Below, in pieces: positions 1 to 64,000 of a DNA stretch of 64,000 nucleotides; position 1 is the stretch's first letter; every line of letters starts with the position of its first letter. The translations under genes and the position numbers were made by a program. The stretch is from Myxococcota bacterium (GTDB taxonomy: Bacteria; Myxococcota_A; UBA9160; SZUA-336). The notes beneath the pieces were generated by a model. The model was not told the DNA's origin. It saw nothing but the letters and a program-made list of their open reading frames with translations, and searched no databases. Where the stretch lies: NCBI GenBank assembly GCA_965247115.1, contig CBDFGR010000003.1, positions 64,001-128,000 on the forward strand, in the 5' to 3' direction.

Positions 1-12
1 AGCTCAGGGATC

Positions 13-500
13 GTGGAGGGTTGGGCCTTCATCGCAGCCGGAGTTTACAACGCCTCCGCCAACACTCAGGGTGCGTCGCTCTTTCGCAGCCGCGCGATCT
101 CTTCCCAGGAGACGCCGGCCCGAAGACGTGAGCCGCCTCGCGATGCAGGAGGCCGCCGTGACCATCCGGGACATCGACGGGGTTCTCGTCGACCCCGTCA
201 ACGAGGGAGGGATGCTGCTGCCCTCCCCAAGTGCGGGAGCGTCAAGCTGGAGTGGAAGGAGGTCAGCGGTCGCGGGATCCTGTAGAGCTTCACGATAGCG
301 AGGCGCCCTACTGCCCGCGATTTCGCGGACAAGGTTCCCTACGCGATCGCGATCGGGGAGCTCGAGGAAGGTCCGCACGTGGCCACGAACGTGGTGGACT
401 GCGATCCCGAGGCGCTCCGCATCGGTCAACCCCTGGAGGCGTATTCGAGGACGTCTCGGAGGTGATCAGCCTGGTTCACTTCCGTCCGGTGGACACCTAG
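13..500 (+). pseudogene. Degraded fusion of a thiolase-like N-terminal fragment and a DUF35 (Zn-ribbon/OB-fold) C-terminal fragment
   Basis: PKCGSVKLEWKEVSGRGIL*SFTIARRP...VPYAIAIGELEEGPHVATNVVDCDPEALRIGQPLE, then frameshift (~442) into VFEDVSEVISLVHFRP; in-frame TAG at 283-285. The upstream AMQEAAVTIRDIDGVLVDP...MLLPS resembles a thiolase N-terminus. Confidence 0.7.
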
Positions 501-613
501 GACGGACTCGGGGGATCACTCGAGAGAAGGGGCCCAACTGACCAGCCGAACACGGTTTCTCTGAGCGAGGTGCAGACGAACACAGTACACTCGCGAGTGG
601 GGGAGGAACAGAG

Positions 614-967
614 ATGCTTCGACAGACCGCTGCCTTGACGGCCGTCCTGGTGCTCGCGGGGTGCGCCGGGAGGGAGACCTTCTGGACCAAGCAGGACGCT
701 TCCGAGCGTCAGTTCCAGGCCATCAGCGGGCGCTGCGCGCAGTGGGCCAGCGAAGAGGCGGCGGAGCGGGTGGGCAGCGGCAGCAAGGACACCTGCGTGT
801 TCGACAGCCGCTACGGCACAGTCTGTGGGCGGCCGCGCGACACACAGGAGGCCGCCATGAGGCGAGAGATGAGGAGGGAAGACAGGGCGAGGCGGCTCTG
901 GGGCCAGTGCATGGAGGACCGCGGCTGGACGTCGAACCACGACGGTGTCGGCTACCAGCGGACGTAG
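614..967 (+). CDS. Hypothetical small lipoprotein
   Basis: GGAGG RBS, hydrophobic signal with LAGC lipobox, four further Cys residues. Confidence 0.7.
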   Translation: MLRQTAALTAVLVLAGCAGRETFWTKQDASERQFQAISGRCAQWASEEAAERVGSGSKDTCVFDSRYGTVCGRPRDTQEAAMRREMRREDRARRLWGQCMEDRGWTSNHDGVGYQRT

Positions 968-999
968 TATGCTGGGGCTACCAGCTGGAGGAACTACGA

Positions 1000-1476
1000 T
1001 TGGCAGACGAGCTTCCTGACCTGACACCGGAGATGAAGGCCGCGATCGGCACCTCCGGGCCCCCCGGAACTCTCGAAGTGACGAGCCAGGGATCCCGAAC
1101 CTTTGCCCGCGCCGTCGGCTATACGGATCGGATCTACTACGACGAGGCGTATGCGAAGTCCAAGGGGCACCGGGCGCTGCCCGCCCCTCCCGGCTTCCTC
1201 GGCATGCCCGTGTACAACCCCTTCGCTCCCCGCGAGGAGGAGAGTCCGCAGTTCTCGACCCCGTTCAAGCGGATGCTGAACGGCGGGACCGAGGTCGAGC
1301 CGATCGAGCAGGTGTACGCCGGAGATGTGCTGGAGCAGGTGACGACGCTGGCGGACCTTCAGCTGCGCAAGGGCCGCCTCGGCCAGATGCTGGTGCGCAC
1401 CGCGGAGACGGTCTACACACGAGCGTCCGACGGAGCGGTGGTCGCGAAGATGCGCGGGACCGGGATCTCATACTAG
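1000..1476 (+). CDS. MaoC-family dehydratase N-terminal-type (hotdog) subunit
   Basis: TTG start with GGAGGA RBS; FARAVG..D..Y.DE.YA...G...LPAPPGF and LNGGTE motifs; adjacent to a MaoC gene. Confidence 0.8.
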   Translation: MADELPDLTPEMKAAIGTSGPPGTLEVTSQGSRTFARAVGYTDRIYYDEAYAKSKGHRALPAPPGFLGMPVYNPFAPREEESPQFSTPFKRMLNGGTEVEPIEQVYAGDVLEQVTTLADLQLRKGRLGQMLVRTAETVYTRASDGAVVAKMRGTGISY

Positions 1477-1487
1477 GAGCGGCAGCG

Positions 1488-1919
1488 ATGACAGACGAGC
1501 AACTCTTCTGGGACGACATCAGCGAGGGCCAAGAGGTCTCTCTCCAGGAGCCGATGAGCTCCCAGCGCCTTGTGATCTGGGCCGCCGCTTCCGGCGACTT
1601 CTACCAGATCCACTACGACGACGGCTTTGCGAAGGGGAACGACCTTCCGGACATCATCGTGCACGGAGCACTCAAGGGCATGCTGGTGGGACGATTGCTG
1701 GACGAGTGGAAGGGATCAGAGGGGCGCATCGTGAACTGGGGGGTCTCGTACCGAGGCATGGACGCCGCGCGCCAGGACCTGCGCGTCTGGGCGAAGGTCA
1801 CGAAGAAGTACGAGGAGGGAGGCGAGGCTCGCGTGGACCTCAACGTGGGCGTCACCCAACCCAACGGGACCGAGACGACGCCGGGCACCGCTACCGTCGC
1901 TCTACCGAAGCGGGTCTAG
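1488..1919 (+). CDS. MaoC-family acyl dehydratase
   Basis: AAASGDFYQIHYD...IVHG hydratase motif; AGGAG RBS. Confidence 0.88.
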   Translation: MTDEQLFWDDISEGQEVSLQEPMSSQRLVIWAAASGDFYQIHYDDGFAKGNDLPDIIVHGALKGMLVGRLLDEWKGSEGRIVNWGVSYRGMDAARQDLRVWAKVTKKYEEGGEARVDLNVGVTQPNGTETTPGTATVALPKRV

Positions 1920-1941
1920 GCCGAAGCGGGCCTGGGCCGAA

Positions 1942-3000
1942 TCAGGCCTGGGCCAAAGCGGGCGCGATCCAGGTCTGCAAGCCGGCCAGCTCGGGCTCCA
2001 GCTCGGGGGCGCTGGCGAGAGGCGTGAACTGCCTTGCAAACTCCGGGTTCGCACGCCGGGCGTGCTTCACGATCGCGTCCGTCGCGACGATGCCGCCCGG
2101 CGGCGCGAGCTTGAGGATCCGGGCGGCGATGTGGACGCTCGGGCCGACGAGCGACACCGTCTGGCGGAAGCGCGTTCCCACGATGCCAATCACGACGGGA
2201 CCCATGTCGAGCGACAGGCGAGGCAGCGGGAGTGCGGGTAGCTCGACCCGCCGGCGCAGCAGCTCGTCGCGCAGACGAAAGGCGGCGGGCACCGCCTCCC
2301 CCGCTCCTTCGAAGTAGAGGAGCGCACCGTCGCCCTCGAAGTCGTGCACGTCTCCGCAATGGTATGCGCCCACGTCGATCACGATCTCCATGAACGCCTG
2401 CATGATCTCGAGGACCTCTTCGGCGGAGCGGCCCAGAACGAGGCGCATGGACGAGACCATGTCGACGAACAGGGCCACCATCTCGCGCTTCAGCGGTAGC
2501 TCGTGACCCTCGAGGAAGGTCTGTCCCGCGATGCGCGGCAGGAAGGCAGAGTCGGCCTGGATCCCCGCTGCCTCGGGGGCGCGGAACATCTCGGCCAGCG
2601 GAACTTCCTTCCACGCGGGTCCCGGCGCCGGAATCTCGCTGGAGACGGGCTCGAGGGGATAACCAGCCTCGATCCAGGCCTCGAGCCCTCCGCGCAGCGC
2701 CGCGACGTCTCGGTAGCCGTCCTGAACCAACCAGTTCGCGACCCGCGAACTCGAGGCCTCGCCTGTTCAGAGGCAGTAGGCGACCAGGGGACGGTCTCGC
2801 GGGGCGACCGGCAACAGGATCGGATCGCGATCGAGAGCGAAGGGAAGTGCACCGGGAATCCCACCGTGCTCACCGAAGCCCGCTGCGCGCCGCACATCCA
2901 GGAGGAGCGGCGCGGGCGGCGTCTCGAGTGAGGACTTCAGCTCTTCGGCCCCGATGCGTCGAAACTTTCCAGGGGAAACGGCGTCGGTGGAGGTCATCAC
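1942..3000 (-). CDS. Rhodanese domain + class III adenylate/guanylate cyclase fusion; candidate selenoprotein (UGA at 2767-2769 read as Sec)
   Basis: ORFs 2767..3000 and 1942..2730 are in one frame separated only by a TGA. Joined: LLLDVR...GIPGAL...PLVAYCL-U-TGEASSSRVA...LRGGLEAW (complete rhodanese), then LFVDMVSS...FEGDG...VGPSVHIAAR (cyclase). Confidence 0.82.
2733..2751 (-). promoter_or_regulatory. Bacterial SECIS-like hairpin
   Basis: mRNA AGUUCGCG-GGU-CGCGAACU: perfect 8-bp stem starting 15 nt after the UGA, G-rich apical loop 23 nt after the UGA. Confidence 0.72.
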
Positions 3001-3093
3001 CTGAGCCTAGCACCGACCGGCCGCTTCGCCGCACGTCTCGAACCCGGCTCGCCTATACTGGGCACCGTTCTCTACTGATTCCACGGAGGAGCC

Positions 3094-3924
3094 ATGAGCG
3101 AGAGTCGCAGTATCGATACCGGTACGGAGGATCTTCTGGCGCGCGTCGAAGACCGAGTCGCAATCCTCACGATGAACCGCCCTGACCGCCGGAATGCCAT
3201 GTCCAACGGCATGATTGTGGGCCTCGGGCATGCGCTGGCCGAAGTCGAGGTGGCGGATGACGTGGGTTGCGTGGTGCTCACGGGCTCGGGTGGGGCATTC
3301 TCCGCCGGCGGAGACGTGAAGGGCATGGCCAGCGCCGGTGACGGCAGCGCCGCGCCTGTGGGCTTCGACGAGCGGGTACACCTCCAGCGCCTGAACCACC
3401 GCGCCACCTCCGGTCGGATCTACGAGATGCCCAAGCCGGTGATCGCGTCCCTACCGGGGGCTGCGGCTGGCGCAGGTCTCTCCCTCGCGCTGGCCTGTGA
3501 TCTGCGCATCGCGTCCGAGCGCGCGATCCTGACCACAGCGTTCGCCAGGGTGGGCTTCAGCGGCGACTTCGGTGGAACCTGGTTCCTCACCCGACTCGTG
3601 GGCGCGGCCAAGGCTCGCGAGCTCTATTACCTGTCTGAGCGCGTGGACGCGAAGGAGGCGGAGCGGCTCGGGCTGCTGAACTGGGTGGTGCCCGACGACG
3701 CGCTCGAGGAGCGCACGCTGGCACTAGCGCGCCAGCTCGCCAGCGGCCCCACCGTCGCGTACCGCTACATGAAGGAAAACATCCGACGTGCCATGAGCGA
3801 GGATCTGTTCGAGTGCCTGGACCTCGAGGCGACCCACCACATCCACACGGGACGCACGGAAGATCACCGCGAGGCGGCGAAGGCCTTCGTCGAGAAGCGA
3901 ACGCCCGTGTTCAAGGGACGCTAG
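3094..3924 (+). CDS. Enoyl-CoA hydratase/isomerase (crotonase) family
   Basis: NRPDRRNAM, AFSAGGD, AAGAGLSLALACDLR motifs; GGAG RBS. Confidence 0.93.
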   Translation: MSESRSIDTGTEDLLARVEDRVAILTMNRPDRRNAMSNGMIVGLGHALAEVEVADDVGCVVLTGSGGAFSAGGDVKGMASAGDGSAAPVGFDERVHLQRLNHRATSGRIYEMPKPVIASLPGAAAGAGLSLALACDLRIASERAILTTAFARVGFSGDFGGTWFLTRLVGAAKARELYYLSERVDAKEAERLGLLNWVVPDDALEERTLALARQLASGPTVAYRYMKENIRRAMSEDLFECLDLEATHHIHTGRTEDHREAAKAFVEKRTPVFKGR

Positions 3925-3940
3925 GTCCGGGAGAGAAGCC

Positions 3941-4765
3941 ATGTACGACGACATTATCTACGATGTGAAGGAGCCGGTGGCGACGATCGAGTTCAACCGG
4001 CCGGACAGACTGAACGCCCTCACCTACCCGATGCTCGACGAGTTGCGCCACGCGCTCGCACAGGCGGAGCAGGACGACAGGGTCATCGGCATCGTCCTGA
4101 CCGGCGCCGGGCGCGGGTTCAGCGCCGGGATAGACTTGCAGAGCCTTGGCGAGACCGCGGCCGCCGGACAAGTCGTCCCTGGGGCAACGAAGCTCGAGGC
4201 CGATCCCGGCGACAAGGAGATGGGACCCGAGTTCCGGGAGGGCTACGGCTTTCTGCTCTCGATCCGCAAGCCGATCCTGGCCGCCGTGAACGGGCCCTGC
4301 GCGGGACTGGGCTTCTCGATCGCCATGTTCTGCGATCTCCGCTTCGCATCGGAGAAAGCCATGTTCACCACCTCTTTCGCGCAACGAGGGCTCGTTGCCG
4401 AGCACGGCGTGAGCTGGATCCTGCCCCGGCTGCTCGGGAGCGCGCGGGCGCTGGACATCTTGTGGAGCTCGCGCAAGCTCGATGCCTCAGAGGCCGAGCG
4501 GCTCGGCCTGGTGAGCCGCGTGGTCGCGCCAGAGCAGCTACTGCCCGAGGCACGCAGCTATCTCGAACACCTGGCCGAGAACTGCTCGCCGACCTCGCTC
4601 ATGGTGATGAAGCAGCAGGTGTACCGACACATGATGCAGCCCCTGGGCGACGCCATGCGCGAGACAAACAAGCTCATCGCCGAGAGCCTCAAGCGGCCGG
4701 ACTTCACGGAGGGAGTGAGGTCGTTTCTGGAGCGTCGCCCGCCCCGCTTCGAGAAGTTGGGCTAA
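3941..4765 (+). CDS. Enoyl-CoA hydratase/isomerase (crotonase) family
   Basis: NRPDRLNAL, GFSAGID, KPILAAVNGPCAG...CDLRFAS motifs. Confidence 0.93.
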   Translation: MYDDIIYDVKEPVATIEFNRPDRLNALTYPMLDELRHALAQAEQDDRVIGIVLTGAGRGFSAGIDLQSLGETAAAGQVVPGATKLEADPGDKEMGPEFREGYGFLLSIRKPILAAVNGPCAGLGFSIAMFCDLRFASEKAMFTTSFAQRGLVAEHGVSWILPRLLGSARALDILWSSRKLDASEAERLGLVSRVVAPEQLLPEARSYLEHLAENCSPTSLMVMKQQVYRHMMQPLGDAMRETNKLIAESLKRPDFTEGVRSFLERRPPRFEKLG

Positions 4766-4773
4766 AGACGGCG

Positions 4774-5244
4774 TCAATCACCAGAGCTGGCGAAGTGTAT
4801 GAGCCCCTCCGCCAGGACTACGCGGTTGCGCGCCCCGGCGGCCCAGCGGTTCGGGACCGAACCTGCCTCGAGACAGGTCGGGGCCCCCGCCTCGAGCGGC
4901 GCCCACTCCGGCGAGAACGGAGAGTCGATGAAGTCGGGCAGCACGAGGCCGAGACGGATGCCCTGGCACTCGACAGCCTCCTAGGGCGGGCTCGTCAGCC
5001 CGACCGACTCGAGTGACGGCGCGCGAAAGCGCGCGTAGGCCAGGTAGCCCTGCATGCCGCTGGCCGAGACGGCCTGCAGGTCGCTCACGGAGTCGGGGAT
5101 CGGGCTCGCGATCACGGCCTCGAAGACCTCCTCCGGATCCGTCCACCCGCCCCGCATCTGCGACTGGATGGCCCAGTACGTGTAGAGGACGAACGCGACC
5201 AGCAGAAACCCCACGCACCCGACGATTCGCGCGAGTTGGCGCAC
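4774..5244 (-). pseudogene. Hypothetical membrane-anchored protein with a premature TAG
   Basis: N-terminal TM segment; after the TAG at 4981-4983 the frame stays open and protein-like (EAVECQGIRLGLVLPDF...HFASSGD) to TGA at 4774-4776, just short of the convergent gene end. Confidence 0.55.
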
Positions 5245-5346
5245 CGAGACACCAGTAGCGGGCCTACGGCAGGACTCAAGAGCGGATCACAGGGATCGCG
5301 TGCTCGATAGCCGCTCCTCCCGTCCGTGGCGTATCATCTCCCGATC

Positions 5347-6669
5347 ATGACCGTCGATAGCCCCGAGGCTGTGATCGCCCCGACTCCCCTCGTCGAGCTG
5401 GCAGACGCGCTGCGCAGCGACGTGCTTTCGCTGGAAGACAGCGTCGAGACGGCCCTAGAGCGCATCGACGGGTTCGAGCCAGGGATCCGGGCGCTCATGC
5501 CAGAGCCGGGCCGGCGGCAGCGCCTGCTGGAAGAGGCGAAGGCGCTGCGCGAGCGCTTTCCTGACCCGGCCCTGCGCCCGCCCCTGTTCGGAATCCTCGT
5601 GGGGGTGAAGGACATCATCAACACGGACGGCTTCGCGACGCGCGCGGGCTCCATGCTCCCGCCCGAGCTGCTCGGGGGCCCGGAGGCCGCCTGCGTCGCG
5701 CGCTTGCGCAGCGCGGGGGCGCTGGTACTCGGAAAGACGGTCACCACCGAGTTCGCCTACATGGATCCCGGGGCCACGGCGAACCCGAACGATCGCTCGC
5801 GCACACCTGGCGGATCCAGCAGCGGGTCGGCGGCCGCGGTCGCGGCCGGCTACGCACCGCTCGCGCTGGGCTCCCAGACTGTCGGGTCGGTGATCCGTCC
5901 GGCAGCGTTCTGCGGCGTCGTCGGCTTCAAGCCGAGCTACGGCCGGATTCCGACAGACGGGGTGCTCGCGTTCTCCCGCTCCGTCGACTGCGTGGGCGCG
6001 TTCGCCAGGAACGCGTCCGGGATTGCGCGGGCCGCGTCCGTGCTCTGCGATGCGTGGAGCGAGGTTCCTCGGGAGGGGCGACTCCCGACGCTCGGTGTTC
6101 CCGTCGGTCCCTACCTGGAGCTTGCGAAGCCCGAGGCCAGGCGCGCCCTGGAGGAGCAGCTCGAGAGGCTGGCCTCCGGGGGCTGCCAGATCCGCTACGT
6201 GCCCGCCCTGCGCGACATCGAGGAGGTAGCAGGACGTCACCTGCGGCTGATCGCGAAGGAATTCGAGCAGGTGCATGAGTCCTGGTTCCGGGAACACGGA
6301 AGCGTGTACCGCCCGGCAAGCACGATGCTCATGGAGCGCGCGAGTGGCTACGCAGAGGACTCGATCGAGATCGGCCGGGCGAGCGGAGAGAGCCTCCGCA
6401 GCGAGCTGGAGGCGTTGATGGACGCGCACCACCTCGACGCGTGGGCGTGTCCCGCGGCGACGGGCGGTGCACCGCAAGGGCTGCAGTCCACTGGCGATGC
6501 CGCCATGAACCTGCCCTGGACGCACGCCAGGCTGCCCGCGGTCAGCCTGCCCGCGGGCAGCTCCCCCGACGGGCTGCCCCTGGGCCTGCAGCTCGCAGCG
6601 CGCCGCGGGACCGACGAGAGGCTGGTCGCGTGGGCGCAGCAGCTCGAGCCGCTCCTGGCTAGCGTCTGA
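5347..6669 (+). CDS. Amidase signature family protein
   Basis: GVKD (catalytic Lys), TPGGSSSGSAAAV, GSQTVGSVIRPAAFCG. Confidence 0.93.
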   Translation: MTVDSPEAVIAPTPLVELADALRSDVLSLEDSVETALERIDGFEPGIRALMPEPGRRQRLLEEAKALRERFPDPALRPPLFGILVGVKDIINTDGFATRAGSMLPPELLGGPEAACVARLRSAGALVLGKTVTTEFAYMDPGATANPNDRSRTPGGSSSGSAAAVAAGYAPLALGSQTVGSVIRPAAFCGVVGFKPSYGRIPTDGVLAFSRSVDCVGAFARNASGIARAASVLCDAWSEVPREGRLPTLGVPVGPYLELAKPEARRALEEQLERLASGGCQIRYVPALRDIEEVAGRHLRLIAKEFEQVHESWFREHGSVYRPASTMLMERASGYAEDSIEIGRASGESLRSELEALMDAHHLDAWACPAATGGAPQGLQSTGDAAMNLPWTHARLPAVSLPAGSSPDGLPLGLQLAARRGTDERLVAWAQQLEPLLASV

Positions 6670-6703
6670 CGGTTCGAACCCAGGAACAACCCGAGGAGAT
6701 CCC

Positions 6704-7861
6704 GTGGCACCGAATCCGCAGCGGCTGGAGACTCGCGTCGTTCACGCCGGCGACCCGCACCCGCGGATCGAAGGGGCCGTCACGCTCCCGATCTTCCAGT
6801 CGACGGTCTTCGAGCAAGAAGAGGGTGTCGGTTACCACGAGCTCCGCTATCCGCGCCTGAACAACCTGCCGAACCACGAGGCGCTCGCGGCCAAGCTCGC
6901 CGACCTGGAGGGAGGTGAGGCCGCCCTGGTCACCGCCAGCGGGATGGCCGCGATCTCGACGACGCTGCTCACGGTGCTCGGCGGCGGCGGACATCTCCTG
7001 GTGCAGGACTCCCTGTACGGGGGGACGCACAACCTGCTGACGGATGATCTCGACTCGCTCGGCATGAGCTACGACTTCATCGACGCGCGCAATCCGGACT
7101 CCTGGGAGTCGAGCCTCCGGACCGAAAGCCGAGCCGTGTACGTGGAGGCGCTCTCGAACCCGCTGCTCCAGGTCGCGGACCATGCCGCGATCGCCCGCTT
7201 CGCACACGAGCACGAACTGGTCGCGATCATCGACAGCACCTTCGCGTCGCCGATCAACTTCCGAGCGCTCGAGCTGGGCTTCGACCTTGTGCTGCACAGC
7301 TGCACCAAGTACCTGAACGGCCACTCCGACCTCGCGGCCGGGGCCCTGATCGGTCGGGCGGACTGGGTGGAGCGCGTGCTCCACCGACTGAACCACCTCG
7401 GCGGCAGTCTCGACCCGCACGCGTGCTTTCTCCTGAACCGGGGCGTGAAGACGCTCGCGCTGCGCGTGCGCCAGCAGAACGCGAACGCCCTCGCCGTGGC
7501 ACGGCACCTGAGTGCCCGACCCGAAGTGACCGTGGTGAACTATCCAGGGCTCGAGACCCATCCCGACCACCAGCGGGCGCGCGAGCTGTTCCGGGGCTTC
7601 GGCGGCATGCTGAGCTTCGAGCTGTCCGGCGGCGCCGAGGCCGCTCGCCAGCTGGCACGAGGAGTAACGCTCTTCACCGACGCCCCGAGCCTCGGCGGCG
7701 TCGAGTCGCTGGTGACGCGCCCGGTCGCGACCACCCACGCCGGGATGAGCGCTGCAGACCGCGAGCGGCTGGGGATCTCGGACGGGCTGCTACGCCTCTC
7801 GATCGGCATCGAGGCGGTGGAAGACCTGATCGCCGATCTGGATACCGCGCTGAAGGAGTGA
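6704..7861 (+). CDS. PLP-dependent trans-sulfuration enzyme (cystathionine gamma-synthase/lyase, methionine gamma-lyase family)
   Basis: ASGMAAI, YGGT, DSTFASP, HSCTKYLNGHSD (PLP Lys), SLGGVESL, LRLSIGIE. Confidence 0.93.
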   Translation: MAPNPQRLETRVVHAGDPHPRIEGAVTLPIFQSTVFEQEEGVGYHELRYPRLNNLPNHEALAAKLADLEGGEAALVTASGMAAISTTLLTVLGGGGHLLVQDSLYGGTHNLLTDDLDSLGMSYDFIDARNPDSWESSLRTESRAVYVEALSNPLLQVADHAAIARFAHEHELVAIIDSTFASPINFRALELGFDLVLHSCTKYLNGHSDLAAGALIGRADWVERVLHRLNHLGGSLDPHACFLLNRGVKTLALRVRQQNANALAVARHLSARPEVTVVNYPGLETHPDHQRARELFRGFGGMLSFELSGGAEAARQLARGVTLFTDAPSLGGVESLVTRPVATTHAGMSAADRERLGISDGLLRLSIGIEAVEDLIADLDTALKE

Positions 7862-7871
7862 CGCGGACCCG

Positions 7872-8825
7872 TCAGTCGGCGTCAGCGTCCCGTGGAGCCG
7901 GCGAGAGTCCCACCGCTCGTCGGCGAGCAGCAGCGCGGCGCCGGCCGCTGCCGGTGGGGGCCTTCAGGAACACGAGAAAGTCCAGCGCGACCCGAGTCGG
8001 CGTTCGGGCCGGGTCGCGTACGATCTTGAGCGGCCGGTGCAGCTCGACGTCCGCGACACGAACCACCGCGAGCGTTCCGGACCTGCGTTCCAGCTCGACG
8101 GCGAAGCCCGAAACAATTCCGACTCCGAGCCCCGCGCTCACCGCGCGCTTGATGGCCTCGGTGTCCCCCAGAACCTGGGTTCGCGGAAGCGGCGCCTCGG
8201 CTTGCAGAAACGCTGCATCCACGCTTGCTCGGGTCGCAGAGCCGTGCTCGCGAGCCAGCAGCAGCTCACCGCGGAGCTCCACCGCACGAACCTTGCGACG
8301 TCCAGCGAGCCGGTGCTGCGGGCCCACGATCAGCACGAGCTCGTCGCTGCGCCAGGGCTCCGCCTCGAGGCTGCGCGCGCTGAGCGTCCCGCCCACCACC
8401 CCGAAATCGACTTCGCCCGCGATGATGCGCTCCTCCACCTGGCGACTGTTCAGGACCTCGAGGCGCACCGCGACCCCCGACCGCCGCCGACGGTACGTCG
8501 CAATGAGCTCTGGCAGCAAGACGCCCGGAGTGCTGCTGACGGCCACGCGGACGAGCTCCTCGCCCCGACTACGCGCGAGCAGCGCCGTCTCTGCCTCGCG
8601 CACGAGCCGCAAGATGCGATCCGTGTAGTCGGCCAGTGCCCTGCCTGCCGGAGTGGGCTCCTGCACGCGGCCCCGCCGCGCCAACAGCTCCACACCGAGA
8701 TCTCTCGCAAGGGACTTCATCTGCATCGACACGGCGGGCTGCGTGAGGCCGTGCTCTCGCGCGGCGCCCGACAGCGTCCCCAGTCGCACGACCGACTGGA
8801 AGATCTCCAGCTGACGGAATGTCAT
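7872..8825 (-). CDS. LysR-family transcriptional regulator (CysL/CbbR-like substrate domain)
   Basis: N-terminal HTH with LTQPAVSMQMKSL; REHGSATR and TEAIKRAV motifs. Confidence 0.9.
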   Translation of the reverse strand: MTFRQLEIFQSVVRLGTLSGAAREHGLTQPAVSMQMKSLARDLGVELLARRGRVQEPTPAGRALADYTDRILRLVREAETALLARSRGEELVRVAVSSTPGVLLPELIATYRRRRSGVAVRLEVLNSRQVEERIIAGEVDFGVVGGTLSARSLEAEPWRSDELVLIVGPQHRLAGRRKVRAVELRGELLLAREHGSATRASVDAAFLQAEAPLPRTQVLGDTEAIKRAVSAGLGVGIVSGFAVELERRSGTLAVVRVADVELHRPLKIVRDPARTPTRVALDFLVFLKAPTGSGRRRAAARRRAVGLSPAPRDADAD

Positions 8826-8832
8826 GTCTACT

Positions 8833-8849
8833 CATAAATAATATTTATG
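8833..8849. promoter_or_regulatory. LysR recognition box (T-N11-A palindrome) in the divergent promoter
   Basis: CATAAATA-A-TATTTATG perfect inverted repeat, an AT-rich island between the LysR and desaturase genes. Confidence 0.8.
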
Positions 8850-8866
8850 CTTAACCAAAGTCAACC

Positions 8867-9775
8867 TTGAATGTACTTTGGCCACTCGAGTTCCCGATCA
8901 TTGCCCGCGGGGGCAAACTCGTGCAGGACGCGCTGCCAGACATCTACCCGTCTCTCGCGACGCTGGTCCGCGTGGGCCTGGCTCTCTTGGGCCTGGCTGC
9001 CGCGATCCTGTGGGAGCGTGCCCGTCCGTTCCGCCGCGCGCAGCCTACCCGGCTGCGCCACGACGCCTCGAACCTTTCGCTCTGGCTGGCGAACGCGCTC
9101 TTCCTCCAGCTCGTGTTCGGTGCGGTGTCCGTCGGAACCGCACTGCTATCGCAGCGAAGTGGGCTCGGGCTGCTCCATCACACTACGTGGCCATTTCTCT
9201 GGAAGCTGGCGCTCACGCTCCTGGTACTCGACCTCACCACGTACTCGCTTCACAGGCTGTACCACCTGGTGCCGATCCTGTGGCGGCTTCACCTGGTCCA
9301 CCACAGCGACGCGGACCTGGACGCGACAACGGGAGTCCGCTTCCACACCCTGGAGATCGGTCTCTCCACCTGCGTGCGGCTGGGTGTGGTGTTCGCGCTC
9401 GGGGCGACGCCCCTCGGCGTGATCGTCTACGAGGCCTCGCTGTTGCTGGCGAGCCAGCTCCAGCATGCGAACGTGCGCTTGACGACGCGGATCGACCAGC
9501 TTCTCCGTTCGCTCGTCATCACACCAAACATGCACCGAATCCACCACTCGGTGCGCCGTTCCGAGCTGGATTCGAACTACGGAACCATCCTCAGCTGCTG
9601 GGATCGGATCTTCGGCAGCTACCGGAGCCACCCCAACGTCGAGGAGGTCCGCGTCGGTCTGCCCGGCTTCGCTCCGGAACTCTCTCTCCTCGGCCTGTTG
9701 GCCATGCCCTTCGTCGCACTCCCCTCGGAGCACAGCAGCGATCTCGCACGATCTGCTCGGTCCCGGGACGCGTAG
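8867..9775 (+). CDS. Sterol desaturase/fatty acid hydroxylase family protein (true start may be GTG 8921)
   Basis: His boxes HRLYH, HLVHH, QHAN and HRIHH, plus NYG; several TM segments. Confidence 0.9.
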   Translation: MNVLWPLEFPIIARGGKLVQDALPDIYPSLATLVRVGLALLGLAAAILWERARPFRRAQPTRLRHDASNLSLWLANALFLQLVFGAVSVGTALLSQRSGLGLLHHTTWPFLWKLALTLLVLDLTTYSLHRLYHLVPILWRLHLVHHSDADLDATTGVRFHTLEIGLSTCVRLGVVFALGATPLGVIVYEASLLLASQLQHANVRLTTRIDQLLRSLVITPNMHRIHHSVRRSELDSNYGTILSCWDRIFGSYRSHPNVEEVRVGLPGFAPELSLLGLLAMPFVALPSEHSSDLARSARSRDA

Positions 9776-9815
9776 CAAAGCTCGGACTTCGGATCCGATG
9801 CTGTGCCAGGTCTGG

Positions 9816-12110
9816 TTACGGGCTCGACGGCCCAGCAAGCCGTCCCCCCCGGCGGCGAACGCTCTCCGCAGCAACGAGCAGGGCCGGCAGCACCACGAGG
9901 TCTGCCAGTAGGGCACCGAGAATTCCGATCCCCGAGACCACACCAAAGCTCGCGATGCTCTTCCAGGGAGAGAGTGCGAGCGCGAAGAAGCCCACGCTGA
10001 GGGCGAGGGACGTCGTGCACAGCGCTCTGCCGCGCGAGCGCACCGCCGCCTCGATTGCCACAGCGGCCGAGCCCGCTGCCCTGCGCCGCACATGAAATGG
10101 CACGACCACGTGCAGGGCATCGTCCACTGCAAGTCCCAGCAGCACCGCGGCGACCATCGCTGTGCCGACATCGAGGCGTATGCCGAGCGCACCCATCGCT
10201 CCCAGCGTGAGCACGACGGGCAGGAGCGTGGGCACGAGCACGAGAGCCGCGCCGAGGAGCGAGCGGAGGTACGCGGCAACCAGCGCGAGCACAATCGAAA
10301 AGGCGAGCGCAAAGCTCTGCAGCTGAGCGCGGCTGATCGCGTCGACCAGCTGCTGAACGACGGCCAGCGGTCCCGTCACGACAGCGCTCCAGCCCGACGG
10401 CAGCCGGGCTGCGAGGAGCGCGTGGACCTCACGAAGTGAGGCGTTGAGGCGCTCCTGCGGGAGCTTCTCCGCCTGGGTACTGAGGCGCAGCGCGCTCGTA
10501 CGAGAGTCGACAAGGAGCGCGACTCCTCCGGGATCCTCGGCCCGAAGCAGGCGCAGAAGGGACTGTGCCTCGCTTGTTTCCGTGTCGAGCTCGCCCGCGC
10601 GCACCAAACGGTGCAGCGCTCGCAGCGGAGCGAGCACGGAGAGCGTGGGACCCAGCCCATCGATGCGCTGCAGGCCACTCTCCAGGTCGGCGAGTGTGCG
10701 GAGGGCGACTCGAGAGCCTGCCTCGGTCTGCGCCGGCGGCCGCAGCTCGATCTCGAGAGTCTCGGGCTGGCGCAGCGCCAGCGCGACCTCGCGTGTCCAG
10801 CGCACCACCTGACTGTCCTCGCCGTACAAATCCTCGAAGCTTGCCTCGACTACGAGCTGGGCCACGCCCCAGAGGGAGGCGACACAGACGAGAGCGGTTG
10901 CTCCGAGCACGGCCCGACGTCGCGTGCCCGACCAGGCGACGAGCCGTGCGAGCACGCGCTCCCAGCCCAGGCTCGACCGCAACTCGCGCGGCGCACCCCC
11001 GCGCCGAGCTTTCAGCACGATCGGCAGGAGCGTGAAGCTCAGGAGCAGCGCCACGAGAACCCCGAAGGCCGCGCTGAGTCCGAAGCGCGCGAGGCTCTCG
11101 AGCTCCGTTCCGGCAAAGGAGGCAAAGCCCGCCGCAGTCGTGAGTGTGGTCAGCGCGCAGGTGGGCCCGACTTCTCTGCAGGCGGCAAGGATGCGTTCGT
11201 CGCCTCGATCGGTGACCTGCTCGGCGGAGAGGCGTGCAAGCACGTGGATCGCGTCGCAGACGCCGATCACCAGGATCAGCGGTGCCAGCGCAGACGTGAA
11301 GCTGTTCAGAGGCCAGCGAAGCCACCCCAGCAGTCCGAAGGTCCAGAGCGCCGCAATTCCGACCACAGCCAGGCTGATTGCCGCGGGATGCCAGCTGCGA
11401 AAGAGCGCGAGCAGCATGGCGGCCACGAGCGCCAGCATCAGCGGGATGATCCGAACCGTGTGGCGCTGCAGCTCGTCTCCGGCAACGACGAACTCGACCG
11501 GCGCGCCCACCAGCGCAAACTCGAAGCCTGCGACGCGTGCCTCGTCCAGGACACGCGACAGGGCGTCGAAGACGCGCCGGCTCGTCTTGCCGTCGCTGGA
11601 TTCCAGCGTGACGAGGACTGCCCCGGAGCGACCATCGGCGGACACGATCTGGTGCACCCAGGTCGCGTCCGTGAGTGCTCGGGCTGCGAGGGCGTCGATG
11701 TCCTCGGCGGGCGTCCCCTCTGGAGCCAGCTGGCGGGCACGCGGCAGTCCAAAACGAGAGGAGGCAAGCAGGCCAGTCGTGGCCGGACTGTCGACGCGCC
11801 GCACGCCGGGCACGGATACGAGCGCGCTCGTCACTCCATGAGCCATGCGAAGCGAGGCCTCGTCGAACACGCTCTCGCAGGCGCTCGACTCTCCGCACGT
11901 CCAGACGGCAGCTATCGGCAGGCCCGCGCCGAAGCGCGCCACGAAGGCGTCCAGCTCGACAATCGCAGGATGTCGCTCCCCGAGGAACGCGCGGTACCCG
12001 ACCTCGGTGTTTAGCCGCGGCAGGCCGGCACCGAGCAACAGGGTCACACCTGCGAGCAGGAAGAGAACCCAGCGCGGATGCGCGAGCGAGAAGCGCGCTA
12101 GCGCCGTCAT
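9816..12110 (-). CDS. MMPL/RND-superfamily transporter
   Basis: Two repeats of periplasmic domain plus TM bundle; GVCDAIH and GLAVDDALH motifs. Confidence 0.88.
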   Translation of the reverse strand: MTALARFSLAHPRWVLFLLAGVTLLLGAGLPRLNTEVGYRAFLGERHPAIVELDAFVARFGAGLPIAAVWTCGESSACESVFDEASLRMAHGVTSALVSVPGVRRVDSPATTGLLASSRFGLPRARQLAPEGTPAEDIDALAARALTDATWVHQIVSADGRSGAVLVTLESSDGKTSRRVFDALSRVLDEARVAGFEFALVGAPVEFVVAGDELQRHTVRIIPLMLALVAAMLLALFRSWHPAAISLAVVGIAALWTFGLLGWLRWPLNSFTSALAPLILVIGVCDAIHVLARLSAEQVTDRGDERILAACREVGPTCALTTLTTAAGFASFAGTELESLARFGLSAAFGVLVALLLSFTLLPIVLKARRGGAPRELRSSLGWERVLARLVAWSGTRRRAVLGATALVCVASLWGVAQLVVEASFEDLYGEDSQVVRWTREVALALRQPETLEIELRPPAQTEAGSRVALRTLADLESGLQRIDGLGPTLSVLAPLRALHRLVRAGELDTETSEAQSLLRLLRAEDPGGVALLVDSRTSALRLSTQAEKLPQERLNASLREVHALLAARLPSGWSAVVTGPLAVVQQLVDAISRAQLQSFALAFSIVLALVAAYLRSLLGAALVLVPTLLPVVLTLGAMGALGIRLDVGTAMVAAVLLGLAVDDALHVVVPFHVRRRAAGSAAVAIEAAVRSRGRALCTTSLALSVGFFALALSPWKSIASFGVVSGIGILGALLADLVVLPALLVAAESVRRRGGRLAGPSSP

Positions 12111-12151
12111 GCGGCCAGTGTAGTGGCCTCTCAGCGGCACAGCGTGAGAGA

Positions 12152-13012
12152 ATGGCTGGCATGGTGCCGCAACGCAGCTCCGTCGAGGCGACCCTCGTGG
12201 CCTTCATGGATGACCCGGATTCAGCGCATCCGGAGAACCCCATCCACTCCACGGGCGGAGCCCTGGACTTCGGCTACGCCGCCGCCCTAGTCGGTGGCGT
12301 AGCCGTGTACGGCTGGGCAACGCCACTGATCCTCGACGCGCTCGGAGAAACCTGGCTCTCCGACGGCTGGGCAGAGGTCTCGTTCCGTCGACCGACGTAC
12401 CCCGGGGACCCCCTCACGATCCGCGTCTCCGAGCAGGACCAGGGTGTCTTCGCTTTACAGATGGAGAAGGCCGCTGGAGAGACGACGGTTGCCGGCCGCG
12501 TGGGACTCGGCCGGGCGCCGTGGATCGACGCCTTCGAGCTCCCGCTCCGCCGCGAACCCGAGCCGCGCCCCGAGCGCTTGCCGCGTCTCACCATGGCTTC
12601 CGCACCCGTCGGTCAGGACCTGCGGCCCTTGGCCTGGCCGATCACTGCGGAGGACGCTGCGAGGTGGTCCGTCGAACAGGAGAGGGACGACAGCCCTCTC
12701 TTCACGCGCGGCGAACGCCCCCGCCTGCATCCCGGCTGGATTGCGGGCGTGATGAGCCCGTTCGCCCATCACTCGTACGACTACGGACCGTCCATTCACA
12801 CGCGCAGCCACATCCAGCACCTGGCGCGCGCGGAGGCCGAGCAGACCGTCGTGGTCGCCGGGCGCATGCTCCGCACGTACGCCAGGAAGGGTCACCACTA
12901 CTACGAGACGGACGGCGTGATTCTGGATGAGACGGGAGCGGAGCTGGCCTACATCCGCCACACGAGCATCTTCGAGCTCGCGAGACGTCCCCGCACTGAC
13001 GGGAGCGCGTAG
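12152..13012 (+). CDS. Double-hotdog / MaoC-like protein
   Basis: ENPIHS..GA..FGY..ALVGGV hydratase-like motif; second hotdog half with HPGW...IHTRSHIQH. Confidence 0.7.
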   Translation: MAGMVPQRSSVEATLVAFMDDPDSAHPENPIHSTGGALDFGYAAALVGGVAVYGWATPLILDALGETWLSDGWAEVSFRRPTYPGDPLTIRVSEQDQGVFALQMEKAAGETTVAGRVGLGRAPWIDAFELPLRREPEPRPERLPRLTMASAPVGQDLRPLAWPITAEDAARWSVEQERDDSPLFTRGERPRLHPGWIAGVMSPFAHHSYDYGPSIHTRSHIQHLARAEAEQTVVVAGRMLRTYARKGHHYYETDGVILDETGAELAYIRHTSIFELARRPRTDGSA

Positions 13013-13016
13013 GTCT

Positions 13017-13793
13017 CTACCACTTCTTGCGGATTGGGATCTTCGCGGCGATGAGCTCGTCTTTGAGCTGGCGGATCGTGTACTCGCCGGTGTGGATCAT
13101 GCTGGCGATGATTGCTGCGTTGGCGTCCGCGCGCGTGAAGACGTCGATCAAGTGCTGGACGGTGCCGGCTCCACCACTGGCCACCACCGGGATGCTAACG
13201 CCGTGCGCGATCATCCTCGTCAGCGCGAGCTCGAAGCCGCTGCGCGTTCCATCCGCGTCGACCGAGTTCACGACGATCTCTCCCACTCCCACATCCATAG
13301 CTCGCCGCGCCCAGTCGAGCGCGTCGAGTCCGGTGCGGTTGCGAAAGCCCCGCGTGGTGATCTCGTACCCGCTCGGAAAGCGAGAGTCTTTGGTCCGGAC
13401 GGGGTCCATTCCGAGCACGATGCACTGACTCCCGAACTGGCGGGCCCCCTCCCGCATGAGCTCCGGGTCCTCGACGGCCAGCGAGTTGACCGAGACCTTC
13501 TCCGCCCCAGCGTTCAGCACCGCGTACATGTCGGCAAGGCTCGCGATGCCACCGCCGACCGCAAAGGGGATCCGGATCACCCGACCGACCTCCCGCACCA
13601 TCTCAATATCGATCGGGCGGCCTTCCGCGCTCGCGGTGATGTCGTAAAAGACGAGCTCGTCGCAGCCCCCGTCCGAGTAGGCCACCGCCATCTCGATCGG
13701 ATCGCCGAGCTCCACGTTGTTCTGGAACTTGACGCCCTTGGTCACACGCCGGTTCCGCACGTCGAGACACGGAATCAACCGCCTGGTCAGCAT
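13017..13793 (-). CDS. hisF: Imidazole glycerol phosphate synthase, cyclase subunit
   Basis: RLIPCLDV, DELVFYDITAS, VGGGI, GEIVVNSVDADGT, ASGGAG. Confidence 0.96.
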   Translation of the reverse strand: MLTRRLIPCLDVRNRRVTKGVKFQNNVELGDPIEMAVAYSDGGCDELVFYDITASAEGRPIDIEMVREVGRVIRIPFAVGGGIASLADMYAVLNAGAEKVSVNSLAVEDPELMREGARQFGSQCIVLGMDPVRTKDSRFPSGYEITTRGFRNRTGLDALDWARRAMDVGVGEIVVNSVDADGTRSGFELALTRMIAHGVSIPVVASGGAGTVQHLIDVFTRADANAAIIASMIHTGEYTIRQLKDELIAAKIPIRKKW

Positions 13794-14416
13794 CCGCTGC
13801 TACCGTCCCAGCGGATGAAGTTCTCGTAGAGCCGCAGGCCGATCCGCCCGCTTCGCTCGGGATGGAACTGCGTGGCAAACACGTTGTCGCGACTCACGAC
13901 CGAGGCGAAATCGACGCCGGCATAGTCCGTTCTTCCCAGGATCTCGCTCTCGACGCGTGCTGCGCAGTAGTAGCTGTGGACGAAGTAGAACTCGCTATCG
14001 TCGTCGATCCCCGCGAAGAGCGGGTGGGGCCCAAGCTGGCGAACCGCGTTCCACCCCATGTGGGGGATCTTGTCCAGGGGGTCCTGTGGGGTGAAGCGGC
14101 ACACCCCGCCGGCAATCACTCCAAGGCAGTCCGTCCCGTCGTCTTCCTCGGAGTGGTCGAACAGGAGCTGCATTCCGAAGCACACGCCGAGGAAGGGCTT
14201 GCCTTCCTCGATGACCTCGCGCAGCACGGGCACAAGCGCCGCGTCGGTCAGGGCTTGCATGCCTGCCCCGGCGGCGCCCACTCCCGGGAAGACGACGCGC
14301 TGCGCCGCTCGGACCCTTCGCGGGTCCGCCGTGATCTCCGACTCCGCACCCAGCGCGTCGAGCGCGAGCTTTACGCTGGTCAGGTTGCCAGCTTTGTAGT
14401 CGACGATGGCAATCAC
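13787..14416 (-). CDS. hisH: Imidazole glycerol phosphate synthase, glutamine amidotransferase subunit
   Basis: DYKAGNLTSV, FPGVG, GVCFGMQ, PHMGWN, YFVHSY, QFHPE. Confidence 0.96.
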   Translation of the reverse strand: MIAIVDYKAGNLTSVKLALDALGAESEITADPRRVRAAQRVVFPGVGAAGAGMQALTDAALVPVLREVIEEGKPFLGVCFGMQLLFDHSEEDDGTDCLGVIAGGVCRFTPQDPLDKIPHMGWNAVRQLGPHPLFAGIDDDSEFYFVHSYYCAARVESEILGRTDYAGVDFASVVSRDNVFATQFHPERSGRIGLRLYENFIRWDGSSGC

Positions 14417-14500
14417 GGCGTTTCTCCTGGCCCGAGACCGCGCACTCTAGCGAACCCGGCAGTGGAGGGCGCACGGCGTCTTCGCGAACACCCGCCGAAC

Positions 14501-15823
14501 TCAGGCTGCGATCGGCTTGTCCTTGGCCTTGAGGTCCACCCGGAGGGTGCGGGCCGCCATGAAGTAGTGGAAGACGGCCCAGGAATTGCCGACGATCACG
14601 ACGCTGAGCAGCGCGTAGCGGATGGCCTCCACGCCGAGCGAGGGCTCGAGAGTGTCGCTCAACATGCCGACGAAGAGAGGCCCGAGGCCGAGGCCGATGA
14701 TGTTGATGATGAAGAGCAGGATGGCCGAGGCCAGGGCCCGCATCCGCAAGCGGACCATTCCCTGCGTCATCGAGAAGGTGGGGCCGAGCCACATCGGACC
14801 GAGAATCGAGCCGGGGATGGAGAAGAAGAGTGCCCAGTAGGGTGTGGGCCAGAGGTAGAAGAGGAACCCGAAGGGAACGCTGAACAAGGTGGCCAGGCCC
14901 GGCACCCACATGTACCAGCGCGCATCCTGTGCACCGAAGCGGTCCCCCAGCGCCCCGCCCAGGTAGGTACCGAGCACGCCGCAGGTGAGGCCCAGCAGAG
15001 CCAGCCACGTGCCGATCTCGCCCAGCCCGAAGCTGTGGATGCGCATGAAGAACGGGGCCAGGAATAGCCCCGCGCCGTAACCCACGAAAGCGTGCAGCGC
15101 CGCTGCCAACGACATGTGCCGGAACGATGGTAGCTTGAGCATGAAGCGGATCACGCTCCCGACGGACTCCGTCTCCGCTTCTACCACGATGCCTTCGGAG
15201 AGACCGCGTTCCGGCTCGCGCAGCGTCAGTCGCACAAAAATCGCGAGCAGGATCCCTGGCGCGCCCACGACAACAAACGCAGTGCGCCACCCGAAGAACT
15301 CCCCGATCCAGCCACCAAAGAGGTTTCCGAGCGCCGCCCCGATGGGGATCCCGAGCGCGTAGATCGACAGAGCGGTCGCGCGGCGTTCCGGAGGGAAGAT
15401 GTCGGAGATGAAGGAGTGGGAAGGAGGAGAGCCCGCGGCCTCTCCGATCCCGACGCCAATGCGGGCCAGCACGAGCGTCGTGAAGCTGCGTGCCATCCCG
15501 GTCATGACGGTCATCAAGCTCCACGCGAAGAGCCCGACCGCGATGATCGTACGGCGCGATCGCGTATCCGCCAGGCGCGCAATAGGAACCCCAGCGAACG
15601 TGTAGAAGATGGCGAACGCGATCCCACCGAGGAAGCCGAGCTGCGTATCCGACAGCTCGATGTCCTTCTTGATGGGCTCTATGAGGATCGAGAGGATTTG
15701 GCGGTCAATGAAGTTGAAGATGTATACGGTGAGCAGCAGGCCAAGCGCGTAGCGACGATACCCGGAGGAGATGCCTTGCCCTGGAGCGCTCGCAGGCTCC
15801 GCCGGTGACACGTTCGTCGCCAC
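14501..15823 (-). CDS. MFS transporter (spinster-like)
   Basis: NFIDRQIL, ARLAD..SRR, ARIGVGIGEA; about 12 TM segments. Confidence 0.92.
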   Translation of the reverse strand: MATNVSPAEPASAPGQGISSGYRRYALGLLLTVYIFNFIDRQILSILIEPIKKDIELSDTQLGFLGGIAFAIFYTFAGVPIARLADTRSRRTIIAVGLFAWSLMTVMTGMARSFTTLVLARIGVGIGEAAGSPPSHSFISDIFPPERRATALSIYALGIPIGAALGNLFGGWIGEFFGWRTAFVVVGAPGILLAIFVRLTLREPERGLSEGIVVEAETESVGSVIRFMLKLPSFRHMSLAAALHAFVGYGAGLFLAPFFMRIHSFGLGEIGTWLALLGLTCGVLGTYLGGALGDRFGAQDARWYMWVPGLATLFSVPFGFLFYLWPTPYWALFFSIPGSILGPMWLGPTFSMTQGMVRLRMRALASAILLFIINIIGLGLGPLFVGMLSDTLEPSLGVEAIRYALLSVVIVGNSWAVFHYFMAARTLRVDLKAKDKPIAA

Positions 15824-15903
15824 GCCCTCTCCCTCGTCTCGGTTCGCGACAACCCGGGAGTCTATAGGAATGGCATGCGGGGCAGGGGCCAGGACTCCGG
15901 CAC

Positions 15904-18495
15904 TCAGGGTATGGAGTGACCGCCCACCCAGATTGGGCTCGACCAGGCGATTCCCCCGTCGAGCTGCGTCACGCGGACGTAGTAGCTGTCGCCCTGCCCC
16001 ACCGGATCGGTATCGAGGAACTCGAACTCCCGGTCCAATGTTGCGTCCGGGTCGATGCGGCGCAGCGTCACGCGGTCCTGGAAGCGGTCGACCGGGGCAA
16101 GCGTGGTCGTCCTGCCCTCCACCAGGTCGGCGAGACGCAGCTCGAACTTCTGTGCCGGGATCCGCGCCGGCTGCCGGTAGAGCGACGGGCTCGAGGGCGT
16201 CTCCAGGCTCGGCTCGAGCTCGACCTCGATCGTGATGCCTGGGACGGCATCCAGCAGCTCGAGCACGATCGTGCTGGCCGAGCCTCTGGTGAAGGTGCGG
16301 AAGTTCACGCGATTCGGATGCGATGGATCGACGGAGACGAACTGCGCCCGCCGGTTTCGAAACGAGGGTGCGGAAGCCGCGACGAGCGGGGTTCCTCGCA
16401 CGTTCAGCGTGCCCTCCCAGATCCGCCAGCCTCGCGGGTTGTCGCGGATCCCGGGATCCGCCTGCGACCAGAAGCTCACCGCGACGAATCGCGTGTCGCC
16501 CAGAGCGAGCGTCAGGAGGTCCTCGCGAAAGACTTCCTGCTGGTTCTTGATCACCGAGACCGTATCGATCGGGGCGGTACCACTGACCCGCCCGCGGAGC
16601 ATGCGCTCCGCGGCGAACTGCGTACGGCTACCCATCTGCGCCTCGTTCAGCTCCACGTCGAGCAGGATGCGTTGCCCGGTCGTCGCGTACGTGTGCTTCT
16701 GCTTGAGCGCGTCGAAGATGGCATCCGAGGTTTTCTCGGTCGCGAGCACCGCGGCAAGGCCGCCAGGCTGGGCCAGACCCGAGGTCAGTGGTGTCGGGTA
16801 GCCCGGGTGACTCAGGTGATCATCGGAGGCCGCGATGAAGCCGACCTCGTGCCCGTGGGCCAGATACTCGCGTCCGAACCACTCGAAGCTGCCATGCATG
16901 GACATGATCTCGACCAGCGACACCAGCCCGGGGCTGGTCACACGCCAGTCCGCCGCCTGGTGTGCGTGAGGGATGACGAGCACGTCGTCGGGATCGTTCG
17001 CGATCTCCAGGCGCCTGTAGAGCTCCGAGGGCACCGAAGCCACCTGCACGGGAACCCTGGCTCGCCCCCGCGGCGTGCGGAACAACACGTTGTGGTGTCC
17101 ACCACTGCGAGCGTTGACGGTCCACTCGTAGCCGAGGAACGCGATGAACTCACCCTCCACCGTGTAGTGATCCACGTTCTCTCGCAGAGTCTCCCACTCG
17201 TGGTCGTCCAGCCACAGGTCGTGCTCGGAGTGCGCCAAAAAGTCGAGGCTGGCGTCGTCCCGTCCAAAACGGAAGTACGCGTCGGACGTGCCCTGCCCTT
17301 CGGCGAAGCCCGAGTGGCCGTGAGTGTCACCCCAGTAAACGCGCCGGGGCGGCTGCTCCTGCACCCAGACAGGGTTGCTGGTACCCACGATGTTGCCCGT
17401 GCGAGAGCGAAAGCCGAACCGGTACACACCCGGCTCGGTCAGTACCACGTCCGTCATCAACGAGATAGCGTCGTCGCCGGGCGGGAGCCCGACGAAAGGC
17501 TCGCCGTTCAGGCTCACCTGATAGGCGGGGAACCCGCTCGTGGCGCGGTTGTAGTGGATGTCCTCGCTTCGAACGGAGACGGTGAAGGGCTCACCGACCT
17601 GTACAACGGAAGGAGCGAAGCCGTGGACGCCGTACGTCTGGAGGCCCACGACGCGGTAGGGCTGGATGGGAAGCGTAAAGAAGTTGCCGTGTCCCTCGAG
17701 GTCGACGTAGAGCGGGAGTGGGAAACGCTCGTTGCTGTAGGTCTGTACGCGAAACCCGTTGGACCCACCGCTGGTATCGCCATAGGTCACGGTCACCGTG
17801 TCTCCGGTTTCCAGAGCGGTCTCCTCGAGCTGGAAGATCAGGGCGGGAGCAGCGCTCCGAAAGCCGCCGTGCATGCCACGAAGCGGCAGGGTGTCGGGAA
17901 CAAAGCGCGCGTCCGTGTTCGAGGAGCGGATCGAGACGTAGTTGTCTCCGGTCGGGTCAGTCGTCTGGAACGGGCCCGCGTTCGTCATGAAGTGGCGACC
18001 AACGAGCACGCCGCCGCCGGGGAGCATGGGCATCCCCCCCACCGTGTACGTCTGCTCGATTGTCTGGTGGCTTCCAGCGGGGAATGGCTCGGTCACGTTC
18101 GTCGATAGCGTGCCGATGGCGTCCGGCCGCTCTTCCCGGATCTGAAGCTCGTGCACGAACATGTCGAGCCGGCGAAGCAGGTCCGGGGTCCTGGCGTCGT
18201 CTCCCAGGATCCTCGCCACCACCAGAGGCACATCCACGTTCATCTCTCGCCCAGTGAGCGAATAGGCGTTCAGCCACTCCCAGACCACGCGGGCCCGCTG
18301 CTCCGCAGTATCCGAAGAGGTCGGATCGCGGGCGACATCGGCCTTGAGCCGCTCCACCCTGCCGCGCAGCTCGGGGCTGAGGTAGTCGCCGGGGCGCATC
18401 GACTCGCCACAGCTCGCGCTGATGGCGAGAACGAGCGCGAGCGCGCCCACTCGCGCGAACGCTCCGCACCCACGTGTCTCCGGTCTGCGGTCCAT
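15904..18495 (-). CDS. Exported DUF3604/PHP-like metal-dependent hydrolase, possible lipoprotein
   Basis: YWGDTHGHS, SEHD, GYEWT, GHHNV, GFIAASDDH, YATTG and YYVRVTQ.DG..AWSSPIW motifs; GGAG RBS before ATG 18495; ISASC lipobox-like segment. Confidence 0.82.
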   Translation of the reverse strand: MDRRPETRGCGAFARVGALALVLAISASCGESMRPGDYLSPELRGRVERLKADVARDPTSSDTAEQRARVVWEWLNAYSLTGREMNVDVPLVVARILGDDARTPDLLRRLDMFVHELQIREERPDAIGTLSTNVTEPFPAGSHQTIEQTYTVGGMPMLPGGGVLVGRHFMTNAGPFQTTDPTGDNYVSIRSSNTDARFVPDTLPLRGMHGGFRSAAPALIFQLEETALETGDTVTVTYGDTSGGSNGFRVQTYSNERFPLPLYVDLEGHGNFFTLPIQPYRVVGLQTYGVHGFAPSVVQVGEPFTVSVRSEDIHYNRATSGFPAYQVSLNGEPFVGLPPGDDAISLMTDVVLTEPGVYRFGFRSRTGNIVGTSNPVWVQEQPPRRVYWGDTHGHSGFAEGQGTSDAYFRFGRDDASLDFLAHSEHDLWLDDHEWETLRENVDHYTVEGEFIAFLGYEWTVNARSGGHHNVLFRTPRGRARVPVQVASVPSELYRRLEIANDPDDVLVIPHAHQAADWRVTSPGLVSLVEIMSMHGSFEWFGREYLAHGHEVGFIAASDDHLSHPGYPTPLTSGLAQPGGLAAVLATEKTSDAIFDALKQKHTYATTGQRILLDVELNEAQMGSRTQFAAERMLRGRVSGTAPIDTVSVIKNQQEVFREDLLTLALGDTRFVAVSFWSQADPGIRDNPRGWRIWEGTLNVRGTPLVAASAPSFRNRRAQFVSVDPSHPNRVNFRTFTRGSASTIVLELLDAVPGITIEVELEPSLETPSSPSLYRQPARIPAQKFELRLADLVEGRTTTLAPVDRFQDRVTLRRIDPDATLDREFEFLDTDPVGQGDSYYVRVTQLDGGIAWSSPIWVGGHSIP

Positions 18496-18648
18496 GCTCC
18501 TCTCCCCCCAGAATGCCGCGATAGTGTGACACCGCTCTGCCCTTCTACAAGGTGGACCATCGCTGCAAAGTGCTTTTCTGCGCGCGCCGGCTCCTGTATG
18601 GTGCGTCGCAAGGCCACACAAGTGCCCAGGCTTCGACAGGAGACACGC

Positions 18649-19152
18649 ATGGACCCAAACGCGAAGAAGACCGCGCTGCGAATGATTCCCTACGGACTGT
18701 ACGTCCTCACGGCAGAGGCACCGGATGGCCGCGTCTGCGCATCGACCGTCAACTGGGTAACCCAGACCGCCTTCGAGCCCCCCCTCCTTGTCGTGGGCGT
18801 GAAGGCGGACTCCGCGGCGCACGAGATCATCAAGCAGTCGAACACGTTTGCGCTGAACGTGCTCGGCAAGGGACAGCAGGCCCTCGCCTTCGCGTTCTTC
18901 AAGAGCGTGGAGCGCGAGGGGAACACGATCGGCGGAGAGAGCTTCCGTGCCGGCACGACGGGTGCTCCCGTACTGGAGAACGCGGCCGCAAGCCTCGAGT
19001 GCTCACTCGTCGACACGCTGGAGAAGGGCGACCATTCGGTCTTTATCGGCGAGGTGCGGGACGCGAGCGTTCGCGAGGAGCCGGCGGGCCGGGCCGATGA
19101 TGTGACCCTCACGCTCAAGGACCTGGGCGAGAAGACCTTCTACGGCGGCTAG
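18649..19152 (+). CDS. Flavin reductase family protein
   Basis: LRMIPYGLYVLT, WVTQTAFEPP, GDHSVFIGEV; AGGAG RBS. Confidence 0.92.
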   Translation: MDPNAKKTALRMIPYGLYVLTAEAPDGRVCASTVNWVTQTAFEPPLLVVGVKADSAAHEIIKQSNTFALNVLGKGQQALAFAFFKSVEREGNTIGGESFRAGTTGAPVLENAAASLECSLVDTLEKGDHSVFIGEVRDASVREEPAGRADDVTLTLKDLGEKTFYGG

Positions 19153-20081
19153 GGAATTCGCGCGCCGGAGCGCGGCTCGGCCGGCTGCGGCGTGGTCGGG
19201 TCGGACAGGTCCACGCCACCCAGGGTGGCGTCGCCTGTCTGGCGGACGCTGGCCTCGAGTCGCGAGACCAGGCACTCGCTGATCGCGCCCGTGACAGCCT
19301 GTCCGATCTCCGCCTGGAATACGCGGATGGACTCGACAGTCCGTGCGCCAAGCGACCCATCGATCTCGCCCGGGCTGTAGTCGAGCTCGCTGAGTAGCTC
19401 CTGAACGTGCTCCACGCTTCCGCGGCGAGCAGCACTGGGGTCGGGGGCGGGCTCGACGCTCGGTGGTGGAACCGCACCGACCGCAGGCAGCCTGCCCTCC
19501 AGCGCGCCCACCCTCGCGGCATCGACCAGGCCCGCACTGCTGCGCAGCATATCGGCGAGCTCCCTGTGCCGGTAGTTCAGCGCGACGCGTAGCGGTGTTA
19601 CCCTCCCCCTGCGCTCGGCATTCACCAAAGCTCCGTTCGCGAGCAGCAGCGCAGCGAGGTCCTGGTGGCCCGCCGCGACTGCCAGGTGCAGCGGCGTGCT
19701 CCGATCCACGTTCCTGGCCTCCACATCCGCGCAGTTCGCGAGCAGCAGCTCGCCGACCTCGCGGTGTCCCCAGATGGCGGCAAGGTGCAGAGACGTCAGA
19801 CCGGAGAGGTTCTTCGCGTCGACGTCCGCGCCACTGCCAAGGAGCAGACGCACGACCTGGGAATGGCCTGAGCGCGCGGCCTCGTGCAGCGCGGTTCTGC
19901 CGAACTCTTGCGGGGCGTTGACTGCCTCTCCCATCAGGATCGCGGTATGCACCGATCTGACATCGTTGCGTGTCACCGCGTCGTACAACGGCGACGCGGC
20001 TTCCGCAGACCGGCAGACCAGCAGCAAGAGGCCCGCTAACAGCAGACAGAACGAGCGCGGGCGCGCGAGAGAGCTCACCAC
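19149..20081 (-). CDS. Secreted ankyrin-repeat protein with C-terminal peptidoglycan-binding domain
   Basis: Signal peptide; GRTALHEAA, GLTSLHLAA, STPLHLAV repeats; VQELL..LDY.PG.IDG.LG.RT...IR.FQ. Confidence 0.85.
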   Translation of the reverse strand: MVSSLARPRSFCLLLAGLLLLVCRSAEAASPLYDAVTRNDVRSVHTAILMGEAVNAPQEFGRTALHEAARSGHSQVVRLLLGSGADVDAKNLSGLTSLHLAAIWGHREVGELLLANCADVEARNVDRSTPLHLAVAAGHQDLAALLLANGALVNAERRGRVTPLRVALNYRHRELADMLRSSAGLVDAARVGALEGRLPAVGAVPPPSVEPAPDPSAARRGSVEHVQELLSELDYSPGEIDGSLGARTVESIRVFQAEIGQAVTGAISECLVSRLEASVRQTGDATLGGVDLSDPTTPQPAEPRSGARIP

Positions 20082-20319
20082 TCCAGAACTCCTCAGACAC
20101 GAATCGGGGTACGCGCCATCCTAACACGCCTTGGCGTAGACCGCCCTCGTGTTGGCAAGCGCCTGTAGGACCGGTCCCGAGTTCTAACTCCGTGGAGAAC
20201 CGGCAACCTCCGACGGGGGCTTGGCAACCTGCAAGCGCCGCGGAAAGCGGCACGCGCAGCGAAGGGCGAAGCCCTGAGCGGAGGTAGGTGGCCGCGGACG
20301 CCCGCGGCCGGGTCCCACC

Positions 20320-20577
20320 TTACGAGGACTTGATGGGCAGACCCGCCTTGTCCTTGAAGTTCCCGCTCACGATCATGATGAAGTCGATGAGCGTCCAGAG
20401 CCCGAGGCCGCCGACCGTGAAGAGCTGAAGCAGGCCGGTTCCGACCTTGCCCACGTAAAAGCGGTGAACGCCCAGGGTCCCCAGGAAGAAGCAGAGCAGG
20501 ATCGCGGGCACGAAGCCCTTGTCACTCAGGCTACTCGTGGTCGTCGGGGGTCCCCCCATCGTGTCAACTGCGTCCAT
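20320..20577 (-). CDS. TM2 domain membrane protein
   Basis: LLCFFLGTLGVHRFYVGK...GGLGLWTLIDF. Confidence 0.9.
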   Translation of the reverse strand: MDAVDTMGGPPTTTSSLSDKGFVPAILLCFFLGTLGVHRFYVGKVGTGLLQLFTVGGLGLWTLIDFIMIVSGNFKDKAGLPIKSS

Positions 20578-20592
20578 GCCAAACCACCTTTC

Positions 20593-20973
20593 TCACCCGA
20601 TCCGTTTCGGGCGCAGCTTCTGGCCGGGGTAGCAGACACGGAGACCGTCTCCGTCCCGATAGCTCCCGACCAGGAGCATGATCGTTGCCAGAAAAGCGTG
20701 TCCGAAGTCCGCCACCACGAAGAGGGCTCCCCATAGAGGCTCGCCGAGCAGGAACGAGAAGATCCACCCGAGTGACAAGGCGATGTCCAGCAATCCCTCG
20801 GCCCAGCGGCCCAGGTAGAAGTGCTGCGCGCCGAGCCAGCCCAACAGGCTCGAGAGAATCACGGCACGCGCGTAGCTCTTGGTCGAGGGCACCTCGAGCG
20901 CCGCTCCGGCCGACTGCTCCACTGCGAACACGCCTCCCGTATCGGGAGTCCACTTCCGGATCTTGGGTCCCAT
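20593..20973 (-). CDS. TM2 domain membrane protein
   Basis: KSY..AVILSSLLGWLGAQHFYLGR motif; start codon uncertain. Confidence 0.8.
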   Translation of the reverse strand: MGPKIRKWTPDTGGVFAVEQSAGAALEVPSTKSYARAVILSSLLGWLGAQHFYLGRWAEGLLDIALSLGWIFSFLLGEPLWGALFVVADFGHAFLATIMLLVGSYRDGDGLRVCYPGQKLRPKRIG

Positions 20974-21032
20974 GCCACGCGGGCGACGGTGCACGTCTAT
21001 GGGCACGGGCATACACTGGAGCGCCCACACCC

Positions 21033-21897
21033 ATGACGCTCTCCGACCTCACGATCGAGCGCCCCATTCTCACCTGGATGATGATCCTGGCGCTGCTCGT
21101 CTTCGGCACGATCGGCTACTCCCGCCTGGGGGTCGACCAGATGCCCAAGATGGAGTTCCCAGTCGTGATGGTCTCCGCCACGCTGGAGGGCGCGACTCCC
21201 GAGGCGATGGAGGAGGATGTCACCGAGATCCTCGAGGAACACCTGAACTCGATCGCGGGGATTCGCTCGATCCGTTCGACCACTGTTCCCGACGTCTCGA
21301 ACGTGGTGGTCGAGTTCGAGCTCGGGCGCAACCTCGACGTGGCGATTCAGGAAGTTCGGGACAAGATCGCGCTGGCCCGTCGGGACCTGCCGCGCGAGAT
21401 CGAGCCTCCGGTGGTCTCGCGCGTGGACATGGACCGGGCCCCCATCATCTTCATCCCATTCAGCACCACGCGGCCACTGACGGAAGCCAGCGAGTACATC
21501 CGGCACCACGTGGCCCCGTACCTGGAGACCATCCCCGGGGTTGGCGGGTCAGCATCTTCGGGCGCAGCGACCGGACCATCCGGATCTGGCTCGACGGGGA
21601 CAGCATGCGCTCGCGCGGCCTCTCCGCCAGCGACGTGCTCACGGCGCTGCGGCGCGAGTACGTCGAAGTCCCCGGTGGGCTCGTGGAGGGCGCGAAGATC
21701 GAGTGGTCGGTCAAGACGAACGCCGAGTTCCGCTCCATCGAGGCGCTCGAGCGCATGGTCGTCTCCCGGGCTGAGGGAGCGCTGATCTACCTGGAGGACG
21801 TGTGGTCCTGGACGACTTCAGCGAAGTCCTCCGCCACCTGCCTCGCCGACTACTGACTCGCGTCTCGCCGGAGCCATCGGCCGGCGGATCGTCCTAG
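21033..21897 (+). pseudogene. AcrB/AcrD/AcrF-family RND permease remnant (frameshift plus large internal deletion)
   Basis: MTLSDLTIERPI...LGVDQMP..EFPVV N-terminus; frameshift near 21546; homology ends at IYLEDV (~21802), then a C-terminal-like VVLDDF... tail runs to TAG at 21895-21897. Confidence 0.85.
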
Positions 21898-21908
21898 CAC
21901 CCACTGGA

Positions 21909-23090
21909 CTAGTCCTCGTCCGGGGTGATCTCCACATCGCCCACTCGGCGCGATCTCACGTTGTCGCGGCGCCGGAGCTCGCGCAGACGGGCGAGATCCG
22001 CGTTCTGACGCTCGCTCATCGACATCGACACAGACCTTCCGGCGAGCTCGACTTCCACCTGGCGAGTCGCCTCCAACCCGTCGGTCGAGCGGGCGAAGAC
22101 TTCGATCACGTTGCGCCCCGTCTGCATGGGGACGAGCGCGGAGTAGGTCCCGTCGGGATTGCGAAGCTGGTAGGAGGCAGCGGCGGACGTTGTCGCGTTC
22201 CGGATGCGCAGCTCGGCAATCTCCGAGAAACTCGCCCCCTCGATCGCGGCCTGCAGGTCGCGGGGATCCGCGACGGGGGCAAAGACGCCGTCCGTCACCC
22301 TCGCGATCTCCAGTGGCGCCCGTGGCTCACGCGTGGCCTCCCTGCCGATCGCGAAGGTGTGGATGTGCACGCCGCGTCTGGCGGCCTTAGAGGCCACGTC
22401 GATCGCCCGGTCCGTGTTCGCCCGGGTCGAGAAGCGATCGGGAAGTGTGGGAATCCCATCGGTCAAGAACATCATGATCCGCTGCGCCCCGTCGCGCCGA
22501 CGGCTCACCGCGCTCTACGATCCGAGCAGCTCCACGGTTGCCCGCAGAATCCCGGCGTGCATGTTCGTCCCGCCGTTCGGCCCATCCAGGAGGATGCCGT
22601 CCAGCCCGCGCTCGACCTCGCGATAGTCCCGGGTGAGCTCGACCTCGACAAAGGCATCGGGCGTCCGGTAGTCGTCGTCCCCGCTGAAGATCACGACACC
22701 CACCCGTGTCGTCCGGGAATCGAGCTGGGAGAGCAGCGTCCGCACGGCCGCCACCTCGGCTGCCAGGATACTGTCCGGGTTCTCTTCTCCGCCCAGCCCC
22801 AGCAGACCACCGGCGCGCCTCGTGACCTTTCCGTCGCCGTCGACGTCGGCGCCGGAGGGCGCTGCGGTGCTCCCAGAGACGTCCAGCACGAACACGATGT
22901 CGAACTTCGGCAGGTCCCCTGCGTGGGCATAGGCCAGGCCGGACACGAAGGCCATCCCGGACGAGTCCACAGCCACCATTCCCGGGGCTGGGCTGTCGAT
23001 CTGCAGCGTCAGCTTCTGGGCCGCACCTCGTGCTGGGCCCGCGCCGAGCAAGCCAACAACCAGCGCGAGCGTGCTCGTCAATCGTAGCAT
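21909..23090 (-). pseudogene. Exported VWA-domain protein interrupted by an in-frame TAG
   Basis: MIDAS motif split across two same-frame ORFs: DVSGST and GGTN upstream, FLTDG downstream of the TAG at 22515-22517. Confidence 0.8.
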
Positions 23091-23229
23091 CGAGCGCCTT
23101 TCTCCTGCGGTCCCCCCGCCGCTGCCCGGCATGACGAGAGACCCCGCAAGGCTACCGGAATCGGCTGCAGAGCGGGCGAGCGCGGAATCCGATGTATGCT
23201 TAACCGCTTACCCGAGAAGGAGTTCTGGC

Positions 23230-24324
23230 ATGCCCACGCCCGCCCGCGTCGTCGTAATGCCGGGGGAGCCCGGCCCACTGAGAGTCCAGGAGGTCGATCT
23301 CCCCGACCCCGGACCGCACCATGTCGTCGTGAAGCAGTTTGCGAGCGGCATCTGCCACAGCCAGCTCCACCAGATGCACGCTCCGCGCACAGCTCCCGGT
23401 CTGCTGGGACACGAGTCTACCGCCGTCGTCCTGGCGGCAGGAAGCGAGGTCCGCCACGTGCGAGAGGGCGACAAGGTCATGCTGACCTGGGTCCCCCGCG
23501 ATGCGGAGAACGCGGGTCGCCCGGCGGAGCCCGCCAGTCTCGACGTTGGCGGTGGAGCCAAAATTCAAGCCCAGAACGTGTTCACCTGGGCGGACCACAG
23601 CATCGCCGACGAGCAGTACGTGGTGAAGGTACCGAGCTCCACAGAAAACGACGTGACCGCGATCATCGGCTGCGCCGTCATGACGGGGGCCGGGGCGGTC
23701 TACCACACTGCCGGAGTCCAGCGGGGCGAGAGCGTCGCCATCTTCGGCGCGGGCGGCGTGGGGCTGTGCGCGGTGGTCGGGGCCAGAGTGGTCGGGGCCA
23801 ACCCGATCATCGCGGTGGATCTCGACGAGAGCAAGCTGGAGTTCGCGCGGCGCTTCGGCGCAACCCACGGGATCAACGCCTCCAAGGTCGATCCCGTCGA
23901 GGCCATCCGGAAGCTGACCGTCCGGAAAGGCGCCTACAACATCGCTCGCGAGCCCGTGAGCGGTGTGGACTACGCCTTCGACTGTATCGGCGTGCGCCAA
24001 ACCATGGAGCAGATCCTGCCCGCCGCGCGCGGCGGCAGCTTCGGCGTGGGACCTGGCGGCACGGCCGTCCTGGTGGGCGTGCCCACGTCGGGTCTGGAGC
24101 TCGATCCGCGCGACCTGCTCATGCACGAGAAGAAGTACATCGGCAGCATCGGCGGCTCCTGCCATCCCGACCGGGACTTCCCGATGTTCCTGCGTTGGCA
24201 GCAGGAGGGACTGCTGGACCTCGCGTCGCTGGTCACCGAGCGCTACCCGATCGAGCAGATCAACGAGGCAACCGCGGCACTGGAGGCCGGACAGATCCGG
24301 GGTCGAGCCATCCTCGAGTTCTGA
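23230..24324 (+). CDS. Zinc-dependent alcohol dehydrogenase (MDR family)
   Basis: GICHS, LLGHE, GCAVMTG, GAGGVG Rossmann motif; AAGGAG RBS. Confidence 0.92.
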   Translation: MPTPARVVVMPGEPGPLRVQEVDLPDPGPHHVVVKQFASGICHSQLHQMHAPRTAPGLLGHESTAVVLAAGSEVRHVREGDKVMLTWVPRDAENAGRPAEPASLDVGGGAKIQAQNVFTWADHSIADEQYVVKVPSSTENDVTAIIGCAVMTGAGAVYHTAGVQRGESVAIFGAGGVGLCAVVGARVVGANPIIAVDLDESKLEFARRFGATHGINASKVDPVEAIRKLTVRKGAYNIAREPVSGVDYAFDCIGVRQTMEQILPAARGGSFGVGPGGTAVLVGVPTSGLELDPRDLLMHEKKYIGSIGGSCHPDRDFPMFLRWQQEGLLDLASLVTERYPIEQINEATAALEAGQIRGRAILEF

Positions 24325-24477
24325 GCCTGCGGTCCGGTGCCCGCAACGGCAGAGCCACCTGGTATACTCGAGCGCGAGCCCGGATCACGGCACCTGCGCC
24401 CGGCATTCAGCGAATGGACGGACCCGGCAACGCCGTGGCAGACTGCGGGCCGGGTCGATCGGATTCCAGAGGACGCA

Positions 24478-24891
24478 ATGAGCAGACGACACCAGTTCAA
24501 ACCAAACGAGGAAGAGAACGAGGTGAACCTGACGCCCATGCTGGACGTCGTCTTCATCATGCTCATCTTCTTCATCGTGACGGCGTCCTTCGTCAAGGAG
24601 TCCGGGATCGACGTCTCCCGCCCCGATTCGCAGCAGCAGCAGCAGGATACGAACAAGCGCAGCATCCTCATCTCGATCACGTCGAGCAACGAGGTCTGGA
24701 TCCAGAAGCGCCGCGTGGACGTGCGAGCGGTGCGCGCGAACATCGAGCGACTGCTCGCTGAGAGACCGGAGAGCGGCGTCGTGATCCAGGCGGCCGAGAG
24801 CGCCGAGAACGGCACCTTCGTGCGGGTGCTGGACCAAGCGCGCATGGCGGGCGCGGCAAACGTCTCGATCGCCGCCCCGATCTCGAACTGA
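24478..24891 (+). CDS. exbD: Biopolymer transporter ExbD/TolR
   Basis: NLTPMLDVVFIMLIFFIVT signature. Confidence 0.9.
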   Translation: MSRRHQFKPNEEENEVNLTPMLDVVFIMLIFFIVTASFVKESGIDVSRPDSQQQQQDTNKRSILISITSSNEVWIQKRRVDVRAVRANIERLLAERPESGVVIQAAESAENGTFVRVLDQARMAGAANVSIAAPISN

Positions 24892-24985
24892 GCGCCGGAC
24901 CGAGCTGCCGCGCGCGAGCTGATCCTGGCGATGCGCGCCACCTGGGGGAGACAGCTTCGCTACACTTGGTGCCGACCGGCCCCAC

Positions 24986-25062
24986 GGACGATTAGCTCAG
25001 CTGGCTAGAGCGCTGCGTTGACATCGCAGAGGTCGCTGGTTCAAGTCCAGTATCGTCCACCA
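24986..25062 (+). tRNA. tRNA-Val (GAC)
   Basis: Acceptor GGACGAT/ATCGTCC, TAGCTCAG D-arm, CTGCG-TTGACAT-CGCAG anticodon arm, GGTTCAAGTCC T-arm, encoded CCA. Confidence 0.98.
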
Positions 25063-25165
25063 GAAGGTGCAGCGAAAACCAACAGTTACGCACGGGGGCC
25101 CCCGGATGCTTGACCAGGCCATCGATTGTCGTGACGAGAGCGACGCGCCGGCGTTCCCGAAGCTC

Positions 25166-25555
25166 ATGGAGAGGCTTGGCGACCCGAAGAAGCGGCTCCT
25201 CTGCGCGGGCCCCAGCCTCGCGTCGCTCGTGCTGGGACTGACGCTGCTGGGAGCGGGGGGCGTCGGCGTGCCGGAGCCCGGAGCGTTCGTGCAGAAGCAT
25301 CTTCAGGACTCCGTCTCCGACGTCAGCATCCTGGAGGTCGGGGGGCGGGGCATCTTCGTGTACGGCCGGACCACAACGAACGACCCCGCTCTGCTCGCGA
25401 GCTTCTGCAGCGGCGCCATCGAGGCCCTGGAGATGATCCTTCCGGGGCGCTCGGCGCACGTGCTCTGGCACACGCCGAGCAGCATCGACTACAAGTGTCC
25501 GATCCCGACGACGCGACGGAAGTTGCCACCGCGGGAGCCGGAGCCCTCCGAGTAG
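25166..25555 (+). CDS. Hypothetical protein with an N-terminal hydrophobic segment
   Basis: GC3-rich codons and a signal-like LASLVLGLTLLGAG; start uncertain; no recognised domain. Confidence 0.5.
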   Translation: MERLGDPKKRLLCAGPSLASLVLGLTLLGAGGVGVPEPGAFVQKHLQDSVSDVSILEVGGRGIFVYGRTTTNDPALLASFCSGAIEALEMILPGRSAHVLWHTPSSIDYKCPIPTTRRKLPPREPEPSE

Positions 25556-25610
25556 GTGGGACTCGGTCCGGGGTCCGCGGCCATCCGCCGCTGCCGCGGC
25601 TCGGGACCGC

Positions 25611-26336
25611 TCAATCGATTCGGATTCCCGCCTTCTCGACCTGGACGGTGCTCTTCGGACGCCCGGAGCGGCTCCCCACTTTTTCGATCCGCTCCAGCGT
25701 GCGCCTCCCGCCGACTACCTCGCCAAAGATCGTGTGCTTGCCGTCGAGGTGCGGCACGGGCGCAAACGTGAGGAAGAACTGGCTCCCGTCCGTCCCGGGA
25801 CCCGCGTTCGCCATGCTCAAGAGGCCTCGGCGGTCGTGGCTGAGCGAGTCCGCGATCTCGCCAGCGAACTTGTAGCCCGCATCGCCAGTCCCATTGCCCC
25901 GCGGGTCGCCGCCCTGTGCCATGAAGCCGGGAATCACCCGGTGGAACGTGAGCGAATCGTAGAAGCCAAGTCGCGTCAGGTAGATCGTGCTCGAGACGTG
26001 AACGGGTGCGACGTCGGGGTACAGGCGGATGGCCAGGTTTCCCATGTTCGTCTCGAGATCCCAGACGTAGCGCCGCGCCTTGTCGAAGCGCAGCATTGGA
26101 GCGGGCGGCAGCTTTTCCTTCCAGCGCGGATCCGAGCGATCGATCTCGCGCGTCGCGATGAACGCGTCGACCGCCGCGAACATGGGGTCTTCTGCAGCGC
26201 TGGCCTCGGCCGCGTCCTCGGCAGGGGCTTTCTCTTGCGCAACCGCCGGCGCGGTTGCGGCCAGCAAGCCCAGGACAACGGCGAGCCCAACGGCCGCTCG
26301 GCGTCGATCCACATATTCACCCGGATTGACTGGCAT
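25611..26336 (-). CDS. Exported cyclophilin-type peptidyl-prolyl isomerase
   Basis: FHRVIPGFMAQGGDP, LSMANAGPGTDGSQFF, HLDGKHTIFGEV; signal peptide. Confidence 0.95.
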   Translation of the reverse strand: MPVNPGEYVDRRRAAVGLAVVLGLLAATAPAVAQEKAPAEDAAEASAAEDPMFAAVDAFIATREIDRSDPRWKEKLPPAPMLRFDKARRYVWDLETNMGNLAIRLYPDVAPVHVSSTIYLTRLGFYDSLTFHRVIPGFMAQGGDPRGNGTGDAGYKFAGEIADSLSHDRRGLLSMANAGPGTDGSQFFLTFAPVPHLDGKHTIFGEVVGGRRTLERIEKVGSRSGRPKSTVQVEKAGIRID

Positions 26337-26393
26337 GGTCGTTCGTCTCCACTCCACGGGCCGACGGGACTCTACGGTACCACGCAGCGGCGC

Positions 26394-27038
26394 TCAGATT
26401 CCCTGGCTCAGGTGGGCGGTGTCGTTGAAGCGAGCCAGCAGCCAGGGAGCGTCGTCCGGGGGACGCACCCACTCGGTGATCGACGTGTTCGACGGCTCCA
26501 GCCGAAAGGGTCGCTCGCGATGCATCGCGTGGTCGAGGAACGCCAGGGTCGCCGCACTTACGACGCCGCCATGGCACACGAGCACGCAGGTCTCACCTGT
26601 GTGCTCGCGTACGAGCTCATGCAGACGACGCTCGACCCGCGTCTGGAAAGAGCTCAGGCTCTCGCCCCCCGGCGACATCGGCCGCTCGGGCTCGGCGCGC
26701 ATGTCAAAGGCATAGCGCTCGCGATACTCCTCCCAGCGCAGGCCATCGCACTCGCCCGGGTGAAGCTCGCACAGGTCGCAGTCGCGCAGCATGGCGAGAT
26801 TCCCGAGCGCAGGGGCCAGGATCTCGGCGGTCTCGATGGCGCGCGGCAACACGCTTGTCATGAGCACGTCGGCCTCGAGCTCGCCCGTATTGAGCAACCG
26901 GTCGCGTAGCGAGGCCGTCTGCCTCCGCCCGAGCTCCGTGAGGCCGCGGCAGGCGCGGTGTCCCGCAACGACCCCATCGATTGCGGCCCGTGCCTGACCG
27001 TGGCGAATGAAGACAAGTCGCGTGGAGCGCTCCGACAT
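26394..27038 (-). CDS. Histidine phosphatase (phosphoglycerate mutase) family
   Basis: FIRHGQ, S.L.RA.ETA, GGES, VCHGG. Confidence 0.92.
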   Translation of the reverse strand: MSERSTRLVFIRHGQARAAIDGVVAGHRACRGLTELGRRQTASLRDRLLNTGELEADVLMTSVLPRAIETAEILAPALGNLAMLRDCDLCELHPGECDGLRWEEYRERYAFDMRAEPERPMSPGGESLSSFQTRVERRLHELVREHTGETCVLVCHGGVVSAATLAFLDHAMHRERPFRLEPSNTSITEWVRPPDDAPWLLARFNDTAHLSQGI

Positions 27039-27155
27039 GCGCGAATTGTAGCCGGATCCGCGCGCGACTCCGGGGGGCCCGGCGACTGGACTTCCACCAT
27101 CTACCGAGGCGGGAGAGTTCTCAACCCTACCGCTCAGAATGCCGTCAAGCTACGG

Positions 27156-28760
27156 ATGGCCGCAACTCTCGAGATCGCCTCCGCGTCGCTCACCGACGTC
27201 GGACTCGCGCGCTCGGAGAATCAGGACTTCTGGGGTGAGTTCGAATACCGAGGCGAACGGCTCCTCATCGTCGCCGACGGCATGGGCGGCCACCGTGGTG
27301 GGGCCACCGCCAGCCGACTCTGCGTCGACTCGGTAGCAAGAGCGTTCAAGCGGGCCAACGGACCCCCGGAAGAGCGCCTGCGCCGTGGGCTCGAGCTGGC
27401 AAACGACAAGATCTACCGCGCAGCCTGGAAGGAGCCTGGACTCAAGGGAATGGGCACGACCGGGGTGGCGCTGCTCTTCTCTCCTCCGCGCACGGCCTGG
27501 ATCGGCTGGATAGGCGACAGTCGGGCGTATCTGATACGAGCGGGCGCCGTGCGGCTCCTGACCAGCGATCACTCGCTGGTCGCCGACTGGATCCGCACCG
27601 GGATCCTTTCCGCTGACGAGGCCGAGATCCATCCTCGTCGCAACGAGCTCACTCGCGCGATCGGATCCTCGGAGAGCGTGGAGGCGGACCTGGTCGAGGT
27701 CGACATGCAGGCCGGTGACGTCCTGATGCTCTGCTCCGACGGCCTCTGGGGCTCCGTCCCGGAGGAGAAGATCGGAGACATCCTCGCCTCGATGGACCCT
27801 GCACCGGCAGCACGAGCGCTCGTCGATGCGGCGAACGCGAACGGCGGACCCGACAACATCACGATCCAGATCGTCCGCCTCAGTGGCGAGCAGGCGGCGC
27901 ACGAGTCACCTCACGTCGCCTCCAGCGCGGAGACGGCTCCCAGACGACAGGCCGCCCCCAGGATGATGGCCGACGTAGACGTGATGGCCGAAGAGAGCTC
28001 GACCGCACTCGCAGAACGCTCGATCTTCCACGTCTCCTCGGCACTGGTGGGCGCCTCGCTGGCGGCGCTCGTACTGTCTGTCGGGTTCGTCATCACCTCG
28101 CTCCGACCTGGGCCGGAGCAGAGCTCCGACCAGCCGAAAGCCTCCGCAGCGCCGATCCCCGCGGAGAGGGCAGCCCCTCGAGCCGAGCTCGAAGCCGAGC
28201 CCAGCTCGGCGGCGGCCGCGGGAGCCGAGGCCGAGGCGCTGCGCCGTCTGGAGGGCGTGTTGACGGGCGGGGTGGTTCTGCTTGAATCGATGGCGGACCC
28301 GATGCCTGGACAGGCCGACCGGGTAGAGCAAGGGCGCGCAGTCGAACGGCCACGCTCCGCACCCAGCGTCGTCCGCAGGCCGAGACCCGCCCGGGTTCGG
28401 CGCGCGACGCCGGCGTCCCCGGTCAACGTGGAGACCGACGAGCTCGAGCCCAGAGTCCAGACGTTTGTCGAGAGCTGGCTCAAGGCGCTCCGAACGGCCG
28501 ACCACTCGCTCTACACGAGCCTGGGGTTCCGGGAGCCGGCCTCCGAGTTCGAGCGCGCGTACGAGGCTCGCGAGAGCTTCAGGCTCGTCGACAGCGAGAT
28601 CGTGGACGTCGGGCGGCGCGCGCCCATCCGCATCTATCTCCAGGTCGTCGCGAGCTACGCGTTCGAACGCCCGGACGGACGCTTCCGCACCGAGGACACG
28701 CACCGGGTCATCCTGGAGGACGGCCCGGGCGGCTTGCGTGTGGCGGGGAGCTGGCAGTAG
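27156..28760 (+). CDS. PP2C/Stp1-family Ser/Thr phosphatase with TM helix and extracytoplasmic C-terminal domain
   Basis: R..NQD, VADGMGGH.GG..AS, GMGTT, IGDSRAY, LCSDGL, GGPDNIT; central TM segment. Confidence 0.92.
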   Translation: MAATLEIASASLTDVGLARSENQDFWGEFEYRGERLLIVADGMGGHRGGATASRLCVDSVARAFKRANGPPEERLRRGLELANDKIYRAAWKEPGLKGMGTTGVALLFSPPRTAWIGWIGDSRAYLIRAGAVRLLTSDHSLVADWIRTGILSADEAEIHPRRNELTRAIGSSESVEADLVEVDMQAGDVLMLCSDGLWGSVPEEKIGDILASMDPAPAARALVDAANANGGPDNITIQIVRLSGEQAAHESPHVASSAETAPRRQAAPRMMADVDVMAEESSTALAERSIFHVSSALVGASLAALVLSVGFVITSLRPGPEQSSDQPKASAAPIPAERAAPRAELEAEPSSAAAAGAEAEALRRLEGVLTGGVVLLESMADPMPGQADRVEQGRAVERPRSAPSVVRRPRPARVRRATPASPVNVETDELEPRVQTFVESWLKALRTADHSLYTSLGFREPASEFERAYEARESFRLVDSEIVDVGRRAPIRIYLQVVASYAFERPDGRFRTEDTHRVILEDGPGGLRVAGSWQ

Positions 28761-28814
28761 CCCAAGCTCCCGCCGGCCAGCCCTACGGGCCAGCCGCTAT
28801 ACTGCCGCGCCGGC

Positions 28815-30191
28815 ATGGAAGACTCGGCGGCCCGCTACCTAGACGTTCCCCGCCTCGCCGCCTTCTCGGACACCGTGGTCATCCGGACGCTCGGAGACGG
28901 GCTGGTGCACCGGCACGCGGGGCCGGACGACGTGGACGCACTCGCTGCCTTTGCTTCGGTCGCCCTCGCGGACCCCCCGGACTACGACAACCCAGCACAC
29001 ATGGCGATCTGGGTACGCGAGCTGGCCGGAGGCGAGCACCCCCGCATGCGGGCAGAAGACTTCAGTATCGTCGAAGACGTCAACCTACACCGCATCGCGT
29101 CGACCTGCTCGCTGCTCTCGCACACGCTGAGCTACGAGGGAGTCACCTTCGAGGCGGGTCAGCCCGAGCTGGTTGCGACGCATCCGGACTACCGACGCCG
29201 CGGCCTCGTTCGCCTGCAGTTCGAAGAGCTCCACCGTTGGAGTGCCGAACGCGGCCAGCTCCTGCAGCTGATCGACGGCATCCCCTGGTACTATCGCCAG
29301 TTCGGCTACGAGTACGCGCTCGAGCACTTCGAGGGGCGAGTGGTCCGTGCCAACCGACTCGCAGAGCAGCCGCTCCCGCAGGACGTCCGCGTCCGCCCCG
29401 CCACCCCGACGGACCTGCCCTTCTTGCAGCGGCTGTACGAGCGCCAGCTAGAGCGCTCAGTGCTCGGCTGCGTCCGCCCCGAGGAGAGCTGGCAGTACGA
29501 GCTCCTCCGACGCGACCCGCTGAGCTACGGACGACGCGATCTCCGCGTGGTCGAGCGGGACGACAGGCCAGTGGCGTTCTACGCCCACTACCCGGTCCTG
29601 GTCCTGAACGGAGCGCTCCTCGTCACGTTCCTCGAGGTGGCCCCAGGAGAGTCCTGGCAGACCGTCGCCGACGTCGTATTCGGCGAGCTGCGCCGCACAG
29701 GCCATCAGTATGCGAAGCGGGACGGGGGCAGCTTCCAAGAGCTCCAGGTGCTGCTCGGCTGCGAGCACCCGGTCTACGACGAGGCACCGGGCCTGCTTCG
29801 AACACGGCGCCCGGGCTCCGGCTACTACGTCCGCGTCCCCGATGTCGTCGGCTTCCTGCGCGTGATTGCCCCAGCGCTGGAGCGTCGCCTGGCCGCGTCG
29901 AAGCGGGCCGGTTTCAGCGGTGGGATCGAGCTCAGCATGTATCGGAGCGGCGTACGGATCGAGCTGGAGCGTGGCCGCGTACGCAGCGTGGGAGAGTGGG
30001 AGGCAACGCGCGAGAGGCCCGGGCACGTCGCGCTCCCCGACCTGACAGCGCTCCAGCTCCTGTTCGGCTTTCGCTCCCTCTCCGAGCTCTGCGGCCACTT
30101 CGCGGACGCACTGGTGCAGGGCGGTCCCGAAGGGGCTACCGCCGAGGCCTTGTTTCCGAAGCGCGCCTCTCCCATCTGGCTGACCTGGTAG
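28815..30191 (+). CDS. GNAT-family acetyltransferase (Eis-like)
   Basis: VATHPDYRRRGL acetyl-CoA motif, GIPWYYRQFGYE. Confidence 0.85.
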   Translation: MEDSAARYLDVPRLAAFSDTVVIRTLGDGLVHRHAGPDDVDALAAFASVALADPPDYDNPAHMAIWVRELAGGEHPRMRAEDFSIVEDVNLHRIASTCSLLSHTLSYEGVTFEAGQPELVATHPDYRRRGLVRLQFEELHRWSAERGQLLQLIDGIPWYYRQFGYEYALEHFEGRVVRANRLAEQPLPQDVRVRPATPTDLPFLQRLYERQLERSVLGCVRPEESWQYELLRRDPLSYGRRDLRVVERDDRPVAFYAHYPVLVLNGALLVTFLEVAPGESWQTVADVVFGELRRTGHQYAKRDGGSFQELQVLLGCEHPVYDEAPGLLRTRRPGSGYYVRVPDVVGFLRVIAPALERRLAASKRAGFSGGIELSMYRSGVRIELERGRVRSVGEWEATRERPGHVALPDLTALQLLFGFRSLSELCGHFADALVQGGPEGATAEALFPKRASPIWLTW

Positions 30192-30487
30192 AGCGGCTGT
30201 TCGGGCGGCGTCTCGGGCCCGACCCGCAGCGTCGCCCTCCGCGTCCGCAACGCCCACCTCCGCCAGGAGCTCGCGCGCGGGCTCGCCCGAGATCGGGCGC
30301 GGGGAGGCGGATTCTTGCGGGAGTCGCGTCAAAGCGCGCCGCCGGGCGAGCCTGGCGCATGGGTCCGTGTCGCGCGAAAGGGCCCTCGGGTAAGGTCACT
30401 CGGTGATTTACCCGAATCTTGGGAAGGGCTCCGTCGTGTGCGCACCCGCATCTGTCCGGGCGCGAGCTCAGTGCTAGGAGACGAACC

Positions 30488-31936
30488 GTGAGGCGATCAG
30501 CGCTAGGGCTCGTGCTGGCTTCGATCAGCCTCAGCTGGGCTGCGAGCGCTCACGGGGAGACCACGGGGATCGTCTTCGTCGACGCGAACGGCAACGGTGT
30601 CCAGGACCGCGGCGAGCTCGGTCGCGCCAGCGTGGCCGTGAGCAACGGACGCGAGGTCGCGCGCACGAACGTGTACGGCCGCTACCGGCTACCGGAACGA
30701 TCCGGGTTCATCGCTCTGACCTGCCCCGACCAGTTCGACTGCCCCCTCCCGTACCGGAGCAGGGGTGGGGACTTCCCACTGCGAAACGCTCCCAACGAGA
30801 GCGAGTTCTTCTTCGTTCAGATCTCCGACGCGCGAGTATCCGAAACCATCGACAATTTCGTCGGCTTCTCGTTGCCGAGGAAGAGCTGGCTCCCTCGCAC
30901 CGTTGGCGCTCGACTCGTGCTGCGCAGCCTGCGCGACCTGCTCGGGCTGGAAGAAGACAGGATCGTCGACGGACTGCGCAGCGCGCTCAGGCCGTACCAA
31001 GCCGTCGACAATCTGTCGAACGCCGCGATCGTCGACGCCTACTTCTCCGAGGTGTTCGCGCCCGGCAGCGAGCTCGGCAGGGTCGCAGACGCCGCGCGTG
31101 ACTCCATGGGGGAGATCGCAGCGCTGCGACCCGCCTTCGTGGTCAGTACCGGCGACCTCGTAGCCCCAGACGGTCGCGGCTCCGCAACCGCGGCCCAAGC
31201 GTGGCTCCGGTTCTACAAGGAGGTCACAGAGGCCACCGGCATCCCGTTCTACAACACGCTCGGCGCTAGCGAGAGTACCAGTCGCGAAAACGGCGCGGAC
31301 GGGATGGTCACCGAGGAAAGCGGCGAGCAGCTCTTCCACGACGTGTACGGGCCGTCCCACTACAGCTTTGACCACGCTAACTTCCACTTCGTGGCACTCG
31401 ACGCGGACTCGCGGGAGTGGCTTGCCGCCGACCTCCTCGCTCATCCGAACCAGGTGTACGTGGGCCTCGGCCAGCGACCCCCGCACGCATCCCCCCGATC
31501 CGCCCTCCAGTACGCCCTCACGAGTCACGAGAGTCACGCCACGGCCGTGAGCCGCAATGGGACCACGACGATCACCACGGGCTCCCTGGCCGGTGGTCGC
31601 TGGGTGCTTCCGGCCGAGCTCCACGAGCGCGGCTACCGCTTGTTCTACGCGAGAGACGGTCAGCTCTATCACGCCTGGAAGCCCACCGGAGAGCCCCTCG
31701 TCGCCTTCCTCGAGGACACCCGAGTACTGGCCAGGAGAGGCGTCTTCGTCGGCGTCGCTGTTGATCGCTACGGGAAGTTTGCCGAGCTGGAGCTCCTGGT
31801 CGACGGCGAGCACGTTCCCTTCGAACGTTGGGGAGACTACTTCTTCCGGGTCTCGCTTCCCTACCCGGCCGAACGCCTGGTGGTCTCGGCGACGAGCGCG
31901 AACGGCGAGACCACGACCGCTGATCTCGAACCCTGA
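30488..31936 (+). CDS. Exported metallophosphoesterase-like protein with degenerate catalytic motifs
   Basis: G.VF.D.NGNG..D.GE.G...V.VSNG N-terminal domain; FVQISD and STGDL present; AGGAG RBS. Confidence 0.75.
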   Translation: MRRSALGLVLASISLSWAASAHGETTGIVFVDANGNGVQDRGELGRASVAVSNGREVARTNVYGRYRLPERSGFIALTCPDQFDCPLPYRSRGGDFPLRNAPNESEFFFVQISDARVSETIDNFVGFSLPRKSWLPRTVGARLVLRSLRDLLGLEEDRIVDGLRSALRPYQAVDNLSNAAIVDAYFSEVFAPGSELGRVADAARDSMGEIAALRPAFVVSTGDLVAPDGRGSATAAQAWLRFYKEVTEATGIPFYNTLGASESTSRENGADGMVTEESGEQLFHDVYGPSHYSFDHANFHFVALDADSREWLAADLLAHPNQVYVGLGQRPPHASPRSALQYALTSHESHATAVSRNGTTTITTGSLAGGRWVLPAELHERGYRLFYARDGQLYHAWKPTGEPLVAFLEDTRVLARRGVFVGVAVDRYGKFAELELLVDGEHVPFERWGDYFFRVSLPYPAERLVVSATSANGETTTADLEP

Positions 31937-31952
31937 GCGCTCGAGCTCCGGG

Positions 31953-32545
31953 CTACGTCTCCTCGACCTCCGGTACGGGATCCACGAGCGCGACCTTCAG
32001 CGCGCGCAGGCGTTCCAGCTCCTCCGTCTGAGTGCGCAGCTGGTCCTTTGCGAGCTCGTGCTCGCCCCGTAGCACCATGTAGACCTTGTCGAGGTTCTCG
32101 GCGCGCTTGCGCCAGCGTCCCAGCTCGTGTCGCGCAACCTCGATCTCGTCCTCCGCTTTCGAGAGGCCAGCCTCGGCGCGACCGAGTTTCGCCGTGGCCT
32201 CTCGCGCTCTGGCGTCGGCCTCTTCGCCTGGCCCTGGCCCCGGCACCGTCTCTCGCTCGCGCTCCAGCCTGGCGTGGACACGCGCGAGCTCGCTATGCGA
32301 TTGCTGCAGCTCTTCACTCGCTCGAGCCAGGTCTTCGGTTCGGAGCTCAAGCGAGCGCTCCAGCTCTTCGATCCGCCCGGGCTCGGCCCGCTCCCGCTCG
32401 CGCGCGGCACCGCGACTACGCTTCGTTTTCTCGAGCCGCTTGCGCAGATCGGCGAGCTCCTCACCCCGGCGGCGGTGCTCGTCACGCTGCTGCTCGCGCT
32501 TGTGTTCGAGAGCCTTCAGCTCCTCAGCGAGACCCGCGAGATCGT
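31953..32545 (-). pseudogene. 3' fragment of a coiled-coil protein gene (5' end missing)
   Basis: E/R/K/L heptad-rich frame that begins abruptly at the end of LLM homology, with no credible start or RBS of its own. Confidence 0.6.
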
Positions 32546-33073
32546 CTGGTTGTACTTTCCGTCGAAAGCGAAGGGCTCGTCCTCGGCCCACGCTTTCATG
32601 ATCAGCCGGTGCGCCTCGTCGTACTTGTCGCGCGTCAGGGCCGGAATCTGCCCGTAGCAGTAGTTCGTGTCCATCGGAGTGCCGACGGGGAAGCCGGCCA
32701 CGAGACGACCACCGGAGATCACGTCCAGCATGGCGAACTCCTCGGCCACACGGATCGGCGGGTTGTACAGCGCGATCGAGTTGCCGATCACACAGAGCGC
32801 CGCCCTGGAGGTCCGCCGCGCGAGCCCGGCCGCGATCAGGTTCGGAGACGGCATCAACCCGTAGCCGTTCTGATGGTGCTCGTTCACACCGATGCCGTCG
32901 AAGCCGAGCGCATCGGCATACTCGAGCTGATCCATGTACTCGTGGTAGACGCGGTTGCCCTCATTCGGATCATAGAGCTTGCTGGGAATGTCGACCCAGA
33001 CCGAACGCGTCGTCTCCCGGAAGTCGTCGGGGAGATTCGGCCAGGGCATCAAGTTGAACCAGGTGAACCTCAC
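32516..33073 (-). pseudogene. Truncated LLM-class flavin-dependent oxidoreductase (N-terminal ~176 aa)
   Basis: GGGAGG RBS; GFDGIGVNEHHQ, PIRVAEEFAMLD..SGGRL; homology ends at FDGKYNQ. Confidence 0.82.
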
Positions 33074-33182
33074 GGGTGCCTCCCTTGCTGGACCGATTAT
33101 GGAGCTCCCATCGACCCCCGTCGAGCGGCCCCAGCCGAGCTGTTCGCGTCGTGCTTGGTATGATCGACTCTTGGAGGACTCC

Positions 33183-34232
33183 ATGCAGATCGGCATTGGA
33201 TTCGGAGGCGCAGCGTCGGGCAGGACGCGCGACTGGGAACGGACGGTTGACTTCGTGTGTGAAGCGGAACGCCTCGGCGTTGACGTGGCCTGGTCGGCCG
33301 AAGCGTGGGGCTACGATGCAGTCACTCCGATCGCCTTTCTCGCTGCACGAACGACGCGACTTCGCCTCGGCACGGGGATCGTGCAGATCAGCGCCAGGGT
33401 TCCGGTGATGACCGCGATGACGGCGCTCACACTCGCAACCATGTCTTCGGATCGCTTCATCCTCGGCCTCGGAGTCAGCGGCCCCCAGGTCGTGGAGGGG
33501 CTTCACGGCGTCCCGTTCGCACGCCCGCTCGGCCGCATGCGCGAGACGATCGAGATCGTCCGCCTCGCCTTCCAGGGTGAGAAGATCAGCTATGCCGGGC
33601 GACATCACGAGCTGCCCCGCCCCGGGGGAGAGGGCAAGGCGCTTCGCCTCAGTCAGCCAGCGAACCCCAACATTCCAATTTACCTCGCAACGCTCAGCCC
33701 TAACGCCCTCGAGCTCACGGGCGAGCTCGCAGATGGATGGCTGGGGACCTCATTCACGCCGGAGCACGGGGAGAGCTTCTTTACCCATATCAGCGCCGGA
33801 GCAGCGAAGGCGGGACGCACGATCTCGGACCTCGACATCCAGGTCGGCGGGAATGTGGCCTTTGGGGACGATCTCGAACGGCTGATCGCGCCCCACAAGC
33901 CAGGACTCGCCTTCACGCTCGGCGCCATGGGCTCGCGCGATCACAACTTCTACAACGATGCCTATAAACGCGGCGGCTTCGAGGACGCGGCCATCGAGGT
34001 GCAGCAGCTGTGGCTGGACGGCAAGCGCGAAGAGGCGGCAAAGCGCGTTCCCGATGAGATGGTGATCCAGACCTGCCTGCTCGGGACCGACGACATGGTG
34101 CGCGAGCGGATCCGCGCCTATCGCAACACGGGCGTGACGACCCTGCGCCTCAGTCCCGCCGGGAGCGATATCGCCGAGCAACTCGACACCCTCGGCCGCG
34201 CCATCGACCTGGTCCGTGAGGTGTGTGCCTAG
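33183..34232 (+). CDS. LLM-class (F420/FMN-dependent) oxidoreductase
   Basis: AEAWGYDA, LGTGIVQISARVP, RFILGLGVSGPQVVEGLHG, GELADGW. Confidence 0.92.
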   Translation: MQIGIGFGGAASGRTRDWERTVDFVCEAERLGVDVAWSAEAWGYDAVTPIAFLAARTTRLRLGTGIVQISARVPVMTAMTALTLATMSSDRFILGLGVSGPQVVEGLHGVPFARPLGRMRETIEIVRLAFQGEKISYAGRHHELPRPGGEGKALRLSQPANPNIPIYLATLSPNALELTGELADGWLGTSFTPEHGESFFTHISAGAAKAGRTISDLDIQVGGNVAFGDDLERLIAPHKPGLAFTLGAMGSRDHNFYNDAYKRGGFEDAAIEVQQLWLDGKREEAAKRVPDEMVIQTCLLGTDDMVRERIRAYRNTGVTTLRLSPAGSDIAEQLDTLGRAIDLVREVCA

Positions 34233-34263
34233 GAGAGCGACTCACACGTCGCTGTGCGAGCGC

Positions 34264-34764
34264 TTACTCGCTGTCAGCCTCGACGGCGAAGGTCATGGTT
34301 CGGTCGAAGTTTACATCGGAGCTCGCGAACTCGAGCTCGAACGCGTAAATCCCGACCTCCGCCCCCTCAGGCAGGCGCACGAAGGAGTCGATCACCCAGC
34401 GACCGGGCTTGAGGTCGTAGGCGGCGTCCTTCTCGTGAACGACCGCGCTCCCTCGGTGCATGATGCGGGTCTCCATATTCCCCGTGACCACACCCGTGGA
34501 TGCAGCGGTGCAGAGCGCATAGATCAGGCGCTGCTTGAACAGCTCCCCAGGCTTCAGCCTGCGCGGCGAGAGGTCCAGGAGCTCGATCTTGAAGAACGGC
34601 AGCGGCTGCTTCTCGCATTCGTACTGCTTCCACACCTTGTCCGGGAACGCCTTCAGGTGTTCACCGGGCTCACGAAATGGTCGGTCGAGAACCGAGACCA
34701 CGCTGGTACAAGCCGCTCCGAGCGCAATCGCGAGCAGCGCCGCTAGCGCCTTTCGATGCTCCAT
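34264..34764 (-). CDS. Hypothetical lipoprotein
   Basis: LAIALGAAC lipobox; overlaps the kinase stop, so probably co-transcribed. Confidence 0.72.
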   Translation of the reverse strand: MEHRKALAALLAIALGAACTSVVSVLDRPFREPGEHLKAFPDKVWKQYECEKQPLPFFKIELLDLSPRRLKPGELFKQRLIYALCTAASTGVVTGNMETRIMHRGSAVVHEKDAAYDLKPGRWVIDSFVRLPEGAEVGIYAFELEFASSDVNFDRTMTFAVEADSE

Positions 34765-36380
34765 CCGTCCTCCTCGAGGTCGTCCGCTGCCGGCTCCTCC
34801 GCGGCCGTCGGCTCCTGCGGGACCGGAGACTCCGAACTAGGCGTATCGTCCGCCGCTGGCGCATTCATGATCCATTCGTCGGGGCTGAGCTCGGTGCCAG
34901 CCGTGGCCGGCTCATCGGTGACGGTGTCAGTGGTGTTCATCCGCGCACTCTTCGGCGTTCTGGCGCGCTTCGGGGCCTCGGTGGCGGGCGGTGCCGCTGG
35001 CTTTGGCTTCACGCGAGGCGTGGCCACGACGCGCGCGGGCGGCGGCGGCGCAGGAGGCTCTGGCTCCAAGACCGGTTCGCTTGGCAGCGGAGTCACCGCC
35101 TCCGAAGCTTTGGGTACGACAATCGGGATCTCTACCGCAAGATCTTGCCGTGGCGACGCCGAGGTCGGCTCCACGACAGAGGGCAACGCCTCCGCGCGCG
35201 GTGCGATGGGCTCCGCCCGCGCCGGCGGAAGCTGCGAGGCCTCTGCCTCCAGAGGCTCGGGTTCCGGTCGCGTCGACACGAGCGCCAGTGTGAACCCGAT
35301 CAGGAGCAGCAAGCCTCCGAGACCCAGCGACGCTTGCCAGAGCAGTCGCGGAGAGAGCCAGGTGAGGCCACGCAGCGCCGCAGGCAGTCTGGTCCTGGGC
35401 CAGGACAGCTCGCCGAAGTCGAGCTCGTCGGTGACGAGAGAGTCCTGCTTCACGTAGACCGCGGGCTGGCCGGGGGGTGTCGCATCGATCAGCGTCGGCT
35501 CCATGCCCTCCACCTCGACTCCTGCTGCACCGCGCCCGATGTCCAGGTCGCCGGTGAGGTGGAGGGAGGTGGGCAACGTGTCCTCGAGCACGGATCGGAA
35601 CTCCTGGGTCGATTCGAAGCGCCCCTCCGGATCCTTGGTAAGCGCACACAGGATCGCGCGCTCCAGCGCCTCGGGCGCGTCCTCGAGGACCGAGCGCAGT
35701 GGCGGCGGAGGATCTTCGATCTGCATTCGAATCAGCTCGTACTCGCGCGTGCTGTCGAAGGGCAAACAGCCGGCGAGCATTTCGAAGAGCATCACACCGA
35801 GCGAGTAGATGTCCGAACGGGCGTCCGTGTCGTCGCCCTGGATCTGCTCGGGAGACATGTAGTGCGGGGTTCCGGCGATCAGTCCGTCCCGTGTCAGTCG
35901 GCTCGAGCCCAGACAGCGCGAAATGCCGAAGTCCATCACCTTGACGACGCCAGCGCTGCTCAGCATCAGGTTCGACGACTTGATGTCACGATGAATCACC
36001 CCGCGCTCATGGGCGAAGCCGATCCCGTCGAGGGCCTGGAGGAACAGCGGCAGGGCCTGCTCCACGGTCATGGGTCCCGACTCGCGGAGCAGCTGCGTGA
36101 GGGACTGCCCCTCGACGAACTCCATCACCATGACCAGCACGGCTTCCTCGCGCAGCAAGGCGTAGAGCGTGGCAATGTTGGCGTGATTCAGACGAGCCAG
36201 CGTGCGCGCCTCGACGCGAAAGCGCTTGACGATCTCGGCCGACGACGCGAGCTCGGGACGCAGGACCTTGATGGCGACCTCGCGCTCGAGCATGAGGTCG
36301 GTGGCCCGGAAGACTTCACCGACACCGCCCTCGCCGACCTTCTCGGTGATCTCGTAGCTGCCTATCGTGAGACCGATCAT
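34743..36380 (-). CDS. Hanks-type Ser/Thr protein kinase with TM helix and Pro/Glu-rich tail
   Basis: GEGGVGEV, VAIK, HRDIKSSN, DFG, GTPHYMSPE, SDIYSLG. Confidence 0.95.
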   Translation of the reverse strand: MIGLTIGSYEITEKVGEGGVGEVFRATDLMLEREVAIKVLRPELASSAEIVKRFRVEARTLARLNHANIATLYALLREEAVLVMVMEFVEGQSLTQLLRESGPMTVEQALPLFLQALDGIGFAHERGVIHRDIKSSNLMLSSAGVVKVMDFGISRCLGSSRLTRDGLIAGTPHYMSPEQIQGDDTDARSDIYSLGVMLFEMLAGCLPFDSTREYELIRMQIEDPPPPLRSVLEDAPEALERAILCALTKDPEGRFESTQEFRSVLEDTLPTSLHLTGDLDIGRGAAGVEVEGMEPTLIDATPPGQPAVYVKQDSLVTDELDFGELSWPRTRLPAALRGLTWLSPRLLWQASLGLGGLLLLIGFTLALVSTRPEPEPLEAEASQLPPARAEPIAPRAEALPSVVEPTSASPRQDLAVEIPIVVPKASEAVTPLPSEPVLEPEPPAPPPPARVVATPRVKPKPAAPPATEAPKRARTPKSARMNTTDTVTDEPATAGTELSPDEWIMNAPAADDTPSSESPVPQEPTAAEEPAADDLEEDGWSIERR

Positions 36381-36481
36381 CGGATCACCCGGCTGTCTCT
36401 GGGCGTGGGGAGCCTGTACGGAGGCCGTATCGGAACAGCTCCACCGGCTCTTGAAGGCTCGATAGGGTGCAGATCTGCCGC

Positions 36482-37354
36482 CTACGAGCGCTCCCTCACG
36501 TCGGGAAGAGACACCGGAGCGGCTTCGGCTTCGATCGCGGCGTGGATCCTCAGCGCATCCCGCAGGGCGGCCACCGAGTGGGTTCGGATGTAGTCGACTC
36601 CGGCGCGCGCGGCGAAGAGCTCCGCAGCCAGCGTCGCCGCTTCCGCTCCCTGCGCGTCGCGGCCAGCCAGGGCCTGAAGAAAGGACTTGCGCGACACGGA
36701 GACCAGCAACGGCAGCCCGAAGCGCTCCCGCAGTCTGGGAAGAGCGCGCAGAACCCGCAACGAGGCTTCGGGATCGGTGCCGAGAAAGAGGCCCATGCCA
36801 GGGTCCAGGATGATCCGCTCGCGTCCGATGCCTGCGCGCCGTAGCACCTCGAGGCGCCTGGCGAAGAAGGCCTCCACCTGCTCCACGATTCGCTCGGCCT
36901 CAGCCCGCCGACGCCGCGCCATCCCCGCAGGGTCGAGGGAGTGCATCACGATCAAGCGGGCCGGCGTCTCTGGCAGGCCTGCAACCGCCTCCGGGTGCGG
37001 GAAGCCGCGAGTGTCATTCAGATACGCAACCCCGTGGGCGAGCGCCCAGGCCTGCGTCGCCGTCTGACGGGAGTCCACCGACACGCGTAGCCCCCGCGCG
37101 ACAAGCGCGGGCAGGACCGACGCCAGACGCTCGATCTCCGTATCGGCTGAGACGGGCTGTGCGTCCGGATGCGAGGACGCGGGCCCAAGCTCGATCACGT
37201 CGGCACCGCTCTCCGCGAGCGCAAGGGCATGCGCCAGCGCAAGAGCCGGAGCGAGATACCGACCACCGTCCGAGAAGGAGTCCTCCGTGATGTTGACGAT
37301 GCCGACAATGTGAGGGGTGCAGCGGTGATTCCTCGACGGGTCGCGGCTCGTCAT
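36482..37354 (-). CDS. folP: Dihydropteroate synthase, Sul-type
   Basis: GIVNITEDSFSDGG, GPASSHPD, YLNDTRGFP, DPGMGLFLG, SVSRKSFL, IRTH. Confidence 0.93.
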   Translation of the reverse strand: MTSRDPSRNHRCTPHIVGIVNITEDSFSDGGRYLAPALALAHALALAESGADVIELGPASSHPDAQPVSADTEIERLASVLPALVARGLRVSVDSRQTATQAWALAHGVAYLNDTRGFPHPEAVAGLPETPARLIVMHSLDPAGMARRRRAEAERIVEQVEAFFARRLEVLRRAGIGRERIILDPGMGLFLGTDPEASLRVLRALPRLRERFGLPLLVSVSRKSFLQALAGRDAQGAEAATLAAELFAARAGVDYIRTHSVAALRDALRIHAAIEAEAAPVSLPDVRERS

Positions 37355-37612
37355 CGGCTTCCGGGCTCCTCGCCTTCCACTATAGTCCCCTCACCCGCGC
37401 AACAGCCGATTTCGCTGCTGGCACGGGATCTTAGCTCGAGCGGGATGGGCCCTCGAGGCGGAGAGGTGACGTTGGGGTGGCTGGCGTGTACCTTAGGCGC
37501 CGAAAGTCGCAGCGCGGCCAATCCCTTTCGGGAACCGGGCCTCCACAGCAGACTGCGCCGAAACCTTCTCGGGCCCCGTTTCCTCCGCGGTACGCTCAAT
37601 CAGGAAGCAGCC

Positions 37613-37804
37613 ATGGCACGAAAGAGCAAGCAGTCGATCCTCAAGCGCCAGCGGGAGCTCAGAAAGGCCGAGAAGGCGGCTCTCAAGCGCGAACGTCGCG
37701 AGCAGCGAGTTTCGGAGGCGGGACCCGCCGGGGATCAGGTCGCCACCAAGGAGGACCTGGAGGGTTATGGCTTCGAGCCGGAGCCAGGGAGCACCGAGCA
37801 GTAA
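37613..37804 (+). CDS. Small basic/acidic hypothetical protein (63 aa)
   Basis: AGGAAG RBS; MARKSKQSILKRQRE...; codon usage typical of the window. Confidence 0.7.
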   Translation: MARKSKQSILKRQRELRKAEKAALKRERREQRVSEAGPAGDQVATKEDLEGYGFEPEPGSTEQ

Positions 37805-37905
37805 GCCGTCGCAGGCTCTCTCGCCGGCCCGCAGCGCGGGGGATGCAGCTGAACCCTCGGGCCTGCGCCTCTCCGGCTCCCGGCGCTTCTAGCCCGCGCC
37901 GCGCC

Positions 37906-37921
37906 TGGCACTCCACTTGCT
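37906..37921 (+). promoter_or_regulatory. Sigma54 (-24/-12) promoter
   Basis: TGGCAC-TCCAC-TTGCT, about 24 nt upstream of ATG 37945. Confidence 0.65.
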
Positions 37922-37944
37922 CAAGACCCCGCCATGCTGCTTCC

Positions 37945-38811
37945 ATGCCCCAGCACGAGGGCCGAGGGTCGACCGAAACGCTGCGGGCGGAGGAGTGGCT
38001 CGAGAAGACCGTCCCGGTCAAGGCGGGCGGGAGACTCTTCATCAACGCAGATCGCGGCTCCATCGACGTCCGCTCTCACGACTTGAGTGAGGTGCGGATC
38101 GAGGCCGAAGCTCGCGGGTGGCGCGCGGGGCTGGTGACCTTCTGGCTGGAAGGCGACGACAACGACGTCTACGTAGATGCCAGCATCGATCGATTTCTCC
38201 CTCGGCTGTTCGGTGCCGCGCACATCTCCATCCGTGCCCGGGTCCCCCGCAGCTACTCCCTCGATGCGGAGACGGGCGGGGGACGCGTGCAGATAGAGGG
38301 TATTCAGGGTCAGGTCGTCGCGCACTCACACGGGGGCCGGCTCCGAGTTTGTCGGATCCGGGGTCCTCTCGTCCTGCGCACGGCCGGAGGCGACGTCGGG
38401 ATCGAAGACGTCGAGGGAGACGTTCGCGCGCGAACTTCCGGGGGCCACCTCGAGATGACCGGGATCCGGGGCGACGTGGAGGCGCGTTCGTCCGGTGGCA
38501 GAGTCGATGTGCGGGCCATCGACGGGCAGCTCGACCTCCGCACGAGCGGGGGCTCCGTGTACGCCAGCTTCGTCGCGGAGGCCTGCGGGCGCCTCGAGAC
38601 AAGCGGCGGTGGGATCGACGTCGCATTCCCCGAAGACGCCCATGTGGACCTGGATGCGAAGACCGCTGGCGGGAGCGTGTTCCTCGAGCACGACCTCGAC
38701 GAAACTACGCGCCGCAGCAACACGGTGATCGGTCGCATTAACGGCGGCGGCCTGCCGCTGCGGATCCGTAGCTCCGGCGGCCCGATCTACATTCGCCAGT
38801 CGCTTCCGTAG
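37945..38811 (+). CDS. DUF4097-family beta-strand repeat protein
   Basis: Repeated (T/S)xGG.(V/I) units about every 18 aa. Confidence 0.85.
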   Translation: MPQHEGRGSTETLRAEEWLEKTVPVKAGGRLFINADRGSIDVRSHDLSEVRIEAEARGWRAGLVTFWLEGDDNDVYVDASIDRFLPRLFGAAHISIRARVPRSYSLDAETGGGRVQIEGIQGQVVAHSHGGRLRVCRIRGPLVLRTAGGDVGIEDVEGDVRARTSGGHLEMTGIRGDVEARSSGGRVDVRAIDGQLDLRTSGGSVYASFVAEACGRLETSGGGIDVAFPEDAHVDLDAKTAGGSVFLEHDLDETTRRSNTVIGRINGGGLPLRIRSSGGPIYIRQSLP

Positions 38812-39360
38812 CTACATCCGCTCGACGTAGCTCCGATCGCGGGTATCGATCCTGAGCTTCTCGCCGCGGTCGACGAAGCTCGGGACTTGCACGACGGCTC
38901 CCGTCTCGAGAGTTGCGGGCTTGAGGTTTCCGCCCTTCTCCGGCGGATCGGTGCTGGTCACCTCGAGTACCACGAAGTTCGGCAGCTCGACGCCGACGGG
39001 CTTCTCGCCGTGCAGGAGCACGTCGACCTGACAGCTCTCCGAGAGCAGATCCACGTTCTCGATCAAGTCTCGAGCGATCTCGATCTGGTCATAGCTCTCC
39101 TGGTCCATGAAGACCAAGCGCTCCCCTTCCGGGTACAGGTACTGCATCTTGCGCTGGCTCACGTCGGCGACCGGAAGCGACTCGCCGCCCTTGAGCGTGC
39201 GGTCGATCACTGCTCCCGAGAGCAGGCTCTTCAGCTTGAGTCGCACGAAGGCACCGCCCTTACCGGGCTTCACGTGCTGATACTGCGTGACGACGTGGGG
39301 CTCACCGTCGATCTCGACGCGTGTGCCCGGCCGGATACGCGAGCTGTCGATGTTCGCCAT
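38812..39360 (-). CDS. efp: Elongation factor P
   Basis: HVKPGKGGAFVR, MQYLY, FMD.E.Y.Q, KPATLETG...VP.FV..GE...IDTR...YVER. Confidence 0.96.
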   Translation of the reverse strand: MANIDSSRIRPGTRVEIDGEPHVVTQYQHVKPGKGGAFVRLKLKSLLSGAVIDRTLKGGESLPVADVSQRKMQYLYPEGERLVFMDQESYDQIEIARDLIENVDLLSESCQVDVLLHGEKPVGVELPNFVVLEVTSTDPPEKGGNLKPATLETGAVVQVPSFVDRGEKLRIDTRDRSYVERM

Positions 39361-39400
39361 CGGAGCCGCGAAACGTAGCCGCTCTCGGGAGCGCGCTCAA

Positions 39401-39498
39401 CGCGAGCGAAGTCGGCTCGATGCGAGCGAAGTCGGCTCGATGCGAGCGAAGCCGGCTCGATGCGAGCGAAGCCGGCTCGATGCGAGCGGGACTGGCTC
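39401..39498. repeat. Tandem repeat, 20-bp unit TGCGAGCGAAG(T/C)CGGCTCGA, four copies plus a degenerate fifth
   Basis: Units at 39401, 39421, 39441, 39461 and a degenerate one at 39481; each contains a CGAGC...GCTCG inverted repeat. Confidence 0.92.
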
Positions 39499-40252
39499 AG
39501 AGAGCCGCGATCCGGGCCAGCTCCCGCAACGAATCCAAGCCCACGCTCTCCGGCGTCCGGGTCGAAACGATGAGTCGGTCCACCCCGAGCTCCCGCAGAC
39601 GCGCGCGCTCGCGTAGCAGCGTGTTCTCGCCGGATACGCTGAGCTCGAAGCGCCCGTCAGCGGTCTCGTTCTCGCGCTGATAGCGGCGGAGCAGCTCGAT
39701 GCGCGCGGGGAGCGCCTCTAGTGCGAGAGCCGTAGCAACCCAGCCATCTCCCATGCGAGCAGCGCGCCAGATTGCAGCATCGGTCGCTCCCGCCACCAGC
39801 AACGGCGGCCACGGCTTCTGGAGTGGTTTCACCTCGAGCCTTGCGTCCGCAGTGTGGAAGCTCTCTCCGCTGTGCTGCACGATCTCCTCGGTCCACAGTC
39901 TCTTGCACAGGATGATCGCCTCACTCAGCCGGGCCGCAGGCGAGGTCCCTTCGGTCGCGCGCCCGTGCGAGCCAGGCTCTACCACGATCAGCTCGGCGCG
40001 CCCCTGCGATACGTCATCCAGGGCCTGAAGCCCGCGCGCGAGCGCCACCGGATCCCGGTGTGCAAGCTCCACGACCTGCAATCCGAGGCGCAGAGTCACC
40101 GTGGCGCCCGCCGCAGCCGAAAGATGGGCAAAGGCATCGCCTGTCGGAGCTTCCGAAAACCAGACGGACTCGAAGCCCAGGGCCTCCGCCTCACGAGCCG
40201 CTTGCATGTAGAGAGCGGGCTTCGCACCCACCAGGCAAACACCGAGCTTCAC
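39497..40252 (-). CDS. LLM-class flavin-dependent oxidoreductase
   Basis: AEALGFESVWFSE, LDDVSQGR, KPLQKPWPPLLVAG, AARMGDGW. Confidence 0.85.
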   Translation of the reverse strand: MKLGVCLVGAKPALYMQAAREAEALGFESVWFSEAPTGDAFAHLSAAAGATVTLRLGLQVVELAHRDPVALARGLQALDDVSQGRAELIVVEPGSHGRATEGTSPAARLSEAIILCKRLWTEEIVQHSGESFHTADARLEVKPLQKPWPPLLVAGATDAAIWRAARMGDGWVATALALEALPARIELLRRYQRENETADGRFELSVSGENTLLRERARLRELGVDRLIVSTRTPESVGLDSLRELARIAAL

Positions 40253-40278
40253 GCCGGCGAGGCTATCAGCTCGGCGCG

Positions 40279-43200
40279 CTACGCGTCGCTCGACGGTCGA
40301 CCGGCGTTCCGGGCGATGCGCCGCACCGCAGGCTCGGCATCGTCGACGTACCGGGCGAGAACACTCGCTGCCTCCTCGCCACCGAGCTGAGAGAGGGCGA
40401 GCGCCCCGGCCTTGCGCACGCCGGACTCCCAGCCGCGGCGCAGCGAGAACGGGCGGCGCGGCGCAAGGACCTTTGCCAGCGCCACGATTGCCACGGGGTC
40501 GTTGAGCTGACCGAGCGCCTGACAGCACGCGATCACCCGGTCCGGGTCCCTGGCGGTGCGCAGGATCTCCAGCACTTCGGCAACAGCCCCGCGAGGCTCG
40601 AGCTGCGCGAGACAGCGAATCGCCATCGCGGCTGGCCCTGCTTCGGGCCCTCGGGCCTGCTCTTGTACGATCTCCGTGATCTCGGGGGTCGCGACGCGCT
40701 CGGCCAGGCGAAGCGCCGCCATACGAACCTCCATCGCGCCGTCCGCGAGAGCACAGGCCAGCTCCGCGCCGACATCCGCCGTGACGCGATCGAGAACCTC
40801 GAGGATCCGAACCCGCTTCTCTCGGGCCGCCTCGAACGCAAAGGCACGCTTCAACACGGCCCCGGCGTCGTCTCCGCCCTGTGCCAGCAGCTTGGCAGCA
40901 ATCTGGCGGACTCTGCGGCTGTCTTCGCTCCGGATCACCTCCACGAGCAACGACTCGGCAGCGCCCCCGAGGGCGCCCAGCACACGGGTCGCCCCCTGCT
41001 GACGCTCGACGTCGGGAGAGCCGAAGTCGTCGAGGATGAGATCCCGTGTCGCTGCGTCGAGCTCGGGCCTGAGGACCTGCGCTAGAACCTGCGCCCGCAA
41101 GGGAGAGCTCTCGGACTCCGGCTCGAGATAGAGCGCGGAGAGCAGCTGGCACGCGAGTGCATACTCGCCGAACTCGATGGAGAGGGTCGACATCTGGCGC
41201 AGTGTCGCAACCATCATGCCCAGCGGGTCCGGCTGATCCTCTCCGGTGTACACCTCGAGAAGTGGGTCCGCAAGAAGCTTTGCAAAGATCGGTTGGGAGC
41301 CCGCAGGGAGAAGGCTGAGGGCCGTTCGGCAGGCGACGACTGTGTCCTCACGCAGGTCCGCATCTCGCACGGGGAAATTGTCAAAGACTCGCTCTACAAG
41401 CTCCGCGACGGCTGCAGGATCATCCGCGCGCAGGCACTGGGCCGCGCGCTCGGGCAGCGACTTCAGCAGGCTCGCAAGGTCGTGTGGATCCGTCTCGGTC
41501 TCCGCGTCGAGACACTCTTCCTGTCCGGAGTCAGACTCGACCTCCTTTTGTCCTTCGACGCCGATCTCTTCTCGAACCTCGTACAGAGTCTCATGTACAT
41601 GGATTTGTGTCAGATCTCGCTCGGAAGCAAAACGCGACCAGAAGAGCTCATCGGTAGCGAGCTCCGGAAGGTCGCGAAGGCCGGCAATGAAGGACGCGAC
41701 CTCACTCTCAGGGACGGGAGCGACGAAGGTCAGCCCCGCGAGCTTGACCGACGTCATGAAGTCGCGCAGGTCTGCCGTCAGCTTGTCGACGTCGGTCCCT
41801 CCGAGCCGCTGGCCGTTGACGAGGACTGCGTCGCCGGCCGTGGCGAGGCTCAGCGTCGGGTGGGCCTCCAGGACTCGTCCCAGCGCCTCTTCGAGCTGCT
41901 CGTGAGCGGCCCGGATCGCCCGACTGCGAATTGGGTAGAGTCGCACGCCGCGCGCCGCCCCGAGCAAGCAGCGGATCAGCTCCCGTATGTCGTTGCGCGA
42001 GTCGCTCTCGAAGGTGTCCTCGCCCTGCGGTGTCGGCGACGCCGGACGCGCAATCTCCGCCCCCTCCACAGCCGCGAAGCTGGCGCCCGTCTCCACTCTG
42101 GTGTAGCGGAGCTGCCGAAGCTCGATGTTCGTGATGCCGCATTCGACCAGGAAACGCTCCCAGAAGCGCGGGTCGATCTCCTCCGGCCGCGTGCGGGCAA
42201 ACGCCACGAGCAGGGGACCGAGCTCATGCTCGCCGACACCGGCGCGGAGCACGATGGCTCCGAGCTCTAGCCGACGCAGGATGTTGAGGAGCCCCTCTAC
42301 CACGAGCTCAGCCTCCCCCTCCAGGGGCTCGCCGTTGACCAGAATGCCGCGCTCGACCCGCCGAACGTCCAGCACCCCGACCCTCGCCAGCACTGCTTCG
42401 AGCACGCTCTGCAGCTCTGTCGTCGCCGAGATAATCGCGCTGCTCTCCGCGGGGTAGAGCCGCACGTTGTTCACCACGGTGAGCATCCAGCGCACGATGC
42501 TGGGCAGCTGGTTGCGGCTCTCCTCATCGAGCGCCGAGTACTCGGCCACGTCGTCGCCCGAGTAGAGGCTCGCCTCGTCGGCCAAAAACACGCCCTTGTC
42601 CCGCGCTCTCTGGATCTCTTCGTAGCTCTCGGCCTTCTGCTCGTTCGCGGAGCATTTGAAGTGGTAGGCCAGGATCGAGGCGGAGGGCATGAGCTCCCGC
42701 TCGTACAGGATCTCCTGAAATTTTCCCGCTCGCTCGTGCAGAGCCTGCCGCTCCGGCGTTTGGATGTTGCCGTAGACAATCTCCAGCACGCGGCGGCTGA
42801 TGAAGTGGATCGACTCGTCGTTGACCTCGAACTCGCTGTTGAGGATCCCCAGGCGCACCGCCTGATCGAGGAACTCGAAGACCCTCGCCTCCATCATCTC
42901 CGACGTTCCGGCCAGCGCGCTCAGCTGCACGTTCTCGCCGATCACGCACGCCTGCGCGAGCAGCTGCTGACCCTCCTCGTCGAGGATCGCGACCTTCTCG
43001 GCGATGACCTGCTCGAGCGAGCGAGGGAGCTCGTTCCTCCGCATGGGTCGGATCACCCACTGCTGGCCCACAAGCGCGATCTTCTGCTCCATCACGAGCT
43101 TGCGGAGCACCTCGACCAGGAACAGCGGGTTGCCCTTTACGATCTCGCACAGCTGTGACTCGAAGCCCTCGGGGATCTCGATCGAGGGAAACACGCTCTG

Positions 43201-44469
43201 CAGGTGGGATGTGATGTCCGACGGCGTCAGCGGCGTGAGAGCGATCTGCTCCAGGCCGAGCTCTTCTCGCTGACGTTCCAGGAAACGCTCCAGGGGAAGA
43301 TCGTCCGAGATGGCCTCGGTCGAGGTGGCGCACACGAAGAGAGGAACCTCGGCCCGGTTCATGAGCACACGAAGCAGGTTGAGCGTCGCCTCATCGGCGA
43401 AGTGCAGATCGTCGATCAGCACGACGAGAGGTCGGAAGTCAACGACCCGGAAAATGAGCAGGAGCAACGTGTTGAAGATGAACTCCCGACGCAGTCCCTG
43501 CTCGTGCCCAGTGTCAGAATCCCTGGCTCCACCGAGCTGCGGCAGGATCCGCGACACGCAGGCGAACTGCTCCTCACTCAGGCCCTCCATCACCGAGAGG
43601 CCTTTGTCGGAGCGCTGACTCATGAGGCCGACGAGCACGTCCGAGGCCAGATAGTAGGGCCGGAACAGCTCCTCCGGCCGACCGCGCACGCTCACGATCT
43701 TGCCGACGGAGCTCGCGTCGAGATGCGGTCGGATTTCTTCCAGGAGCGTACTCTTGCCGAGACCTGGACCCCCGCGTATGACGAGGAACTGACTCTCCCG
43801 CAGGGCAAAGCGCTCCAGGCTCGCGGCAACCCGCTCGAGCTGCGACCGGCGTCCGGCGATCTCGGCGCCCCCCAGCAGATGCAGTGCGGTCCTCTCGACG
43901 GGCTGCTGCAGGTTGGCCGCATCGGCCACCACGTGGCGGCCCCGACCCTGCGCCTTCGCCGCGTACAGGGCCGCATCGGCACGTCGGATCAGGCTCGTGG
44001 CGTCGCGGGCATGCTCCGGCGCCGTCGCAATGCCGATGCTGAAGCAGAGCTGGATCTCCTGTCCAGCGGTGGCGCGAAACACCTGCTGTCGGGAGCGTTC
44101 GTGGAGCCGCTCCGCCAGCTCCACGGCCTCGGGGCAACCCCCCTGGGGCATCAGCACGATGAACTCGTCACCCGCGTAGCGGACCGGCAGGGCGTGCGGC
44201 CCGCCCTCTTCGCGCAGCTGCTCCGCCAGCCACACCAGTGCCTGGTCACCGACTTCGTGGCCGTAGGTGTCGTTGATCTCCTTGAAGTCGTCGAGGTCGA
44301 TGAGAAGGAGAGACAGGCGGCAGTTCTCCCGGCCCCACTCCACCTTGTGTTCGAGGTAGTTTCGCAGGAAGCGACGGTTGGAGATCCCCGTTAGCTCGTC
44401 CTCAAAGATCAGACGAGCCGGGTCCTTCCCCGTGTGCTCCAGGAGGTTTAGGAGATCTTCGTACTGCAT
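40279..44469 (-). CDS. Diguanylate cyclase (AGDEF) fused to an AAA/STAND-like ATPase, two repeated RLYP domains and HEAT repeats
   Basis: DELTG..NRR, DLDDFK.IND.YGH..GD, RYAGDEF; Walker A GGPGLGKS; Walker B VLIDDLHFAD; GNPLFL; C-terminal HEAT-like helices. Confidence 0.85.
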   Translation of the reverse strand: MQYEDLLNLLEHTGKDPARLIFEDELTGISNRRFLRNYLEHKVEWGRENCRLSLLLIDLDDFKEINDTYGHEVGDQALVWLAEQLREEGGPHALPVRYAGDEFIVLMPQGGCPEAVELAERLHERSRQQVFRATAGQEIQLCFSIGIATAPEHARDATSLIRRADAALYAAKAQGRGRHVVADAANLQQPVERTALHLLGGAEIAGRRSQLERVAASLERFALRESQFLVIRGGPGLGKSTLLEEIRPHLDASSVGKIVSVRGRPEELFRPYYLASDVLVGLMSQRSDKGLSVMEGLSEEQFACVSRILPQLGGARDSDTGHEQGLRREFIFNTLLLLIFRVVDFRPLVVLIDDLHFADEATLNLLRVLMNRAEVPLFVCATSTEAISDDLPLERFLERQREELGLEQIALTPLTPSDITSHLQSVFPSIEIPEGFESQLCEIVKGNPLFLVEVLRKLVMEQKIALVGQQWVIRPMRRNELPRSLEQVIAEKVAILDEEGQQLLAQACVIGENVQLSALAGTSEMMEARVFEFLDQAVRLGILNSEFEVNDESIHFISRRVLEIVYGNIQTPERQALHERAGKFQEILYERELMPSASILAYHFKCSANEQKAESYEEIQRARDKGVFLADEASLYSGDDVAEYSALDEESRNQLPSIVRWMLTVVNNVRLYPAESSAIISATTELQSVLEAVLARVGVLDVRRVERGILVNGEPLEGEAELVVEGLLNILRRLELGAIVLRAGVGEHELGPLLVAFARTRPEEIDPRFWERFLVECGITNIELRQLRYTRVETGASFAAVEGAEIARPASPTPQGEDTFESDSRNDIRELIRCLLGAARGVRLYPIRSRAIRAAHEQLEEALGRVLEAHPTLSLATAGDAVLVNGQRLGGTDVDKLTADLRDFMTSVKLAGLTFVAPVPESEVASFIAGLRDLPELATDELFWSRFASERDLTQIHVHETLYEVREEIGVEGQKEVESDSGQEECLDAETETDPHDLASLLKSLPERAAQCLRADDPAAVAELVERVFDNFPVRDADLREDTVVACRTALSLLPAGSQPIFAKLLADPLLEVYTGEDQPDPLGMMVATLRQMSTLSIEFGEYALACQLLSALYLEPESESSPLRAQVLAQVLRPELDAATRDLILDDFGSPDVERQQGATRVLGALGGAAESLLVEVIRSEDSRRVRQIAAKLLAQGGDDAGAVLKRAFAFEAAREKRVRILEVLDRVTADVGAELACALADGAMEVRMAALRLAERVATPEITEIVQEQARGPEAGPAAMAIRCLAQLEPRGAVAEVLEILRTARDPDRVIACCQALGQLNDPVAIVALAKVLAPRRPFSLRRGWESGVRKAGALALSQLGGEEAASVLARYVDDAEPAVRRIARNAGRPSSDA

Positions 44470-44659
44470 CGCACCGGGGGGGAGCTGTCCCGCTAGGGAG
44501 ATCGGCTCCGGGCTGGCCCGACTGTAGGTTGCCCGGCGACGCGCGAGTCCTCGAAACGCCACGAGGGTCCGCTTCCGCGCGCGCGCGGTGGCGCAGCTGA
44601 CCTATCCGGTCGCCACCCGATGCCTGCCCCTCACCGATCTGGTGGTGTACCTTGCCGGC

Positions 44660-45997
44660 ATGAACGCGGAACGTCTAAGCCGATTCCCCTTCGTGCAGAC
44701 CCCTGGCGCAACGCCCCTCGCGATCGATCACGCCGAGGGGGCCTATCTCATCACCGCCGACGGGCAGCGCATTCTGGACGCTGCGGGCGGCGCCATCGTC
44801 GCGAACATCGGCCACGGCCGACGCGAGGTGGCGGAGGCGATCGCCGAGGCCACCGAGCGCTCGAGCTACGTTGTGCCGACCTGGGTGACGCCGAGTCGAA
44901 TGCGACTCGTCGAGCGCCTGCTCGACCACTGGCTCCCGAGCGGCCTCGAGCGCGTGCTGCTCGTGAGCGGCGGATCCGAGGCCATGGATGCCGCGATCCG
45001 GATCGCCCGCCAGCATCAACGCGCGTGCGGACGCGAGGGTCGCCACAAGGTCATCGGTCGCGAGCTCTCCTATCACGGCACGACGGTGGCGACGCTGGCA
45101 GTCGGGGGCCACGAGAAGCGACGCTCGGACTTCGCGCCGCTGCTCTACTCGCACCCGAAAGCCCCGGCGTGCTACTGCCTGCGCTGCCCCTTCGACCGCA
45201 GCTATCCCGAGTGCGGCGTCGCCTGCGCGGACGAGCTCGAGCAGATCATCGCGCGTGAGGGCGCGGAGAGCATCGCCGCCTTTGTGGCGGAGCCAATCAG
45301 CGGCAGCGGCGCCGGGGCACTCGTTCCGCCCGCAGAGTACTGGCCTCGCATCTCCGAGATCTGCAGGCGCCACGACATCCTGTTGATCGCCGATGAGGTG
45401 ATGACGGGATTCGGTCGCACGGGCCGCCGCTTCGCGGTGGAGCATTGGGATCTCGAGCCCGACCTCCTGATCTCGGGCAAGGGTCTCTCCGGCGGCTACG
45501 CACCGATCTGCGGGATCTTCGCTCGCTCCGAGGTCGTCGACCCGATTGCCGAGCAGGGCCTGGAGGTCATGTTCTACACCTACGGGGCTCACTCGGGCGC
45601 CTGTGCAGGCGCCGACAAGGTGCTCGAGATCATGCAGCGCGAGTCCCTCGTGGAGCGGGCCGCCGAGGTCGGAGAGAAGCTCTCGAAGCACCTCGACGGT
45701 CTGCGCGAGCACCCACACGTCGGGGACATCCGCGGTCAGGGCCTGCTCTGGGCCATCGAGCTCGTGCATGATCGCGACACGCTCGAGCCGTTCCCGGCCG
45801 AGGCTCGCCTGAATGCGAAGGTGGTCGCTTCGGGGCTGTCTCAGGGTGTCTTCTTCTATCCCGGAGGAACCGGGATCGCGCGCGACATCATCGTGCTCGG
45901 CCCTCCGTTCACGATCGGCGACACCGAGCTGGATCTCATCGCGGAAGTGCTGCCCCGAGCGATCGATGAGGCAGTCGCGCGAGTGGGCAGCCACTAG
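44660..45997 (+). CDS. Class III PLP aminotransferase
   Basis: SGGSEA, SYHGTT, AFVAEP, IADEVMTGFGRTG, GKGLSGGY. Confidence 0.93.
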   Translation: MNAERLSRFPFVQTPGATPLAIDHAEGAYLITADGQRILDAAGGAIVANIGHGRREVAEAIAEATERSSYVVPTWVTPSRMRLVERLLDHWLPSGLERVLLVSGGSEAMDAAIRIARQHQRACGREGRHKVIGRELSYHGTTVATLAVGGHEKRRSDFAPLLYSHPKAPACYCLRCPFDRSYPECGVACADELEQIIAREGAESIAAFVAEPISGSGAGALVPPAEYWPRISEICRRHDILLIADEVMTGFGRTGRRFAVEHWDLEPDLLISGKGLSGGYAPICGIFARSEVVDPIAEQGLEVMFYTYGAHSGACAGADKVLEIMQRESLVERAAEVGEKLSKHLDGLREHPHVGDIRGQGLLWAIELVHDRDTLEPFPAEARLNAKVVASGLSQGVFFYPGGTGIARDIIVLGPPFTIGDTELDLIAEVLPRAIDEAVARVGSH

Positions 45998-46188
45998 CCG
46001 AGACCGAACAACCGTCGCGCCCGGGCCGCGCAACGCCGGGTCGACCGCGGAACTGGTTTGCCCGGACTGAGAAGCGCGCTTCACACCTCGGCGGCAACGT
46101 TCGCGCAGCAAGCGCGCAGCTCCGCTTGCATCCTCGCGGAGTGCGTCCCCGTGACTTCCGGGGCCTGAAACTTGCACCGGCTCCGGAC

Positions 46189-47412
46189 ATGCGCCCCCTC
46201 ATCGCGACCCTACTCTGCGGCCTGCTTCTCGGATGCGGACTCGGCTACAGCAAGGGACAGGTGGACCGCCGGCCCGAGCGCGCTCTCGGCGTAGGGGCCC
46301 GCGTCATCTATCCCGGCGAGACCTCGCCTGCCCTCGGAATGCCCGGCAGTGGCAGCTCCCAGAGCAGCAGCAGCTCATCAGGGGGACAGCAGTCCGGCTC
46401 CAGCACGAGCTCAGGAAGCTCGAGCTCTCCCGCGGAAGAGAACCTGACGATGATCGGCGGACACTCCGGCAGCGCCCAGGAAGAGCAGACGTCGAAGGAG
46501 GGTCCCGCCTTCCTACCACTCCTTGGCTACCCCTTCTGGTTCCTGGGCAAGTCGATCAGGGAGAAGGCGGATCGAGCGGTCGAGCGCGAAGCGAACACGG
46601 AGCAGCAGAAGCAGACCCCCGAGCTGGCGCCAGCGCAGACCCCCGACGATGCCGAGCGCGCGCGTCTCAGACGCGAGAACGAGCAGCTGCGAGACCAGCT
46701 CCGACACTCACACGAGAGCGCAAGTGAGCCGCGAGAGAGTCGACTCTCTATTGCCGACGAGCTCGCCGCCCTCGAGAGCTCGCTTGCTCCGGCGCCGCAC
46801 CCGACGCCGGCCCCGCGGTCTTCCCAGGAGACTGGACTCTCGCTTCCCGAATCGGTCGATCGCAACGCAGATGGCCGCGCGGACCTCTGGTCCTACAGCG
46901 AGTCCGGCGGGCGCGTTCGGGAAGCGCTCGACGATGACCACGACGGGCGCGTGGACAAGATCCTGAGCTATGACGCGGAGCGCCGACTGCAGAAGAGCGA
47001 GGAGGACCTGGACCGCGACGGGGTGATGGAGACCGTCACTCTGTTCCAGAACGGCCACATCGTTCGTCGGCGGACCGACTCGGATGGCGACGGGCAGATG
47101 GATGCCTGGAGCTTCTACCGTGCCGGGGAGCTGGAACGCCACGAGATCGACCGCGACGCAGACGGGTTCAGAGACCTGGTGCTGAGCTACCGCGACGGCG
47201 AGCTCTCGCGCGAAGAAGAGGACAGGAACAGCGATGGTCGACCGGATAACGTCACCCTGTACAGCGATGGGGAGATCGCGACGACTCGCGAGGATCTGGA
47301 TTACGACGGCGTGACGGACATTGAGTCCACGTACGAACGGGGCAAGCTCGTCCGCCGTGATCTGAACAGCGCGACCGGCCTCGAGAACTGGGGGGCTGAG
47401 GTCGAGCAGTGA
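46189..47412 (+). CDS. Lipoprotein with Ser-rich linker and seven DxDxDG repeats
   Basis: LLGC lipobox; DRNADG, DDDHDG, DLDRDG, DSDGDG, DRDADG, DRNSDG, DLDYDG at ~23-aa spacing. Confidence 0.8.
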   Translation: MRPLIATLLCGLLLGCGLGYSKGQVDRRPERALGVGARVIYPGETSPALGMPGSGSSQSSSSSSGGQQSGSSTSSGSSSSPAEENLTMIGGHSGSAQEEQTSKEGPAFLPLLGYPFWFLGKSIREKADRAVEREANTEQQKQTPELAPAQTPDDAERARLRRENEQLRDQLRHSHESASEPRESRLSIADELAALESSLAPAPHPTPAPRSSQETGLSLPESVDRNADGRADLWSYSESGGRVREALDDDHDGRVDKILSYDAERRLQKSEEDLDRDGVMETVTLFQNGHIVRRRTDSDGDGQMDAWSFYRAGELERHEIDRDADGFRDLVLSYRDGELSREEEDRNSDGRPDNVTLYSDGEIATTREDLDYDGVTDIESTYERGKLVRRDLNSATGLENWGAEVEQ

Positions 47413-47894
47413 TTTCCCCACTGCTTCGAGTCGTGACGAGCTTTGCGCTGGGCTTCGGGAGCGTCGTCTGCTCGACGACCGGAGCGCTCTCCGCTCTGAC
47501 CGGACCCGACGCCGAGCTCGTGCAGCGCGTGAACGAGCTCCGCGCCAGCCACCACCTGATTCCGCTGCGCGGCTCGCCGGAGCTGGGCCGCGTGGCGCGC
47601 GCGCACGCGGAAGACATGGCCCGTCGGGACTACCTCTCTCACGTCAACCCCGCGGGTCTCGACCCGCTCGGCCGTGTGCGTGCGGCCGGAGTGGACGGCT
47701 TTCGCCTGCTGGCGGAGAACATCGCAGCCTCGAACGTGGAGGGCGATCGCACCTCGGTTGCGATTGCCGAGTGGCTGCAGTCGGAGAGCCACCGCGAGAA
47801 CCTGCTGAACCCCGCCTTCAACACTACGGGCGTCGCTGTGGTGGACGCGCCGGGAAACCGCACGCTGTTCGTTCAGCTCTTCGCGACGTTCTAG
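47409..47894 (+). CDS. CAP (SCP) domain protein
   Basis: VN..RA, A.AHA.DM....YLSH, AENIA, W..S..HRENLL. Confidence 0.9.
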   Translation: MISPLLRVVTSFALGFGSVVCSTTGALSALTGPDAELVQRVNELRASHHLIPLRGSPELGRVARAHAEDMARRDYLSHVNPAGLDPLGRVRAAGVDGFRLLAENIAASNVEGDRTSVAIAEWLQSESHRENLLNPAFNTTGVAVVDAPGNRTLFVQLFATF

Positions 47895-48757
47895 GAAGAG
47901 GACCCGGACTCGGGAGCCAGCGTCGCAGCGACGGGAGCCAGGGTCGCAGCGACGCTGCGATCGTTCCACCAGAGCTCCATCGACTCCGCCGGGTCGAACG
48001 CCGTCGGGACGATCAGATACCCGAGCGCCAGGCCGCGGGCGGGAATGGCGCCAGCAGAGCCGACGAGCAGGCCCAGCTCGCGCGGGTCTTCGGGGTCCGG
48101 CCGGAAGGTGCGAGAGCCCTGAACCACGAAGAAGTTGGGATGGAACTCGGCTTGCTCGCCCGGCGCGCTGACGACAAACGCGATCACGCGCCGCTCTTCC
48201 GGGTCGAGACTCAGGGACGCGAGCAGGATCGACTCGAAGGCCGGAGAGTACGCCAGCAGGATGCGCAGTCTCTCCCCCCCGCGAAGATCCTCGAGCGTGA
48301 GCTGGGCGCTGGCGACCTGCTGTCGCATCTGGACAAGCCGGACCAGGTCGCGGAGCTCCCCCTCGTCGAACCGGAGTGCGGACACCGGGGGCGCCGGCGG
48401 CGCGGCCGACTGCGGGACTCGCGTGGTACGGGTGGCGGTGCTTGGCTCGGCTGCGGGCCGCGGGGCCCGGGCCTCACGGATTTTCTCCGCAGCCTCCAGC
48501 AGGTTGTAGGGGTTGTTCGGATCCCTGGCCCCCTGATCGACATACCAGGTATAGGGCCGCGGCAGGAGCTGTGGCCGGATCGGAGGAAGATCGGCCGGGT
48601 CCACGAGCTTGGCCCGCGCACACGGCACGCTCTCCATGGTCTGCACGATGAAGAAGCTGCCGTCCGGGCAGACTCCGCTCAGGGATTCCGCCTGCGCCAG
48701 CGTCCCGCACACCCCTCCCAGGACGAGAACGAGGGTCGTGAAGCCGAGCCGTGTCAT
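47891..48757 (-). CDS. Hypothetical exported protein
   Basis: Signal peptide (AQA cleavage-like site); long ORF with typical codon bias. Confidence 0.7.
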   Translation of the reverse strand: MTRLGFTTLVLVLGGVCGTLAQAESLSGVCPDGSFFIVQTMESVPCARAKLVDPADLPPIRPQLLPRPYTWYVDQGARDPNNPYNLLEAAEKIREARAPRPAAEPSTATRTTRVPQSAAPPAPPVSALRFDEGELRDLVRLVQMRQQVASAQLTLEDLRGGERLRILLAYSPAFESILLASLSLDPEERRVIAFVVSAPGEQAEFHPNFFVVQGSRTFRPDPEDPRELGLLVGSAGAIPARGLALGYLIVPTAFDPAESMELWWNDRSVAATLAPVAATLAPESGSSS

Positions 48758-48895
48758 GCCCACAGTATACTCGAACGGACGACTCTAAGTATCTGAATTC
48801 AGGAGGATTCTGCTCCTTGGTCTCTTTCCTTGTGGGCTGCTGAGTTGCGCTCGACACTGCCGCTTCCCTGCCTGCCTTCCCACCCCGGCCATCGT

Positions 48896-49690
48896 TCAGG
48901 AGCGGCGAGGCCTCCTCCCTTTGGCTCGCGCCACCATGCGCTCGAGAGCCTGCGTTTCGGCAGGTCGCAGGCGACGCGATTCGCCCGGCTTGAGGCTTCC
49001 GAGTCGAAGTGGGCCAAAGCGGATCCGTAGCAAGCGCCGCACCGGATGATCGAGCGCTCGCATCATCTCGCGGATCTGGCGCCGGCGCCCTTCGATCAGC
49101 GTGATCTCGACCACGCTCCGAGCGGGCGCGGCCGACAATACCCGTACATCGCAGGGTGCCGTCTGGCGCCCGTCGAGCTCGATCCCGGCCGAGATCTGCT
49201 GGGCCTCCGCGCCGCTGAGCTCGCCCTCCACGCTCACCCGATAGGTACGGGGAACCTCAAAGGACGGGTGGAGCAGAGCCTGCGTCAGCTCCCCATCGTT
49301 GGTGAGGAGCAGCAGACCCTCACTGGGGGCGTCCAACCGCCCGACGGGAAACAGGCGCTCGCGGGACGACACCAGGTCGAGCACCGTCTTCGTCGCGTGC
49401 GGATCCCGCGTCGTGCTCACGACGCCGCGCGGCTTGTAGACGAGATAGCTCTGGCGCCTGCTCTTGCCAGCGACGCGCCGACCGTCGACGAGGATGCGGT
49501 CGCGCTGCGGATGGGCGCGGGTACCGAGCTCGGTGACCACGCGGCCGTTCACCCGCACACGACCCTCGCGGATGAGAGCCTCCGCGGCGCGCCGGGACGC
49601 GATGCCAGCGGCGGCAAGGATCTTCTGGAGCCGCTCCTCGCGCTTGCGGGCTTCAGGCCGGGGGGTCGTTTTGCGAGTCCGGCTGGACAC
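48896..49690 (-). CDS. rluB: 23S rRNA pseudouridine synthase (RluB/RsuA family)
   Basis: S4 domain ERLQKILA.AG.ASRR; PVGRLD catalytic Asp; EGLLLLTNDG; follows scpAB. Confidence 0.9.
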   Translation of the reverse strand: MSSRTRKTTPRPEARKREERLQKILAAAGIASRRAAEALIREGRVRVNGRVVTELGTRAHPQRDRILVDGRRVAGKSRRQSYLVYKPRGVVSTTRDPHATKTVLDLVSSRERLFPVGRLDAPSEGLLLLTNDGELTQALLHPSFEVPRTYRVSVEGELSGAEAQQISAGIELDGRQTAPCDVRVLSAAPARSVVEITLIEGRRRQIREMMRALDHPVRRLLRIRFGPLRLGSLKPGESRRLRPAETQALERMVARAKGRRPRRS

Positions 49691-50327
49691 GGTCACTCCC
49701 GACGACACCCGGCGCCTCCTCTGCCGGGCTTGTGTTCGACAGCTCCGCTCCGCCGGCACGGGCGGCCGCGCCGAGATCGACGACCGTCCCGTCCTCCTCG
49801 ACCATCGCGTGCGCTTCGCGCAGATCCGGGAGGTCCCGAAGCGAGCGCAGGCCGAAGGTCTCCAGGAAGTGGGAGCTCGAGCCGTACAGGCTCGGGCGAC
49901 CGGGAACGTCCCTGCGTCCAACGATCCGCACCAGGTCCCGTTCGAGCAGCGTCCTGAGCACCGCTCCGCAATCCACGCAGCGCAGGTCCTCGAGCTCCGC
50001 CCGCGTGAGCGGTTGCCGATAGGCGACAACCGCGAGCGTCTCGAGCGCCGCGCGCGAGAGTCGCACTCTTCGCTCCGGTCTCGCGGCTCGGATCACGGCG
50101 CCGTACTCGGGCCGGGTCCGGAACTGGTAGCCGCCGTTCACCTCGACGATCTCGTACGGACGCCCCTGGTCCAGGAGCGTCGTGTTGATGGAAGCCACGA
50201 TCCGCCCCAGCTCGAGTCCGGAAAGCTTTGGGAAGACCTTGCGAAGCCGTGCGGTGGTCGAAGGCCGATCGCCTGCGAAGATCAGCGCCTCGATCGCGCT
50301 CGCCATGCTCTCGGCGTCCCGTTCCAA
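49653..50327 (-). CDS. scpB: SMC-Scp complex subunit ScpB
   Basis: IEALIFA, GGYQFRT, LSRAALETLA.VAYRQP.TR. Confidence 0.93.
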   Translation of the reverse strand: MERDAESMASAIEALIFAGDRPSTTARLRKVFPKLSGLELGRIVASINTTLLDQGRPYEIVEVNGGYQFRTRPEYGAVIRAARPERRVRLSRAALETLAVVAYRQPLTRAELEDLRCVDCGAVLRTLLERDLVRIVGRRDVPGRPSLYGSSSHFLETFGLRSLRDLPDLREAHAMVEEDGTVVDLGAAARAGGAELSNTSPAEEAPGVVGSDRVQPDSQNDPPA

Positions 50328-50336
50328 GCGACCCCC

Positions 50337-51203
50337 CTATTCTTCCTCTGGCTCCCCGGCGGACCCTCTCGCCGAGACCTCTTCGCGGGCCTTCTCGCTG
50401 ACCGAGGCCCAGGCGCGTTCTGCCTCCTTGCCGGCCGCCACGATCTGGTCCGAGTCCGGGGCGGTGTCAACCGCCGCGCGTACACGCACGGGACCGAATA
50501 GCATGCCGTCCGCGTTGATGTTCTGGAACAGGCGCAACGCCTGAATTTTTGCCAGCTCGAGGATCGCGAGGAAAGTCATCACAATTCTGTGTCGTGTGAA
50601 ATCGGCATCCCGCAGCAGATCCTCGAAGCGCAGGGAGTCCGTCGTACGGCTGCGAAGCTGGTCCATGACCGCGACCATCCGCTCCTGCAGTGTGATCCGC
50701 TCGAGCGCGATCCGATGATGTTGCTCCTCTTCGGGGAGGCTCTCCAGCACGCGGCGCATGGCTTCCACGAGAGCGAACAGGCTGACGTGCAGGCTCGGCT
50801 CGGCCTCCGGGAGCCCCGCAACGTCTGCCAGAGACGTGAAGACGTCCCTTCCCAGGAGCGGCCGCCGATCGAACTCGATGGCAACCTCCTTGAAGATGGC
50901 GTACTCGGCCAGGCGGCGGGCCAGCTCGGCTCTGGGATCGCCGCCTTCCTCTTCGTCGAGGTCGCCCGGAGCCGGCGGCAGCAGCATGCGCGACTTGATG
51001 TACGCGAGCGTGGCGGCCATCAGCAGGTAGTCGGCGGCCACGTTGATGTCGAGCTGCCGCATCAGCTCGAGGTACTCGAGGTACTGCTCCGAGATCAGCG
51101 CGACCGGAATGTCGGCGACATCGACCTCGTTGCTCCGGATCAAATGGAGCAGCAGGTCGAGGGGCCCCTCGAACACGGGCAGGTTTACGGCACAGCCGCG
51201 CAT
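50337..51203 (-). CDS. scpA: Segregation/condensation protein A (start may be 51251)
   Basis: FEGPLDLLLHLI, AA.YL.MAATL..IKSRMLLP, TFLAILEL. Confidence 0.94.
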   Translation of the reverse strand: MRGCAVNLPVFEGPLDLLLHLIRSNEVDVADIPVALISEQYLEYLELMRQLDINVAADYLLMAATLAYIKSRMLLPPAPGDLDEEEGGDPRAELARRLAEYAIFKEVAIEFDRRPLLGRDVFTSLADVAGLPEAEPSLHVSLFALVEAMRRVLESLPEEEQHHRIALERITLQERMVAVMDQLRSRTTDSLRFEDLLRDADFTRHRIVMTFLAILELAKIQALRLFQNINADGMLFGPVRVRAAVDTAPDSDQIVAAGKEAERAWASVSEKAREEVSARGSAGEPEEE

Positions 51204-51283
51204 ACCCGCAGGGCTGGCTTCGCCTGAGCTGTCCAGTTCAGTTCTGATCACACGAGACCCGACGGGGCTACGTCGGCGGCAGA

Positions 51284-52567
51284 CTACCCAATCTGTCGCC
51301 GTCGAGCCAACCAACGACGGGCCCAGACGTCGTCTACGGCACGACCGTCGAGAGCGCGTCGCCTCGCGACCCGAAGCAGCTTGCCGACGAGCGGGCCCCG
51401 AGCCCCGAGGGCGCGGGCCCGGTGGCCGTCAAAGGGGCCTCGCACATGACGCAGGCTGCGCGCGTAGCGCACGACGCACCGCTGGCTCGCGCTCGGCGCG
51501 CTGCAGAAAAGCATCAGCAGAGCCGGCTCCGTGCTGCCAGACAGCGTGGCGTCGAGCTGGCCGGGGCTGTGCGCCCCGGCGAGGGCGCGCAGTAATCTCG
51601 GGTGGGCCGCTAGGTCGCGCTCGATCCTCTGGGCCGCGCTTCCGGCGATCCCCAGGCGCTCGAGCACTCGCGAGCGGAGCCTCTTCCTCAGGCCGCTCTG
51701 CAGGAGGCGCAGCCCGCACGCTCGGATCTCGCGATCCGCTGCGGCCTCGGACCACGGCGCGCGGACTTTTACCCGATCGAGGCGGCGGAGCGCGCGGCCG
51801 CCAGCAGCCGCGAGATCCCAGCCCTGCACGGCGGCCTCGAGAAGCCCGAGGCGCTGCGTCTGTGCGAGCGCCCTGGCGCTGGCCCCCTCGTCCAGCAGGC
51901 GCTCGAATTCGTGGAGGACGCGGGCAGCCGAGAGCGTAGCGACCGAGTCATGGCGCACGGCGCTCCGCGCGAGGGCTGCAGTCTTCCGGTCCAGACGAAA
52001 GCGCAGGCGGGCTGCGTAGCGCGCCGCCCGATACAGGCGGGTCGGGTCGTCCGTGAAGCTCGCGCTATGCAACACGCGCAGACGGCGAGCCTCGAGGTCC
52101 TCGAGACCGGCATGAAGATCGACAAGTACGTCTCCTGAATGCTCGTCGAGAGGCAGCGCCATCGCGTTTACGCTGAAGTCCCGCCGAGCGAAGTCCTCCT
52201 CGAGCTCCGCCGGTTGCACGCGCGGCAGGGCCCCGGGCTTCCGGTAGACCTCGGTGCGCGCACGGGAGAGATCGATCCGAAACTCGGCTCCCTGAAGCGT
52301 CGCGGTGAAAAATCGAGAGTGGTGTCGAACACGCGTCGAGAGGCGCCGGGCGCACGCTTCAGCGATCTGCTCCAGCCGATCCGACAGCAGCACGTCCACG
52401 TCTTGCACGGGCAGGCCGAGCAGCAGATCTCGGACGGGCCCTCCCACCAAGAACACTCGCACGTCCCGGCGCCGTGACTCCTCCACCACGATGCGCAGTG
52501 GATCGCCCCGGGTCTCCAGTGCCCGGAACAGGCGTCGCCGCAGCGGCGCGGCGGGCAGCGTCTTCAT
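51284..52567 (-). CDS. tRNA nucleotidyltransferase/poly(A) polymerase family
   Basis: LVGGPVRDLLLG, DVD, EDFARRDFSVNAMA, SFTDDPTRLYRA. Confidence 0.9.
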   Translation of the reverse strand: MKTLPAAPLRRRLFRALETRGDPLRIVVEESRRRDVRVFLVGGPVRDLLLGLPVQDVDVLLSDRLEQIAEACARRLSTRVRHHSRFFTATLQGAEFRIDLSRARTEVYRKPGALPRVQPAELEEDFARRDFSVNAMALPLDEHSGDVLVDLHAGLEDLEARRLRVLHSASFTDDPTRLYRAARYAARLRFRLDRKTAALARSAVRHDSVATLSAARVLHEFERLLDEGASARALAQTQRLGLLEAAVQGWDLAAAGGRALRRLDRVKVRAPWSEAAADREIRACGLRLLQSGLRKRLRSRVLERLGIAGSAAQRIERDLAAHPRLLRALAGAHSPGQLDATLSGSTEPALLMLFCSAPSASQRCVVRYARSLRHVRGPFDGHRARALGARGPLVGKLLRVARRRALDGRAVDDVWARRWLARRRQIG

Positions 52568-53457
52568 CGGCGGGAGCCGCCTCGAGGATGGCGGCGCTCC
52601 ACCAGCTCGCGCAGACGCGCCCGGCTGACGTGCGTGTAGATCTCCGTCGTCGCGATGTCCGCGTGACCCAGCATCTCCTGCACCGAGCGCAGATCGGCGC
52701 CACCTTCCAGCAAGTGGGTCGCAAACGAGTGCCGCAAGACATGGGGCGTGAGCTTGTGGGCAATGCCAAGCAGCTGTCCGTAGCGGCGAATGCGGTACCA
52801 GACCGCCTGACGCGTGAGCGCAGCTCCGCGCTGTGAGACGAAAACCTCAGGCGGTCCGGCTCCCCGAACGCAGCGCGGACGCACTTCCTCGAGATAGCGC
52901 GACAGCCGGTTGACCGCTGGCGCGCCAAGCAGCGCCAGCCGCTCGCGACGTCCCTTTCCCTGAACCGTGCAGCAGTGCGAGTCGAGCTGAAGATCGGCGA
53001 GTCGGAGGGACGTGAGCTCGGACACTCGGAGCCCCGCCGCGTAGAGAACCTCGAGCATCGCTCGATCCCGGATGCCGAGCACGGACTCGTCGGGCGCTTC
53101 CACCAGGGCGCTGACCTCTGCAAGGCTCAGGACCTTCGGCACGCTACGCGCGCCCTTGGGTCGAGATACGTCCCCGAGTGGGTCCGTCTCGAGCCGCCCC
53201 TCACTGCGCAGGTAGGAAAAGAGCCGGGAGATGGCCGAGAGAGCCCGGGAACGCGTCGAGGCGGCGCAGCTGCGAGCCTCGAGGGCGTCGAGATGGCGGC
53301 GCAGCGAGGACGCATCAACGCTCTCGACCGCGACCTCGCCAACGCTGTCCGCAAGACTCGCGAGGTCGCGCCCGTAGGCCTCGATGGTGGCTGGCGACAA
53401 GCCACGCTCTACGGCCAGATGAGCCAGGAACGCATCAATCGCAGCGTCGAGCTTCAC
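52564..53457 (-). CDS. xerD: Tyrosine recombinase XerD
   Basis: VERGLS..T..AY, RDRAMLEVLYA.GLRVSEL, PHVLRHSFATHLL.GGADLR.VQ.MLGH.DI.TT.IYTHV. Confidence 0.93.
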   Translation of the reverse strand: MKLDAAIDAFLAHLAVERGLSPATIEAYGRDLASLADSVGEVAVESVDASSLRRHLDALEARSCAASTRSRALSAISRLFSYLRSEGRLETDPLGDVSRPKGARSVPKVLSLAEVSALVEAPDESVLGIRDRAMLEVLYAAGLRVSELTSLRLADLQLDSHCCTVQGKGRRERLALLGAPAVNRLSRYLEEVRPRCVRGAGPPEVFVSQRGAALTRQAVWYRIRRYGQLLGIAHKLTPHVLRHSFATHLLEGGADLRSVQEMLGHADIATTEIYTHVSRARLRELVERRHPRGGSRR

Positions 53458-53658
53458 GCCAACCCCCACCGCGAATGTGTACCACCGCCCGACCGCCCCT
53501 CGCCACCGCTCTCCAGGAGTGCTGCCGCTCTCTAGACCCCAAGGAAGGGATACCCGCGCTCCTCGACCATCGCGACTGGGTGCGTCATGAGGAAGCTCCG
53601 AAGAAAAGCGCCTCGGAGCCGCGGCTGCGAAGCCGGTAGCCCGCGTGAGTGGGTCAGT

Positions 53659-54348
53659 CTAGGGCGAGGCACGCGCCCCTCCAGGGACATCCAGAGGATC
53701 GAGCAACCCGTAGCGCCGCCAACCCTCTCTGAGAAGCCAGGTGTGCGCAGCAGCGACCGGAACCTCGTCCCCCATCTCTCGCCGCATTGTTCCTCTTCTC
53801 CAACCGTCAAACCATCGCCCGGATGAGGCGGGATCCAGCTCCCCTAGCGCCCTACGGCGATGCCGCGCCGCGTTGAGCAGGACGTACCGGACCGCATTCC
53901 GGACCTCGCGCGGCGTCCTCAAGATCCGCGCGTGGTAGCGATCCGCCAGCAGCCCCCCACGCCACCCAAACACACGCCTCATCGTCCAGACCATCCTCCG
54001 GCTCAGACTCTTCATCCCCCGACCGAGCGCGTACTGATCCTTCGCCTCGACGATAAGGTGCGCGTGGTCCCGCAAGAGCGCGTAGTGCACCAGCCGAAAC
54101 TCCCCCCGGTCGCACCCTCGCGCTAGCGTCTCCTCAAACGCCCGCACAAAGGCCGGAGCCCGCAACGACGGAGCACCATCGCGCACCCGCAGGGTCACGT
54201 GACACGGATGCCGCGACGCGAGACTCTGCCGACTTCGGTGGCGAACCAGCGGATTCGGCCCAGGCTTGCGCCCCGCCCCCTCGCGCCGCCCGCCATGACG
54301 CGCCAGAGGCCGTAGACGAAGCGAGAGCTGCCGATCTGACTTTCTCAC
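53659..54348 (-). mobile_element. REP-associated tyrosine transposase (RAYT, Y1/HUH family)
   Basis: HVTLR, HYA...DHAHLIVEA (HUH), DRYH..IL, RYVLLN (catalytic Tyr); codon usage differs from its neighbours. Confidence 0.85.
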
Positions 54349-54399
54349 GTCTTCACCAATTGGTGTAGATTAGGGCTTTCTATTTATTCTGTCAAGATA

Positions 54400-54747
54400 G
54401 GTCCGGTCCTGGCACATGGTTTACAGAAGTCCGTAGTTTACAAAAGTCCGAGAACACCGTTTACACCTGGGAGATGCCTGGATGGAAACGAATAAAGAAG
54501 ATCAAAGGGGAAACTTCGTGATGGAGTTCCTGAGCGGACAGTGGTCGATGACCGAGTTCTGCGAGCGCTACCGAGTGAGTCGTCCGACCGGGTACAAGTG
54601 GCTGCACCGAACTAACGAGGGCCTTGCGGGACTGGGCTCCTGCGAGCCCGTGTCTCGAAGCCAAGGACATCAAGGGAACAGAGAAAGGAACGACAGAGTG
54701 TTACCTATGTTGCCGGTCTAACCGTTACCCATGTCTACAGTTGAACA
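54400..54747 (+). mobile_element. Internally deleted IS481-family element (both ends plus an HTH fragment)
   Basis: Frameshifted MPW-METNKEDQR..FV.......SMTEFCERYRVSRPTGYKWL.R; left end with ACATGGTTTACA and repeated GTTTACA; right end with TGTTACCTATGT/GTTACCCATGT ending in ACA. Confidence 0.8.
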
Positions 54748-54882
54748 AAGGGAGGTCCGGTCAAGCCGAGATCCTCAGCGCTGCCCTCACCTGTCTGTGG
54801 CAGACATCACCCATGGAAGGCCGAGTACCTAGCCGGTTTCTACTCGGTGAAGGAGCTCTGCGAGCAGTTTTGGGGTCGGCCG

Positions 54883-57591
54883 CTAGACGCGGTCATCCTG
54901 GATGGCTCGGAGGACGCTGGCTTCGATCTCTTGCTGACGTCCGGGATCCGCCACCTTGTCGCCACCGTTGGTGATGTAGAAGGTGTCCGTGACGCGGTTC
55001 GCGCGAGTGGCCGCACGGGACATGACGATCTCCAGACCGAGGTCTGAGAGGGCGCGCGTGATGTCGAAGAGGAGTGCTGGGCGGTCGTTCGTGGACACGT
55101 CGATGATCGTGTAGAAATCCGAGTCCTGGTTCGCGATGCGGACGGTCGGCGGCGCAGCCCTCAGGCTGCGCGGCCGCCTCGCGCTGGGTCGGGCCGTGTG
55201 GGTGCCCGCATCCCGGACGCCCGAGAGTAGCCCGCGAAGCCGGGTCTCGATCCGATCCACCTCGAGCTCTTCTTCCGCCGCGCCGCCCGCGATCGGATCC
55301 AGCTGGTAGATCTCGATCGCGAGGCCGCTGCGCGTCGTGTAGACGTGCGCGGCCAGGATGTTGTGCCCGCAGGCCGTGAGCACGCCGGTCACCTGCGAGA
55401 ACAACCCCGGGCGATCCTGCGCGATCACACAGATCCCCCAGAACTCTTGCTCGTCGTGATCCGGATGGAAGGGGTAGACGCCGACAAGGTCGTCACAAGC
55501 GACGAACGCCAGAGCGGAGCGGAGCTGCGCCAGGAGCTGGCCCGGACTGTGGTCGAGAAAGAGTCGCGGCGGGACCACGTCGAGGAAGTTCTCGACTTTC
55601 GGACGACTCGCGCCGTCCTCCACCAACCGATCCGCTGCCTCCCGCCGAGCCTCGTCCGCGCGCGTCATGGCGCGCTCGAGATACGCGCGGGTGGCGTCGG
55701 GTGCCTCGCCGCCGACCTCCAGCCACTCCGCGGCGTTGCGGTAGAGCGCCTCCAGCAGGCCTCCCTTCCAGGTGGTCCACGCTTCGGGGGAAACGCTGCG
55801 GATGTCCGCGATCGTCGCCAGATAGAGGCTGCGCAGCCGCTCGCGGCTCCCGCACAAGTTGGCCAGGTTGAGGATGACGCGAGAGTCGTGCACGTCGCGC
55901 CGCTCTGCCATCTGACTCATCGTCAGGTGCTCGCGAACGATGAACTCCACCCGGTCCTGCTCGTCTTCACTAAAGCCGAGACGCTGAGCAATGTCCGGGA
56001 TCATCGCCGCGCCCCTCTCGGAGTGTCCACCTCCGAGACCCTTGCCGATGTCGTGCAAGATGCAGCCAAGGTAGATGACCTCCGGCGCCTGGATCTCGCG
56101 GACGAGAGCAGTCGGGAACGGGAGCTCTTCGCGAAAGTTCCCCTTGCGAAGCCGTCGAAGCTGCTCGACGAGAAACAGCGAGTGCACGTCGACGGTGTAC
56201 GTGTGGTACATGTCCTGCTGCCACAATCCCACGAGTCGACCGAACTCGGGCAAGTAGGCTCCGAGCAGATCCAGCTCGTCCATGACCGCGAGCGTTCGAT
56301 AGACGCGGTTCGGAGACTGCAGCAGCTGCCGGAACAGCGTAGCGGCCTCGGGATCCTTTCGGAACGCGTCGTCCACCAGATGCAGGTGGTGGCGGACCAG
56401 GCGTTGGGCGCGGGCGGAGAGCTCCACGTCGTGGTGCTGAGCGAGCGCGAACGCGGAGAGCAGGCGCACGGGGCGCTCCTCGAGCAACGAGGCACTGGGG
56501 ATCTCCAGACGGCCGTCGACGAGCGCAAAGCCTTCGGCCAGAGCGTAAGAGCCGCGCTGGACAGAGGGGTGGCGCAGACGCTCGGAGTTGCGCGCGTCGT
56601 CGATCACCCGACGGCTCAGGCGCGCCACCGCACGCGCGTGTATGTAGTAGGAGCGCATGAGCTCCTCGATCGGGAAGGCACCATCGCCACCCTGGTAGCC
56701 GAGACGCTCTGCCAGATGCTCCTGCAAGACAAAATGGAGCCGATCGTTCTTTCGACCGCTCCGGTGGAGCTCGTTGCGCGCGCGCCACAGGAAGTCGAGT
56801 GCTACCAGCAGCTCGTCGAGCTCCTCGGCGTCGAGGAAGCCGTGCAGGAGCAGATGCTCCGGCCGCCTGACCTCCCAGCGAGACGCGCGCGCGGTCCACA
56901 TGGCGGTGTGGTAGTCGCGCAGGGCACCGACGCCCTCCCGGAGGTTCGGCTGCAACAAATAGAGCGACTCGCCGAAGCGCTCGTGCCTGTCTCGCATCTC
57001 CTTGAGCTTGCCGTCTACGAAGCTCGTAGCGTGCTTCTTCAGGTAGTCGCGGACCTCGTGCTCCAGCTCCGCGTGGAGGCCCGGATCGCCGATCAGGAAA
57101 CGAGCGTCGAGAAACGACGTCAGCGTCGGCAGATCCTCGCGCCCGACTCGCATGCAATCCTGAATGGTGCGAGTCGCATCGCCCAGGGTGAGCTGCGCGT
57201 CCCACAGCCGGTGCGTGATCACCTCGGTCAGCGTCTCGACGTACGGATTGATCTTGCCACGGTAAACGAAGAGAAGATCGATGTCGGAGCCGAGGGACAG
57301 CTCGCGTCGTCCGTAGCCGCCGACCGCAATCACCGAGAGACGAAAGTCCAGCCGCGGAAAGTGCTCGAAGTACCGGTCCTCGGCCAGGCGGAACAGCTTG
57401 CGGACCAGACGATCGACGAGATCTGCGTGCTCCTCGTTCACCCGACGCGCCGGGACGCCGTCGTCGTGGAGTCCAAGCAGGTAGGTACGAACGGCGTCGA
57501 GGTAGCTGCGGACGAAGGGATTCAGCTGAGAAGATGTCGTCTCAGCGACCGGGCCCACCGCCTTGAAAAACTCGTCGCAAACGGGCTGCAC
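54883..57591 (-). CDS. glnD: [Protein-PII] uridylyltransferase
   Basis: AVGGYGR.EL...SDIDL, YH.YTVD.H, LHDIGKG (HD), two ACT domains (DRPGLF, DRPALL). Confidence 0.96.
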   Translation of the reverse strand: MQPVCDEFFKAVGPVAETTSSQLNPFVRSYLDAVRTYLLGLHDDGVPARRVNEEHADLVDRLVRKLFRLAEDRYFEHFPRLDFRLSVIAVGGYGRRELSLGSDIDLLFVYRGKINPYVETLTEVITHRLWDAQLTLGDATRTIQDCMRVGREDLPTLTSFLDARFLIGDPGLHAELEHEVRDYLKKHATSFVDGKLKEMRDRHERFGESLYLLQPNLREGVGALRDYHTAMWTARASRWEVRRPEHLLLHGFLDAEELDELLVALDFLWRARNELHRSGRKNDRLHFVLQEHLAERLGYQGGDGAFPIEELMRSYYIHARAVARLSRRVIDDARNSERLRHPSVQRGSYALAEGFALVDGRLEIPSASLLEERPVRLLSAFALAQHHDVELSARAQRLVRHHLHLVDDAFRKDPEAATLFRQLLQSPNRVYRTLAVMDELDLLGAYLPEFGRLVGLWQQDMYHTYTVDVHSLFLVEQLRRLRKGNFREELPFPTALVREIQAPEVIYLGCILHDIGKGLGGGHSERGAAMIPDIAQRLGFSEDEQDRVEFIVREHLTMSQMAERRDVHDSRVILNLANLCGSRERLRSLYLATIADIRSVSPEAWTTWKGGLLEALYRNAAEWLEVGGEAPDATRAYLERAMTRADEARREAADRLVEDGASRPKVENFLDVVPPRLFLDHSPGQLLAQLRSALAFVACDDLVGVYPFHPDHDEQEFWGICVIAQDRPGLFSQVTGVLTACGHNILAAHVYTTRSGLAIEIYQLDPIAGGAAEEELEVDRIETRLRGLLSGVRDAGTHTARPSARRPRSLRAAPPTVRIANQDSDFYTIIDVSTNDRPALLFDITRALSDLGLEIVMSRAATRANRVTDTFYITNGGDKVADPGRQQEIEASVLRAIQDDRV

Positions 57592-57593
57592 TG

Positions 57594-58730
57594 TCAGCGT
57601 CCAGCCACCATTCGAGCGTGGCGATCTCTGTATCTGACCACCCCGCGAGCGATCCCATCCGCCACCGCCCGCGCGAAGCCCCGAGTCTGTAGACGCTTGA
57701 TCTCACTCTTGTTCGTGACGAAGCCCACCTCTACCAGAATCGCGGGCATGTCCGCCTGAAACAGCACCAGGAAGGGGCCGCGTTTGACGCCGAGATTTCC
57801 CGTCGCTCGGTGGTCCTTCCGCAGCCGCTTCACCAGACCCGTCTGCACGTCTTCTGCGAGCCGCGCGGCGTAGCGCTCGGTATAGCCCAGCCGAAGGGAT
57901 GCCACGATCAGGTCCAAGTCGGTGAGCTGGGCCACCGTGGTGCCGTTCTCACGTGCCGCTACGCGCGCAGTCTGGCGATCGTAACGGGTGTCGAGCAGGT
58001 ACGTCTCCACGCCATGCGTGTGCCGATTCGGCGAGGCGTTGGCGTGGATCGAGATGAACAGGTCGGCATTCGCTCGGTTTGCCCGCGCGGGTCGCGCGGC
58101 GACCGGCAGGAAGACATCGGAGTCGCGGGTCATCAGCACCTCGAAGCCGCGCTGCTCCAAGCGCCCGCGCAGTTCCTTGGAGATGCGCAGGACCACGTCC
58201 TTCTCACGTACACGGCCCCGTGTCGCCCCGGGGTCCTTGCCACCATGTCCCGGGTCGATCACCACGCGTCGCACCGGGCGCTCGTCGAAGTCCCGCCCAC
58301 TCGCGACGGCAGGTGGGCGGGAGGCGCCGGTGTAGACGTCGGTCACGATGCGGAACGGGTTCTCGAGCTGGAAGGTGCGGTAGCCGTGATCGTTCCCGGA
58401 CAGCTCCAGCACCACGCGCGCGCGGTGGAGCGTGTTCTGACCGCCGCGAACGAGACGCACGGGCGTAGTGGAGCCCCGCGCGCCGCGCGGCTCGCGCAGC
58501 TCCTTCCCGAGCCACGTATCCTCGATGTCGATGTAGAGCCGGTGTGGATCCTCGATCTTGTGGGTCTGGAAGGACACGCGCCGTGACAGCTCGATCGTGA
58601 TGCGTGTATAGGCGGAGTGGGCGTAAACCCGGATATCGGCGACGTCGCCAAGCCCCGGAGGGCGGTCCCCGGCGCCGAGGCAGACGGCTGCCACAAGTAC
58701 GAGCAACGCGCAGCGGGCGGGGGATCTCAT
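57594..58730 (-). CDS. N-acetylmuramoyl-L-alanine amidase (AMIN + Amidase_3)
   Basis: IDPGHGGKDPGA, EKDV.L, SIHANA, PAILVEVGF. Confidence 0.94.
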   Translation of the reverse strand: MRSPARCALLVLVAAVCLGAGDRPPGLGDVADIRVYAHSAYTRITIELSRRVSFQTHKIEDPHRLYIDIEDTWLGKELREPRGARGSTTPVRLVRGGQNTLHRARVVLELSGNDHGYRTFQLENPFRIVTDVYTGASRPPAVASGRDFDERPVRRVVIDPGHGGKDPGATRGRVREKDVVLRISKELRGRLEQRGFEVLMTRDSDVFLPVAARPARANRANADLFISIHANASPNRHTHGVETYLLDTRYDRQTARVAARENGTTVAQLTDLDLIVASLRLGYTERYAARLAEDVQTGLVKRLRKDHRATGNLGVKRGPFLVLFQADMPAILVEVGFVTNKSEIKRLQTRGFARAVADGIARGVVRYRDRHARMVAGR

Positions 58731-61276
58731 TCGCCTTGCTCCGCGAGTCGCCGCAGGCGTTCGAGCTCAACGAGGGCTTCGAGCGGCGTCATCCCGTCTG
58801 TGTCCAGCGCTCGGAGGGCGGTCCGCAGCGGATCGGGAGCTCCAGAGAAGAGCTGAAGCTGCGCGGGAGCGTCCCCCGCTTCGCGGGCCAGCCGCGGAGT
58901 GCCGCGATCGTCAAACTCTCCTCCTTCGAGATTTGCAAGGATCTCCCGTGCACGGCGGATCGCCTCAGCGGGGAGACCCGCCATCCGCGCTACCTCGATG
59001 CCATAGCTGCGACTGGCGGCACCCGGCTCCATGCGCCTCAGGAAGAGGACCTCGCCGTCCCGTTCCGCACACGCAAAGTGAAAGGTCTTCACCGCCTCTT
59101 TCGTGTGCGTCAGGTCCGCCAGCTCGTGATAGTGGGTCGCGAACAACACCCGGGAACGCAAGCCCGGAGCGTCGTGCAGATACTCAGCCACGGCCCAGGC
59201 AATCGAAAGGCCATCGAAAGTCGACGTGCCTCGCCCGATCTCATCAAGGATCACGAGACTGCGCGGGCTGGCCTGATCGAGAATCGTGGCCGTCTCGCGC
59301 ATCTCCGTCATGAAGGTGCTCTCCCCGGTGACAATCGAGTCGGAAGCGCCGACCCGCGTGAAGATCCGATCCGCGACCCCGATGCGTGCGCGCCGCGCCG
59401 GTACGAAGGCGCCCATCTGGGCGAGCAGGGTGACCAGCGCGACCTGGCGCAGGAAGGTCGACTTCCCGGACATGTTGGGACCCGACAGGATCAGAAAGCG
59501 TGCGTGAGCCGGCTCGAGGACCACGTCGTTCGGGATGAATCCGTCCGGCGTGAAGCGCTCGACGACCGGGTGCCGACCGCCCTCGATCTCGATGCGCAGG
59601 GAGTCGTCGAGCTCGGGCCGCACGTAGTCGCCCTCGCGCGCCACCTGCGCGAGCGACTGCGCCACGTCGAGCTCGGCGATCGCGTCCGCGACCCGACGCA
59701 CACGCCCGGCCTCGCGCACAACGAGAGTACGCAGGTCCGCCAGCACCCGAGCCTCGCGAGCCGCCGCGCGCTCGCGCGAGCGGAGCACGACTCCCTCCCA
59801 GCGCTCGAGCTCTTCGGTCGTGAAGCGCTCCCCGTTCACGGTGGTCTGCTTGCGCTTGTACTCGTCGGGGACTTTGTGCAGGTGGCTTCGCGTCACCTGA
59901 ATCGAGTAGCCGAAGACCCGGTTGTACTTGAGCTTGAGCGAGTGAATGCCGAGCCGCTCTCGCTCGCGCGTCTCGAGCCGCGAGAGGAACTCGTCCCCCT
60001 CCCGCGTTTCCGCACGCACACCGTCAAGCTCCGCGTCGATGCCGGTACTGATGTAGCCCGTGTGCGGCTCGCCGCGCGGAGCCGGCGGCGGGCTCTCGAC
60101 GACCACACGCTCGAGCTCCAAGCGCACCTCGGAGAGGGCGTCCGCCAGGGGTAGAACCTCGTTCACGGCCGCGACTCCCTGCAGGCCCGCACGCAGTCGC
60201 GCGAGCTCTGTGGGACCGGAGACGGGCTGGCAGGCTCGGCTCAAGCTGCGCTCGAGATCCCCCACCCGGCTCAGAGCGGCCGCCAGCGCGGCACGGCGAC
60301 TATCGGGCTCGAGCCACTCCTCCACGCGCTGCTGGCGCGCTCGGATGGCATCCAGATCGATCAGGGGCTCCCCCAGCCAGCGTTCGAGCCTGCGCCTGCC
60401 GAGCGGCGTCCGCGTCTGATCGAGAAGCTCGAACAGGGTCCCCCCGCGGCCACCGTCACGCAGGTTTCGGAACAGCTCCAGGTGTCGGCGCGTCGACGCG
60501 TCGAGCAGCAATCGGTCGTTCGGCTCGTAGCGGCGCAGCGCACCGACCTGGTCGAGCGCGCCCGGCTGCAGGCTACCCACGGTGGCCCAGAGCGCCGCGG
60601 CCGCGCGGGCCGAAAGCGAGGTGTCGCCCTCGCAAAGTCCCTCGGGCAGGCGCCCGACGCGTTCCCTGACGGAGGCGGGAACAAAGTCAGAGTCGGGGGC
60701 GGGGCGTACCCGGACCTCTGGCGGGAGGTTCTTCTCGGCCCCGCGGGCCACGATCTCACGCGGTGCGATGCGGTCGAGCTCGGCGTCTTGAACCGCGCGC
60801 TCTGTCGTTTCCGCTGCTGCGAACTCACCCGTCGACACGTCGAGGTAGGCCAGGCCGAAGCCCTCAGAATCCGAGATCACAGCTGCGAGATAGTTCGGGG
60901 CTGCACCCTCGAGGCGTTCGGGGTTGGAGACGAGGCCAGGAGTCGCGACCTCGACGATCTCGCGTTTCACCAACCCTCTGGCCTGGCGCGAGTCCTCGAC
61001 CTGCTCCGCGATCGCGACGGATTTTCCCGCCTTGAGAACCTTGCGGACGTAGCCTTCCAGCGCGTGGAAAGGCACGCCGCACATCGGCATGGGATTCGGC
61101 GCGTCCTTGTCCCGAGAAGTCAGGACGATGTCCAGCAGCGGAGCCGCCTCCTCCGCGTCGGCGCCAAACAGCTCGTAGAAATCCCCCATCCGAAAGAACA
61201 GCAGCGCCTCCCCAGCCTGACGCTTGAGACTCCGGTACTGCCTCATCATCGGGGTGTCCGTGGGCTGCCGCGCCAT
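58727..61276 (-). CDS. mutS: DNA mismatch repair protein MutS
   Basis: TPMMRQY, FFRMGDFYELF, GPNMSGKST, GESTFM.EM, DEIGRGTST, FATHYHEL. Confidence 0.98.
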   Translation of the reverse strand: MARQPTDTPMMRQYRSLKRQAGEALLFFRMGDFYELFGADAEEAAPLLDIVLTSRDKDAPNPMPMCGVPFHALEGYVRKVLKAGKSVAIAEQVEDSRQARGLVKREIVEVATPGLVSNPERLEGAAPNYLAAVISDSEGFGLAYLDVSTGEFAAAETTERAVQDAELDRIAPREIVARGAEKNLPPEVRVRPAPDSDFVPASVRERVGRLPEGLCEGDTSLSARAAAALWATVGSLQPGALDQVGALRRYEPNDRLLLDASTRRHLELFRNLRDGGRGGTLFELLDQTRTPLGRRRLERWLGEPLIDLDAIRARQQRVEEWLEPDSRRAALAAALSRVGDLERSLSRACQPVSGPTELARLRAGLQGVAAVNEVLPLADALSEVRLELERVVVESPPPAPRGEPHTGYISTGIDAELDGVRAETREGDEFLSRLETRERERLGIHSLKLKYNRVFGYSIQVTRSHLHKVPDEYKRKQTTVNGERFTTEELERWEGVVLRSRERAAAREARVLADLRTLVVREAGRVRRVADAIAELDVAQSLAQVAREGDYVRPELDDSLRIEIEGGRHPVVERFTPDGFIPNDVVLEPAHARFLILSGPNMSGKSTFLRQVALVTLLAQMGAFVPARRARIGVADRIFTRVGASDSIVTGESTFMTEMRETATILDQASPRSLVILDEIGRGTSTFDGLSIAWAVAEYLHDAPGLRSRVLFATHYHELADLTHTKEAVKTFHFACAERDGEVLFLRRMEPGAASRSYGIEVARMAGLPAEAIRRAREILANLEGGEFDDRGTPRLAREAGDAPAQLQLFSGAPDPLRTALRALDTDGMTPLEALVELERLRRLAEQGE

Positions 61277-61394
61277 CTCGCCGTCTCCTCCCCTCGCGGC
61301 CAGTCTACTGTAGCGGCAGGACCGCGGCCGCCCGGCCCGGTCGAGCTTGACCCGGCGCTTGACCCAGTGTCGCTGACTGCGGTAAAGAGAGTTC

Positions 61395-61481
61395 GTGCGT
61401 CGACTGGACCCGAACGCGTTCGCCTTTGCCTATTACCGCTGGTTTACCAGCGGGGCACGAGGGACCTGCGCGATCCAGTAG
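61395..61481 (+). CDS. Aromatic-amino-acid leader peptide MRRLDPNAFAFAYYRWFTSGARGTCAIQ
   Basis: 28-aa GTG ORF with six aromatic residues in nine codons, directly upstream of a terminator and the DAHP synthase gene. Confidence 0.85.
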   Translation: MRRLDPNAFAFAYYRWFTSGARGTCAIQ

Positions 61482-61508
61482 AACGCATCCGCAGGTAAGA
61501 CCCTTTCC

Positions 61509-61540
61509 AGCCCCGAGAAGAGTTTCTCGGGGTTTTTTTT
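61509..61540 (+). terminator. Intrinsic terminator of the attenuator
   Basis: CCCCGAGAA-GAGT-TTCTCGGGG followed by T8, 42 nt before the DAHP synthase ATG. Confidence 0.92.
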
Positions 61541-61582
61541 CGCCGGGGCCAGACCCGGCTCCAGCTAGCGAGGAAGCTCCCG

Positions 61583-62677
61583 ATGCAAGAACAACTCGAC
61601 GGCGCAGGCCCCACCCTCCTGCCTTCGCCCGCAGAGCTGAAGACCCGGCTCCCCAGGGGAAGCGCGGCTCGGGCCGTGGTGAAGTCTGGCCGCCGCGCGA
61701 TCGCGGACGTCCTCCACGGCCGCGATGCTCGTTTCGTCGTGGTTGCTGGCCCCTGCTCACTCCACGACCCCGAAGCGGCCCTGACCTACGCGCGGCGCCT
61801 GGCACGGCTGGCACGCGAGACGAGCGACGTGCTGGCGATCGCCATGCGCACGTACGTGGAGAAGCCCCGGACGGCGCTGGGCTGGAAGGGTCTGGTCAAT
61901 GATCCCGACCTCGACGGCTCGTGCGACATCGCGCTCGGGCTCGAGCGCAGCCGACGGCTGCTGCTCCAGATCAACGAGCTCGGGCTGCCCTGCGCCAGCG
62001 AGATCATCGATCCGATGACCCCGCACTATCTTGGCGACCTGCTCAGCTGGGCCGCGATTGGCGCACGTACTTCGGAGAGCCAGACCCACCGTGAGCTGGC
62101 CAGCGGACTGCCCATGCCGGTGGGCTTCAAGAACGGGACCTCGGGGGCGCTCGATGTTGCGTGGAACGGAGTCGTAGCGGCGCGTCGACCGCACAGCTGC
62201 TTCGGACTGGACTCGCACGGACGAGCTGCGCAGCTGCGTACTCCGGGGAACCCGGACGTGCACCTCGTCCTGCGCGGCGGTGGCGGTCGCACCAACTTCT
62301 CCGTCGAGGACGTAGCAAGCGCCAGCGCACGCCGGAATGGTCTGGCGCGGCCGCTGTTGATCGACTGCTCCCACGACAACTCCGGCTTCGACCCGGGGCG
62401 TCAGGCAGGCGTCTGCCGGGCGGTGCTCGAGCAGCTGCTCGACCGCGGAGAGACCCCGATCCTGGGGATACTGCTAGAGAGCCATCTGCTCCCTGGCCGG
62501 CAGGACTGGGCACGCGGTAAGCAGCTCGAGTTCGGCGTCTCGATTACCGACGGCTGCATCGGCTGGGAGGAGACCGAGGCCCTGCTCTACGAGATCGCGG
62601 AGGCTGTCGCCCGCTCGAAACGACAGCGCGCTCCAGATACCCTGCGCCTCGGAACAGCCATGAGGGAGTGTTCGTGA
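61583..62677 (+). CDS. 3-deoxy-7-phosphoheptulonate (DAHP) synthase, class I-alpha (AroF/G/H-like)
   Basis: GPCS.HD, R.YVEKPRT..GWKGL.NDP, AIGART.ESQ.HR, DCSH.NS, SITDGCI.W. Confidence 0.95.
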
Positions 62678-63141
62678 GCGAGCGACCGTTCTCCGTGCTA
62701 GGGCTGCAGCAAATCGCGATCGGCTCTGACGACAAGTCGAGGCTGCACCGTCTCTGGGTGGAGCTCTTGGGGCTGCAACAGAGTGGAAGCTTCAAGAGCG
62801 AGTCGGAGAACGTCGACGAGGACATCGCCACGCTGGGCTCGGGTCCCCGCCAGGTGGAGGTCGACCTGATGCAGCCGATCGATCCCGACGCCCGGCCGCG
62901 CGTGAGCACGCCCGCGCTGAACCACATCGGGCTCTGGATCGACGACCTTCCAGCAGCCGTCCGCTGGCTCGAAGAGCAGGGCATGCGCTTCACCCCCGGC
63001 GGCATCCGCAAGGGCGCCGCAGGACACGACGTCTGCTTCGTCCACCCCGTCGCGAACGACGAGTTCCCCCTGAGCGGCGAAGGTGTCTTGATCGAGCTCG
63101 TCCAGGCCCCCCCCGCCGTCATCGAGGCCTTCCGCCCATAA
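62674..63141 (+). CDS. VOC-family protein (methylmalonyl-CoA epimerase/glyoxalase-like)
   Basis: [37 protein letters not shown] overlap with the DAHP synthase stop. Confidence 0.85.
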
Positions 63142-63214
63142 CTTGGGGACGGTCCTTAGTTATAACTCTTCCGCGCTTTCCAAGAGTTATAACTAAGGAC
63201 CGTCCCCAAGTTAT
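63138..63214. repeat. Perfect 33-bp inverted repeat with 11-nt spacer
   Basis: ATAACTTGGGGACGGTCCTTAGTTATAACTCTT (63138-63170) and its exact reverse complement (63182-63214), between convergent genes. Confidence 0.93.
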
Positions 63215-63226
63215 TCCAGGTTTGGG

Positions 63227-64000
63227 TTAGCCCTCGTAGACTCGGTCGCCGCGGTGTAGGCGGAGGGCGATGGTGGCGGTTTGCTGGCCCGCTCGTCGGG
63301 TCGGGCAGTGGGCAGCCAGGTTGCGGACGACGCCGACCAGGATGTGCTCTGCCTCGGCGCCCCCGTTCCAGGCCCGTGCTTGCCTGACTCCAGCCTCGAG
63401 CACCTGCAGGGAGTGGAAGTCGAGGTCTTCGCGCACGGTCGCGAAGGTGAGGGTATCTACCAGCTCGGCAAAGGGGTGTCCCAGTCTGACGTAGCGGGCT
63501 ACCAGTCGGGCAGTTGTCTCGATCTCTCCTCTGCGGTCGAGGTGGATCAGCAGTGACTCCTGTAGCTCCTTGGCACTGTCCGGGAGCTCATCGAGCTCGC
63601 TCCCCACTCCTGGCAGCCTTGCCGGCGGAACATTGAGAAAGCGATCGGTGTAGACCGCGATCGCCGCTTGCAGGATCGCGCGCACCACGTCAGGTGTGGG
63701 GCTGCGCAGGATCGCCTGGTGCACGGCATTGGCGTGGATGAAGGTGTGTTGCGGGTTGAACCAGTCGGTCACCTCGTTGGAGGTCGCGAAGCGCGCGAGA
63801 CGCAGGGCCGCCACGTAGGCGACACGTCGCGCGAGCAGCTCCGGCGTCGCTCCCTGCCGCAGCGCGTCCACCAGGCTGTGGATGATCGCGAGCGGATCGT
63901 CGCCGAGCAAGATGTCGGCCAGATGCTTCGATTCCGTCCACGTCTTGCCCTGGCCCTCACGCATGAGCTCGGAAAGTGAGCGCTCCGCCGCCCGTAGAGG
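63227..64000 (-). CDS. Partial gene (3' part); helical domain of the type found C-terminal to Rieske 2Fe-2S domains
   Basis: Frame is open to the window edge; RFATSNE..DW....HTF..ANAVHQ and REDLDFH.LQ..EA motifs. The Rieske domain itself is not visible. Confidence 0.65.
   Translation of the reverse strand, partial: PLRAAERSLSELMREGQGKTWTESKHLADILLGDDPLAIIHSLVDALRQGATPELLARRVAYVAALRLARFATSNEVTDWFNPQHTFIHANAVHQAILRSPTPDVVRAILQAAIAVYTDRFLNVPPARLPGVGSELDELPDSAKELQESLLIHLDRRGEIETTARLVARYVRLGHPFAELVDTLTFATVREDLDFHSLQVLEAGVRQARAWNGGAEAEHILVGVVRNLAAHCPTRRAGQQTATIALRLHRGDRVYEG

Follow-up and report, generated by a model that had tools for sequence, protein, structure and literature searches.

Two open reading frames follow one another on the minus strand of a Myxococcota contig, and they raise the question whether the TGA at the end of the first is a stop codon or encodes selenocysteine (Sec) within one longer protein and, in the latter case, what a Sec-containing rhodanese does in front of a nucleotide cyclase. 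The whole stretch of DNA analysed, 64,000 nucleotides long, is referred to as the window, and positions are those of the window unless a locus is named. Standard ORF calling yields two pieces, 2767-3000 (77 aa) and 1942-2730 (262 aa). The initial annotation had taken them for one frame broken by a single TGA, leaving the strand unstated. Translation of 1942-3000 on the minus strand with TGA read as U gives indeed a single frame, interrupted once, by the TGA at 2769-2767, and ended by another at 1944-1942. The product is 352 aa long from GTG 3000, the length originally proposed, or 351 aa from ATG 2997, from which residues are counted here. Its active loop reads Y74-C75-L76-U77-T-G-E-A-S-S-S-R, then VA, in agreement with the annotated loop, and runs on into the cyclase domain (Table 1). 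Coding on the plus strand was rejected, that translation containing several stops.

Table 1. Features of the rhodanese-cyclase gene in the window
Feature	Position	Strand	Basis
Whole gene, rhodanese(Sec)-linker-class III cyclase	1942..3000	-	Translation, ORF calls
Rhodanese-fold domain, residues about 11-116	2650..2967	-	PF00581 E 8.3e-9; NF041203 62 bits; PDB rhodanese matches
In-frame TGA, U77 in C75-L-U77 (C75 at 2775-2773)	2767..2769	-	Cys/TGA exchange
SECIS-type hairpin, 8-bp stem, GGU loop	2733..2751	-	Stem search, folding, covariation
Interdomain segment with W129 and motif 150-162 (putative role)	2512..2613	-	Conservation, structural alignments
Class III nucleotide cyclase domain, residues about 169-346	1960..2493	-	Alignments, column counts, Foldseek, VIA

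The gene is apparently monocistronic, its flanking genes lying on the plus strand, and neither a sigma-70 promoter nor an intrinsic terminator was found at 1850-3150. Contigs from two metatranscriptome runs of one study span the TGA with 0 differences; these runs are no proof of transcription because DNA may be present. None of 162 matches was a plasmid record covering 80% of the protein. Elsewhere in the window, ORFs at 1-500 look frame-broken when set against an intact gene at the matching place of a same-genus locus (L010:6294-6713), and a 117-aa lipoprotein-like ORF at 614-967 (+), with several cysteines and without a Pfam match, is conserved in the same-genus genome.

The in-frame TGA

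The protein relatives examined were the best 120 of 296 matches. All 60 full-length proteins among them carry Cys at column 77 and likewise at column 75 (60/60 each). The remaining 60 start at query positions 90-118, directly past the Sec column and where truncated selenoprotein calls would begin; judging from these starts, they are presumably Sec forms. At the DNA level we examined 68 loci (L010-L058, L107-L125) and removed 10 duplicates; 50 of the resulting 58 matched the loop motif, while the other eight comprised six without loop coverage, a spurious one and one with ambiguous bases. Column 77 in the 50 loci is TGA in 22 (this gene included), TGC in 20 and TGT in eight (28 Cys), so that C or U alone occurs there in the proteins and DNA loci examined. 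Both flanks of the column are conserved, and the homologues thus display the Cys-or-TGA pattern that had been proposed as a check. On a 38-row tree TGA forms appear in at least five places; we claim no direction of the Cys/TGA change, given a weakly supported backbone and midpoint rooting. The initial annotation had also asked for the TGA to be confirmed in reads; in contigs from 4/4 runs of four studies the stretch 2705-2904 shows no difference.

A perfect 8-bp hairpin with a GGU loop, 23 nt from UGA to loop, was found where it had been annotated (AGTTCGCG-GGT-CGCGAACT, 2751-2733 on the minus strand), and it agrees with the bacterial SECIS model of PMC13188914. Its folding energy (-18.7 kcal/mol over 50 nt; z -1.62, 10 of 200 shuffles as good) is weak evidence by itself. 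Under a criterion of eight Watson-Crick pairs and a G-loop at 16-37 nt, such stems follow 17 of 4000 Cys codons and 16 of 2055 TGA stops of this genome, and synonymous recoding of the same peptide yields one in 3.8% of 2000 trials. Among distinct downstream sequences, kin not being independent, an 8-pair stem is present in 15/20 after TGA versus 1/25 after Cys; in 5/20 TGA sequences there are only 5-6 bp stems. All 72 stem cells pair in the clade of the query, where one pair switches from U-A (four sequences) to C-G (five), the encoded residue alternating between Asn and Ser; Cys forms carry Gln, Leu, Arg or His at that residue. A second set of nine TGA sequences has its stem displaced by two bases, with 91.7% of cells paired. 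Here a C-G (six) to U-A (three) switch is synonymous on both sides in members with the loop YCT-U-PED, and the covariation of this set was reached by 0 of 500 shuffles.

The genome also contains selA, selB, selC (tRNA-Sec) and selD, all above curated cut-offs, in line with the annotation's proposal to look for these four genes. Its selD has an in-frame TGA of its own together with an 8-bp hairpin with a GUC loop. Since selA is above cut-off in 5/5 TGA-form genomes checked and also present in 3/3 Cys-form genomes, its presence does not discriminate between the two forms. At G000:C2:1656159-1658025 (L004) the match to selB is split into two pieces in different open frames, which may reflect a frameshift or an alignment break. 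Genome-wide recoding of TGA was rejected: TGA ends 2055 of 3812 called genes, tRNA-Trp has the anticodon CCA, and the sole TCA tRNA is tRNA-Sec.

Taken together, the Cys/TGA exchange, the covarying SECIS, the complete Sec machinery and the independent assemblies all agree with the selenoprotein reading of the initial annotation, and we put the probability that this TGA encodes selenocysteine at about 0.97. On each point that the annotation had named as able to overturn that reading, the result went the other way: the machinery is present, the column is Cys or TGA, the hairpin is conserved and the TGA stands in the runs. That the TGA instead really ends translation, or reflects a sequencing error or a recoded Trp or Gly, with two separate or decayed ORFs, would suit the public gene calls, which split the gene (the 262-aa piece is P0302), the rank of TGA as commonest stop and the unremarkable folding energy of the hairpin, but is highly improbable against a column restricted to Cys or TGA, TGA forms in at least five tree places, covariation that includes changes synonymous on both sides, a TGA kept in four independent studies, and a genome in which TGA ends genes normally.

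The family falls into two clades, A (YCL-U/C, that of this gene) and B (YCT-U-PED). In clade B all eight DNA-checked loci have TGA, and none of the 121 proteins examined retains the Sec loop. The family is common in metagenomes but hidden, with 60/120 best hits and 121/121 sister-clade proteins lacking the Sec loop. Matches were found in 18/225 genomes of the class and in 8/401 genomes sampled from the phylum, all eight in the same class; named relatives belong to Myxococcota, Candidatus Binatia and Algiphilus, and atlas clusters agree. Cys orthologues, 49-66% identical, carry the automatic name [quoted passage not shown] (JGI), and that of Algiphilus (WP_084191250.1) has the same architecture. 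In the same-genus locus L010:2604-3827 (+) a DDE transposase lies directly upstream and appears to replace the first ~30 codons of the orthologue, whose TGA and SECIS are intact.

Domain architecture and the cyclase active site

The best NCBIfam match of the rhodanese domain is NF041203 (rhodanese_LYCAU, E 4e-17). Its score falls short of the 115 bits set as curated cut-off, and the scores of other family members range from 50 to 76 bits. HMMER aligns U77 with the canonical rhodanese catalytic position, and in the predicted model a strand ends just before C75. Rhodanese domains of this type also occur in other settings: P0138, P0153, P0169, P0178 and many proteins of ~530-600 aa contain 4 to 16 tandem matches. 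A same-genus locus (L132, minus strand, ~4420-4017; G358:C21) holds a truncated clade B fragment with the loop Y-U-T-U and a clade B-type hairpin. It ends inside the cyclase, is followed by an apparent recombinase remnant (recognised by eye) and lies between repeats, where ARAGORN found no tRNA or tmRNA. A U-x-U form has been reported for rhodanese-related selenoproteins (PMC1976440).

Seven of the 121 clade B proteins (P0149, P0268, P0304-P0308) extend into an AhpC/TSA domain, each of them ending in FYRGEW, which corresponds to position 37 of the Pfam AhpC/TSA model in the four proteins scanned. This end lies, as we take it, just before the AhpC/TSA redox Cys. Four of these relatives also start just past the rhodanese Sec column. 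Such proteins are probably three-domain forms with two or more selenocysteines, the protein ends suggesting a second Sec after FYRGEW. No three-domain form was found among the 225 genomes of the class.

Between the two domains, W129 is invariant and the motif S-x-F-L-P-R-I-A-G-Q-x-F-L (150-162) is conserved. Structural alignments to regulated cyclases begin at model residues 142-160 and so reach into this segment, which resembles a cyclase-transducing element, the centre of which is SxLP/NxLP (PMC9552081).

Conservation is far stronger in the cyclase half of the protein than in the rhodanese half. The cyclase half misses Pfam PF00211 and matches class III cyclases by both sequence and fold. 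The AlphaFold2 single-chain model is a confident two-domain model (pLDDT 89.3, pTM 0.85), which Foldseek matches to CyaC with E 1.5e-12; the VIA alignment to Cya2 (Z 22.3, rmsd 2.4, 181 aligned) is tied with those to many other cyclases. Alignments to CyaC and OaPAC place D179 and D223 at the metal aspartates and R293 at the transition-state Arg. In the same alignments D219 occupies the position of the adenine-binding Lys, E221 that of a hydrophobic residue located two positions ahead of the second Asp, S282 the Thr/Asp position and H289 that of the transition-state Asn. We compared these columns in 241 relatives (the best 120 of 296, 119 from a second search, and P0149 and P0268). Among those listed, D219 and R260 are found in 241/241, D223 in 240/241, D179 in 239/241 and R293 in 234/241; R260 and the C-terminal Lys presumably bind phosphate. 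In one distant relative, P0134, both cysteines are gone, and so is the first metal Asp. Several proteins (P0140-P0143, P0146, P0147, P0157, P0159) are cyclases with the D219 pocket in which short Cys-containing N-termini replace the rhodanese; P0146 has in addition a long C-terminal extension without a Pfam match. H213-C214 is conserved as well, C214 being present in 240/241 relatives listed. A role for C214 as dedicated partner of U77 is not supported, as relatives apparently without a rhodanese keep it.

The clades differ in other catalytic features. The transition-state Asn stands at column 289 in 18/120 clade A and 109/121 clade B proteins listed, and 116/121 clade B proteins have the C-terminal Lys motif. 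In the group of the query, the 60 N-truncated relatives, His replaces Asn in 60/60 and the C-terminal [KR]G motif is absent from 59/60; 11 Cys relatives have Pro at the Asn position. Other cyclases lacking this Asn are active, among them Ma1120 with Ala (PMC4215837) and Rv1900c with His (PMC4886424).

The Lys and Asp/Thr pair that specifies adenine in canonical adenylate cyclases is not found, D219 being invariant and residue 282 being S/A. In canonical guanylate cyclases the first site is Glu and the second one of C/S/T/H/A/G (PMC4215837); here the first site is acidic but Asp rather than Glu, and the second fits. In one cytidylate cyclase the residues four and two before the second Asp recognise the base (PMC11224242), and a cGMP-making PucC has been modelled with Glu and Lys (bioRxiv 10.64898/2026.08.12.744502). 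Because Asp replaces the adenine-binding Lys, the product would likely be a cyclic nucleotide other than cAMP; from the residues, cGMP would be the most likely, a cyclic pyrimidine also being possible. D219 is not a sign of decay, because clade B keeps Asn and the Lys motif with the same D219. The cyclase call of the initial annotation therefore holds for the fold, the metal aspartates and the arginines, while it had overlooked the non-canonical base pocket (Asp for Lys, Glu for a hydrophobic residue) and the loss of two canonical catalytic features in the subclade (Asn to His, and the C-terminal Lys motif).

Stimulus and mode of action

The idea that a Sec sensor is wired to second-messenger synthesis fits this architecture. 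In the reading that we prefer, and for which we see roughly even odds, the Sec rhodanese acts as a thiol/selenol redox switch of a class III cyclase that makes a product other than cAMP. SelB would read the hairpin and insert Sec at the UGA. Oxidants or reactive sulfur species would then bring C75/U77 into a selenenylsulfide or persulfide-type state, and the change would be relayed via W129 and the transducer-like segment 150-162 to the interface of a cyclase homodimer, a dimer that we assume from class III cyclases. The acidic D219/E221/S282 pocket may favour GTP, or possibly a pyrimidine nucleotide, over ATP, and the product would be read by one of the cNMP-binding proteins of the genome. 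There are eight of these (PF00027 matches); the receptor is not assignable among them because the genome has 23 other PF00211 matches.

Gene neighbourhoods bear on the stimulus through domain scans of selected neighbours (82 + 15), many contigs being short. In one Cys clade NnrS is the gene immediately downstream, as confirmed by Pfam in L029 and L110, and in L029 a hemerythrin comes next. The NnrS neighbours, the AhpC/TSA fusions and the U-T-U form point to a redox stimulus, and a redox role also agrees with a column 77 limited to C or U and with Cys at 75 in 60/60. At Sec-form loci neither a conserved redox partner nor any neighbour conserved beyond the genus was found; a Cys/Met PLP enzyme and a LysR gene 3.7-5 kb away are common only to the same-genus genome. 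At L052:3992-5454 a second, stand-alone rhodanese resembling that of the Cys-form gene comes after it, with DUF411 next.

Metal-resistance genes lie within the fetched flank of 13/28 Cys loci and include P1B-type ATPases, multicopper oxidases, DUF411, MerR-family regulators, a metal-sensitive repressor, an RND pump and a cation-efflux protein. This favours a different stimulus for the same selenoprotein cyclase: its C-x-U/C-x-C loop would bind a soft metal, e.g. Cu(I), and report metal load. The metal context is seen in two separate Cys clades and at one Sec locus (L019), and in L017/L105 the gene has a repressor-ATPase pair on one side and a methyltransferase on the other, all on one strand. 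The same class I methyltransferase, usually located within heavy-metal resistance clusters, adjoins the Cys form in seven loci of two clades (L016, L017, L040, L041, L044, L049, L056). Against metal sensing, the independent events are few, because 11 of the 13 loci belong to one clade and L016 and L017 are sisters, L016 moreover counting solely through a C-terminal ATPase piece and the shared methyltransferase. The context is found at 1/22 TGA loci only, and L122, of the same genus as L019, shares its TerB neighbour without the ATPase. In the window itself the gene has MaoC dehydratases and enoyl-CoA hydratases as neighbours, encoded on the opposite strand. We consider metal sensing unlikely, though it is the alternative that survives best. 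The initial annotation, in proposing sulfur/selenium/redox sensing, had missed that the genes around Cys relatives implicate copper or heavy metals no less than sulfur.

A further alternative is that the cyclase of this subclade has little or no activity and acts as a module for nucleotide binding or dimerisation that regulates a Sec-dependent sulfur/selenium transferase, control then running in the opposite direction. In favour of such a module are His in place of Asn and the missing C-terminal Lys motif in the group nearest to the query, Pro instead of the same Asn in Cys relatives, the lack of a PF00211 match and the losses in the distant P0134. Against it are nearly invariant metal aspartates and arginines, the stronger conservation of the cyclase half, the activity of Asn-less cyclases and a sister clade with the full catalytic set. 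We judge such a module to be less likely still than a metal sensor.

A wider form of the redox-switch reading can be proposed tentatively, as something rather less than probable: a widespread, mis-annotated selenoenzyme family in which a Sec redox switch gates a cyclase that makes cGMP or a cyclic pyrimidine outside phage defence, its Asp/Glu pocket setting it apart from the solved cyclases aligned with it. Its members would contain one or two Sec, some of them probably with further Sec in a fused peroxiredoxin-like domain.

Comparison with known systems

In our judgement this is a real, conserved and mis-annotated selenoprotein of undescribed sensor-cyclase design and with an unusual base pocket. 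The initial annotation had regarded the architecture as undescribed, which needs a distinction: the Cys form is already recorded by automatic annotation, with Cys in place of Sec in the same architecture, while no description of the fusion and no functional study of the Cys orthologues was found in the literature searched, a scope that takes in few subscription papers. A 2026 catalogue (PMC13188914) covers 119 families of prokaryotic selenoproteins, most of them redox enzymes. The word "cyclase" has 0 occurrences in its main text, and the pairing is not in its Table 1 of 119 families. The Sec domain type is therefore known already, and its pairing with a cyclase is absent from the catalogue. 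If our reading is correct, selenocysteine stands at the input of second-messenger signalling. Cys orthologues of cultured bacteria such as Algiphilus make sensing and product testable without Sec expression, and the invariant acidic base pocket is of interest of its own for cyclase specificity.

The closest described selenoprotein is the rhodanese-like "form 3" (NF041203; Table 1 of PMC13188914). Both share the rhodanese fold and C-x-U; form 3 is a stand-alone domain with a 126-position model, whereas here the domain is fused to a cyclase and scores well under the model cut-off.

Pycsar and Pucsar cyclases (PycC, PucC) share the class III fold and polar base-recognition residues two and four before the second Asp, the base and metal residues of EaPycC being R142, Q144 and D146 (PMC11224242), and PADLOC gives weak matches to PycC (E 4e-8). 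The residues differ here (D219/E221), the N-terminal domain is a Sec rhodanese, and neither a defence context nor a TIR or transmembrane effector was found among the window neighbours or the selected neighbours scanned in relatives. Rv1900c and Ma1120 have a non-Asn residue at the transition-state position with reported activity, His in Rv1900c as here; they differ in having other regulatory domains and no Sec, and Ma1120 has the canonical K/D pair.

The regulated cyclases CyaC (1wc0), CyaB (3r5g), OaPAC/bPAC and Cya2 (2w01) have the same fold (VIA Z 20-22), and their sensor-linker-catalytic layout, two metal aspartates and transition-state Arg are all present here. The protein described here is 15-23% identical to them and differs at four positions, where Lys is replaced by D219, a hydrophobic residue by E221, Thr by S282 and Asn by H289. 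It belongs to a subclade without the C-terminal Lys motif, and its putative sensor is a selenocysteine rhodanese.
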